A stretch of 64,000 bases of DNA from Zancudomyces culisetae HAW-14-8. Its lineage: Eukaryota > Fungi > Kickxellomycota. Shown here piece by piece: positions 1 to 64,000 of the stretch. How positions within the stretch are numbered: the stretch's first letter is position 1; the number at the start of each line of letters is the position of its first letter. Made by a program: the position numbers and the translations under genes. The notes under the pieces were generated by a model that did not search any database, was not told where the DNA came from, and saw only the letters and a program-made list of their open reading frames with translations. The stretch covers positions 248,001 to 312,000 of the forward strand of contig JBNJNM010000010.1 of assembly GCA_052426225.1 (NCBI GenBank), in the 5' to 3' direction.

Positions 1-330
1 TTTGCTTTGTTCGTCATCAAAGGAATCTTCATCTATAATATTTTACCAAAAAAACATCAGTTAAAGTATGTAAAGGTTTAAAGAGAATGAGAAAATCTGA
101 ACTACGTAAATTCCTATTAAGGAGAAAATGTTTAGAAAATTGTACGTACCAAGCTGATCGGTGATTAGATCAAAGGCTTGCTGATAATGTGCGACTTCTG
201 CATGCAATCCAGTGAGATTGAACCTATCTAAAATATACTCATCGTCGATTTCGCAGAAGAACTCATTTCCTTTTGTGTTGAGGAACCATTCCACCCAATA
301 CTTATAACCCTCTGAATCAGTTTCACTCAT
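1..330 (-). CDS. CKB1: Casein kinase II regulatory (beta) subunit, 5' part; runs off the window start
   Basis: Reads WVEWFLNTKGNEFFCEIDDEYILDRFNLTGL, the typical CK2 beta N-terminus. A GT-AG intron at 149..33 rejoins to DEDSFDDEQSK (1..32). A branch point plus acceptor (gctaac...atag) just upstream of 330 suggests one more upstream exon. Confidence 0.92.
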
Positions 331-3255
331 CGAGATACCTATGATTTTGATGTTAGCGCGTTTCTAATTTTTGTTGAAAAGTGGATTTGAAAAAAAAAAA
401 CACCGCGTGAGGGGGGATAGTTCACCTCGCTTTACAGTTAAAGCTGATAAATCAAACTTGAATATATAGTGAGTCTACTAACACCTTCTAAAAGTTGGTT
501 GTACGTGTTATTCACTAGCAAGCCCTTCGATTTCGAACAGTGGAAAACAGTTTTATCTTTTTTTTTCCAACCATGAACCACCCTATTGGGTTTGGCAAAA
601 AAAAAATTTTCCTACTTTTTTCACCATTTGTTATTTAAATCACTGTTTTCTTTGCAGTTATATCTAATGGCGGGTAGGATGCTTTTAATGAATAGTATTG
701 GCCAAATAAAATAATTTAATATAAAGACATTAATCATTTCTGGGGTCCTTGTGGATGACTCACGGGGTTTTAGCACAGTCTATTTCACATAAAAAAAGAG
801 ATAAAAAAGAAAAAGAAAAAGTGGAAGGCCATTTGTTATAGAAACAGATTATCTTCAAGATAGTAAGCACATCAGATTGTTATATCAAGGTAGTATTCCA
901 CAGTTGTTTAATGGTTTAGATCTTTGAGATGATTGGAATACCTTTGATAATACAGCAATGTAGTGACTGGAATATGTGGGTTTTCAACTCATGGTAATTA
1001 CCCACTTTCCCGAACATCTCCTGCCAATACTCGTTCTTATTTTTCTGCTAATTATATCGCACCATAAGAAGCAAAAGGTAGTTCTGAGTTTAAGTACACA
1101 GTGAAAACACGCCTATAACTATATTTCCACCGCGTATCAGGGTACTTTTAATCTTTAAAGAAAATTCATACCTCAGATACATAACAAATAGCATGCGTGT
1201 ATGGGCAACGATTTCATCGTATGAGTTTGAGAGCCCTCTATAGTAGTTTTGGGTACAAAATAGTCTCCTAATAGTACTCACCTTCAGGAAAGGATACTTT
1301 GATGGGACGAAATAAATATATATGGCTCTTATTCAACACGCAAACTACAGGAACAAGAGAATTATTGATTTTTCATCAAACTCTGAACATTACTCTCAGC
1401 TAATAGCTTTGCAGCAACATGTATGATATTGGCATCCCGTTTTTTTTCGCCGTCCGGGTCCATATACCAACAAGTATATCTTGAGAATTTTTAAAATATA
1501 ATACTATAATGAACGGAGTGCAAGTACTTTATAAACAACGATGTAGCATGCATTCTTTTAGCTAAACAATACCCCTCTCACCCAAAAAAAATGTGCTTTT
1601 TTTTATTATTACAAAGAAATCACGATTGTAAATCATTTGGAGATACAGGGGCTTTTAGTATTATACAAAGGGGTGTGGTACGAACAAAGGCTCATTATCA
1701 TCTTGGGTATATTTTTTTTACATACATATTTTAAAGATGTGAGCTATTACACTCCTTTTTATCGGAAAGTCTGAAGGTTAGTATACTTGATCAACATCAG
1801 GTAATGGCTGCTTTGTCAATATGATATTAGAATGGTGGGTTTTCAGGCAATAAGTAATGCGGTTACCAACAGAAAAACTTTCTAGAATTAGCTGGCTATA
1901 TAGGATATGCTTCACCAGGTCATACCTTGGTGCCACTTGAATACGAATTGACCAAAGGGAATTTTTAAAACAAAACGCTTTCAGCGTAAAACAAAAATTC
2001 CGAAAAAGCAGATAAGTGAAGGTAAATGGCATTCACATGACATTCCTACGCGGGATTATTACACAATCTTGGTAGTAAAAGAAGATACACATACCAAAGG
2101 GAGCTTACCAACAGGGCAATTATATTTCCCCGTTGCCTTCAACTGCAAGACCAACATCTAAGAACTTTCCACATTTTACACTTCACCCAAAAGACGTATA
2201 TAAAACAAATAAAGTCGACTCTATTACTTTCCATGCACAAATATCATTATTTCTATGATATACACATGTCGCCGAAGCGTTTATGTGGAGATGGGAGTTG
2301 AATCACCGCTATTATACAGGCGCTACCGGCAAACTTCAAGTCTACCTGTATAAAATGTGGTCTTGATAAAAAACTGGAAAACCCTTCGGTTGTATGAGCA
2401 AAAAAGAGTTAAAGAGTGCAAATGTTTTGTGTTATTTTGAGCGTAGCTGCGATTATAACCAAGTGCTGATTCTTTTTTTTTTTGCTAAACCTAAATGATA
2501 TTTTTGTTTACATCAAAATATTAAACAATTTTATTATGGACAGAGTGAGGTCTGAGTTATGTAATGGTCAGGTTTTAATTTGAGTGGTATTTATTAATAT
2601 TCTCTAAATCAAACCAATGCTATTGTACCAAATGTTATTGGTAATAATTAAAGCGAATTTGAGCTAAACACAAGCGGAAAAATACAAATGAGAGAGAGAG
2701 AAAAAAAGACAGAAACAGAAACATTGCTTGTCCAAAAAAAAAGGCAGGAAGGTTCGCTTTTTTTTAATTTTATACTCAAAAACAATTGTATGTATCACAA
2801 TAGTCTCAACTTCAACCATATTTTGATACTTTCTATCTTGCTTACCTTTAACTAGTGTGTACTTTTTTTTGCTACTAGTCATAATCAGTAGGTATACAGC
2901 ATATTTTAAAGCGGTGTTTTATCATACGAAGTATTTTTCCTAAAAAGAAAAAAAGGTAAGTATATCAATTTGATCGACTTTAGTAGCTTTGAACATTAAA
3001 CCCTAAGTCCTCAGCTGCAGCTTGCCCATCTAAATGGCTTGATGGGGATGATTGCTTTTTTATCTTTTACTATTGCTTTGTCACAATAATTTTAGATTGC
3101 AACATAATTTAATGTACATTTTGTATTATGTTCGATGGGAGTGTAGCAGTTGGGAATATCAATAGGATGTCTTTTTCTATATAAAATTTTATAACGTATA
3201 ATTCAAAGTTATTAACTGATGTATAGAATAGCGTATCAATTAAAGTGGTTATAGA

Positions 3256-4294
<1,039 letters not shown>

Positions 4295-4489
4295 TAAAAT
4301 CTTCTAAATTACGTCTACAATATAAATCAAGTTTGTTATGGAGCTCTGGATAATGGAGCTCTGCACTTTTTTTTTGTCTTAATTTTCGATGTTTTAATAA
4401 ATCCACAATGTACTAAATACTGTTTTTGTATTTCTTTTTCATGGGAATGAGATAGATAAAAAAGAAGTAGTCAAGATTCTGATTAGAAA

Positions 4490-5410
4490 GATAGTGGTGC
4501 TCCGTACCGCTGAACCACACATATGGGTTCAAGTAGCTTGGATTCACATTCCACCAGTCCCAGAAATAGTGAGCACCACCACTACTATAACTTGGGACGA
4601 ATGTGGAAGTATGTTAGATCAATCTACTAGCTCCTAGCTCTGGGTAACCCTAAAATCTTTTTCAGAAATGAAACACAAAGGACATGCACCATGTGCGTTT
4701 TTATTTTTGCTTTTGTTATGTTTATTTGGGGTATTGTTATGTTTTGAAGACTTGTTTTTTTTTAGCAAAAGTTTAAGGGTAAGATTTACGTACTTAAAAG
4801 CAGCCATACTAATACGGACACCAGTGTTGATGCACTTCTCTTAAACATGTACGAATTATAGTTTTTATATGATACTTATCAAATTTAACTGGACATGTCG
4901 CATAAAGCACAAAAGGGATGTTGATTAATTTTTACCAACCAATTCTATTTACAACGTTCCTTTAGCTAAGTTGCAGGATTTCCACTGTGCAATAGCATTG
5001 TGTAGATGATAATGGGTTTTACATTCTTGTAAGGAAAAATTCAAAAAATAATAATAAAAGTTTTCAAGCATTGCATAAGATTGTGGACCAAAGATTTAAG
5101 GTAAAACCCAAATGGACTGTTCTAGACAACGGTCAACACGTGGCTTTTAGTTGTACACATTTTTCATTCCTCTCCTTGAACTTTGTTTATACCACTCGAT
5201 AGCTGTCCTAGTAATGATAAACATGTAATCCATACTTGTTATTTCATATTAAACAAGATTGCTAGCCAGAAAGGCTCTAATATTGGTTGTTTAACATGAT
5301 CTACCAGCTTATATCTTTGAAAAGCCCTAATTCTGGTACATTTTTTGGTGCCTTTCGTTGAGTTTAGTTAGCGTGGTGGTGTTGCTTTATGTTTGAAGAC
5401 CACCAATGGC
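4490..5410 (+). ncRNA. Candidate telomerase RNA gene (structured non-coding RNA); boundaries approximate
   Basis: TAACCCTAA at 4645-4653. Helix 4559-4574/4630-4644 ends at the template. Crossing stems 4661-4667/4742-4748 and 4705-4718/4763-4771, with a U tract at 4698-4708. Enclosing helix 4495-4506/4813-4823. Sm-type ATTTTTTGG at 5340-5348. No ORF. Pairings found by eye. Confidence 0.45.
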
Positions 5411-7214
5411 ATATGAATAGTATTAAAAAAGTTGCAGTTTGAGAGAAGGAATGTTTGTCTCGTAGTATACACACTCTTGAGAGACATGTTATACATAAAG
5501 CTAGCAATATCTAGGAAATACTCTTGTGGGAGCGTCTGTTTGACTAAAAAAACTTGTCACTTATCTTCCACCCTCTTCCTCTTTTCTCCTTTCTCTCACC
5601 TCCTTTACGTCCCTCCCAAAATCAGCATTTTTTATTTACATATTTGGATTAGTATACCAAATTCTTAAACATGTGTTTATAATATGAAATGGTTGTAACG
5701 ATGGTAACAGGGTTAGTGGTATACTAAGATCAAACAACGGATTTTGTGATTTACAAACACACCATGATGAAGCTGTAAGGAAAATAGCACAAATATACTT
5801 ATCATCGAAAAATAGCCCACTTTACTCGGAGAATTCTGTCTTCTCCGCAATATTTACCCATTGTAGTGGGCAATTCTTTAGAAATAAGTTAATTATTTAG
5901 GACTAAAATTTACATTTTTATTTTTCCTGCTTTTGGGGTGTACGCAAATAAAGAAATACTATTTCATAAAATGCCGATTAATCTAAACCATAAATACACC
6001 TTTTTCTGGGTAGAAAACGAGAGAGTACCAGAAGCTGCAACATTTTTCACCACAGAATCGTTGCCAGAATGCGATTAAAAAGCTTTCCTAAACCAAAAGT
6101 ATAGAGAATTTTCTACCCCGCCAAAATTCACGCTGCAAAGAATCACAAAATGTATTTTTAGCATTTTATGCATCATTATATGGGATTACAGAGGGGGTTG
6201 CGTTAGTGTATAAACTATATATATACAAAACCAACATTTGTTTTTTTTTTCTGCGGTTAACACTTGTAATTGCACTTCAAATGCTCAAGAACCTGTCTTT
6301 TATTACCCCATCAAAAGGAGAAATAGTAGTTGTGCATACTTGTTGCACCGAAAAAGTATAGTTTGCTAAGCTGTAATATTTTAGGTGCAAGCTCACTTTC
6401 TTACAAATAAATACATAAATAAATACAGTCAGAATTAATCTCCAACACTTGTTTATCAATTCATCAAGAGGAAAAGTCTAATTTTTTAAAGTTGATTTAT
6501 TATAACGTTAGTGTTAGTTACAGTATTGAATAGTATCCTGGATTATATTATATTATATTATCGGTTTGCAACTTTTTTTTTTAAAAAAAAACAAAAACAA
6601 ATGATTTAAAGGGCGCATAAGCTGAATCACCAGTACTGTGCAATATAACATATTAGGGAGTAAAAATTAATAACAACAGCAATAGCAACAGCAAGAAACA
6701 AAAAAGAACCAGTTAAACTGTTAATGAGCCTAGAAAAGCCTGCTATTTGATTATAACATTTACTACCACTCACCCTCAAATTGATTCTAATAAGAGTGAA
6801 TATCATCAAAATTTTGATATCATAAACACAAGATTGATAATTGTCACCGCTGTATTAGTAGAAACTCACACTTTTTACTTATACGTGGTACTACTGTCAG
6901 AACGAATTTGTGGATTAAAAAAGTCGGATCAAGTATCAGAACTATAACACTTCAACATTAATTATTTTGATTATTGTTAGCAACAGAATACTTTGTATCG
7001 AAGCTAACTATAAATGGAACCAATATTGGTATAAAAACGAGAGCTCAAAAAAAAGCATCATATATCTGTATTAATACAAACAATTGTAATTGCAAATTCG
7101 AATTCGAAACGGTCAATACAATACGATCTTTTTGATGCCATTTAGGTGAGATACATTCTATTAATAAGTAATAATAGCGACACCCAATATCACAGTCAAA
7201 ACCTTTTAAAGAAA

Positions 7215-9899
7215 ATGGGTAGAAAGAAAATAAATATCAGCGAAATTAAAAATTCAAGACAAAAAACTGTTACATTCGCCAGGAGAAGGTCTGGTCTTAT
7301 AAAAAAGGCGCATGAGTTGAGCGTTTTGTGCGGGGTAAAAGTTGCTCTTGTAGTTTTTGATACAAAAAATGCAAGTCATGTATATGCATCTACAGAAACA
7401 CCAGACGCACTATTTAAAAGATATATGGAAAAGTGTTTTATAACAAACGAATCGAGAAAGCGAAAGGACAATGTAGGTGCTGATGATGAGGATAATGGAA
7501 CATATGGATTTGATAGCAACGGTTCTTTTGTTAAGCGAAAATTGGCCGTAGTTAATGAATACAAAATAATGAAAGGCGATTCAAGTTCCGAGGGGGTTCA
7601 GATAAAACACAATAAACAATATCACGATCCAAACGCAGTTTGTTTGCAAAAAAAGGCTATCGAACCTCACCCTTCTGGTGATAAAATTTCATGGAACGCA
7701 AACCCCGCTGGGTTTGCACCACAGCAAATACTACCAATAAATAATTACACCGAATTGAGAGGCGAAGGGTATGGTAGTGGTAGTGGTAATGGTACTGAGG
7801 CTCTACTGGGAGCAAAAAAAAAAAGCACTTCAATAGCTGCTTCTTCTGGTGATAAGATTGGTGAGAACCCGACGTCTTCGCTCTATCAGAACAAAGTAGC
7901 ATTAGGTGCACAGCAATATTTTGTAAAACCACAGTATAAATATGGATATGAAACTGATGCGGATGTAATTCTAGGCTGCAATGCTGGCGGACACAATAAT
8001 ACTCAGGAGCTTGGAGTGCAGGGGTATGCAATACCTCAGCAGATTTTAAAACCAACTGAAATGTACAACTATGAGAATGAATTTGGTGTGCGAAATAGTA
8101 GTAACACAAATAATTTTGGAGGTGAAGAAATTTCCAATGGAAGACGTATTGCTGAATCCAATACAATAGATGTCTCAGGATTAAACTTGGCAAATCGTGA
8201 ATATAGTAATAATGACATTTTTGGTGGATTTATCTACAAACAGCAGGAACAAGCGCATACCCCTGAAAACGCCGCCATGTTTGGAATGCTACAGGAAAAT
8301 AGTATTTACCAACTAGGCATTAGTAATCAAATCCAAGGTGTTGACAATGGCCAAATGGATGGCTCGGGTGCTTCAATGTTACCATGGGGTGGCAGATATA
8401 TCGGAAGTGTTAATAGTAAAACCAATCCCCTATCAGTAAACGAAAATGTTACTTTAAATCCCTTTGGCGAAAGAATAATAGGATCTGCACTTTCAAGCAT
8501 TGGAAAGAATCCAGAAGGAAAAAATAAGGGATCGGATGGTTCAAAAGAGAAAAAAGCAAGCAGTAAAGAAAAATTGGGTATAGGCTCCAAAGTAGCAGGA
8601 GGTAGAGGAGCTTTAAAAAACAGGCTTGTTAGTAATCCCAGCTCCAGGTTTTTATCGAATGGAAATAAAACAAAAGGTGCATCATCTGGAAACTCTGGAA
8701 ATCGTATACACTCGTTGTCTACAGTCGAGTCAACATTAATGTCAGACGCAATCAAATCAGCAAAAACGGAAATATTCAATAATAACGAAAAAAGTAAAAA
8801 GAGAAAGCTGGCCCAGGCTATATCAGCCAAACAACAAGTATCAGATACAAGAAGTACCACAGAAAAACAACCTTTAAGCTATGACGAGGGTGGCAGACCA
8901 GAGATGGCTTCTGCCAATATAGATGTAGGATCCAATTTCCAGCCTCAGTTGGCGAACACGTTTTTTATGCAAACAGGAAATACAGAAGCAACTGGATTTG
9001 GTATGTGGGGTGTAGACTATGATAGTATAGCTCTTCAAAACGGTGTTGGTATTTCTGAAAAAGAGCTATTAGAGGCCAACTTACAGGGTGCTCAGTTTAG
9101 TGATATGGGTATGCTAGGGTTAGATAAGAACCTGTGTGCAAAAACGCAAATACCTAATGCTATGGAGTATCACATGAATATGAATAACGTAGCCAGTAAC
9201 GATGATGATAATCATGTAAACAGGGCTTTACTTGAAAGTATTAGTAGTGAAGAGGGTAGTGTGTTGAATACCTCGACCAGAAAATCTGATGAGAATACTG
9301 GAAGCGAAAAGGCTGGTGCAGTAAATGATTCCATGAAAATAGAAAGAAGAGTATCAGAGCAATGGTTTGACAACTTGAAAGATCGTCCAAGTAGCTTAGA
9401 AGGGATGAATGGACTTGTTGTAAATTTTTCAAATGCTAATGATGCTAAAGACGGACAGTCGATAACTCCTACAAGAATTAAAAATACTACATCTTTGGAT
9501 AGTGGGAAAGAAAAAATGGAAGCAACACTAATAGATGTTACGTTTAATCGAGGCGCCATTGGAGGTGAGCTTGGGGGTATGTTTGATATAAAGTATGGTG
9601 TTGATTCTGGTACTTTGAATACAGATATCGGGATGCCAATGCAGTTACAGCTTGAACCAGGAAACCAGCACGGATATGCAAATGATCCATTAATACTTCA
9701 AAACCTGGAAGGTAACACTGGTATTGTTGGTGAACATGGACTGGGATATAATATGGATGAGGTCAGTTATTACAACAACTATGTTATTCCAGGTGACATT
9801 ACGCTTGGTGTCGTTTCCAATAGGGGGACAGAAAATGAACCAAAAATGGGCAAAGGGTTTGTGGGTCAATATGTAAATGAGGAGTTTTTTAGCGTTTGA
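7215..9899 (+). CDS. MEF2-type MADS-box transcription factor (Rlm1-like) with a long disordered C-terminus
   Basis: MGRKKINISEIKNSRQKTVTFARRRSGLIKKAHELSVLCGVKVALVVF begins at ATG 7215; the ORF track starts at an upstream GTG. Single exon. Confidence 0.9.
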   Translation: MGRKKINISEIKNSRQKTVTFARRRSGLIKKAHELSVLCGVKVALVVFDTKNASHVYASTETPDALFKRYMEKCFITNESRKRKDNVGADDEDNGTYGFDSNGSFVKRKLAVVNEYKIMKGDSSSEGVQIKHNKQYHDPNAVCLQKKAIEPHPSGDKISWNANPAGFAPQQILPINNYTELRGEGYGSGSGNGTEALLGAKKKSTSIAASSGDKIGENPTSSLYQNKVALGAQQYFVKPQYKYGYETDADVILGCNAGGHNNTQELGVQGYAIPQQILKPTEMYNYENEFGVRNSSNTNNFGGEEISNGRRIAESNTIDVSGLNLANREYSNNDIFGGFIYKQQEQAHTPENAAMFGMLQENSIYQLGISNQIQGVDNGQMDGSGASMLPWGGRYIGSVNSKTNPLSVNENVTLNPFGERIIGSALSSIGKNPEGKNKGSDGSKEKKASSKEKLGIGSKVAGGRGALKNRLVSNPSSRFLSNGNKTKGASSGNSGNRIHSLSTVESTLMSDAIKSAKTEIFNNNEKSKKRKLAQAISAKQQVSDTRSTTEKQPLSYDEGGRPEMASANIDVGSNFQPQLANTFFMQTGNTEATGFGMWGVDYDSIALQNGVGISEKELLEANLQGAQFSDMGMLGLDKNLCAKTQIPNAMEYHMNMNNVASNDDDNHVNRALLESISSEEGSVLNTSTRKSDENTGSEKAGAVNDSMKIERRVSEQWFDNLKDRPSSLEGMNGLVVNFSNANDAKDGQSITPTRIKNTTSLDSGKEKMEATLIDVTFNRGAIGGELGGMFDIKYGVDSGTLNTDIGMPMQLQLEPGNQHGYANDPLILQNLEGNTGIVGEHGLGYNMDEVSYYNNYVIPGDITLGVVSNRGTENEPKMGKGFVGQYVNEEFFSV

Positions 9900-10726
9900 T
9901 CGTTTTATATTGTTTTGGTATTTTTTTGGTATTTGATAATTCCTGTAAATGATGCTGTATTTCTCTGTTTTATTTGTCTTGTAACGCTTTATGTGCTATT
10001 TTGTAATAAAAAAAATACTTTATTTGTAAATCAATAGTTACGTTTTCTAAAGCACGCTTAAAAAAAAACTATTATAGAGCTAGATGTGATGTTTGCTATC
10101 TGAGTGAATTATGTTACAACAGATGGAAAAAGCCTCAGGACGATGTACATAGTTTCTGAGGTTATGGGTGTATACTTGCGAAAAATATGGTGGAGGGTCA
10201 GATATATAAAGCAAATCTTCAAACTTTCATCCAAAGCCGAGAGTTTACAGATGAAAAAAAAAGCAGACACTTGAAACACTTGGTGTTTTTTTTGGGATAA
10301 CTGGTACTTGGTTTATTGTGTGGTTTTTGCCTTTCAATTACTTAAATACGAAACATTATTCCATCTATTTTATTTCAAATTAAAGGGTTTTTTGGTTGGG
10401 GGAATTTGAGATTAATACATGGTTGGCCCACAAATTTGGGGATCAAAAGTGTAATTAGACGGAAATAGACATTGGCTTGTAGGTAGGATAAATTAAATAA
10501 ATAAATAAAATAGACCTTTGCTTACAAAATCTAAATTTTGAGTGGTGATTAAAACACATTCTCAACTAAATAGGAAACAGAGCTATTTAAACTGTTCTCT
10601 GAGGGACCGATATAAAGACAAGTAAGTGAAAAAAAACTAGCGAGCAAACAACGAGGTAAAAGGGACTATCGTGACATATTTTGTGTTTTTTTCAAGTATT
10701 ATCCCAACTCCGAAATACTATAGATC

Positions 10727-12997
10727 ATGGATGTTAAAGTGAATGAAGATAGTTTCGACATTTTGAAGGCTCCAAGCGGTATATCTACCCCACAATGGGA
10801 GGCTATCACAAATGTAGAAAGCGTTTTAGATGAAGCCAAGAGGAAAATAATGGAAGAAAGAAGTAAAAAGAATATGAAAATGGAGGATGTTCAGCCACAT
10901 GAAGTGTTGCAGCCAAGTGATGGTGAGGAACAGGAAGCCCTGCTACACAGTGTGGAGGCACAACTAGAAGAAAGAGAAATTCCGGGTATAACTGGTTATA
11001 AAGAAAAAGAGGAAGAAGAAGAATTGTACTACGAAGAGCTAGAACAAGAGCTAATGAAACTAATGAAACAACCAATTCTAACACCTGAAGATCTCAAGGA
11101 TGGCCATTCTGCTAGAAAAATGAAGGAAACGCTAGAGCTGGAGAGTGAAGCTAAAAAGATTGGAGAGGATTTGATATATTGCATGGGACTGAGAGACAAA
11201 TATCAAAAAATCAGTGTTCAATTGGAAGGAGACAACCCAAAAAATAGCAGCGAGTGGGAGATATACCCTCCCCCACCACCACGAGCATGGAAGGATTTCA
11301 AGAAATCAGCTAATATCAAGTCAAGTGAGTTTAACTTTAGTGAGTGCAAAATACCAGGAGCACAAGATAAACGACTGGAGTATGAGTTGGTATCTGACGG
11401 GGGTGACTTTGATGGTACATATAGGATGTACAATAAGGATACTGGGGAAACCACTAGCGATGTGCCGGGGGTTAGAGAATATTACAAAGATCTAAAGTTT
11501 TTGCACAAGATGGGGAATAAAGGGCCTATGAAAAGTTGGACATACAAAAGGTTAAAGTATCTTGAAAATAAATACCAGATGTATGTTTTGCTGAAAGAAA
11601 GCCAAGAAAATATGGAAAGTAAGATGGTACCACATCGAGATTTCTACAATGTCAGAAAAGTGGATACACACGTTCATTTGGCCAGTTGTATGAATCAAAA
11701 GCATTTGCTGAGGTTTATTAAGCACAAAGTAAAAACTGTATCAGAAGATGAGGTGGTATACAATGGGATGACGTTAAAGCAGGTATTCGAGAGTTTAAAG
11801 TTGACAGCATATGATCTTAGCATCGATACGCTAGATATGCACTCAAATAAGCAGACATTTCACCGGTTTGACAAGTTTAATCTGAAATACAATCCTATTG
11901 GCGAAAGTAAGTTGCGAACCATATTCCTTAAGACTGATAATGATATTAAAGGAAGGTATCTCGCGGAGTTAACAAAAGAGGTTTTTTCAGATTTGGAGGT
12001 CAATAAATATCAAAAGGCTGAATACAGAGTTAGTATATATGGAAACGGTGGGTTGGACGAATGGTCAAAGCTGGCAGCTTGGGTTATTGATAACAAGGTC
12101 ATTTCAAACAATGTCAGGTGGTTGATTCAAATACCACGGTTATATAACGTGTACAAGAAAAACAGCAGAATAAGTGATTTCAAAGAACTGATATACAATA
12201 TATTTGAGCCACTTTTCAGGGTCACCAAAGACCCAACATCCAATCCGAAGCTGCATGTATTTTTACAGCGAGTAGTGGGCTTTGATTCTGTTGACGATGA
12301 AAGCAAACCAGAGAAAAATAGGGGGCAATATGACAGTTATATAGCTCCCAGCGAATGGAATGGGAATCACAACCCTCCATACTCTTACTATAGCTATTAC
12401 ATATATGCAAACATGGCTGTATTAAACCAGTTTAGAAAGGTACACAAGTTTAATACATTTGTGTTTCGGCCACACGCGGGAGAGGCAGGTGACATTGAGC
12501 ATTTAGCATCTTCGTACCTGCTAGCACAATCCATCTCACATGGAATAATGTTGAGAAAAGCAGTCGTTCTGCAGTACTTATTTTATTTAAACAAGATTGG
12601 TATAGCAATGTCACCGCTTTCCAATAATGCGCTATTTTTGTCGTACGAGAGAAATCCATTCTATGCATATTTTATGCGAGGCCTGAACGTTTCTTTGTCA
12701 ACCGATGATCCATTGCAATTTCATTTCACAAAGGAACCATTAATCGAAGAGTATTCTATTGCCGCGCAAATATACAAGCTTTCAAATGTAGATATGTGTG
12801 AATTAGCTCTAAACTCTGTTTTACAAAGTGGATTTGAGACACAGTTGAAAAACAACTGGGTTGGCGAGTTCAATAGTGATGGTGGCTTCACCCCTCACGT
12901 ACAAAAAACCAATGTACCTGCTTCCCGGTTGAATTTCAGAAACCAAACTTATAATCACGAGGTGAAAAACCTGTTCCACACAGTGCAACGATTATAA
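10727..12997 (+). CDS. AMD1: AMP deaminase
   Basis: Motifs HRDFYNVRKVDTHVH, FHRFDKFNLKYNP, RPHAGEAG and SLSTDDPLQFH. Intronless, 756 aa. Confidence 0.97.
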   Translation: MDVKVNEDSFDILKAPSGISTPQWEAITNVESVLDEAKRKIMEERSKKNMKMEDVQPHEVLQPSDGEEQEALLHSVEAQLEEREIPGITGYKEKEEEEELYYEELEQELMKLMKQPILTPEDLKDGHSARKMKETLELESEAKKIGEDLIYCMGLRDKYQKISVQLEGDNPKNSSEWEIYPPPPPRAWKDFKKSANIKSSEFNFSECKIPGAQDKRLEYELVSDGGDFDGTYRMYNKDTGETTSDVPGVREYYKDLKFLHKMGNKGPMKSWTYKRLKYLENKYQMYVLLKESQENMESKMVPHRDFYNVRKVDTHVHLASCMNQKHLLRFIKHKVKTVSEDEVVYNGMTLKQVFESLKLTAYDLSIDTLDMHSNKQTFHRFDKFNLKYNPIGESKLRTIFLKTDNDIKGRYLAELTKEVFSDLEVNKYQKAEYRVSIYGNGGLDEWSKLAAWVIDNKVISNNVRWLIQIPRLYNVYKKNSRISDFKELIYNIFEPLFRVTKDPTSNPKLHVFLQRVVGFDSVDDESKPEKNRGQYDSYIAPSEWNGNHNPPYSYYSYYIYANMAVLNQFRKVHKFNTFVFRPHAGEAGDIEHLASSYLLAQSISHGIMLRKAVVLQYLFYLNKIGIAMSPLSNNALFLSYERNPFYAYFMRGLNVSLSTDDPLQFHFTKEPLIEEYSIAAQIYKLSNVDMCELALNSVLQSGFETQLKNNWVGEFNSDGGFTPHVQKTNVPASRLNFRNQTYNHEVKNLFHTVQRL

Positions 12998-13857
12998 TCG
13001 CTTGAAATCACTCTCCAATTTCCTTCAATTCTCTCTCATATCTCTTACCTACATTTTTTCTTTTTTATTCTTTATCTAATGTTTTTTTATCTTGCCTTGA
13101 TTATAGTTGAGCTTATTATTTCCCTAATTATTACTCAATCATTTATAGACATTAACATTGGATAGTCTAAAATAAAGATAATTAAATGATGAAAACACAA
13201 ATAAAAGCATCACTAAAAATGTAAAATTTATAGAACACACTAAACGTCTATGGATCGCCTCAATGTTCAAACATATGCTATATTGGTAAAGGTTGATGGT
13301 TTTGACTAAGAGTGCTTTTTTTGGTAGCAGCCGATTTTTCTCTTGACCATTGAACCCGTCTTTATTAGCCGATATATACACTTTGGAATGTAAAATAAAT
13401 ATGGACATATAAAAGGAGCCGGATTAGCATAGTGATAAGCATTCTCCGTATTCCAATTGTGAAAATTGGTAGTAGCTCAAAAATTAGGTTCACCCAGCCG
13501 ATTTTAGCGTTATACACCCATAAAAAAACGAAGTTGTGCTTTTAAAAAATATCTTTCACACAAGACCCGTAGTATAGCCAATAAAAAGGGTAAAATGATA
13601 TGGGTATAACAAAAAAAGTGGTGCCACTCTCTCTGAGATAGATGTGTGCATTTGTATGCATATTAAATGTCATCTATAACTATGGCTAGAGGTAGATGTA
13701 TTGGTGCGCTTCATTACATTATTATTTACATCTATATTTAGATACTTTGTTTATTTAGTAAATCAGAGTCCAATAGGTATCCACTTCTCCAAAATTCACT
13801 GTCTCTACAAAACGGCTGCTGTCTCTTGATCATAAATATTTTTATTTTGGTAGCCGT

Positions 13858-13910
13858 GATAAATAATAAATAATAAATAATAAATGATAAATAATAAATA
13901 ATAAATAATA
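13858..13910. repeat. Heptamer microsatellite (AAATAAT)n, about 7 copies
   Basis: aaataataaataataaataataaatgataaataataaataataaataata. Confidence 0.85.
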
Positions 13911-15915
13911 GTGATGTGTAAAAATAGAGCCCTCTCCCTCTCGCTCTCCCCTTTATCTTGTGACATTAAACATTATTGTGTAAATTGTTTATTCAGATGG
14001 CTACATAAAAATCACATTGATGGGTAACTCCAGATAAAGAGATTTGTATCAAACCAGAGGTATGATTAAGAAATTGCGACAGTTTTTACATTAATATTAT
14101 ATGTACGCTGTACACGCCTTACTTTCCCATTCACACAGTTTATACGCGAAGTGTTACGATTCGCGTCTTTTCTAAACTAGATTTTTCCGTCTATTTTTAT
14201 CCACTTTTTTATTCAAAAAAGTGCTGAATAAAAGTAATCACTATTATTGAATAGCGTGACAAAAATTGCAAATCATAAAAAAAAGATGAACATTTCACAA
14301 ACAAAAACCGCGGCAAGATGTTAGGGATCCAAAATCAAACTAACACCCAATGTTTACAATCACTGAAAGCCTGGGACTCACCACCAGTTTGCTGCTTTTT
14401 TTACTGTGTTTATTGGCCTTGAAAAGATATGTACCTCTTGGTGGGTGATAGGAACCAAGTAGGTTTCAGTACTTTAAGCGAAGCATACTAGGCCATGGTT
14501 GTATATACAGTCTATCAAAGTGCCTTCGCAGGGATATTCTGTATAATTTCACGATACTGTGGCATCGGGCTTGTGTTTATGCAGACGCCGGTTTTAGTTT
14601 CAAATTTGCTTGTTCACCAAATAACATTAGGGAGCATGACGATCTCTGATGCGATTAGAGGTCGACCAAGACCCGCACGCTAAAATAAAGACAGTGCTGA
14701 TGGTCAAGTCTGGAACTAAAAGAGATTTAGCGCTACTTTTTGCCATTCATTTCCAAATCCTTGTATTTCAAAAATATAATTGAAATTGTATATGCAAAGA
14801 CAATTTCGATTTTCCAAGACGGAGTTCAGAGTATTTTTGCAACACAATAAAGGGGGAAAAAAGCGGACCAACCATGTGATTTTTCTACAACAATGAGGAA
14901 AATCTTATGGATATTGAAGTTCACATGGGTTAATTTAGCATTTTCAATTACTTTGCAACAAACAAAGGCAAATGAGATGGATGGTTGAGGCGGATAATTT
15001 AGACATTTCGCGCAAAAACCAGAGGCAGAAAAATCAGTTAAATCTGAAAAAGGCAATCAAAGGCAAGAACATGAGAGGCAGTGGGGGCTAAAATATATGT
15101 ACACACCCCCATCTCCATTAAAACATTTAAAATAAGCACAATGTTTTAAAAAATTGATTTATATAAAACATTCGTGTAAAATTGCAGCATTATTTTCGAG
15201 CTTTTTTTTTCCAAAGTGTTGGCAATGCTGAAAGTCTAAAATAAAGAAACAATTTTTAGCAATTAGACCAAAAAGGCGGACAAATAAAAAGCATTCAAGA
15301 AAAAACTAAGTATGCTGGATCGCAGGTTTTTTAAGGTTCATCATATCTGCTGAGGGACCATATTTTTTTTTGAAAAAGTTTTATCAGTTTATATGGATGT
15401 TTATGAAAGAATACTAACACCATAAAAGCTATTTATGAAGTATACCAATAAATCCATTTTTAGTAAAAGTAAAAAATATTAGGGCATAGGAAAAAGGAAA
15501 AAGGAAAAAGATAGATAATAAAGCAACCTGGTATGTAAGCTTTTACTTTCCTTCACTAGAAATCAAAAACAAGCGAATAAGAAGGATATAGCGGGGAGAC
15601 TTACAGACAAGAATCAAAAGTGGAATATCGTATTTCCCAACTCATTGAAAGGTACTGATTGCAACTTTTTGGCGAGGCTTAAAAAAAAGGGGAGAGTTGT
15701 GGATAGATGCTACATCGGAAAAAGACACAGTAAAAGCAACATTGAAAAAGAATCATACTTTTTTTTTGCATACTTACCAACTATACACCAACCTGTAAAG
15801 TAGTCGGAGCTATTAACCTGTTTGATTATATCAAAACCTCCTCTTTTTATTTAGAAAGTTCAATTCCAGATTTATTTTGCTGGAATTAGGAGTAGGTGGA
15901 TAAAACTACGATAGA

Positions 15916-18900
15916 ATGAACGAATATTTAATTGGAATTGCAGAAGCAGCTAGGGATAAAGGGGGTATGGATATGAGAGCTCACAGCGTAGATTTTCGGG
16001 GAAAATCTACGGAAATCGAGTCCATCCGGGGTGAAGAGAATAAACCTGCAAAAAACACTAGAGAGGATGAGATGAACTTTGAATCCGAAAAATTGAGAGA
16101 TGATATGCAAAGATTGAACATATGCTATGTAGACAAAGCTGGGGACAGCAATGTTAGCGTCTATGAGGGTCTCGAAATGGGGCACGACAGAAAAATGGCG
16201 CATAACAAGAGTGGTCCGGGAGTAAAAAACTATAGTAGAGTTGGAAACAGCAGAGTACTTGATTTTGTAGAGAAAGTAACGGATATAGCTAGCATTAGCG
16301 GAGGGGAGGGGAGTGGCAGTGAAGTAAATAGTACTAGTAGGAGTGGTGGGAGAAATACTATAGGTAGGCACGTACTTAGCAGTGGTGATAGTATAAGAAG
16401 AGAGCAAAGTGTTTCACCAAGGAACGTACAGGAGCTAATACTAAATTATGAACACATAATTGAGGGGAGCAAAAGTGGGTCACAGACAGGAAACAGCCCA
16501 CCGAGCATGATGCTTCCAAGGAAAAAACAGTTTGACCGAGATCGGGCATTCAAAGCTTTATCGATGGTCGGGCCAGAAACGACTGTAAGGTATACTGCAT
16601 CAGAATTTACGCCAACAGCGCCACAAAAGCGACAGCAAGCGAGGACGCTTTTGGGTGAGACGTTGGAGGAACAATTAAGAAGGGGTGGTGATAGAAGGAG
16701 AGGAATGAGAGGGAATATGGGCGTGGGAGCGGATGCGAACATAAACGTGGGTAACCATCCCCATCGAATTACAGTGTATGAAATTGATGAAATGCGGAGA
16801 CAATATCAAAAAGAAACAAAAGAACAGCAGATAGGGACAAGGATGAGAAGGAATACCAACGCCTGCAATGATAGAAGCGTTAATGGAGACTGGAGTGGTG
16901 GTAACAGAGGTAACAATAATGTGAGTAGGAATTGGAATCGGCACTCGATGGTCTTAGGGGAAGGTATAATGGACAAGAAACATTTCGATGTCCAGCGTGA
17001 GACACACTGTCGGGAAACAAGCTATTTATGGGATGAGGGATTGGAGAATTGGAGTGGAGCGGATTTTACAAGAGATCCAAGCCGAAAAAGAGAAAGTACT
17101 AGGAATGGGTTAGTGGATTCTGGATTAACAAGAATCAATAGAGGAAACTTTAGTGGGGCACAAAGAGGGGGAGCCGTGGAACCTTTAAGGAGCTCGGACA
17201 TGTCTGTTTCTGGAAAGGTGTTTGAAACCAACACTTCAGCAAAAAATACACCAACAGCAACCCCAGTAACAGCAACAGCACCAGCAATAGGAGCGGGAAC
17301 ACGAGTACCATCAGGTAGACAGGGCAGAAGGGATAGCATTATGGTGCGCACAATGTCATATCAGTTGCCGGATTTGCGTGAACAAGAACATACAATCACC
17401 TATGGAAACGAGACACAAGAGAACCACGAGCATGTGATAGCAAGCAGAGAGGAAAACCGTAAATTACAAAAGTTGGTTAACGAAAACATGAATCTCCGCA
17501 TCCAAAACAACAAGTTATCGGAGTATCTAAATCGGGTTACGGATGGGGAACTCGGAATGGTTATGGAAGAAATGAATCGAGTTGCCTCAAGTAATGCAGT
17601 GGCTAATCGAGAGATGAACCAGTTGAACATACAGCTTAATGAATACAAAACGCAGCTACGGGACTTGAAAATGCAGCTTTCAGCCCATTTGGAGGATGAT
17701 CGAATCAAGAGTAAACAGGCTGCGCGTGAAAAGGAGCGGATACTTGCTATGCTCAGCGAATCAGAAAGGCGCGTAAAGGATCTGAGCGCAGAGCTTTCAG
17801 GGCACGATGATTACATCAAGGCCCTTCAGCGAGAAAATGAAACTCTGCAGCAATTGTGTGAGCAGCTCCAACATGACTCGATCGAGGAGAGGTCTAACGC
17901 AGAAAAATGGATGCAGCTTGCACGGATAAAAGGCTTCGACAATACAAAGCGACAATTAGCGGAAGTTGATGAGTCTAGTGCGACCAGTGCTGATAAGAAA
18001 AATAGGTATCGAGAGAGTATGGCTACTTCGTCTTCAATAACTACAACAATAATTCCTTCATCCACAGCTGATGGGAATTACAAAAATACAAAGGGATCAA
18101 AAGATGCAGCTGTACAGAAGGATTTAGCACTGGCCCTTAAGTTGGCTGAGCAACAGAGAAATTTGGCACACGAGGAATACGCTTTGGCAGTTCAAAGGTA
18201 CGAAGCTGAAATTTGTAACTACCAAGACAGACTAAAATTTTATCAGGATAGGGCAACTGAATTGGAGGCTAAGGTCAACAAACTTGAGTCTTTTATTGTT
18301 GACTCGAGCTTTGACTACAACAAAGACACCAACAGCATTAAGCACAACGACGATTCGGAACTCGTTGATCTTTTAAAACAAAAGTTAGAGTTGGCTGAAA
18401 AAGAATCCAAGTTTAAAGATCGTCAACTTGATCAGCTGAAGCTGCGTCTTTCAACTTTATCTAGTATAGCTTCTCCTTCACGAAACACCCTCACTCCTGT
18501 TTATCAAAAGCAACAACAACAACAACAACAACAACAATTCCTCCCAGATTCACCTTGGTCATCAGTATACAATAAAAACGTCACAGTTGGTGTGGGTATA
18601 GGTACCAGCACTAGTAATAGTAACAGCAACACCTCCAACCCCTTTATTACTCACAACCCTGACATCACCAATGCCAGAAATGATCACACTGCTAGTGGTT
18701 CCAATGAAAATAATAACAAAAATAATGCTGGTAATATTGGTGATATCGATAATACGGACTTAATAGCAGCTAGACTCAATTTACTTGGAGAGAAGTCGCT
18801 TCAACATAAGCAAAAAGCTCCTATACTTGTTTTAAATGCTACTGAAATGGATAATAAAAAGGATATCATTATCAATGAAGAGTTTGACGACAACCAAAAC

Positions 18901-19098
18901 GGCGATTTTGACATCGCCAACCAGCCAACACAGCGTCAGCATCAGCCGCCACCACCGTCTATTGATGATGTAGACAACAGTATTGCTACACCAACCGCAG
19001 CCAACGGTGCACAATATTGTATTGTAAAAAGTCGTAAGGACGGAACTCCAGTTGTGGCCGATTTGAAAAACTCGAGTATTTTTACCCAGCTATTTTGA
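15916..19098 (+). CDS. Large coiled-coil protein with a degenerate centrosomin motif 1 (Mto1/ApsB/Pcp1-like gamma-tubulin complex receptor)
   Basis: 1060-aa ORF. SREENRKLQKLVNENMNLRIQNNKLSEYL resembles the CM1 pattern (LREQ..I..L.KENFNLKL.I..LEE.L) and is followed by long heptad segments and a poly-Q tract. The ORF is certain; the function is tentative. Confidence 0.55.
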   Translation: MNEYLIGIAEAARDKGGMDMRAHSVDFRGKSTEIESIRGEENKPAKNTREDEMNFESEKLRDDMQRLNICYVDKAGDSNVSVYEGLEMGHDRKMAHNKSGPGVKNYSRVGNSRVLDFVEKVTDIASISGGEGSGSEVNSTSRSGGRNTIGRHVLSSGDSIRREQSVSPRNVQELILNYEHIIEGSKSGSQTGNSPPSMMLPRKKQFDRDRAFKALSMVGPETTVRYTASEFTPTAPQKRQQARTLLGETLEEQLRRGGDRRRGMRGNMGVGADANINVGNHPHRITVYEIDEMRRQYQKETKEQQIGTRMRRNTNACNDRSVNGDWSGGNRGNNNVSRNWNRHSMVLGEGIMDKKHFDVQRETHCRETSYLWDEGLENWSGADFTRDPSRKRESTRNGLVDSGLTRINRGNFSGAQRGGAVEPLRSSDMSVSGKVFETNTSAKNTPTATPVTATAPAIGAGTRVPSGRQGRRDSIMVRTMSYQLPDLREQEHTITYGNETQENHEHVIASREENRKLQKLVNENMNLRIQNNKLSEYLNRVTDGELGMVMEEMNRVASSNAVANREMNQLNIQLNEYKTQLRDLKMQLSAHLEDDRIKSKQAAREKERILAMLSESERRVKDLSAELSGHDDYIKALQRENETLQQLCEQLQHDSIEERSNAEKWMQLARIKGFDNTKRQLAEVDESSATSADKKNRYRESMATSSSITTTIIPSSTADGNYKNTKGSKDAAVQKDLALALKLAEQQRNLAHEEYALAVQRYEAEICNYQDRLKFYQDRATELEAKVNKLESFIVDSSFDYNKDTNSIKHNDDSELVDLLKQKLELAEKESKFKDRQLDQLKLRLSTLSSIASPSRNTLTPVYQKQQQQQQQQQFLPDSPWSSVYNKNVTVGVGIGTSTSNSNSNTSNPFITHNPDITNARNDHTASGSNENNNKNNAGNIGDIDNTDLIAARLNLLGEKSLQHKQKAPILVLNATEMDNKKDIIINEEFDDNQNGDFDIANQPTQRQHQPPPPSIDDVDNSIATPTAANGAQYCIVKSRKDGTPVVADLKNSSIFTQLF

Positions 19099-20096
19099 GT
19101 ACTGACTTTTCATTTGTATTTTCTGAATGTACTAGTGTGTTTATATGTATTATTTTTTTTAAGTAAAGATGGAAAATCGATTCAAGTTCTAAATTTCCGG
19201 GAAGAAAGGCCAGGATTACTGTGCTAATTAAAACCGAGTGGTCATTCAGGGAAAAAAGTAATGTGTTAATATCACGGCATCATGAGTAATTGTTGTTCTA
19301 GACGAATCTGCAAAAGTGAATATTTTAGTACACCGTACTTTGGAAAGGCAAGGAAAATAAATGGTCAAAGATGAAAAACCAGAACTATTTCCCAGTGTGG
19401 TGAGGGTGGAGTGGGGGGGGAGGGTGAGGGGTAGGGAAATTCTTTCGACTATGATGTAGAGTTGGTTGTTGACTTTATAAAACCTCGCCCTAGAATTTTT
19501 ATTGAAAAGGGGGTGGGGGAGTATATTAAGAAGAGTTCTAGCTACCAGTCATTTAAAACGGAGAGGTAAAACAAAACGTTTGAATGGTAAGGAAGTAGGG
19601 TTGAAATATAATACGCTTTTTACTTTATCAATAAAGACTATTATGGATAGTGAAAATAAATGCTCTTCTAAGGTGCGCAAAGTCGCACTCATTTACTTAT
19701 TTGCTCACTTTCCACACTTATGCTGTGAACAGAGGAGCAGGAAATATACTTGCGCAAAGAAAAAAGAACATTATAAATTTGGGAAACGTAATTTGAAGTT
19801 ATTCGCACAAAAATAAATGTAAAAGTAAAGGCAAAAAAAATAAAATCCACAACCAAGCTTTCCTGATAACAATGGCTTAAAAAAAGAACAAAAAACATTG
19901 TGAAAATTAATTTTGAATTAAGGTCCAGTTTTCGCCCAAGAACAATACCCAATTATTGATTTGCAGTTAGTTAATAAAGACCGAACTAAAAATAAATTAG
20001 GCAATAGGTAAAGTATTAAGCTCCAAAAGGTCTATAAAAGTGTAAATACTAAATTACAGCCGAAAAGCCAAATTCGATAAGCTTCAGAATAGGGAA

Positions 20097-21789
20097 ATGA
20101 CTGACCTGGCAATCAAAAGAACACTGCTGGAGCTTCAGCGTCGCGAAGCAAACAAAACATGCATGGACTGCGGATCCCCAAATCCCCAGTGGGCCTCCGT
20201 GACCCTTGGCACTTTCTTTTGTCTAAATTGCTCTGGAATGCATCGAGGATTGGGCGTGCATCTAAGGTATTTACCATCACGTTATTATTATAAGCAGTGT
20301 TCAAAAAGTAAAACGTGAATTAAACTAAAATAGTTTTGTGAGATCGATTACTATGGATAAATGGACAAGTGAGCAAGTTAAAAGGATGGAGGTACTCAAA
20401 ATTCTGTTTTATTATATTGTTTTTTTTGTTTTATACCCTACTTTTATGTCAAAATAAGACGAAGGGTATCCGTAAGATTGTGGGGAGGAAGGGAGAAAAG
20501 GAACAAACAAGCTAAAGCCCTTGAATTTAATATAAATCGTTTTAGCTCGGAGGAAATAAAAAGGCTTTGGAGTTTTTCCAATCACAACCTGACTATAGAG
20601 AAGGGATGTCAATTAAAGAAAAGTATACCAGTAGATTTGCAGATTTATGGAGACAAAAGGTAAATACGGGCTCTCCAGTACCATAACACCATCATTTGTA
20701 TTCGTTTGTCTATTACCACCTTCAAGTAGTGGGGTAACGTACTTTTGTAATTGAAAATAGCTAACGGCCGAATGCGAGGGTCGATCGTGGACAGCTCCAC
20801 CACAGTCAGTTAGTCCTATGTCATCACGGCCGGGAACACCAAATTATTCGACAGGGGCAAGGCGAGCAACAGCATTGGGAGCTACTACAACGGGAACCAC
20901 GGCAATGGGAGGAATGTCGGGCTCAGCAAGAGGATATGGAAGCAAACCAACGATCCCACATCGGGGAATCAATGATTCCTCACTGCACCGGTCGAATTCG
21001 AGCCCAGGTGTAGGGATGGTGGGAATAGGAGAGAGCGGCGATGATTATGGTCGTGAGGAAGGGGTTGTGAAAACTAACAAGGAGATCAGGGAGGACTACT
21101 TTAGTCGGTTGGGAAAACTCAACCAAGAAAGACGGGAGGACCTTCCACCAAGCCAAGGAGGAAGATATACAGGATTCGGGAGTGGTGGACAATTCAACAG
21201 TAGCGGCAGCGGTAGCAGTGGTAACGGTAGTGGAGGGAGATTTGATCCAAAAGAAATAGTAGAGGATCCAGGAGCAGCACTCTCAAAAGGATGGTCGATG
21301 TTAACTATGGGAGCAATGTCTGCAATGGACACTTTGGGGAGCATGGCAGGTACACTGAACCAAAACTATATTAAGCCAGCAACAGAAAAAGTGCTGGATC
21401 CAGAATTCAGGACAGGCGTTGTCGGATACGTATCTGAAATTGGCAAAAAGGTAACTCATTCATGCACTTATTTAATCTGTCTGCTCACTTATTCTGAGAG
21501 ATGGCTGAATTTAACATTACTGCAAATTGAATAGGTTGAGGAGCAAGCAAACAAGGGATTCCATGAAATATCTAGAATTGCCAGGCCCTATCAAGGCTAC
21601 TCTAACTATCCAGATGCTCACGGTAGTGGTAACACTAACACTGGCGGATATGGAAATGCTGATTCTTTTGGTTCAAACACCAATACAAGCTCTAGTGCAA
21701 ATAGAAATGCGAACACGAATAGTAGCAATAATAACAACAAGGGCGGCGAGAAGAAAAGCGACTGGGATGATGAATGGGATAATTTTTAG
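20097..21789 (+). CDS. GCS1: ADP-ribosylation factor GAP (Gcs1/ArfGAP1), 5 exons (20097-20266, 20334-20391, 20546-20659, 20761-21450, 21535-21789)
   Basis: CxxC-x16-CxxC zinc finger (CMDC...[26 protein letters not shown]), [14 protein letters not shown], an ALPS-like LSKGWSML segment and a C-terminal WDDEWDNF. Confidence 0.95.
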
Positions 21790-21984
21790 TCTTATCTATA
21801 TCCTTTCCTTTATGTGTTTTGTTTTTTAGTCGTTTTTTTTTTTGCTGGTAAAAGGTTTGTTGTGTTGAACAAGAAAAGATCAAGTTTTAATGGTAGATTC
21901 GTTTGAAAAGTTTAAAAATAGAAAATAAACGAAGAAAAAAAAAGCATAGCAAATTATTATTGGGTAAGAAGCTGTCGTAGCAAA

Positions 21985-23868
21985 CTAAGAAATCGGAGGT
22001 AAGTCTTGGTCAGTAACAGGGCGGATGCATTCAGCCGACCAATCCGTGTATGTGGTGGTCACAGGGCCCAGCTGATTGAAAAACGCACTCAACGTACACA
22101 TGCTGGGGCCCATAGCATCGTGGTGCTGGCCCTTAGGTGTACATTTGGGTAGCACTACAGGGTTGCCATTGTATAGTACCCGTACGTAGTATCCATTGGT
22201 ATTTATATCCTTTGGAATTACCGATGGCCATTCCTCAGCACTACTTTTGGCATTATCAGTGTTGCTGGGTTTCGTGCCATTGTCTTTAAACAGCTCGAGT
22301 GACATATAGTCGCCAAAGCCTGGCCAAAACAATTTGTGTCCGTCAAAATATCCTTCTTTGTTGATATTATTCCCATTTGGATTTTGCGGATCATAGATTT
22401 TGTACGCATTCATAGCAGCAAGTAGGACAGACAACGTAGTATCATGTCCACTGAAAATGCTGAGTTTATGTGGAAGTTTATATGGCCAGTGCTTTCGAGC
22501 CTCGCTTGTTGTCGTTTTATTTTCACCATCCTTATTATTTTCTTCTTGTGGACTATTTGTGACAGAGCTGGTCAAATTTTCAATAATTTCTAGCAAAAGA
22601 GGTGTAGCTTGCAATCTGGCTAGTTTTGGTGAAATAAGCCCTCCATACACCCATTGTTTGGCTGCCAAGTCCCCCAACTTCTTGACATTCACAACATCCT
22701 CCTCTTTCATCGGCGGTTCATTATTATCCATTGCGTTTTTATTATTGCGTATATACTCTTGTTCATCAGATACTATTTCTTTTGGCACTGTGACGTTGTG
22801 TGCTTTCATTGAAACCAATGTGTCGAAAATCACATGCATGGGTGCTAGATAATACTTGTTCCGCATAACTGCCTTTACATCATCTCCAATTTCGTTCACT
22901 TTATACAATACCTCCAACTCGTTGTCAATTTCTTGCGAAAAATGGTGTTTACTAACAAATGTAATCATTTTCCCCAGCATATCTCCCATCGCTTTGCAAT
23001 TAAAGTTCAAGTATAAAGTTTCCTCCTTTGATGGTCGCACTCTAACTTTTATCCTCTCGGATTCACCTCCTTTATCCCCTGCATTCTCCCCAGATACCGG
23101 ATATAGTCCCGTTACGACCTGGTGAACCGATTCCAATGCTCTTGAGTAGTCTGTTGAACGAACATACAAATCTGAACTCCCCAGTTCACTTCTATTTTTC
23201 GGCAAAATTCCTAATTTTTCCACATACACCGTTCGCAAGTAATTACCCACTTCATACATGCTTTTCCATCCCACATCACTCAATTGTCCCCATCCACATG
23301 AATTCATATTTGCTCTTGAAAAATACTCTTCTTCACTTTCTTCGTGTATTACCTTGTTAATGGACCCCCCTCCCCCTTCCATTTTTTTCTCATCCTTCTT
23401 TTTTTGTTCATCCGGAGGAGGTGTTGCTTTGTCTGGAAATATCCTCCCTTTACGTTTGATTTTCCAGTATTCATCGGAAACGTTCGAGTCGCTGTTCCTA
23501 TGCGACAAATCCAGTGGTGTTGTACTTCCCGGTGAATTACTGTCTATTTCTGCTCTAAGACGGTTTCTAAACTGTTCGTGGAACAGATTTGCATGCCTAC
23601 AAAAATCCCAGTATTTGGGTGATATTTCTGGGAACCGTCTGGCTATTGGCGTGCGCTCCCCTAATTTAGATTTTTACAATCTGCCATTAGTATTTTATCG
23701 TCGTATAAATTCCCATCGGCGTAGTTGGTATTACGCAGGATAAAAAGTCTTACCATGTCGGTGAAAAACTAGGACTTGTGATAATGTTAAATCCTTTGGG
23801 TACATCTCTTTGAAGTACTGTGCGTTTAATTCCGCACGCCCCTTGCCTGTATAGTCATACTTGTTCAT
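21985..23868 (-). CDS. Histidine acid phosphatase (clade 2), 2 exons (23868-23754, 23660-21985)
   Basis: The catalytic RHGERTP motif is split by the intron. GQLS, VRSTDYSRALES and FSGHDTT (HD motif) are present. Confidence 0.92.
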
Positions 23869-25523
23869 TTTTTTTTAGTCTTTTCTTCTTGGTAATTATG
23901 AGTATATATCGTATTTTGTGAAATATATACTCTAATATCCCCAGCTTGTGTGTTTCGATAAATCCGAAAATTTTCAAACTTATAATGTTTCAAATAAAAC
24001 GCAAATTACATGTTGACAGACAGATGGGACTGGTCAGTATGACAGGAATGCACTTGAAACTATAATTTATTTGTTTTTTATATTACGAACTAATGAGCAG
24101 TTAAGCTGAATTTAAATTCACGTTTCGTTTTTGTGATTTGTGTAATCCACGATTTGTCAAGCAGGATTAGAACCCGGCTTTCCAACAACACAATTTCAGC
24201 CTACAAAATAAAAAAAAAAGATTACAAAGAAAGGAAAATCTAGGTTCATTGCTCTTGTCACATATTGCTCAAACTTCAACATGAAATGCTGATATCAAAA
24301 ACAATACAATTAGCAAAGATGGTATCGGGATGCATCTAAAAATCCTATTTTAAAACGGCTTTAACCAATAACCTCAGTAAAAATCTCCATTTATGTCGCC
24401 ATCATCACACCTATAATTCGGTTTTCTAGGGCCTATTTGCATTGTTTCCTTGCTACGTATGATAACAAAAAGTACTATAATATCACAATAATTAACACCA
24501 GGATATCCTCTCTAGCAACTCCGGGTATTACATAGACTGTTGCAAGCGATGTAATAACTAGACCAACTCATAAAATTCTTCTAATCTCTACTTTATGATC
24601 TACCTCTGGCTTTATCATTGATAATAGTGAACCTGATAATGTAATATAATTAGAAAGGCAGAAAAAAAGAAGAGCGAGTAGAATTTGTATATTAACCACA
24701 CCTTTATTATTTGTTAGTTTTAGTATTTTAGTGCTTTTTTTTCAAGAGTACACGGGGGATACATGTATAAAGACGCTGGAACAAAAAATTAGAGTACTAA
24801 AATAATCCGGGGTACAGGATAAGGAGGGGAGAAGGGGAGGGGAGAGAGAGAGAGTAGAGAACTGAAGAGACACATAACAAAATATCATAATTTAATTTTT
24901 GCACAGCATGAAGTTTATAATTTGCTCCCTACTTGAAAGCTGTAGTGCTTAGGTCTTTACTTATACTTTGGGAAATATTTGGGGGACTTGGAAACACAAT
25001 GCGCCTGAGTACTAACCTCTATTTTTTTTGGTTATATGTTTTTAAAACTTCCTTAAAAAAAAATAGAGACAAGAAAGCTATTGCAAAAGGCCAAAGATAT
25101 ATGTATTTTTGTGGTACTTTCCATGTTGGTATTCCCAAGTACATTAAATGATAAAGGGTTGTAAAGAAATACCCTTGATATACTGCTACTACTATTTTGT
25201 GGATAAATTATTGTGATGTATTTGGTTTGTGATGTATTGCATTGTTTTTATATTTTTATATTTTTATATTTTTTGCTTTTGAACTCACCTGACTGTATAT
25301 TGTGCTAGTCAGGCATAAAAAAAGAAAAGACTTAATTTAATGTGGTCAGGTTTTGCATCATTGATTTCTTAATCGATTTTTGAGATTAAAATACACCTAA
25401 AAAAAAATTTTTTTTTGCAAAAAGCAATTAATTTGATTTGCTTTGTTAATCAAACCTCAAAACCAAGCACACCTGCTTAAACGAAAATAATTAAGATAGA
25501 CATAAAATACAATCACGATACAA

Positions 25524-27385
25524 ATGTTTAGAGCAGCTCCACTTCGACCGTTACTAAGATTAGGGACTAGTTATACCAAAGTATGCGATCTTTTGAATTT
25601 ACCTTTGGTATTGGAACGAATTAAAGTTTCAAAACGCATTTCATAAGGAAGAAATATCAAGATTCAATATTTTAATATTTCATACAATAAACTGTAGGTC
25701 CGACTAAATTCGAGCTATCAGAAACCTGCACTCGGAGTAAATCCAGCATACGATGAGGCCCTTAAGGTGATCGATGCTTATCGTTCTAAATTGTTTTCTC
25801 AAATTGAGGATATCAATTCCAAGTTAAAAAACACAAAAACAGGTACTTTTTTTTTTTTAATTTTGTTGATTCAAACATTAATTTGTTGAAGTTCCTTCTT
25901 TCCTACCTTATCTGTTTTAACAGTGTCACTGAAACCTTTTATCAGTAATTTATTTTTATGTTTAATCAACATAATAATAACGAATTTGGAAAAATATAAT
26001 ACGAGTAGAGCAAGAAAAGGCAGATTTGGAGAATGAAAAGATAGAGCTAGAAATCGAGGCAGATAAACAACTTGGTGAAACATTGTACAACTTTAGGACC
26101 GGAAATTGTAAGTATATTTCCGTGTGTGTATTCCTGATTGTTTAGAGAAAACGGTGTATTTTATCAATTATGGCTTTGTTTAAAGCTATCTGTTTTTTTT
26201 TCTTATTTAAAAAATGGGATTAATTTATCATAGATGATCTAAAGAAACCAGTATATCGAAGATTGTTGGAGGAGGAATTCAAGAAAAGACCACTGGAAGT
26301 TATAGTAAGTTTTTCTTTATTGGATGGTTATTATCTGTTCTGTCAACTTTTTCAACTAGATCAATGACCTTAAAACAAAACAAAAACAAAACAAATAAAT
26401 CAACAAATGTACTTATAGATGCAACGTACCTATCAAATGTACGTAATCCCAGATCTTATTGATCCAAAGAAGTTCAAACAAGCGACTACCAGACTGGATA
26501 TTGTGATTGACGGATCCAACGAAGGACCAATAGAGCCAGGAACGAGGGTTGATCCTCAAGCTGTAAGTAGTCTACACTAGCTACAAACATAGCTAAAGGT
26601 AATCTTAATAACTCTGTTAACGATGATGGGAAAATAGATGCGAAAACAACCAAAAGTTCATTTGCAGACATTTTCTGAAACACCCAAAAAATACACAATT
26701 GTAATGGTGGATCCAGATGAGCCAAGTGAAGAACTACGTAGCTATAAACAAAAATGTCACTGGGCAGTGTGCAATGCGACATTTGATATTTACAACAATG
26801 CTCTTTCAGAGTCAAGTGGGGCTCAAGAGTTGGTACCATATGTTCCTCCACATCCAGCGTATGGCTCCAAGACACATCGTTATGTGTATATTGCATTTTT
26901 ACAAGATAATGAACTCACAGCCAGCACTATCGAACAGCTAGGAGCGAGACTCTTAAAATCCGATATCAAAGAAATCGAAGGAATTGATCTCAGAAAGATT
27001 AGTGAGGAGTTTGGGCTGTTACCAGTTGGTGTTTCTTTTTACAGGTCGGAGTGGAATGAGTCGGTAGACAGTGTCTATACAGATATTTTGGGTAAGATTT
27101 ATCATTATTACTACTTATTTTCCTTTGGGCTGATTAAGTTTATTTGTGAAAATTCTTGGATGGACAAAAAAGGTGAAGGGAAAGGGGAGGGGGAGGGACG
27201 GGTATGGAGAAGGAATAAAGATAAGGAGAGTGAGTGGTATACTATGAAAAAAATACTTTAATTATATGATGGTTTGTATTTTTGAATTAATAGGTCAAGA
27301 TTCACCAAGATTCGGCGCTCCTTTGGTACCAAACAAATTCTTAGATCAATATGGAAACAAACTGTCAAGATATGAAAATATTTAA
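25524..27385 (+). CDS. MRPL35: Mitochondrial ribosomal protein mL38 (PEBP family), 7 exons (25524-25580, 25698-25842, 26009-26107, 26234-26304, 26419-26562, 26638-27091, 27294-27385)
   Basis: Presequence-like MFRAAPLRPLLRL, GVNPAYDEAL, DLKKPVYRRL, MQR...VIPDL and the PEBP core MVDPDEP...HW...YVPPHP...HRY. Splice phases are consistent. Confidence 0.88.
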
Positions 27386-27971
27386 AAATGTCTTTGAGTT
27401 GGAAGGTTTTCCATATTATTTTTTATTGAATAATAATACTTAATACTAATATTATACAGTTTTCCATTAAAAGCAAATAATCTTTCAATAAACTACTCGG
27501 TATAAAATATATGCTCGGCCTTGGTTAGTGATGGGACAATAACAGTATACTGACCCCATAAATAAATAGTATTATGCTATTTCATTCATTTTTTATTATT
27601 ATGAGGGGGAGGAGGAGGAGGCGAGGTGATAAAAGTAAACCTTGTGTTATGCAGGTGTGTGTATAGATGTGGTCTAACATAACCAAGGAAAAAACTGTAA
27701 TCCCAAAGGCAGGAGAGGGGAGGGAAGGGGAGGAGAGGAGAGGGGCGATGTGGGGGTAATAAAAATTGGGTTAGTTAGGTCATGATGCATACAACAATAA
27801 CGGATATTTGGTTGCAAAGGTTGTCCCCCCCGCTTGACTATTTTTTTTTCTTTGAATGATTCAAAACTTGTTCTAAGAAAAAAAAAGAAAAAAAAGAAAG
27901 TTGATGAATGTACTCCGATTGAAAAGTGCTATCTACCCTTGTAAAGCTGATGCTTTGTTTTTTGGGAGAGT

Positions 27972-28003
27972 GGGGTGGAGGGTGGAGGGTGGAGGGTGGA
28001 GGG
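27972..28003 (+). repeat. (GGGTGGA)n tandem repeat; canonical G-quadruplex motif
   Basis: ggggtggagggtggagggtggagggtggaggg contains five G3 runs with 4-nt loops. Confidence 0.7.
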
Positions 28004-28318
28004 TATTGTATAAAAAAACAATATGCTTTTTATCCCAGCATCATTGTTTTGTAAATTAGAGTTTAGTATGGAATAAAATGTTTGAAAATTTTTTTTTGTT
28101 AATATTTTTATTGTAATGTCAATTAGTGGAATTATGTGAAAGGAATGGAAAATAGACTTTGTAGTCAACTAGTAGTACCAAAAACCAAAAGCTAAGACTA
28201 AAAAAGCAAAGTTAAATAATAAAAGTAAAGTCAACAGCAAAAAAAAAAGTAGACATTGAGAATAGTAGAGTTAAAAAGAAAATAGCATTTTAGAAAGATA
28301 TAGATAAAACATAAGTAA

Positions 28319-30935
28319 ATGGACCAGCTGAGCAGTAATACTAGTGTTAGAGAAAACCAAGACATTGCAGAACAAACGACGGGAACAGACAAAAAAGTAG
28401 CATCTAATCCAGGTAAATTTGAGCATTTATAAATTATATGAGGTTAGACAAATGAAATGCCAGGATTTAAGCCATGAGGAGAGAAGGAGGGGATGATATA
28501 TTGTACTAATACGGATATTTACTTTACATAAAACAGGATTGGGGAAAAAAGATTCGATTTTCCACAAAAATCCAGAGACAAAGATAGAAGAAAAAGACAA
28601 GTACGAGGAAAATAGTAGAGGAGAAATGTTGGGAGAAGTACAAGTAGACGAGAAACAGGTTTCTAAAAAGAAACAACCAAATTTAAATAACGAAAAAGAG
28701 GATATGAAATCAATAAATACACAGAAATCGACAGAAGAGAAAGCGGAGGGCAAAACGGAGGGCAAAACGGAGGGGAGCAAACAAGAGATGAACTGGCGAA
28801 TAAAAAGGGTGGATAGGAGGGGACGAGGTAAAGAGAGTAAACAGGATAAAGAAGGGACTAATAAAGATGAGAGAAGGGAGGAAAAACTGGTAAAAGGGCG
28901 GGTGGTGGTGGAAATCACAAATAAACCAAACGGAGTTATAGAGGAAAGGGTGGAAACAAAAGAAATTAAAGTAGAAGGAGGGGGGGTAGAGATAGACACG
29001 AGGACAAGGAAAATGTACACAAGAGGAGAGTATTATGGAAGCAATGAACGGGGAAGGGGAGGGGGGATAGGGAGGGGAGTAGGGAGAGGGAGAGGACAAG
29101 GAAGAGGTATGGGAAGAGGAAGGAGAGGGGGAATTGGGTATAGGATGGCCGTACACGAAACCATGAGCGTAACAGAGGAAAAGTCGATAAAGAAGAAGGA
29201 GGAGGAGGAGGAGGAGGAGGAAGGAGAAGAGGGTAGTCATAATGGCGATCGTAGCTATCAAGTTAAAAAGGTTGAGGATGAAAAAAAAGAAAAAGAGGAA
29301 AATTTAGTTCAAGAAGTGACTACAACTGAGCTTGATGTAAAGAAAGAAACAGAAAATCACGGAAAAGAAGAGAGTGAAAGCAAAACGGACATAGAGAGAG
29401 ATGCAGATGGAAGTGGAAGTAGAGGTAGAGGTAGAGGCGGAAGTAGAGGCGGAAGTAGGGGTAGGGGCAGAATTGATCGAGGTGGTAGTAGTGGTGGTGG
29501 TCGGGCTAGAGGTAGAGGTAGAAGTAGAAGTATGAGTATAGGAGGAAATATGAATATGAATATGAATATGAATAGCAATGGGGGAATGGGTATGGATATG
29601 GATATGGAGATGAGAAGAGATAGGGGAAGAGGAAGAGTCATAGGAATAGGAAGAGGGAGAGGAAGGGGGAGAGGAAGAGGAAGAGGAGTAGAGATGGATA
29701 CAGCTGTAGAAATGTATTTAGAAAGGGAAACAGAGGCAAATAAAGAAGGAATGGGATTAGTAAATGAGCCACAAGAAAAAGTAAATGAACGCAAGACTGA
29801 AGTGCAACAAGAGAAGAGTGTGGATACTGTACAAGATGAGCAAAAGTATAAGGGTAAAGAAAAACAAGAGGCAAAAGTTGAAAATGGTGTTGAAGATGTA
29901 GCTGGAGTTGGGGTTGGGGTTGGGGTTGAAAGTAGGATAGAACCAAAAGAAAACAAGGCTAGCACAAGTGAAGTGGAAAGGAGTAGTGTGGCGAGTAAAA
30001 ATAATAGAAGAGGAAGAGAACAGCAAGAGAAAACAGGTGGATTTGATCAGATGCAATATTATAACAATATGGCATATGTATACTACGCACCACCAATTCC
30101 ACAACATATCAACAGTAACGAATATAGTAATATTGAGGGAGGGATTAGGAGTAAGGGAGGTAATAAAAATAGGGAGAAGCAGGAGCAGGAGCAGGAACAG
30201 GAACAGGAGCATGAGCAGGAGCATGAGCAGCAAGGATATTACTACCAGCCTTACTATTATTATAGTCAATTACCACAGCCGATTCCAGGAGGCCAGCAGC
30301 CTAACCAACAACATATTCCTACAATGATTCCAGTGCATGTTCTGCCGTATCCACCTGCTATAGTTCAGCCTCAGAGTGAGAGTGGTTTGGAGGCAGGTAA
30401 AAACGTTACCAGACAAAACCAACAAAATAAGGATAATAATGACAGTAATGATGGTACCAAATTGGCGTTGAGTCAACAACAACAACAGCAACAACAACAA
30501 CAGCCATATATTGCCTACTATCCATATCCATATTCACATCCGCATCCGCATCCACATCCACATCTAAATATGCATCCATACTCATATCCATATCCACAAC
30601 CACATCCGCATCCGTACTCATACCCATACACCAACGCATATCCGCATCAGCCACATCCACATCCACATCAGCCACATGCCTATTCCCAATCTCAATCTCA
30701 ACCACAATCTCAACCACAACCACAACCACAACCTGGGCAGTACCAGCAGTACCAGCAATACCAATCTTACCAACCACGTCCCAATTATAAACCACATGGA
30801 TTTGTACCACCACCACAACCACCACAACCATCAGCATCATCACAGCCATCATCAATGTCACCTTTACCTCCACAACAAGCCCAGCCACCAGCACTTGGTA
30901 ATAAACATAGCAAACCGAGAAGAAAAAGAGAATAG
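28319..30935 (+). CDS. Low-complexity protein with RGG/RG boxes, acidic tracts and a Q/P/H/Y-rich prion-like C-terminus; 2 exons (28319-28412, 28537-30935)
   Basis: The ATG exon MDQLSSNTS... splices in phase into the 798-codon ORF. Three GR/RGG clusters, (MN)n, (QE)n, (HP)n and (QP)n repeats. No folded domain recognised. Confidence 0.75.
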
Positions 30936-30979
30936 TTTTAATTATAATTTTTAGTAGTAAAAAATAAAAATTATAATAA

Positions 30980-31030
30980 AGTATGGTATAGTATAGCATA
31001 GCATAGTATAGTGTGGTATAATATAGCATT
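30980..31030. repeat. Degenerate pentamer repeat (GTATA/GCATA)n between convergent 3' ends
   Basis: gtatggtatagtatagcatagcatagtatagtgtggtataatatagcat. Confidence 0.7.
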
Positions 31031-31144
31031 AAAAGTTAAATGGGGGTATATGTATATAACCAACAAAGAATGAGTAGCAAAAGAGAGAGAAAAAGAAAAA
31101 GAAACTAGCTAACTAACTAACTAGTCAATTAATTAATTAATTAA

Positions 31145-33184
31145 TTAATCGTCAATTTTGCGACCATAACCAAGAACCATTTCATGTAGACCTTTGCCAG
31201 CAGGAGCCATTGGGTAGACATGTTCGGTAGGATCACAAACAACTTCTAGTAAGACAGGACCTTCTTCTTCCAGGAACTCCTTCATTGCGGCAGGCAAATT
31301 CCTTCGGCAATCAACACGCAGACCTCTAAAGTCCATAGATTCAGCCAGCTTGACAAAGTCAGGATTCTTCATGCCAGTATGAGAGTGGCGCTTATCGTAA
31401 AACAGATCTTGCCATTGTCGTACCATACCTTGGAAGTTGTTGTTGAGAAGCAACATTTTGACGGGGATGTTGAATTGCGAGGCAGTGGCCATTTCCATTG
31501 CAGTCATTGAGAATGAGCCATCTCCATCGACGTTAATAACCATCTTATCGGGGGCACCGACTTTTGCTCCAATTGCTGCAGGTACTCCGTATCCCATAGT
31601 TCCAAGTCCACCTGATGTAACAAATGTGCGTGGGTAGCGCCACCGGTAGTACTGGGCAGCGTACATTTGATGTTGTCCAACACCAGTAGATATAATGACT
31701 TCGTGTTTGCGGTCGGCCAGTTGTCGGTCCATTTCTAGAATTGCGGATTGTGGCTTGAGAATAGAATCTGGTGTCTTTTCGTGTTCATAGTAGAATGGAT
31801 ACTTGCTCTTCCACATTTGTACAAGTGATAGCCACTCTGTATGTTTTGCTGGCTGGATAAGCGGCATCATCAGTGCTAGGTTTTGTGCTACATCTCCTTC
31901 AATTGCCACATCGGATTTGATAACCTTGTTGATGTTTTTAGGCAAAATGTCAAAGTGGACAATACCTCCTGCTCCGTTGCGTGATGCCTCTCGTGCTGCT
32001 GGTGCAAAGTGTGGAACGCTACCTGTTACACGATCATCAAATCGTGCTCCTAATGCAAGAACCAAATCTGCCCGTTGGATTGCCAAATTTGCATATGCTG
32101 ATCCGTGCATACCCAACATGTGCAGTGACTTTGGATCGGTTTCATCAAATGCTCCAAGTCCCATAAGCGTCGTTGTAACTGGAATGTCACACATGTCTGC
32201 CAACTGCTTTAAAAGCACTGGTCCCTGTGGATCGGCCAAAATTCCTTGTCCTGCATATATTATTGGTCGCTTGGCCTTGTTAATCAGCTCGGCTGCCTTT
32301 TCAAGACTTCGTTGTTTTGCGCTATAAAAGCTCTCATCCTTGCGGATTGTCGGAATGTTCAGTCTCTTGGAATGTGGCTCTAGTTTCTTCAAAATACCAC
32401 CGGTAACATCCTTAGGCAAATCTACAAGTACTGGTCCTGGTCGCCCTGTGGTGGCGATGTAAAACGCTTCGTTGATCCTTCGTGGCAATTCTGAAACATC
32501 CTTGACCATCACATTCCATTTAGTACACGATCGTGAAATTCCTACAACATCGGCTTCTTGGAATGCGTCTGTGCCAATGGCTTGTGTTGTGACTTGTCCT
32601 GTGAATACAACCATTGGTACTCCGTCTGATAGTGCATCTTGCATTGGTGTAATGACGTTTGTAGCCCCTGGGCCTGATGTTACAACCACAACTCCTGGCT
32701 TTCCTGTTACTCTAGCATATCCTTCTGCCATATGCCCTCCTCCCTGCTCGTGTCTGGGGAGTATAAAGTTAAAGTGTTCAGAATTGTATATAGCATCATA
32801 TACCGGAAGGATTGCTCCTCCTGGGTATCCAAAGACTACCTCAACTCCATTCCTTAACATCATTTCGTGGAATATCTGTCCTCCTGTCATCCCTATAAAC
32901 TTGCTGTCATCATACTCTATCTCGCTCTTTATTCCACTGGATGCTATGGTGTTTCCTGGTTGAAACACTGCTCCATTTCCTTCTTGTGTTGTACTGCTTT
33001 TGATTGCTGCTTGACTCATAGGCCTGGCAGAGTATGCTGCTGGCTTTGATGTCTTTGTTATTGTTGGTGTCCTTGGCTTGTTATTGTACCACCTCCTCCT
33101 TCCAAACGCAGCCATTGTGTTTGCACACTTATTGCCACCGTTATTTCGTAGCCCTAGTGCTGTTCTTGTTATTATTCCTGTCAT
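31145..33184 (-). CDS. ILV2: Acetolactate synthase (AHAS) catalytic subunit, mitochondrial
   Basis: FGYPGGAILP, RHEQGGGHMAEGYAR, MLGMHG, RFDDRVTG, the ThDP motif GDGSFSM...NN and GMVRQWQ. N-terminal presequence; intronless. Confidence 0.98.
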   Translation of the reverse strand: MTGIITRTALGLRNNGGNKCANTMAAFGRRRWYNNKPRTPTITKTSKPAAYSARPMSQAAIKSSTTQEGNGAVFQPGNTIASSGIKSEIEYDDSKFIGMTGGQIFHEMMLRNGVEVVFGYPGGAILPVYDAIYNSEHFNFILPRHEQGGGHMAEGYARVTGKPGVVVVTSGPGATNVITPMQDALSDGVPMVVFTGQVTTQAIGTDAFQEADVVGISRSCTKWNVMVKDVSELPRRINEAFYIATTGRPGPVLVDLPKDVTGGILKKLEPHSKRLNIPTIRKDESFYSAKQRSLEKAAELINKAKRPIIYAGQGILADPQGPVLLKQLADMCDIPVTTTLMGLGAFDETDPKSLHMLGMHGSAYANLAIQRADLVLALGARFDDRVTGSVPHFAPAAREASRNGAGGIVHFDILPKNINKVIKSDVAIEGDVAQNLALMMPLIQPAKHTEWLSLVQMWKSKYPFYYEHEKTPDSILKPQSAILEMDRQLADRKHEVIISTGVGQHQMYAAQYYRWRYPRTFVTSGGLGTMGYGVPAAIGAKVGAPDKMVINVDGDGSFSMTAMEMATASQFNIPVKMLLLNNNFQGMVRQWQDLFYDKRHSHTGMKNPDFVKLAESMDFRGLRVDCRRNLPAAMKEFLEEEGPVLLEVVCDPTEHVYPMAPAGKGLHEMVLGYGRKIDD

Positions 33185-36100
33185 TTTTATCTCTTTCTCT
33201 TTTTCTTATTTCGTTTCCCCCCAGTCTTCTGCTAATCTACCTTATAGTTGGTTGTTAAAACTCTATATATCCCAAACTTTTAAAGCAAATTTGCAAATTC
33301 AGCTATTTGCCTTTCTTTTTTTTTTTGCTTCCCACTTGTTACCTTTTATTATTCTTTATAAATAATAATTTGGTACTTGTCTTTGTGAAAGTTGTTTACT
33401 GAGACTTTATGTAACAAATTAGTACCGATAAAAAAAAAAGTTCCTCTTTTAAATCTTTGTTATTTTGTATTTCACCAAATTTGCAATCTTATTTACTTAT
33501 TGGCTGTAATCAATGATAAAGCTAAAAAAAAAAATAATAAAATTTTTTTTGTAATTTATTGTATTCTTTTTTTCTACTCTACTTTTTTGTAAGCTCGGTT
33601 TTTGTAATTACAAATTAGCCAGCGATTCAAGGTCGGTTTAAATATATTTCCCGATGTGATTTTTGAATTTATCCAAGGCCAACTTGTGTGAGTACATGAG
33701 ATTTGATTTGCCCAATATTATATTTCATTATTTATTATCATTATTAATAGTATTATTTTATTACAAACAGTTTTACTTTAGTTTGGCAGCACTTGGAAAC
33801 TCGCAATAGCTGGTCATTTTGACTTGGATTTCCAAATGTTTACCCGCTGATCTTTGTCACTAACTTTTTTCTGTTAACATCGCATTGTTAATTTTTATCC
33901 ATCCTGATTATGCTCATTCAATTTTCTTTGTAATCTCCCCTTCATTCATTCATTCACTCCTTCCTTCCTTCCTACCCCACGTATTTTCCTTTTGTCTAAT
34001 GTGAAAATAACAGTCACCAAGACCTTAAAAATTATTAACATCAAAAAATGCAAAAAAAAAATTTTTCCACTAAATCCTATTACCTTTTTCGCTTCTCCCT
34101 TTCTCTTTTCCCCTTCCTTTCCTTGCCCCCCCCCCTCCCCTGTTTTAGATTTTATTTTTAATCCGTCATTTGGCCACCATAAAATACCAATAATCAACCA
34201 ATGCAACGATTAAATATCGCTGCCATTTTCCATCACACAAAAACCTAAACACATCCGCCATTTTCCGCTACTCACTAAATATCGCGTACCTCTACCAATT
34301 GTCATAATATGTGAGCACTCTCTCCCTCCCAAAAAAACCACTTTCACCCACCATCATCATCACCATTGTCACCATCATCCTCCTCAAACCTCTCACCAAA
34401 CACTCTTGTAATAGCTTCATCCAACTAATCAAAGCTAGTCCCATTACCTTATCAAGCCTTAAAAAAAATTTTTTTCTTCAAATATTTTTGCCTTTATTTC
34501 GTGCACCTGAAAAAAGAAAAAAAAGACCCAAGATTTAATTTAATGCACATACCCACTCATTACACAAATCCTCAACTTTCTCATCCATCTTTACGTCTAT
34601 CCTCATCCTCATCCTCATCCTCTCTTCTTTTATCGTTTGCTTTCCTTTGTCTACTTTTCTTAGTATCACATTCTCCCCGTCATCTTTCTCATTATTTCTC
34701 TCCCCTATCCTCCCTCCTCCAGTGCACTTTTTTTTAATAACTATCTGATTCTGATAATCTGTCCAACACAAACCTCATCAATAACACCACACGTGCCTCC
34801 TCGTTTTTTTTTTGTCCGGTAATTTTTTTTTCATATTTACCATTTAATTTTATTTGTCTTTACGATGTGTTATTTACTGCCCTATAGCCTTTTTATCATG
34901 TTTGGTTTTATTAACGAAAACCAAATATTTAGCCAATAATTTATTGCTTACATTTTTTTCCCATCTGCAAATTAAAATACTGATTTAATTGTAATCGCTA
35001 TCAAACCTAAAACACAAAGTGTAAAATAAAAATAACGCAAAAAATATTAAATTGTTCATGCAAAAGAACATTTGGGTAATCCGTCACTTTGACACAATTC
35101 CTTCCATTCAAAATAATCCCAGCAATAAAATAAAATTGTAAAATAAAGGCTTTAAAACCATTTGCAGTTTTTGGAAAAGTGTTATTTATCGCTGTTATTA
35201 CCCAGAGACTAAAACTTGCTTATTGGTATGATTAATGCGAGATTTATCTAATCGACCATAATCCCATTAGTTTCGGTTTTCTTTTATTTTCAAGGCAGTT
35301 TTTGTGTTATCTTTGAATACTGCTCTTTTGTTGGCTAAAATACTTTCGACATACTTTGCCAACTTTTCTTGAAAAAAAAGAAAAAAACTAGGAAATATGC
35401 TTAGTGAACAGTTCGTTTTTTTTTTAAAGAAAAATTTGAAGTAATGGCAATATGACATACAAGCCTCTTACATTACATAGCAAGCTAATGCACACACACA
35501 AAAATGTATATGCATGTACACATGTGCAAATATGTTGTTGTTTATGTTTATGTTTATGTCAGTGCACTCGTGTATTTTATATGGCTTTAGCCTAGTTGCG
35601 TTCAAATACAAACGATTCCTCAAGAAGAAAAAAACGCACAGACTCTCAAATATCATTAATATTTCAAGCAATAAATTCAAATGTGCATATACTACAACTC
35701 AATATCTACTTTCTATAACAACAAAAAAAGAAAACATACTGAATTGAACAACATTATTGATAATTTTATAATACATAGTAAACCTATCTCCATCTATTAG
35801 TATTTTACATCAGCACACCATTCCATTTACCACACACCACCACCCCTTTATTCATTAAAATTAATCGAGTGTTCATAAATTTCAGGAAATTGCAACCTCT
35901 ATTACACAAATGCCAGTATATCCCTCCCCACATTTTGTTGATGCCTAATAAAATAAATGCATGTATCTTCTATAAATGTCTTTTTATCAGATAACATCAA
36001 GTATAGCCCACAAATTCCTAGCTTCTAATTTGTATTAAAGTATTCACTCAAGTATCCCCCCCCCCCCCCCAGTTTTACCGCAATAACATTAGCAATCTAT

Positions 36101-37090
36101 CTGATTTTTTTTGGCATTGAAAAGTAAATACAAATATAGATATATATTCATGCTTCAGTGTAACACTAAGGCTACAAGCAGTTAAGATGTTGTGGCTTTG
36201 ATTCATACTCCCATGCTACCGATGGATATATCCATTCTTATATCCAAGAAAATAAAAACAGTTGTATCACAATTATTCATACTATACGCCACATTTCTCT
36301 CCCTTCTTGACCCATCTTCTCTCCCTACTCGCAGTTTCCGAACCAGCTCTGAGTGGACTGCACACTGCTTGTTTTTTGTCATCTTTTAATTCCCAAGCCT
36401 TTGAGCATCTTTTAATCAGCATTAAACTATCACATGGGGCGATTTTCACGCATCAGTCGTGATTTTTATTCTTTATATTCCTCGTTACCCTCCTATATGA
36501 TATATGACCAAATATAATTTTTTATTTGATGATATAGCCAAATACATGTAAAAATCACATTTGCGTAAACTCCAAATCCTCTTTACAAAGTTTCATGTGC
36601 AAGAAAAAAAAATTATTTTATTTTCTAGAACAAAGCCATAGCGTAAATGTTAGTACATCAATCCGTTATTTCCCTCCCAACTCCAGGAATATTGAAAAAC
36701 TTGAACATTTAGTTGAACACAAGTACTTTATTCACATTCTAGCTTGAAAGGCCAACAAATAAAGTCAATCAAAGGATTATCAATGCCCTTAAAAATGCCG
36801 CTTCTTTTTTGTTTATTTTTTTTTTTTAGCGCCCCCAAACTTTCATGACAAATGCTGCCTCCATATCTTACCAATATCATTCACTTTTATGCAGAGGAGT
36901 TTCCTTTATTTTCTTTCGTACCTCCGGCTAGTCAAACAAAAGAAAAAGCCAAGAAAGGCAGCCACTTTTTACTTCAAAAAACAATCTAAACAACAGAAAC
37001 AAAGAGCTATATAAACACCAATATATACTCGGGGGGAAAAACAAATCAAAGGTGGCGAACAAAATACCGGTACCAACATTCAAATCACTG

Positions 37091-37810
37091 ATGGCCAAAA
37101 GATTCGGGATTTCGTCAACATTCTTCCTCCTTGGTGCGGGGATGAGTTACATACTCTCACAAAGGAAGCTGAGCGCGACCCGAACGGATTCCGCAAAATT
37201 TGGACAGGAGCTACTCGTAGAAGAAAACAAAAATGAAGAACCAAAAAAGACACTAGAGAGCATGAGAAATGAGGTTTCAAATGTAAGTATAGTTAAAGAG
37301 CTGAGGGAAAAATCCGAAATTTGGCGTGAAGTGCTATTGAGCCACGGATTGGATGAAAATAGAGTTCGCCAGAGCTTTTTACACGATACTTTTAACCAGC
37401 CCGATCATTTGCTGTTGCCCCCAACAATGTTTGTCAAAGATGACAAAACAGAATGCATATACATATTCTATATTGGCAAAAAACTGTGTGGCCACCCTGG
37501 AATTACCCATGGTGGTGTCCAGGCGATGCTCTACGATGAAGCTATGGCCAGACCTGCGCTCCTAAATCTTCCACGCAACACCGGTATGACAGCATATCTA
37601 AATATAACTTACAAGGCACCGGCGCTTGTTAATCAAATTTTGATTTTGAAAGCCAAGCTCACTGAGTTGAATGGAAGGAAGGCGTTCGTTTCTGCACAAA
37701 TCGAGAATGCTGAGGGTTTGGTGTTGAGTACAGCTGAATCACTATTTATCTCACCAAAGAATTTAGAGTTGGTTGAGGATAACACAAACAGATTCAAAGA
37801 ATTTAACTAG
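37091..37810 (+). CDS. Hotdog-fold (PaaI/THEM4-like) acyl-CoA thioesterase, probably mitochondrial
   Basis: LCGHPGITHGGVQAMLYDEAM and TAYLNITYKAP. The first in-frame ATG is 37091, but the frame is open back to 36932, so the true start is uncertain. Confidence 0.88.
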   Translation: MAKRFGISSTFFLLGAGMSYILSQRKLSATRTDSAKFGQELLVEENKNEEPKKTLESMRNEVSNVSIVKELREKSEIWREVLLSHGLDENRVRQSFLHDTFNQPDHLLLPPTMFVKDDKTECIYIFYIGKKLCGHPGITHGGVQAMLYDEAMARPALLNLPRNTGMTAYLNITYKAPALVNQILILKAKLTELNGRKAFVSAQIENAEGLVLSTAESLFISPKNLELVEDNTNRFKEFN

Positions 37811-38597
37811 TTTCCACTCGGATTAATAAACATCTTTTTGTTCCAATAGTATTTATTATTTTTACTCTTAGTATATGGTCCTGACTTGTAGTGGAATAAC
37901 GAATTGAAAATGTTGTGCTTCATCCATCCTTGTCGAGATATCTATTTGGATTGTATCTCTACTTTTTTTAAAGCCATTGACGCAATTGAAAATAAAATCA
38001 AAGCTCACATGGGAGCATTATATTGATACCAGCATACTTATGCAGTGCCATTAGCAAATTTACACTATCAGATGCTTGTGCTTATATACCATTAATATGT
38101 GAAAGTGGGAAATGTGGGCATAAGAAGGTATAAAGTTAAAACAGAAAAGCAAATTAACAAACATCAATCCCAAGGACAAGTACAAGGCCAGGCTGCATCA
38201 TCAGTTAGTTAGTTGATTGTTGGTTCCATCTATTCGCACGGCCATTTTCCTCGATTTTAGTTTTCCAAATTGAAAAATAAGTGAATTTCGGTTCTCCTTT
38301 CTACGAAAACCATTGGAAAAACCAATTTCCCTAAATTGTTATATTATTCATGGTTCGTATCAACGAATTTTTATTCGTATTTAGGTTAATCACAGTTGTA
38401 ATGACACTTCTACACATCAGAACATCAACACATAAGACTCGCTGAATTTTCAAACAGCTTTGCTGAAAAAAATACAGGGGAATTGTTGGAGAAAATTTTT
38501 TTGAAAGGCGAATCTTATATAATTAAAGGACCACCTTGTGTTAAGCAAAATAAGAGAGGAGCAAGCTTTAAGTTTAATATCACTACATAGAATCAGA

Positions 38598-39548
38598 ATG
38601 TTTGCCAGATCAATTAGCCGCACTTTGCGAAAGGGCCTCGCAATCAACTCACTAAATAAACCAAATCTTTTGAACTCGCTTTACCAGAAAAATGCTGCAA
38701 AGCTTTACTATTCTTCTTTCCGTGATGTAGAACACATGGACGATTCAGCATTGTACCAGCTTACAACCGAAGAAACTGTCAGCAATCTTGTTCAAAATGC
38801 TTCAATCAACACCAAACCTGCGGTCAGCAAATATGTTTTGAACTGCTTTATGCAGGATGAGCCTGGAATCCTGGCACGCTGTGCTGGAATTATGGCAGCG
38901 CGTGGGTATAATATCGATTCTTTGGTGGTTGCAAAGACCGAGGTCTTGGGTCTTAGTAGAATGACGATTACTATTAAAGGCGCAGAAAGCCAAATGATCC
39001 AGGCCCAAAAGGAGCTTGAGGAAATTCCACAAATTTGGGCAGTTGTCAATCTGACTGGTTCAAAAGTTGTAGCGAGAGAAATACTTTTGGCAAAGGTTTC
39101 ACTTATTGGACCTGATTTCAAACTTGATGGGGCAAATTCGCACACCCCTCGAGCGCCATCAAGCACCAATGACGCGGAAAAGACTACCGAAACAGAGAAT
39201 ATTTCAACAAGCGACACAGAAAACAACGGAGCTGATAATAGCGATATCTATCAAATGGTTCTCGACTCTAGCAAGCGGCTAAGCTACTTGAAGGAAATTA
39301 CTTCACTTTACAATGCAAAGATAGTTGATGTGGGTGCAGATTCTGCAGTTGTTGAACTAAGCGCAAAGCCTTCTATTGTTAATGCTTTTATGAGTCTTAT
39401 AGAGCCATTTGGAATATTTGAAGCCGCAAGATCCGGCCAAATTGTAATGTCCAGAACCGCTAAATTGTCTTTCTTTAGCGATGGCGTCTCAGCGCAAGCT
39501 GAAGATGACGTAAAAGATGTTGATTTGTCACACCTTCCTCCTAGCTAA
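38598..39548 (+). CDS. ILV6: AHAS regulatory (small) subunit, copy A; intronless CDS
   Basis: ACT domain LNCFMQDEPGILARCAGIMAARGYNIDSLVV...LSRMTI, REILLAKVSL, PFGIFEAARSG and C-terminal SHLPPS. Confidence 0.95.
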   Translation: MFARSISRTLRKGLAINSLNKPNLLNSLYQKNAAKLYYSSFRDVEHMDDSALYQLTTEETVSNLVQNASINTKPAVSKYVLNCFMQDEPGILARCAGIMAARGYNIDSLVVAKTEVLGLSRMTITIKGAESQMIQAQKELEEIPQIWAVVNLTGSKVVAREILLAKVSLIGPDFKLDGANSHTPRAPSSTNDAEKTTETENISTSDTENNGADNSDIYQMVLDSSKRLSYLKEITSLYNAKIVDVGADSAVVELSAKPSIVNAFMSLIEPFGIFEAARSGQIVMSRTAKLSFFSDGVSAQAEDDVKDVDLSHLPPS

Positions 39549-42500
39549 TCTGTTTTTTTTTAAAAAACAACTATTCAAACTTTACATAAATCATGGGCAT
39601 TACCTATGTTTCTCTGAGTGCCTTTTTTTTCCTCTCCTCAAAGAATAAAAACACATTGTAGTACAAAGCGGCGTTGTTCACCAACAGTCGGTTTATCGGC
39701 TGGTCAGCGGTTTGTAAAAAAAAATATAACAGGCGTATAAGGCAGCACGAGTACCAAGTTTTATCATGCTCAGGCATTCATTCAGGGAAGTGCATGCTTT
39801 ATAGTAGTGACTTAATCCATTATATCTCTTTTGTTTTTTTTTAAGATGATAGACTTTGCTGTTTAGCAACAAAAAAATGAAAAAGTGAAGTAATAAAAAG
39901 TAAATGTTCAGATGGCAGTGATATCGATAGAGCTACATGGTGTATCTGCGACATAGTGGTACATTGGCTATCTGTAAAAATACCTGCTTAATACTCAACT
40001 GAGAGCTTATGTTTTGGATATTGGGTATCATAGCTGATTACTGAAGCCCATGTATTAAAAAAAAGGGAATTTAGACTAAGTATGTTAATACCAACCGATG
40101 ATCAAAGTGCTGTATTTTGGCAGTTCTAGAACTCTAGACTAATGTGTGTTTAATAATATGGTTAATGAGCATAATAAGATAATATTAAGATAAAAAATAG
40201 ACGTTAGGGAAAAGCTAATTTGTGTGATTGTTTCCTAAATCACTAAGAACACACGTGACTAAAACACTTTTTGTGCACCCAGGTCGCAAATAGTGATGTG
40301 AAAAAAAAAACGTATTACAAAAATTATGGCGATTTCATTTATATCATCTAAAGAAATGGTCAGTATTTGCAATGCTGAAAAAGGACGTGATGTGGTGACA
40401 AATATCATTTTAGAAACAAACTGTAGAGTGGTATTTAATTTAAATGATGTCAGGTTATTAAGTGCTGTGAGGGAATTTTCCCTGGGTGTGCTGTACATTA
40501 AAAACCAAATATGTGTTAATTTCGTCATTGGCAATACTAACTTGGGTAACACTAACTTGGGATTAGAATAGACATTTATATAACTGCAATTCTCCAAAGG
40601 CACAAACATACATATAAACATATATTGGCTATTACGGCGCCATTACCCCGTGTTTTTTGATCTCAATCGCAACCTCAATGTTTACTACAGATGTATTTAA
40701 CAGGACTATGGTTTTTTACGTTGACCCGGAGAAAGCATGAGAAACAGCTATTGCATAGGATCAAGTAGTATTCATGTCTTTGGAAGAGTACTCCAAAAAT
40801 CTTGGAGGGGGTGGGGTGGGGTTACTTCAGGTAAAGGTAATGGAGTTTGAAGTTGAAATTTAGGCCGCTATTACATTGTTGAAATTGAAATAAATGTAGT
40901 TTACATGAACAGGTTGATTGCTAGCATGTTTTTTAATGGGATGGGGATGTTTGATTACAGAATAAATGGTTTATGTGGAAATACAAGTAAACAAAGGGAG
41001 GGAATAAATTTATTTAACATACATACTCCGTTATGAAACCAATGAATAAAAAAAACCAAGTGACTGCAAAGGTACTTGGTTAAAAACACATTACTATGTC
41101 CTTTGCATCCTTGATTTTTGCTACTTTAGTAAATTAGTATTGTTACATGGTAGGTAGTTTATACAAACAAATGTTTAAAAATATAATCGTGTTAGCAGTG
41201 TGCGGTAACAATAGAGCACTGAAAGTTTTCCACTCGAATGAATAAAACTCCCTTGATATTACGAGTACAGACACGTGTGGGAAAGAAAAACAAAGAGAAA
41301 AAGAGTTAAAAGAAGAGAGGGGAGAATAAAAGGGGGAAAGTACCATATATATTGTTAAAAATATAAGAACACAAGACGATATATGACTAAACGAGTTTTT
41401 TCGCTGAGCATTCAGTCAAGTGCAATATTTTGACTAAAGTTCTCTTTATTTAAAAAAAGAAATAACAGAAGGATAATTGCAGGATTGAATAACGTAGCTA
41501 TTAAAAAATGAATTAGCAAATAAACATAAACAGCCCTGGGAGGTGATCGTTTTTTCTGTAAAAAATAGAGCCAAGAAGTCACAAAGACCTGGGAATAAAT
41601 GCCTTAAATACACGCAAGAGGATTTTGAAATTATGAGTGGGGATAAGAAAAAAACCGTTATGAGAAAATTATAGTAATTGTTATTACACCCGAAAAATAA
41701 TAAAAACAGATGATGTGGTTAAAAGGGAGGGGAAGGTTGTTTGTATGGAACTTTGAAATAAGATATGAATATTGAGGTACATGAAGGTCTTGAGATAAAC
41801 AGGTGTTAAGTGTAAACAAAAAAAAAGTTCATGCCGTTTTGGTGGCTGGAATGGGAACCTTTATCTTTGTTTGGTGTATCAGGAAAATTAAAAAAAAAAT
41901 AATATGTCCACTTTTCCCTTTTTTATTGTGTTTAACATTTTCTGATTCAATGTATCCAGTATGTTTACACTCACTTCCAATTGTTACAAAAAAAAAATAT
42001 TTCTTGGGTGGTGAGAATAAAAAAATGATGTATTACAGGGTAAAAATGTAGTCCGGTGTTGTGTTATGGTGAGAAAGATAATGCGTGTATTTTCACCTGT
42101 TCCCGTTTAATGTGAAGAGACAGGTCCGTTGAAGCGAGAGGGATAAATACTGCAAAAATGTAAAAGGGAGGGCTAGTGCTGCTGTTAGATTGTACTATTC
42201 CAAGAAAATCGAGTTTCGGGAATAAGCACAGCAAAATTCTAACTGCATTAGACGTCAAAAATGTTTAGCATCAAAAAGAACAATTTTCTAAGCTTGTATT
42301 CATTATGTACATTCTCTAGAACAATTAACTTGGAGTATAAATGAATTATGACGCTGTTCCTTTTGTTGACATAATCCAGAAAAATATAACGACATAAATG
42401 GTTGTTAATTGTCTTTTCTTTTTTTGAGGAGGGGCTAACAAATACAGTTAATTGAATAACCATTATTTTATAGTTCATTTTAGTATTAACATTATTTTAT

Positions 42501-42854
42501 GTACAAGTCTAACCATAGTACAGCTGATACGAATAGGTGGTATAATTTAATAACAGGTTTAAACCAACACTAGGTTTAGTGTCACAACTCATAAAATAAA
42601 ATAATAAAAGTATAAAAGGCGGCTCATCGATCAGGACGTACTAAAAATCAATATGTTAAAGAGCAGCCAGTTTAAGAAAAGTTCAACTACAAAAGAATTT
42701 TAATATACAAACAAAAGCCAGTATACAAGTAATTCATATGATACTTGGAGTAACCAAGCAAAAAAACAAAAAAGCTAAAAGATAGCAAATAAACAATAGG
42801 CAAAAAAAGTCATCAAAAAAGCATATAAAACTTACTATCAACATAGCTATACCG

Positions 42855-44937
42855 ATGTTGGGAGAGTTAGTGAAAAGACAGCAAACAAAAACCAAAAAGC
42901 TGGAAACCAAGAATAGGTTTGAGAAAAAAAAGGTTGCAGAGTGTGACAAAACAGACAGAAGTGGAGGAGGACACAATGGTAAGAACAACATTCCTTACAT
43001 AAAAACCTACCCAGTATGTGTGATGTTCTCAGAATGGTTACAATAATCTATTATATTTGTAATTATTTCAAGTATTTAATATTTTGGCAATATAATTAAT
43101 AGGTGGATCAACAAAGCACATACCATGTAGATTTTATAGATTAGGGGCCTGTACTGCAGGTGATAACTGTTTATTTTCACACAATTTGGAGATGTTTACA
43201 GAGAAACAAATTTGCACATACTATTTAAAAAGCACATGCAAGTACGGTAGCAGCTGTGCCTTGCTTCATCCGCAACAACCTTTAGAACACAATGAGTTGA
43301 TGTTGGAAAAATACGCCGCAGCCGAACAAACAAAAGTTTCCAGTATTGAAAATGTGATCCGAAACAAGAATACCATCCAAAAAAATGAATTCAGAAACAG
43401 TGGATCGTGGAATATGGAAGGTGATAGAAAAAAATACTGGAAGAGAATGAGTCAAGGATCGGAAAAAGGAGATAGTAACAGAGGTATGGCTGGGTTCACA
43501 TGGAGCGTACAAAATGATAGTGGGTGGACTGAGGATAGAAATGGGTATTCTAGTAATGGGTATAGTGAGAACCCTAACAGCAAGGATAATAATTCTATTA
43601 AAATGTACAATACGTTCAAAAATTTAAACGTTCCAGAAGGCGGAATGAGGACTATAAACAATGCAAATGTACACTCAAAGCTGGCCGAGTGTTTAAATTT
43701 TGACCAAAGGAATGGAGGTATTTCAAGAAATCAATTACACTATTCCTTAGACTTAACACCTTTTCCAACGAGCTCGTGGTATTTTGAAAACAAAATTTCC
43801 GGTTTACAGTCAGCTAGAACGCCGCAAATGTATGATGCAGGAATACAACCTAAACTTCATTCGCCACAAACGCGTCCACAATCCCTTTCGTTTTCACATT
43901 CGAGTACACAAGCTGATACAGAGTTTGGTACGCCAAGCTTTAGGAACAGTACCAATAATCGTTCAGGTTATTCTCAGGATGAACCTGCATGCTCATATAT
44001 TTTACCTCAATCTCTGGTAGATTTATTTAAACCTCTTGGTAATGATAATTGCAACAACACAGTAAATAATAAGAGAAATTCTGTTCTACCAAACTCGGGT
44101 CATTCATCTTATCGCAAAAGCCATACCCCTGAAATCGAGAGCTTCCAGTCAAGAAACAAAAAATACACGGGATCATCAGATATTGTTTGCAACCACAACC
44201 TACCAATTGACAATTTTGACATTAAAAGCAGGAGCTCCAAGCGTATTAGTCTTAATAAAAACAATCTGGAAGTTAAGTCTCCAAATACGCGACCTATAAG
44301 CGTGGTAATACAACCTTTGGCTTCTCGGGAACACACTGAGACATCAAGTGTAGGGAGTGAGAATGTTTATAATATATTTTCTGACAATTTCCGTTATTCG
44401 CCACCATCTTCGCCTATTTTTACAGCTCGAAATAGCGGAAATAGCCTACTCGAAAAAAATAGTAATAACCGTTCTATCAACAGAATTTTGGCGCTAGATG
44501 CACTAAATGGAAAAGGATGTCAAAGTGATAAAAAAACTGGGCTTTCAAGTTTCGAAAGCGGTGGTTTACAATTCGGCAGCACAAGTAATTATGATATCCT
44601 GCCACCGAAAAGCGAGTATTCTTCATACAGCCAAAGTCAAAGCCAAAACCAGAATCAAAACCAAAGTCAAAGTCTGCTTTTGGAGGCTGCTGATGACTAC
44701 AACGCTTGCTATTCGTTACATTACACTCACAGAAATTTCCAAAATACGTACGGTGTTCTGGGCAGTACGCCTACTACCGACTCGTCTGAGAACGAGAACA
44801 GTCGTTTTAAGAACTTTTTACAAACCTATCAAGTATCCCAACAGCCACAGACAGATACTAGCTATTTCACACAAAAACGCTTTACTGATGAATTCAGTGG
44901 CAGTGTACTTGGTATCCAAAGTAGCAATTCTGGCTAG
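42855..44937 (+). CDS. Tandem CCCH zinc-finger protein (Lee1/Cps3-like), 2 exons (42855-42978, 43103-44937)
   Basis: The spliced product gives KHIPCRFYRLGACTAGDNCLFSH and ICTYYLKSTCKYGSSCALLH, then an S/N-rich tail containing ILPQSLVDLF. The first finger lies upstream of the ORF-track start. Confidence 0.85.
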
Positions 44938-45362
44938 ACCAGCAAGACTTATAAAATATGTACTACACACTTTGAATTAAATGTCAATTTTAGCCTTTTT
45001 TTTGCCAATAACTTTTTATTTTATTTCTTTAAAAACTTATTTGTTGTACTGTATATTTAACGATTAACAATTCAGATATGTACAAAAAATGTCTATACTC
45101 ACACAAAAGCGTGTATTGCTATCCATGATTTTGGTTCATTGTATGATGTATTGATGTAGGTTTGTAATAACAATGCTAATAAAATCATGCTGAGAAATAC
45201 CATTTTAACCGACACGGTTTATAACAAAAGCTGTTTCTCAGGCAAAAAAGCATTTAACCACTAAACTAACAGTAATAATAAAATTACGGCAGTTGTGTTT
45301 CTAAAAGATGTATAATGAACTGAAAAAATAAAATAGAGGGGATAATCAGTAAAAAAAAACAA

Positions 45363-48300
45363 CTAAGTATCGTTGGATTTCTCATGCACCATTGCAATGT
45401 ATTTATGATATTCCAATCCATTTCGCTTATGCCAAGAAACAGGCGCCTTTGTAAAAAAGTTTGAATGGAAAGCGCAGATTTCATCAATACTACTCAATAT
45501 AGGTTGAATTTCTGCAGTCTGAGTAGATAATACATTTTTAATCCGCGTTTCTATGTTTTGTAGTCGGGCTTGGGTTGTGTCATCATTATCTGTTATATTA
45601 GATTATCATATAAGTTAGGTTGTTTGTATCGATGAGACTTCATTTGACCCAGGGCTGGGTATGGTTGAGTAAGACTTGAAAATTCCAATAATCATTAACA
45701 TAGACATGATTGAGTAAAAGTGCGTTTATCCTACCTAATGATACATGCTGGAATATGCCGGACAGTTGGGTTGGTTGATTTATATTATCCATCCTTGACC
45801 ACCCTTCAAGTTTCAACTTTTCAATAGCAGACTTATCTATGTTTTTAGAGGCCCATTCTATAGTACAACACTCAGATATGAACATTATTAATCAATCTGT
45901 ACTTACATTGGCTTTCAAATTTGTTTGAATATTCCGATTCAAGACTTTTTAGAGCGGTATTCATCAAAGTGGTGAAAAAATCTATTATAGTCGTTTGAAA
46001 CCATTAACGTAAGAAGGGTCACAACTTGGTGAACTTAAAAAATGTGTTTGCCGCCGAGCACAAATAATGAATATGGTGTTAGTTTACCGTCAGCTGTAAT
46101 GCGCATTAGCTCATAATGATTGGCTTTATTTAGCTATTGAGTATGAACCAAATGTGAAAAATAAATATTTTTATATACCCAAAAGACATAAATCTCGGAG
46201 AGAGGGTTTATATAGGGATCTGGAGTAGCCATGAGGGTAAAAATTGCAATTAAATATCAACCTAAATGCAGATCAATAAAAATATTAAGAAGGTGGGCTT
46301 ACCTCGCAAGTCAATATACCTGTTGACAGGAAAACTGAATTTTCTCTAAGGTGGATCATATGTTTTACAAAAACTGTTTAGTTTTACATAAAGGGAGAGT
46401 AGAGAGAAGGACAAAAAAAGGTATTAACGATTTGCTTACTTTATCCTGGGCTTATCAAACAGCTGCTTGAAATCTTTACTTTCAAGTGCCTCAACTAGAT
46501 CTTGACCTGTTCCTTCATAATACTTTAGATTGGTTATCAAATTGCTAGCGTTTTTTTTTAGTCTTTCTTCTTCCAGAGGCCAGTTCTAGTAGTTTTTGTA
46601 GAGTAAATAAATATTTATTTTCCTCTATAAACTTTTATCGCAGTTGTATTAAAGCTTAAAAAATCCGATAATAGATACATACTGTGGGAACGCTATCAAA
46701 CCAAACTGAAATATCCCCAACTCAAAAGAGATACTTACAAGATTAACTATATCCATCATTTTTTGTTTATATGCGAGTATATCATCCACATATTCTTTAA
46801 CGCAGAGTCCTGTTGCCTAATGTATGGTAGATGGTTTAACCCAAAGAACAAATAGAAAGTAACAATCAGATAAAATGATTCAAGACTTACTTGTTGCACT
46901 TCGTGGTACTTTGACATATTTAGTTCGATCTGTACAGTATATTCATCAAGTTCCTTGAATCCACGTTTATCAAGAGCTTTATCCCCGCCAATATTAAGCA
47001 TGAGCGATTTTCTTCGTGCAAGAATGTAAACCAAGCTTACAATCTTGGTTCTATTATTACATTCAATCGAAACTTAACATCTATAAACAAGGTGCAAGAG
47101 ATGCCTCGAGAGTATAACCAAAAGGAAAGGAGTACAGGTAATCTTCAGTTACCTTATCTCTGATACAGAGTATGCTATATCTTGCAAGACCATTTGATTA
47201 TAAATCCGATCGATTTCTAACCAAAATCGGTTTTCTTTTTTTTTGTTAATTGAGATCAGCTTGTTAAGGTTAGAGTATTGATCGATATGTACCAGGTGTG
47301 CGTCCTAAACAAGAATTTTTTTTTTAAAAAAAAGATTATTTACCATCCAACGAATAGTTAAACACCCACACTTCATTCTCCCCATATAGGATAGTCAATG
47401 TTTGAGTATATAATGAAACACAAGTACCGAGAAAATATATCTCACTCACTTTTAGGCTGTTCGCTAGGTTTAGTATATGATTTCCCTTTAAAAAGTTAAT
47501 CCTGTCCACATTCCTATATCCAAGAATAAGAAAGTTAAGCATGGGCGTTTAAGCTTGTCGACCAACACAATTGTTCTGGGTAAAGTGGGTTGCTTACGTG
47601 TAATATTCGGTATCTCTTCGAGAGAGCTTGTTGTTAAGCGTCCCAATACCATTCGTTAGATCTATCAGCGCGAGTTCCCTTTCCTTTTTTCTTCTATAAA
47701 TTTCATGGCGAGTAAAAGACACATGCTATTAGATTATTTTGCTTATTTTTGATCGTTTTGGCAATGCAAACGTGGTGCTGTAACGCCTGTCATACTTACT
47801 CATTAATGGTACCGTTAGTTCGCCTTAGCTCAGAGTTTAGTTTTTGCAGCTCACATAGTTCTTTTACGGAAAAGTCGGCATGCTTCGTGTCAACCATTTT
47901 TTTAGCCCTTTTAGCTCTGAGTCTCTCTTTTACTATCTGGATCCGGTTTTCTATGTTGTTTGAAATTGAATTTAAATTATGCTTTCTCACTCATTAATCT
48001 TGGTGTTTATCCACCCACTTCAATTTAAGTGATATAGGCTAAACTCTTGATTTTTGATATTACCCATATCATGGATTCTGTTTTCCAGAGCCTGGTTCCG
48101 CTTTATTGTACTGATCACACTTTCGTGTAAGTCACACCTTTCTTTTCTATACGCTTCCAGTTGCTTATATCCAGCGACATACTTGTTGTTTCGTATTTTT
48201 TCATTCTCTCTTAGCTCGGTGTTTACAAATCTTTGAGAATTAGAGGATACCATTGTAAGTGCAACGTAAAGTGGTTGTGTATAACATCCATAGTCTTTTC

Positions 48301-48753
48301 TTTGTTTAGCTACCATAAAAGCAAATATGTACCTACCGATGTTGTCTTTGGCGCATCATCTTTATTTCACTAGAAACATACATATCAAAGTTACATTTAG
48401 CCATACTTTTTCCAAGTCATTAAAACACATATCGTTGGTATCCCAAATACCTACCTTTCGGCTTTGAAATGCCTTGCAGCTAAGAGTAAAGTTCGTTTTA
48501 ATTCTCCTTTCATTAATCTGTAGACAGACAGTAATAAAATACATGTGTTATTCATACTTCTTTGAACAGCACAAACGTCTAGTTGTTTGTAAACCCACGT
48601 TTAACATGATTACCTGCTAACATCTTCTTCGTCGACCCTCTCGTTTCCTTCGATTTCAAAAATAGCCCTGCTCTTTCTATATTCAAGTTCACGGTCCACC
48701 CACTGTGTTACCAATTTGACATGCTCTAAATCTTTGTTTTCCATCGTATCCAT
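45363..48753 (-). CDS. Multi-exon coiled-coil protein resembling augmin subunit HAUS5
   Basis: Exons 48753-48614, 48517-48455, 48369-48337, 48230-48064 and 47950-47800 splice in phase to WVDRELEYR...VSRLMKGELKRTLLLAARHFKAESEIKMMRQR. The last exon ends ...VSWHKRNGLEYHKYIAMVHEKSNDT*. Both ends resemble HAUS5 termini as I recall them. Middle exons were not fully resolved. Confidence 0.6.
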
Positions 48754-49371
48754 CAGATTTAATTTGTTCAAGTCACTTTGCCAGTCTTTTTTTTTCTGCT
48801 GAGCTAGTTAGCGTTATTTCTGAGTGTTCCTTTTCCAAGTTTGTTTATATTCTCGTTTTAACTATTTTAGTACCTCAAAAAAGGGTAGTGTTTCCTATAT
48901 TACGTTTAAAAAGTGGTAGATTCCCACGATTAATGACAAAGAACTACGCTCTATTCTGGGTGTCCTAAAGAGTTTGCTCAATAAGCACTAGTATATTTCT
49001 GCTATATAAATTGAACATTCTAATGAATTTATTATCGGATTTTTTTGATTTTAACTTTGTGTTGCCTTAAAATCGAAATTTATTGGACTGTAGTATTTAT
49101 CAGTATTTTATTTGCTATTCAAAACAAGTAAAAAAAAAGCAGAAAGGAATATTGGTTTTGTAATTCTCGTTTTTTTTCGATTTTCAAAACATTTATGAAA
49201 TGTGAATTAAGAAATAGTTGAGCTTGCTCTACTTTGAAATATATATCAAATATTTTACTTGCAATACATTTCCAACTTTTAGGATATTTGAACGACTTAT
49301 TGGGGACTATCGGGACCGATTCTAATAAGCACACATTATAAATTTGCCTGTATCACTTAAAAGCATCCGAC

Positions 49372-50095
49372 ATGTCTAGCAACAAAATTTTGCAAGACAA
49401 GTACAGACATCAGGCCTATCCTATCGCGGCCGAGTACATGTCTGAGATTGAGGAGGCATTCAACTTGTTTGACGGAGATAAGGACGGGAGATTGGATTTC
49501 TATGAATTCAAGGTACTGAAAAGGATTTAAATATACATTTCTTAGTTTGTATATATTCAAATGTTTACTTTTTATTTATTTAAAAATAACAAGTATAGCA
49601 TATTAGAGCATTTGTGTCGATGCATTTTTAGGCTAAAAGCATTTCAATACCATGTTATAGGTGGCAATGAGAGCTTTGGGCTTTGATGTAAAAAAAAACG
49701 AAATTTTAAAGATACTAGAACGGCTTGATCCCGAAAACAAAACGAGCATTTCAAACGCAGACTTTGTTGCATTGATGGTTGAAAAAATATCACAGAGGGA
49801 TCCCCGAGAGGAGTACAGAAAGGCGTTTAGGCTATTTGATTCAGAAAACAAAGGGTATATCAGTTCAGATGACTTGGAGATGGTGGCTCGGGAATTAGGC
49901 GAGAACTTATCAAAAAGTGAAATTGAATCTATGATTAAGGAATTTGATTTGGATGAAGACGGAAAAAGTAAGTTTCTATATTTCAAATGTATTTCTGTAT
50001 ACTGGCCATTCAATAATGTATTATTTGCATTTTTTTACTTAGTTAACGAGGAGGAGTTTATCAACATTATGACAGGAAATTTTAGCGCCTTTTAG
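49372..50095 (+). CDS. CDC31: Centrin (Cdc31/CETN3 type), 3 exons (49372-49512, 49661-49967, 50043-50095)
   Basis: [59 protein letters not shown] and MIKEFDLDEDGKINEEEF. Confidence 0.93.
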
Positions 50096-50701
50096 TCAGC
50101 TGTTACATACAGAAACCTTGGAATGTTTATATATATTTTTTACTTCACTTGGCCAGCATTACTTGTTTGATTCAATTTTTACTCTAGCGTTGTTAGGAGT
50201 TAGGGGTAGATGATGTGCTTTTTGGTATTTTCTATTGGCATGTAATAAATGTACTTATAACTATGCCTTACTGCAGGGCACAAGATTAATGGTAGTATAA
50301 TTGAAACTGGCGAGTTACTCCGCTCATGTCCATGGGATAAGTTTTGTTGAGGAGACTTCAAGCACTGAGGGTAGGTGTGAGTATCGTTCACTTTGGAATA
50401 TTGTGGGCTGATTTTTTTTGATTGAATATGGCACAATGGTTTTGTTATGATCCAAGGTATTTTCGGGTATAAAAATAAAGAATTGGCATCAAATCTCGGA
50501 CCTGTTTTTGCCAAAACATTTACTAATCCAATTTAGCATTTTTCTTTTGCAAAGTTAAACTGAAAATAAAGGGAAAGTAATAGAATCTGAAGCGCTATAG
50601 CTATAGTCTACTTATACAACAAGACTCAATATTCCAAAGGCTGTTGTTTTAAAGAATTTAGACAGGTTAGACAGGAAGTTTCCAAGTAAGCTCTAAAAAA
50701 A

Positions 50702-52049
50702 ATGATATTCAAAGGATTACCAGGGAGAATTTTTGGGATAAAAAGGGCGAATCTCGGTGCACAATTCTGCAGATATACAAGCCAAGGCGGTGGAAAGGTC
50801 AAAATAAGTGGGAATTCAGGCGAAGAATGTGTTGGTGAAATTGAAAATGAAAAACTGAAGAATATTGACAAAACCAAAGTGGGATTCTACTTGTATGATA
50901 AATTAAACAGCAATGAACGAGCTAAAGCGGGAAATAATGACTCTGTAGTAAATGCGAATTCTGTAAAGGATGGAGAGAAACAAGGAAAAGAGATAAAAAT
51001 AAAGTGTTCGAAGGAATGGTACGAATATTATGGAAGCGAGGCGGACAATATCAAAAAGAGGCTGGTACTGATTCCCAACTTTGTCACGCCAGAAGAACAC
51101 GATCTGTTAGTAAAGGGTTGCGAAAAGAAGTTGAAGAGGTATAACAGTGGAAGCACAACGCAGTACGGTCAGGAGCATTTTGACAAGCGAATAAGTTTGT
51201 ACCGTGAGTGTACAGTTTCGGATTGGCTGTGGGGAACACGGAGCCATTATTATAATAGAGTGGTGAGAACGATGGAATCTGAACAACAGGAGAAATATTT
51301 ATTGCTGCGACGTAAAAGCATCCGTGAAGCGGACGAGAAGATAGAAGGGATACTTAAACGGGTATATGATCTGTTTCCAGAAACCTGGTCATTTTTACCA
51401 CCGCACATACTAGGTAAAGTATATATGTATTCTGATGTACTAATGAAGAAGTAGATAAAACGTTCAGAGTTAATTAGAGTTTGATGATGATTTTTCTATT
51501 GGGTATATAGATTTACATGCCGATGGGAATATATGGGCACACGTAGACAATTATAATGTAAGTATCATGTAGGCGATGAATAGCAATCTCACCTGACAGA
51601 GGGTTATTTCGCAGAAAGATAGTACCATAGAATTGTAAACGATAATAGAATATTAAAAAAAAACTGGGATAATGATAAATAAATAGTATTCAGGATTATA
51701 TGTTGGAGGTTTAAGTTTGCTTGGGAGGAGTATCAACACGTTTAGGAAGGTGGACAATCCTAAAGTCAGGGCGGATGTATATTTGGAGCCTGGCAGTTTG
51801 TACTTTTTCAGGTAAGTAGTAAAACTATTAGAGAATTACACGTCAAGAGTATAGATATTCGTTGCCTTGTTAATGGTAAAGATGAAAAAATCACAACTAC
51901 CACAATTTACGCATATTAGTCATGAATTGAGATACGATTTTACCCATGAAATAACCAAACTTGAGGATCAGAGAGTGTGGAATGGTGAATATGTCCCAAG
52001 AGAGCGCAGAATTTCGATAATGTTCAGGGTAACTCGAAAGAAAATATAG
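50702..52049 (+). CDS. ALKBH7: AlkB-family Fe(II)/2-oxoglutarate dioxygenase, ALKBH7-like; 4 exons (50702-51413, 51511-51557, 51687-51811, 51920-52049)
   Basis: HFDKRISLYRE, PHILDL...AHVDN (HxD), GLSLL, LEPGSLY, LRYDFTHEI and RRISIMFR. Presequence-like N-terminus. Confidence 0.88.
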
Positions 52050-52100
52050 TATAATATAGTATAATATAGTATAATATAGTATAATATAAATATAAATATA
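52046..52100. repeat. (ATAGTATAAT)n repeat followed by (ATAAAT)n between convergent 3' ends
   Basis: atagtataatatagtataatatagtataatatagtataatataaatataaatataa. Confidence 0.75.
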
Positions 52101-52260
52101 AACAAACTACTGATTCTAAATGATATTTTAGCAGGAATAATCATTTACAAACTGCCCTGCTTGAAATAATTTAAAAACACAACCAAAAAAAACAATAACG
52201 TATTTTCAACTAACAAAAAGAAACAAATATATAAACAAACAAATAGGATGTAAATGAAAA

Positions 52261-55200
52261 TCAGGTGAACTTGACTTCGTTTGGAGAGTATAAATGAGGA
52301 GCCAGCTCAGTCAGCCAGTTGGGATTGATTTCGATCAGTTGACGCATGTATTCCTTTGTGGTTAAAACCAGTTCGTAATAAACAACGAATTTGGGGAGTG
52401 AATGGGGATCTTCTTTTGCAGAGAATAAGCAGCTAGAGGGGTGGATATAGATGGTGTTGTTTTTTTTGACTGTGGAGTAGGAAGCGTTTGATTTGTTAAG
52501 CTTTGCAGCGTTGTAAAAGAATCCAGCAGTGAGAGCCTTTCTAAGGCTTTCATTTAGATCGGCAGTGAGAGATGAACTATTTTGGACGTTATTTGTATCA
52601 TTTTCGTCGTTTTGGTTTGTAGAAAGATTGATTTCAACACGTTCCATCAAAGAAACAATTTGATCGCGGGTGTCTCTAGCTCTGTTTAATGAGCGGTACT
52701 GCAAATAGTTTTCAAGGCAAAACTGAAGTGAGTATCCACTGTCCACAAACGCATTCCATATATTCAATAAAGTCAGATGGTCGCCTTTTGAATCATGGAA
52801 GGTTGCGTGTAGCTGGTCAACAACAAGTTTCTTCTCCTTTGGTCTGTAAAACACAGACCCAGAAACACTCAGCATTGCAATTACTGAAGCCATTTCGTTT
52901 GGACAGTTAAATTGCTCTGATGCAATGATGGCTCGCGCCATCATCGGATCCATCGGAAATTCAGCCATTCGACGGCCCAATTTAGTGAGCATACCCTTTT
53001 CATTGAGAGCACCAAGAGCATACAATTGTTCAAGTGATAGCTTCAACAGCTCAGGTGATGGTTTGTCCATAAAGTCAAATTGAATCAAGTTGTGTATGCC
53101 CAAACACTTCAAAAGCAAAACAACACTGCTAAGGTTAACTCGGAGAATCTCTGGAGATGTGCTGTCTTCTAACTCGTTTAGGTATGAGTGTTGGGTATAC
53201 AATCTGAAGCACTTGCCAGGCCCCACACGCCCAGCTCTGCCGGCTCGCTGATTTGCTGATGCTCGGGAAACCGGGACTACTTGTAGAGACTCGACACCAC
53301 TTCGGGGATTGTAAATGTTTTGTTTACAGAAACCAGGGTCGATTACATATACTACACCATCGATAGTTATGGAAGTCTCGGCTATGTTTGTAGCCAAAAT
53401 CACTTTTCGACTGTTCTCAGGCGTAGGTTCAAAAATTTTGGCTTGCAAGTCCGATGGCAGGTTGGCATATATGGGACAAATCAGCAGCTCTTTGATTTTG
53501 CCTCCAAGTGCCCGACATGCGGCTACCAGCCCTTCTTGAGCTGCTTCAATTTCTTCTTGGCCAGTCAAAAATACCAAAATATCACCTTTTGGTTGAGAAA
53601 CATGTATTTGAAGTACAGTGGTTACAGCCGCAGTCAGATAATTCGCTTCTGGAGCCTTTGTGTTGTATATATCTACAGGATACGGTCTGCCAGGAATCTT
53701 GAAAATGGGAGCATCGTCAAAGTACTTACTGAATTTCTGGGCATCCATGGTAGCACTAGAAATCAAAATCTTAAGGTCGTCACGGAACCGAGCAATGTCC
53801 TTAATTAGCGAAAAGAGAATGTCGGTATGTAGCGTCCGCTCGTGTGCCTCATCAATCATTATGCATGAGTATGTTGATAGATCTGGCTCCGTCATAAATT
53901 CGCGCAGTAGCATTCCGTCTGTCATGTACTTGATCTTGGTTCTGTCTGAGCTACAGTCTTCAAATCGAATCGAGTATCCGACTTCATGGCCCAGTTTGGT
54001 CCCGGTTTCCTCTGCTACACGTGCCGCTACGCTCATTGCCGCAACTCTTCTGGGCTGTGTACACCCAACTCGCTTGCCGTCCTTGGTATATCCAGCCTCA
54101 TGTAGATACTGCGGAAGCTGTGTTGTTTTGCCTGACCCTGTTTCTCCAACTATTATTAGTGTTTGGAACTTGTCTATAGCATCCAGTAGCTCGCTGCGGT
54201 ACTTGAAGACCGGCAATGACTCACGGACCTGCTTTATACTTTGTGCCTTTCGCTCTATTTCATCCAGCTGCTTGTTTCTTTCGGTTTTCTCCTCTTCGTT
54301 AAACAGCGTTTCCTCCATTACAAAATCTATGGCCTCCGTGTCCAGAATATACTCATACTCCTTCTCTTCCTCCTCGTCTTTTTCCTTCATCTTTTCCCGC
54401 CGCAATTCACTACCTTTATCTTTGGATTTGGCCTTGATCCCTGCACTCTTTTCTACCTGTTGTTTTTCCCAAATTTCCTGCTCAGTCATCCCAACAGCCC
54501 CTTCAGGTTCTATATATCTTTGATATAGTGCCTGCTCTTTTTTCTGCTTGTCTATCTTGCCTTTTTCGGTAATATAATCTTCTGGCATCTCATACCCCTC
54601 ATATTTGTTGCTAAGTTGCTTTCGTTCGGTTGCCAACCGCAACAGATTCTTTTTATATTCCAACTCCTTTATTTCCTTATCTTTTAGTCTTTCGTTACTA
54701 AACAAGTACTCCTCTTCTTGTATTTCTCTTCTTAGCAGCTCCAACTGCTGCTCTTCACGAACACCCAAATATCTTTGTCTAGCTTTAAGTCTTAGTTCTG
54801 GTACCATTTCTCTTCGTTTTTCTGTATCATTCAGCAGCCTTTTCCGCTCTTTCAACTCTTTTGTTGCCGTATCTTCCACTATTTTCTTTGTTCCCTTTTC
54901 GTCTCTTTCTTTTAATCTTTGTTCAAATTCCTCTCTTTCCTTTAAATCCCTTTTTTCTTTCTCCTCTTCTCCTTCCTCTCCCACATCTTCCTCGCCACTC
55001 TTTCCCTCTTTCCCTCGTCCTTTCATACCTTCTCTATGCCCTTTTCGCAATCGCTTAATTTCTTCTATCCTTTGCCTCTCATCTTCGGAATCATCTTCTA
55101 AATCCTCCAAAATATCCTTTTTCCTTTTTCCTTTTACTGCTATCTGTGTACTCTTGCCTACCGAATCTAGTTTGAGGGGCTTTTCTTGTGATTTTTGTTC

Positions 55201-55667
55201 TGTTTTATCCCCGTCGTAGCCCTCTAACTCCACCTTTCTTTCTTTAGCTTTATTTACACTTTCGCGTGGCTTTTCAACCTTGTCAGTTTTCTATAGTTTT
55301 TTTAAATCAAATTTTAAATATTTTTTAGGCATACTACCCAGTTAGTTAATATGGAAAGTTTCAAATATCACAGAAATGCACTTACTCTTTTGGGATTAGC
55401 CATAGAATAGAGCTGTTTTACAAAGCCATCCTCGTTTTTGAATACCTCTATATTCCCGAGCTTCTTGGCAAGAGCCTCCTCGCTTTCTGCCGATTTGGCT
55501 ATTTAATAAATCCAATATCATTATTCATTTATCCTCACTAAAAGATTCAAGCAATACATGGAATATATGTTAATTTTACCTAGTGACAAGACATATTCTA
55601 CTATTTCTTGTGAACTGACTCCCGTTATGTCAATTATCTTGTCTGATATCCATTGTTTCAAACTCAT
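52261..55667 (-). CDS. PRP2: Spliceosomal DEAH-box helicase Prp2/DHX16, 3 exons (55667-55580, 55498-55386, 55290-52261)
   Basis: GETGSGKTTQLPQYLHEAGY, TQPRRVAAMSVAARV, DEAH, SAT, QRAGRAGRVGPG, LFSLIKDIARFR and a charged N-terminus starting MSLKQWISDK. Confidence 0.95.
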
Positions 55668-55942
55668 TCTCGCTCCCCTTTGTTATATTCGCTCAGGCTT
55701 CTATCCTGCTTTTCGCGCTTTTTTTTCTCTTGGCTTGTACACTAATTTAAAAGTAACTAACCCAAAGAATAAAATAAACCAAAGAAAATAATTTACATAT
55801 TCGCGATATTTATATTTCTTCAAAAAAAAATATTGATTCTTGATTTAATTAACAAGATATAACCAAATGCATTGTTAAATCACAAAAATCCTCTCGGAAT
55901 ACAACAGTAAAAACCACCCATAAAAGCTACATTTACAACACA

Positions 55943-56239
55943 ATGGTAATGAAATTTGATAGAAAGTATCTATTCTTCGTATCAAGGTAATTTAACTTTT
56001 TGAATTTTTATTTTTATTTTCTACCAAAACTTTATTACTAGTATTCGTGTTTTGACAAATATTATACCCACTATAAATCAATCTGCTCATATTTTAGGAA
56101 ATGGGATATATTCATCGGAATCACTGGCGGTGCAATAGGGTATTTTGCTAGCGAAAAAAGTCAAATCGAAAAGAGTAAAATTGGCAGTGGCGAAAAACCA
56201 CAACCCACCTTGTTTGAATTGATCAAGGGAGAAATCTAA
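55943..56239 (+). CDS. NCE101: NCE101-like 61-aa membrane microprotein, 2 exons (55943-55986, 56098-56239); absent from the ORF track
   Basis: Spliced product MVMKFDRKYLFFVSRKWDIFIGITGGAIGYFASEKSQIEKSKIGSGEKPQPTLFELIKGEI. It follows the NCE101 pattern: YL..R..D, a hydrophobic helix, Y..E, then TL.EL. Confidence 0.72.
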
Positions 56240-56528
56240 CTTTTTGGCGCCTCACAAGCAAAAGATAAAAATAAATGGAAAAAAAAGGCTCATACTTTCA
56301 ATTCTCGTCTTTGCTCACGTACCCATCTGTACCAACGATTGACTTTATGCAAATAGACATATACATCTCACTTGTAGCTATAAACAACCTTTATTAATCG
56401 AAATAAATACAACTTTAAGAGTACATGAGCATTGAACTTTACAAGGTTTTGAATTCTATTTTCTTTATCTCGCTGAACAGAATATAAAAATGGACGGAGA
56501 ACAGGTACCACCATACCTTGGAGCAGTG

Positions 56529-58367
56529 TTAGCTGTTTTTCAGCAGTTCCTTTTTGTGGTTTAACTCTGCAAGTAGCTTTTGAACAGCCTCTTCAAATCT
56601 CTTTTTGATGATGGGGTTGGGTGCTGAGTTCAGCTCAACCTTCTTGCGCTTGATTGTGGTTTCAAGGTTATTTATTTCTTCAATCAAAAGCTCTTGTTGT
56701 ATTTTCTGCTCGCTCTTTCCTTCATCATCCTCATCCTCATCGTCCTCTTCCTCATCCTCATCCTCGTCTTCTTCTTCGTCTTCCTCTTCATCCTCCTCTC
56801 CCTCACCTTCACCACTACCTTCACCCTCCTCCTCCTCCTCCTCCTCTCCATCACCTTCTTCGGGCTCATTGCTTGAGTATTTTTGACTATTCTGCGGACT
56901 TGTACCCACATCTTCAAATTCTTCATTTTCGGCATCAGGCTCGATCTCCTCGGTTTTCGATTCCAAACCACCGTCTTCTTTTTCCTGATCATTAATGTCT
57001 TCTTCCAATTCCTCCAGTCCTCTTCTTAACTCTGCAGCCAAATCCTCATCATAGTCCTCCATAGAAACCATACTCTCCTGGTATTCACCAGCTTCGCTTA
57101 ATGGTTCCTTCGTGCTAGCACGTTGACGCTCCTTCATATTTTCCATCTGCATTATTCCATATTCATTTGTCTTGGTATCAATGTCTTGTAATTCTATTTA
57201 TACACAAACCCGTTTGTCATTATCCTTTTCGCTTTTTTTTCTCCCTCGGCCAACATTTTTGGTTTAATATTCACGTATTAATACATAAATATGTGCACAA
57301 ATAATTACCATAACTAACTGATACAGCCTTCAAATCTTCTTCCAATAATCGTAAAACTTCATTTTCAATATAATTCAGCTTTGCATGTGATAGCCGTGAC
57401 CTGAAGCGATACTTGGATACTCCTTTAAGCGGTGCTGCAATCCCATCCTCAATTACAATGTCTTTTTTTTGTATCTGCTCGTTATTTTTGAATGCTTCCG
57501 CTGTTGGATCTAAAATCAAGTCCTCGACTAATAGCATCTAGTATACATACATTTATTGATCTGTTAATGGCTGTGTTTTCTCTTTCATTTTCTACACACT
57601 CTTGCAAAATAAAAAGGGTAGTTTGTACCCAAACTATGTTTAGAAAACCGCCAAACTCTGGCGAGTTTGTGTTGCTTACCTGTGATATATCTGCCACCTT
57701 AAGAATCTGTCTTTTATCCACCGTTCTGTAAGACTCGGTTATAGTGGGCAGATCAACAAGCCTTGCCTTGTAGCGTTTGTCATCAAATCTGAATATCGCC
57801 CTTCTATTACCTACACATGTTAGCAAGTTTAGATTGTAGTATATATTTCAATTTACTGGAAAGTGCTAGAATATTCTTAAACGCAAAACCACAATACTTA
57901 CTTTTAAATGTAATATCTATTCTTTCATTAACCTCCCTAGCATCGACAATCTTTTTAACCTCTTCACTTATCTCCTCTGGGACTCTTACAATAAACTGAT
58001 CCTCAAAGTAATAATCGGGAGAATCTGAATCACTCAATTCATCATACCATCCACTTGTCTTAGTTCCGGTAAGATTGCCATTATCCCCAAGCTTTAGTTT
58101 TAAATTCCTAGGTTTAAAGCTGGTTATTGGCAAATTGTGTTTGTATCCTTTTCTTTTTCCTCTCTTTTTCCGAGTCTTTGGGGTTTCCGGTTGTGCTGTT
58201 GATAGAGCTGGTGGTTTGGGTCTTCTAAAAGTTTCCGATTTATTCCCAATAACTACGTGTACCTCGTTATAGTTTTTAGGTTCGGGAACCTTAAATTTTA
58301 GTTTTATTTTTGGTGCCTTTATGACTTTTGGCTCGGTGATGGATTCAATTTTGTTTTCGGGCTCCAT
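56529..58367 (-). CDS. TAF7: TFIID subunit TAF7, 4 exons (58367-57902, 57810-57680, 57537-57309, 57193-56529)
   Basis: EDQFIVRVP, ARLVDLPTITESYRTVD, KVADISQMLLV, GIAAPLKGV..RFR, IENEVLRLL, an acidic tract and NPIIKKRF. Confidence 0.93.
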
Positions 58368-59022
58368 CCTTTATTCGATTTGCGAATTAGGATTTTGAAT
58401 GCCTGTTTTCTTTTTCTATATGTATCTTTGTCTTGTCCTACAGTTCAATGTACATTTGAATAGTACAATTGCCGACTATCTCGAGACTAGCCGCGTTTAG
58501 AAACAGTTTATATATGTTTATTTATCTATGAATATTACTAGTCTATTCAGTTTGCTACAATATGCAAAAACAAAAAACAAAAGGCAAAAATATTTTTTTA
58601 GGCGAATGTACTGGTTCGTGTAAAAACGGATCAAAATTGCCATAAAATCACCAAGGCGCAGAATTGGCGTGTAATTTTCTTTGCACCATTCGCAAAAGAA
58701 CTTATGGATGACTAGCCGGTTCCAGGCCATCCAAGGTAGCTGAGATAGAAGAATCGATATACCTGTGAAAATAGAACGTGTTTGTTTATAGCTGTCGACA
58801 AGTGACAACTAACCCTAAAGCATTCGTTTGACCAGGCACACAGCCTCCTTTACCTATCCTCTCTCCATATTTAGCCGTGAGATAAAAAGTAACAAAATGA
58901 AATTGAAGTATTTTATTGCGAGAGCATTGAAAAATGATACAATAGCAACAACAACAAAAAAAAAAGACGAAGGCAGAGCAACGAGCTAAAGTCAAAATAT
59001 ATGTAGAAATGGGTGGACAGAT

Positions 59023-60255
59023 TTAGCTTGGTGGTAGGTGGGAAAGATCTGGAACCTCACCCACGGCCTCTTCAGGAAGTTCTTGCTCGGCTTCGGCAGA
59101 GGACCCTAATTCTCCAGGTGCACGTGCAAGACTAGATCTTGTCATGACCATGGTGCCACCACGTACAGCTTCCAAAATACCAAATGGTCTAATCAATTCC
59201 AGGAAGGCATCGAGTCGGGTAATTTTTGCAAACATTTCTATTACTATGCTATCAGCGCCTACATCTGCGACTCGTGCTTCAAATAGATCAGCCAGAATTT
59301 TTATTGCCTTTAGTCTTTCTTGTGCATTAACAAACTGTTCAGCCATGGCCTCAGCTCGTCTCGCTGGGTTCATATCTTTAGCATCTACATCCTCTGATCT
59401 CTGCTTTCTCAGTCCGTTGAGCGAAACTTTAACCAACAATGCCTCTCGTGCCACTAGACTGGTATGTGAGTAGTCCAATACTGCCCAGATTGGTACCTAT
59501 ATATTTATAAAAATCGTGTTTTAGTATTTTTGAAAAAAGTGACCATGATTTTCAGTTGACTGGCCAAAATTACAAAGTGCAAAAAAACAATAATTACGGC
59601 ATCTTACCAAGCTTTCAAGTTGTTTTTTGGCCTGTTCCATGGATCGTCTAGCACCCTTCAACCCAATTGTCATGCGTGACAATCCTTTGACCTCAGTCTT
59701 GCTCGCAACCAGAGTATCAATGCTGAATCCTCTAGCAGCCATAATTCCTGTGACACTACTCAATACACCTGGCTCATCCTGTGCCAAACAATCAATCACA
59801 TATGCATCCTCAGCCCTCTTAGGTGCGAGTGGGGTGTTTCTAATAAGATGTGTCACAGCCTGTTCGATTGTAGGTGCTTCTATAACTCCAGGAATTGGTC
59901 TCACTTGGCCCAAATTGCTTACGCTCTTGTATTCAATCGCTGTTGTGGAGCTATCGGTGACGTTGCTTACATTTTTCTGTTCGGCCTTGCCTTCGGATTT
60001 TCTCATTATTCTTGCTGTACTGAAATATGCACCTGGTGCTCTTTTGAGCATCACTGAGCCACGGACTCCCTTTCCACACACCTATTTTTTTCAGTGTATG
60101 CATCCTTGATGATTTATTCTTGACTCTTGTTGGTTTATTCTTGAATCACTGAAATTTTTATGTCAAAAAGCTGTTTGGTAAAATGTGTCTATTCGAAACA
60201 AGATGAGTCAAAAAAAATATAGTGCTGTACTTACCTCTACCACGCTTTTAATCAT
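59023..60255 (-). CDS. ILV6: AHAS regulatory (small) subunit, copy B; 3 exons (60255-60235, 60081-59608, 59496-59023)
   Basis: IDCLAQDEPGVLSSVTGIMAARGFSIDTLV...LSRMTI, KQLESL|VPIWAVLDY, REALLVKVSL, PFGILEAVRGG and SHLPPS. Splice phases are consistent. Confidence 0.93.
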
Positions 60256-61586
60256 TTTTATTGTATATAAGGAGACTTGAAAATATAATCCGTCTTCGAT
60301 TCAACGCTAAGGTATATTGCACCCAAGATATTCTACTTTAATTATATCCTGTATTTTACAGCTTGGAATGTTTGCAACAATAGATTTTTCCACTTTTTTG
60401 TTACAGATTGCTGTGGATTTTTTATTTTTATATGGTAATGATTTTTTTTTTTCATCTTCCCATTCCCACTCCCATTTCCGGAAAGCTAAAGACGAAACTT
60501 GATCACAAATCTCAAGCTAATCCAAGTTTTCAAGAAATGAAAATAAAAAATCATACAACGCAATTGGTAATATTACACTTCAAACAAATTTTGCAAACTG
60601 TGATGATTTGGGTTTTTTTTTTATTCACTCGAACCTTGCAGTACCACTTTGCTGATTTCTCCATTGTTTTTTTCAGTGATTTTTGTTCAATAATTTTTTA
60701 CTTGCTCTTTTTAGTTACTAATCTTGTTGCAATCAAACTAAAGCAAATGGCAAACAACAAATGTTAAATAATAACAATAAAATCGATTACAGCTAATAGT
60801 GACTCAGATTTTTGCACCAAATTAGTGATGAGCAAGAGTTGGTAATTTGTAATTTGGAGTTGAACAGTTTTGCGTCTATATCAAATTAGAAATAGAAGAA
60901 CCGCTTTCTTTTTTGGTTCAATAATGAGCTCAAGCCAGTGCTTGTTGAACTGATAAATTGAGCGATTAAAAATCAACTTGCAAGTAACAAAAGAGCGTAT
61001 CTCTTCGCTCAGTATGTATTGTCTTTTTTAATCTTGCGCTGAGGCTTAAAGATGCCCACCATTTCTCTCCTCCAACTCCTAAACACCAAAAGGCAGTGTA
61101 GTAAAAGTAGAAAGGGACAATCAATACTATAAGCACAACTGCCTCTGCATCTGAATAAAGCTTAGACCTTGATGAGGAGAAGAGCTCAGTGTTTTTTCTA
61201 TACTTTGCAACCAATTTATACGTTAAATAAACTTTCTGCAAGAAGTTTGGTGGTGGGATGGAAGGAGGGATATGTTTATTTATTCGCTTTGTTTTTTTTT
61301 TCTTCGTGAAATTGATTAAAATAAACACAAGCTCACCAAACAAAATATAAACCCCGCAACTGAACCAACCACCACTTGAAAAGCTCGGAAACTCAAAAGA
61401 AGGCGTTGGAGCATGCCGAAAATCAAGAAACCGTGTTTAGATTAATAGAGTAGTGAGCGTACAACCAACAACAGTATATATATCATTGTATTTAAACATT
61501 AAATTTATTTTCTACTCGCATCCTACCCTTAGTGCTGTGCATACCTGAACATATTGAGAGCAATAAATAACGGAAAAGTCACGAAA

Positions 61587-64000
61587 ATGATTAAAAAATG
61601 GGTGTTGCTAATACTATCTATTGCAACATATTTGCTGGGTCTGGGTCTATATTCTAAGGGTTTTTTCACATTTAAAAAAACGATCCCGGGAAAATCTGAC
61701 TGGCAAACTTTTGTAGATGATGGAATTGAATTGCGTTCGCCTGCCGATATTCCAAAACCCAAGTACGACAAGCTGGTAATAATGGTTGTCGATGCACTGA
61801 GAAAGTAAGTTGTGTCATGCTGTTGTCTTTTTTTTTGATTACTTTACATGAAATATGTATGACATAAACAAAACTTGATGGAAAAAAAAATAGCGACTTT
61901 GTCTTTGGTGAAAACTCACAAATGGAGTATACGAGGCAGCTAATGAGGGATGGAAAAGCGATAGGTTTTACAGCGCTAGCACGAGAACCAACGGTCACAA
62001 TGCCCAGACTAAAGGCACTCATGACGGGGATGATTCCTGGGTTTATGGATGCGGTGCTTAATTTAGTAGAAACACAGCAAGCATCTTCAGAGTCTGAAGA
62101 ACAGGAGGACAGCTTGATCTGGCAACTGAAAAATACCGGGAAAAAACGGATTCATATGTATGGAGACGACACTTGGATGCGACTGTTTTCTCCCGAGACA
62201 TTTGCAAAGAGCGATGGAACGACGTCGTTTTATGTGGCAGATACCGTAGAGGTGGACTACAATGTGACGCGACATATTGCGAAGGAAATGTCGACAGAAA
62301 GCCAAAAGGAATGGGATGTGCTTATCCTGCATTACCTGGGGTTGGACCATATTGGACACCTGGAGGGGCCGAACAGTTTGCTGATGGGACCCAAACAAAG
62401 AGAAATGGATCAAGTGGTCAAAGAGATATACGAAAATTCTGGCGAATCTACCCTGATAGTAATGCTCGGAGATCATGGAATGAATCAAAAGGGGAATCAT
62501 GGTGGTGGATCGCTTGAGGAGATTTCTACAGGAATGGTGTTTATGTCATCAGGGCTGAATACAGCATCTCACTGGAGTAAAAAAAACGCAAATTTAGATG
62601 CAAACACAAACATGAATGGAAAAACAATTGATACCCGAGTTATTGACCAGACAGACTTAGTCCCTACGCTGAGTTTGCTGATGGGCGTACCAATTCCCCA
62701 AAATAGTCTGGGAATTCCTATTCCTGAGCTGTTTGAAGGGTACAAACTTCAAGATCAGGTGAAAATATATGAAATAGGCGCAATCCAAATTAATCGAGTA
62801 ATCGAGGCCACAATACCTTCAACTATTCTCGCTGATGTTACTGCTACAGGCGTTGAAGGAGGAATTGCTGGTCGACCAAAAGTAGATATGCGCTTGCTAG
62901 AATACTGTGGGGTTCCTGATTCTGACGGAAATATCAGTAATCCTGGTATTGCTGAAAAAAATGATATGTTAGAGTGTTTATATTGGAGAACACGGTATTT
63001 ACACCAAGGACTAGCAGAGAATCGCTATCAAGAGAATACACAAATTATACAGAATAATATAATAGAGGGTTATAGGAATTATGGAATCAACGCTCGTGAG
63101 AAATTGTCGAGGATATTTAGTGGATACAAACTGGACTATATGCTCGCTGGAATGCTCGTAGTGTTTACTAGTTTGATATTATTTTTGGTGAATGGATTTT
63201 ATAAGATGGTTAGTGGCAGAGGTGGAGATAGAGATAACCAGGTTCAGAACAGCAGTATAACCGGAACTACCAGAGGTGGTGTAAATACGCAACATAAAAT
63301 CACAACCAAGACCAAAGCTAAAGCCACGTGCAGGACCAAGATCAAATCGGTTGAAGTGGTTTTGGCACTTGTTTTGGGAACGGTGAGCATAGCCATGTAT
63401 GCATCATCGTTTATTGAAGAAGAGCACATGATTTGGTTCTTTTTGGCACAAAGTGTATTAATGTTTGATATATTCTGTATAGCAAAGGAGCCGACTGTTG
63501 CTGATACAGAGGCTGGTAACACCAGCAGCATCAAAAAGCGCAGAATATTGTCTATTGTTGGGATAATGACAGTATTGAGAGTAATAAAACTGTGGACATC
63601 TAATGGTGTAAAATGGGCAAGTGCTGAAGACGCATTCAACAACGAGAACTATTATGTAACAAAACTGATAAAAGCATACTTGTTTTATATATCTAACACT
63701 GGTAATAGTGACAAGACAATGGCAGCGGTGGCGGTGGAAGAAAAAATAGTTGTGTATCTTGTCTACTCGCTCTGCGTTATGGTATTGTTTCCAAGCATCG
63801 TTTATTTTATCCAAGTCAGAAAGTATCCTAGCGTATTTGGACATGTTCTAACGACAACTCAAGAACAGGGGCAAATAATGCAGGATCGGAATCGAGACCA
63901 GAATAAACATCAACTTAGATATCACGCTGATGTCTACAAATACTACAAAATCACAATCAACTTACAACGGCTACTCAGGGCAGGTATTATGTATGCCAGC
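61587..64000 (+). CDS. GPI7: GPI ethanolamine-phosphate transferase 2 (GPI7/PIG-G); 3' end truncated by the window; intron 61805-61893
   Basis: N-terminal TM segment, MVVDALR|NDFV, PTVTMPRLKALMTG, YGDDTW, LHYLGLDHIGH, GDHGMN..GNHGG, QTDLVPTL and SSFIEEEH. The TVT.PR and LHYLGLDHIGH motifs favour PIG-G over PIG-O. Confidence 0.92.

What the first reader, a model, noticed from the sequence alone, without database searches (positions are those of the whole stretch)
4490..4823. Candidate telomerase RNA template/pseudoknot core downstream of Ras
Seen in the sequence, in order: (1) TGGTGCTCCGTA (4495-4506) pairs with TACGGACACCA (4813-4823), 11 bp with one bulge, enclosing the whole unit. (2) CCCAGA..TAG.GAGC (4559-4574) pairs with GCTC.CTA..TCTGGG (4630-4644) and ends exactly at (3) TAACCCTAA (4645-4653), 1.5 copies of the TTAGGG complement. 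(4) TTCAGAA/TTTTGAA (4661-4667/4742-4748) crosses CTTTTGTTA/TAGCAAAAG (4710-4718/4763-4771), or alternatively TGCTTTT/AAAAGCA (4708-4714/4796-4802), giving an H-type pseudoknot with a U tract (4698-4708) and an A-rich 3' strand. Established: fungal and vertebrate telomerase RNAs have a core-enclosing helix, a template boundary element, a ~1.5-repeat template and a U-A.U triple-helix pseudoknot in this order, and they are usually missed by annotation. Inference: this is the organism's telomerase RNA. Caveats: the 9-mer alone is expected roughly once by chance in a window this size, so the case rests on the ordered structure. Competing pairings also exist (4494-4502/4571-4579; 4545-4562/4593-4605).
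Basis: partly seen in the sequence, partly recalled or inferred. Interest (0 to 1): 0.9.

Follow-up and report, generated by a model that had tools for sequence, protein, structure and literature searches.

The report
Possible telomerase RNA core, unproven
Downstream of a Ras gene in the mosquito-gut fungus Zancudomyces culisetae lies a stretch laid out like the core of a telomerase RNA; two of its helices are rarer than chance predicts, but with no evidence of expression, conservation or a second essential domain it is more likely not the telomerase RNA (about 1 in 4 that it is).

Summary
The genome is Zancudomyces culisetae. It has TTAGGG telomeres and a TERT gene.

Against matched controls the parts differ in weight.
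- The 9-mer TAACCCTAA is at chance level: about 172 non-array copies lie in the genome.
- The 11-bp enclosing helix as described is ordinary. Its 15-bp extension is modestly unusual (p about 0.03-0.07).
- The helix ending exactly at the 9-mer is rare (about 4 in 10,000 positions). But folding predicts that a competing long hairpin wins.
- The U-tract pseudoknot is weak as described and rarer in an extended form (p about 0.007-0.03).

On structure, enclosing helix and pseudoknot, the locus ranks first of 151 TAACCCTAA sites.

Against the reading:
- there is no Rfam match;
- there is no structure signal in the pseudoknot region or in the 600 nt downstream, so no CR4/5-like domain;
- there is little promoter space;
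- all statistics are post hoc;
- several hundred sites with other template permutations are untested;
- at least ten rival "telomerase RNA" loci were noted by this scan in the same genome, on other DNA.

Conservation could not be tested because no close relative or synteny was found.

My odds: telomerase RNA about 0.25, coincidence about 0.5, another structured RNA about 0.2.

The parts
3257..4294 (+). Ras gene (five exons, ends CKCLIL, stop at 4292-4294), the upstream neighbour. AATAAA signals follow at about 4295 and 4397.
   Evidence: Read from the sequence and ORF list.
4490..4506 (+). 5' strand of the enclosing helix. It pairs with 4813-4829.
   Evidence: It is part of the MFE of 4488-4832. 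At -20.1 kcal/mol it is reached by 4/150 control sites, 5/200 shuffles and 7.3% of anchors.
4534..4628 (+). Long imperfect hairpin inside a GC-rich island (46-49% GC against 27-30% in the flanks). It competes with the proposed boundary helix.
   Evidence: z = -2.98 on the + strand and -1.92 on the - strand. GC profile. Pair probability of 4557-4563/4592-4598 is about 1.
4559..4644 (+). Proposed template boundary helix: 4559-4574 pairs with 4630-4644 in 6+3+4 bp, and its 3' end abuts the 9-mer.
   Evidence: At -20.1 kcal/mol it is rarer than in about 10,700 anchors (4 hits) and all 150 9-mer sites. It costs +5.8 to +6.4 kcal/mol against the MFE.
4645..4653 (+). TAACCCTAA, 1.5 copies of the complement of TTAGGG. 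This is the candidate template.
   Evidence: The same 9-mer is the template of Ustilago maydis TER (PMC9564094).
4659..4750 (+). Pseudoknot stem 1: 4659-4667 pairs with 4742-4750, 9 bp with two G-U pairs, -5.0 kcal/mol.
4698..4708 (+). U tract (UUUUUAUUUUU) directly 5' of stem 2.
4709..4772 (+). Pseudoknot stem 2: 4709-4718 pairs with 4763-4772, 10 bp with four consecutive U-A pairs, -8.7 kcal/mol. It is part of the MFE.
4813..4829 (+). 3' strand of the enclosing helix.
4912..4963 (+). 12-bp hairpin downstream of the core. It is the only robust local helix in the proposed distal part.
   Evidence: Present in the centroid. The older assembly has G4956>A, which turns a U-G pair into U-A.
5340..5348 (+). 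Sm-like site AUUUUUUGG, followed by the hairpin 5376-5405.
   Evidence: Three looser matches to A-U(4-6)-G-R lie in 2.9 kb, so this carries little information.
7215..9899 (+). MEF2-type MADS-box gene, the downstream neighbour.
   Evidence: 99% identical to the Z. culisetae MADS-box transcription factor 1.

Best explanation
Most likely this is not the telomerase RNA. It is the 2.9-kb spacer between the Ras and MADS-box genes of Zancudomyces culisetae. The spacer holds a GC-rich, hairpin-forming island of about 150 nt (4490-4644), followed by a T-rich stretch. One of the roughly 172 non-array TAACCCTAA copies in the genome happens to sit at the 3' edge of the island. The island's internal complementarity supplies a helix that ends at the 9-mer. 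The T-rich and A-rich runs behind it supply crossing helices. On this reading the ensemble has no function in telomere synthesis. What is shown: composition, folding and control statistics. What is inferred: absence of function.
For: - The 9-mer is at chance level. U. maydis has 782 template-like loci, of which one is the TER (PMC9564094).
- The proposed boundary helix has a pair probability of about 0 and loses 6 kcal/mol to a long hairpin.
- The pseudoknot region (4600-4850) and the 600 nt downstream fold no better than shuffles, with z from -0.25 to +2. The whole 926 nt gives z = -0.54.
- Islands this structured occur about every 4-5 kb in the window.
- No Rfam telomerase family matches in the window or the genome.
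- One random anchor of 1251, with no template at all, also met the structure, enclosing-helix and pseudoknot thresholds.
- At least ten other loci in this genome were read as telomerase RNA by first-stage readers.
- My metrics were fixed after the model was seen.
Against: - A helix of -20.1 kcal/mol ending within 0-2 nt of a given point occurs at about 4 in 10,000 positions and at none of 150 other 9-mer sites.
- The U-tract pseudoknot score is reached by 0.7% of anchors, and the enclosing helix by 7%.
- The three measures are nearly independent in natural sequence. The product times about 800 sites gives about 2e-4 chance loci per genome before any penalty for post hoc choices.
- The locus ranks first of 151 sites by a wide margin.
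Confidence: 0.5

Rival explanations
1. This is the template/pseudoknot core of the Z. culisetae telomerase RNA. The helix 4490-4506/4813-4829 closes the core. The helix 4559-4574/4630-4644 stops reverse transcription at U4645. UAACCCUAA is copied into TTAGGG repeats. Stems 4659-4667/4742-4750 and 4709-4718/4763-4772, with the U tract, form a triple-helix pseudoknot. The RNA would be made by RNA polymerase II, possibly cut out of a Ras read-through transcript as in Ustilago maydis.
For: - TTAGGG telomeres and TERT are present.
- The template is identical to that of UmTER, which is itself processed from the 3' UTR of an mRNA (PMC9564094).
- The boundary helix is exceptional: 0/150 sites, 4/10,738 anchors, 5/1500 GC-matched shuffles.
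- The pseudoknot score is the best of 151 sites.
- The enclosing helix and stem 2 are in the MFE.
- The three measures are independent.
- The locus is single copy and not coding-like.
- It lies in an ORF-free 2.9-kb gap. G-U pairs in both pseudoknot stems favour the + strand.
Against: - There is no expression or conservation evidence.
- The boundary helix is outcompeted.
- Stem 1 is weak. Loops of 41 and 23 nt and a U-rich third loop are unlike canonical telomerase pseudoknots.
- No CR4/5 or P6.1-type domain is detectable.
- Only about 60 nt lie between the last Ras poly(A) signal and the helix.
- Sites with other template permutations and the rival loci are untested.
- There is no Rfam match.
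Confidence: 0.25
2. This is a real structured RNA or RNA element that is not telomerase RNA. It could be a hairpin RNA, a 3'-end or termination element of the Ras transcript, or an unknown small RNA of about 340 nt closed by the 4490/4829 helix. The 9-mer beside it would be a coincidence.
For: - 4490-4660 folds at z = -3.1 with 0/200 shuffles as good. The hairpin 4534-4628 gives z = -3.0 on the + strand against -1.9 on the - strand.
- It is a GC island in an AT-rich spacer.
- The closing helix is in the MFE.
- Inter-assembly divergence is lower at 4295-5420 (about 7 per kb) than at 5421-7214 (about 17 per kb).
Against: - No Rfam family matches, even at E <= 10, and there is no tRNA.
- There is no paralogue.
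- GC-corrected, the island is only about the 14th most structured place in 64 kb.
- This reading does not explain why a strong helix ends exactly at the 9-mer.
Confidence: 0.2
3. The GC-rich island is a small unannotated coding exon: the + frame is open over 4401-4634 with a stop at 4635-4637, and the - frame over 4416-4613. The T-rich stretch would be its 3' UTR.
For: Frames are open on both strands over the island. A GC-rich stretch followed by a T-rich one is what a gene end looks like.
Against: - There is no Pfam match and no paralogue.
- The only hit among 1.8 billion representatives is a spurious tandem-repeat protein. The Atlas gave nothing.
- Codon-usage score is -0.02 per codon, against 0.18 +/- 0.10 for real coding chunks.
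- There is no usable start codon, and Ras is complete without it.
Confidence: 0.03

Closest known systems
Ustilago maydis telomerase RNA (UmTER; PMC9564094)
   Same: The template is identical (5'-UAACCCUAA-3'). The position is downstream of a protein-coding ORF on the same strand. The order is boundary helix, template, then pseudoknot inside an enclosing helix.
   Different: The UmTER T/PK domain spans about 690 nt and is followed by a proven CR4/5 domain with P6.1. UmTER was found by TERT pull-down, Northern, knockout and comparison of 18 species. Here the core would be 340 nt, no CR4/5 is detectable, and none of those tests exists.
Ascomycete telomerase RNAs (Neurospora, Aspergillus, yeasts; Rfam RF02462 and RF01050). 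Architecture as I recall it from the literature, not tested here.
   Same: A core-enclosing helix, a boundary helix directly 5' of the template, a U-A-U triple-helix pseudoknot, and an Sm site near the 3' end.
   Different: RF02462 gave no match in the genome and no telomerase family matched the window. The Sm-like site at 5340 is at chance level. No spliceosomal 3'-end signal was seen.
Vertebrate telomerase RNA core (Rfam RF00024)
   Same: The topology is P1-type helix, template, then P2b/P3-type pseudoknot with a U tract before the U-A-rich stem.
   Different: RF00024 gave no match. Loops 1 and 2 are 41 and 23 nt, against about 8 and 0 (from my own knowledge). The third loop is U-rich, not A-rich. 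No H/ACA domain was looked for systematically.

Membership tests
Telomerase RNA | A template complementary to about 1.5 telomere repeats of the same organism | tested here: met
   TAACCCTAA lies at 4645-4653. TTAGGG arrays sit at contig ends. About 172 other non-array copies also meet this feature.
Telomerase RNA | The organism has a telomerase reverse transcriptase | tested here: met
   A Telomerase_RBD match of 74.6 bits lies on C8.
Telomerase RNA | A template boundary helix directly 5' of the template | tested here: inconclusive
   A 13-bp helix of -20.1 kcal/mol ends at 4644. It is rarer than in all controls but 4 of about 10,900. Its pair probability is about 0, and it costs +6 kcal/mol against the competing hairpin.
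Telomerase RNA | A core-enclosing helix around the template and pseudoknot | tested here: met
   4490-4506/4813-4829 is in the MFE. Significance is modest, p about 0.03-0.07.
Telomerase RNA | An H-type pseudoknot with U-A-U triples 3' of the template | tested here: inconclusive
   Crossing stems with an adjacent U tract score best of 151 sites and are reached by 0.7% of anchors. But stem 1 is only -5 kcal/mol, the loops are long, the region gives z > 0, and 605 crossing stem pairs are available there.
Telomerase RNA | A template-distal TERT-binding domain (CR4/5 three-way junction with P6.1, or an equivalent) | tested here: not met
   There is no structure signal over 4829-5420 (z = -0.25 and +0.03). 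Only four weak all-A-U hairpins resemble P6.1, about what chance gives. Power is low, so this is absence of evidence.
Telomerase RNA | A discrete transcript bound to TERT | not testable with these tools
A Z. culisetae transcriptome exists (PMC12611240).
Telomerase RNA | Template and helices conserved, with covariation, in related species | not testable with these tools
   The nearest other genera are about 60-78% identical in protein and are not syntenic. The metagenome scan was empty. The only comparison is a second Z. culisetae assembly, 99.2% identical, with one change in a loop of the core.
Telomerase RNA | A match to a curated telomerase RNA model | tested here: not met
   The window has no Rfam hit. 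RF02462 and RF00024 find nothing in the genome. This is expected for so divergent a family.
mRNA-derived telomerase RNA (UmTER type) | Lies in the 3' UTR or read-through of a protein-coding transcript on the same strand and is cut out of it | tested here: inconclusive
   The strand is the same, and the start is 196 nt after the Ras stop codon. Processing cannot be tested here.

The most novel reading that the evidence does not exclude
The interval 4490-4829 is the catalytic core of the first telomerase RNA identified outside Dikarya among fungi (Zoopagomycota, Harpellales). It would be compact, use the same UAACCCUAA template as Ustilago, and sit in the read-through of a Ras mRNA. That placement would suggest that mRNA-derived telomerase RNA biogenesis is older than the Basidiomycota.
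Probability: 0.25. Interest if true: 0.7.

Novelty: not a real feature. Interest (0 to 1): 0.35.

Why it matters
In the paper library searched here I found no telomerase RNA described for any early-diverging fungus. A confirmed one would link the animal and Dikarya RNAs. It would also test whether biogenesis from an mRNA 3' UTR, known from Ustilago, is ancient.

As it stands, the value of the locus is that it is cheap to test. Z. culisetae is culturable and has a transcriptome and a near-complete genome. If the locus is a coincidence, it is a useful caution: an ordered telomerase-like layout can be drawn at many places, and this scan drew one at ten or more other places in this same genome.

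Tried and rejected
- Rfam: gathering and E <= 10 scans of the window, and RF02462 and RF00024 over the genome. Nothing was found.
- tRNA-like reading of AGTGG and GGTTCAAGT in the island: ARAGORN found nothing, and neither arm pairs.
- Repeat or transposon reading: the locus is single copy.
- Coding reading: see the rival explanations.
- Relatives:
  - AMP deaminase neighbours in Furculomyces are not syntenic.
  - The MADS orthologues of Smittium simulii and Furculomyces have no Ras within 10 kb.
  - The metagenome scan with the MADS protein was empty.
  - Two TAACCCTAA sites near the Furculomyces MADS gene score as ordinary.
  - The spliced Ras protein was not joined for a search. The exons alone are too short for the length filter, so Ras orthologues could not be fetched.
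- RNAduplex on whole flanks gave meaningless long duplexes. I replaced it with seeded local helices.
- L130, the second-best site, overlaps the stop codon of a 944-codon ORF and is not a candidate.
- I tried to locate the rival locus "between MAS1 and a cell-wall gene". No template-like stretch of 8 nt or more lies in the DNA I could fetch around the M16 peptidase genes (the 10 kb to one side of three of them, plus about 1.5 kb on each side of the matches). That rival therefore remains unscored.
- One script call returned no answer and was rerun smaller.

Full report
**What the window is.** The window is G000:C10:248001-312000 of a 27.1-Mb, 25-contig, 35% GC genome.
- The MADS-box protein at 7215-9896 is 99% identical to "MADS-box transcription factor 1" of Zancudomyces culisetae.
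- The contig sizes equal those of the published PacBio-HiFi assembly of that mosquito-gut fungus (Harpellales): largest contig 5,239,357 bp, N50 2,524,970 bp (PMC12611240).
- The genome carries long TTAGGG arrays at contig ends and a TERT gene. A telomerase RNA with a CCCTAA-type template must therefore exist somewhere.
- In the paper library I found no telomerase RNA described for this lineage or for any early-diverging fungus.

**The observation.**
- The interval lies 196 nt after the stop codon of a five-exon Ras gene (3257-4294). It is 2.4 kb before a MADS-box gene. All three are on the + strand, in an ORF-free spacer of 2.9 kb.

**Controls.** I fetched 150 other non-array sites that contain TAACCCTAA, out of about 172 in the genome. 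I also used 1,251 to 5,038 evenly spaced anchors in the window, 5,700 anchors in the fetched loci, and dinucleotide shuffles.

**The 9-mer.** It carries no weight by itself. There are 2 in the window against 0.71 expected. Genome-wide there are 113 isolated copies, fewer than the reversed control at 315. In U. maydis, 782 loci carry a putative template and one is the TER. Its template is the same UAACCCUAA (PMC9564094).

**The enclosing helix.**
- As described (11 bp, -14.6 kcal/mol) it is matched by 51 of 80 control sites.
- It extends to 4491-4506/4813-4828 at -20.1 kcal/mol. That value is reached by 4/150 control sites, 5/200 shuffles and 7.3% of anchors.
- It is part of the minimum-energy fold of 4488-4832.

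**The boundary helix.** This is the strongest point.
- Taken alone, 4559-4574/4630-4644 (6+3+4 bp, -20.1 kcal/mol) ends exactly at the 9-mer.
- A helix that strong ending within 0-2 nt of a fixed point occurs at 0/150 9-mer sites, 0/5,038 window anchors, 4/5,700 other anchors and 5/1,500 GC-matched shuffles. That is about 4 in 10,000.
- However, its 5' strand is predicted to be locked in a long imperfect hairpin, 4534-4628. That hairpin gives z = -2.98 on the + strand and -1.92 on the - strand.
- The boundary helix has a pair probability of about 0 and costs +5.8 to +6.4 kcal/mol.

**The pseudoknot.**
- The region offers 91 stems and 605 crossing pairs, and 29/80 control sites hold an unconstrained pseudoknot as good.
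- I then required a U tract just before a stem that contains UUU.
  - An extended version (-13.7 kcal/mol) is reached by 0/150 control sites, 9/1,251 anchors, 16/600 shuffles and 4/304 T-rich windows.
- The loop limits were set after I had seen the model.
- Stem 1 is weak, loops 1 and 2 are 41 and 23 nt, and loop 3 is U-rich. This is unlike the canonical pseudoknots as I know them.

**Combining the measures.**
- The three measures are nearly independent in natural sequence.
- Scored on local structure, enclosing helix and pseudoknot, the locus ranks 4.5, 5 and 1 among 151 sites. Its rank sum is 10.5 against 22 for the next site.
- That next site overlaps the stop codon of a coding gene and is not a candidate.
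- The product of the three probabilities, times about 800 template-like sites, gives about 2e-4 chance loci per genome. With a 30- to 100-fold penalty for post hoc choices this becomes about 0.005-0.016.
- My rough estimate is that a true telomerase RNA would show all three features this strongly, and this compactly, with probability about 0.004.

**Evidence against the telomerase reading.**
- No Rfam family matches.
- Sliding windows show structure only at 4400-4650. The pseudoknot region gives z from +0.4 to +2.0.
- 4829-5060 and 5060-5420 give z = -0.25 and +0.03, and the whole 926 nt gives z = -0.54.
- So there is no sign of the second essential domain (CR4/5), which is about 100 nt long in U. 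maydis.
- P6.1-like hairpins and the Sm-like site at 5340 are at chance level.
- GC-corrected, the island is only about the 14th most structured place in the window.
- First-stage readers flagged at least ten other telomerase RNA candidates in this genome. I could score none of them.

**Tests that could not be run.**
- Other Harpellales are too distant and are not syntenic.
- The older Z. culisetae assembly is 99.2% identical. The core differs only at 4754-4755, in a loop. This is uninformative.

**Other readings of the island.** It does not look coding, tRNA-like or repeated.

**Verdict.** The layout is real, and it is less trivial than the 9-mer suggests. Identity as telomerase RNA is unproven. 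My odds are:
- telomerase RNA: about 0.25;
- coincidence in ordinary spacer DNA: about 0.5;
- another structured RNA element: about 0.2;
- a small coding exon: about 0.03.

Noticed in passing
L163:2200-3450 (G000:C13:1785200-1786450): A 944-codon ORF rises to 60-67% GC over about 1.2 kb in a genome of 35% GC. Its stop codon is the first TAA of a TAACCCTAAC. The composition suggests foreign origin or unusual selection.
   Followed up: partly
G000:C7:267069-267093 and C7:319219-319264: Interstitial runs of the 7-nt variant CCCCTAA (TTAGGGG). The same variant occurs sporadically inside terminal arrays on C6, C9, C11, C12 and C15.
   Followed up: no
G000:C9:330862-330898: Three tandem copies of a 12-nt unit, CTAACCCTAACA. 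This is an interstitial telomere-like repeat.
   Followed up: no
window 1-19420 versus L167 (GCA_001969505.1, LSSK01000224.1): The two Z. culisetae assemblies differ by about 0.8%. The differences are densest in the spacers at 5421-7214 and 9900-10726 (15-17 per kb) and sparsest in the AMP deaminase gene (3 per kb).
   Followed up: partly
L167:11839-13397 versus window 10727-12997: The older record calls no gene where the Ras gene lies. It calls only a 269-residue product where the window has a 756-codon AMP deaminase ORF. That explains why that protein had no near-identical database match.
   Followed up: no
window 4338-4363 and 4636-4647: ATGGAGCTCTG occurs twice, 15 nt apart, in the Ras 3' flank. 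AGCTCTGGATAA (4342) recurs as AGCTCTGGGTAA (4636), running into the 9-mer. The meaning is unknown.
   Followed up: no
window 4912-4963: A 12-bp hairpin. The other assembly has G4956>A, which changes a U-G pair to U-A and so keeps the helix. This is a single data point.
   Followed up: partly
window about 18200, - strand: This is the only one of 1,251 random anchors that met the structure, enclosing-helix and pseudoknot thresholds together. There is no template-like 8-mer nearby.
   Followed up: partly
L169:21243 (+) and 21652 (-), Furculomyces boomerangus: Two TAACCCTAA copies in opposite orientation, 409 nt apart, lie in a spacer 8.5 kb downstream of the MADS orthologue. On my three measures they are ordinary.
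   Followed up: yes
L111 and L124 (G000:C6:2211649-2212659 and C12:639793-640803): Both show the same extreme local helix (-20.9 kcal/mol) at the same offset. They are probably copies of one repeated element that carries TAACCCTAAC.
   Followed up: no
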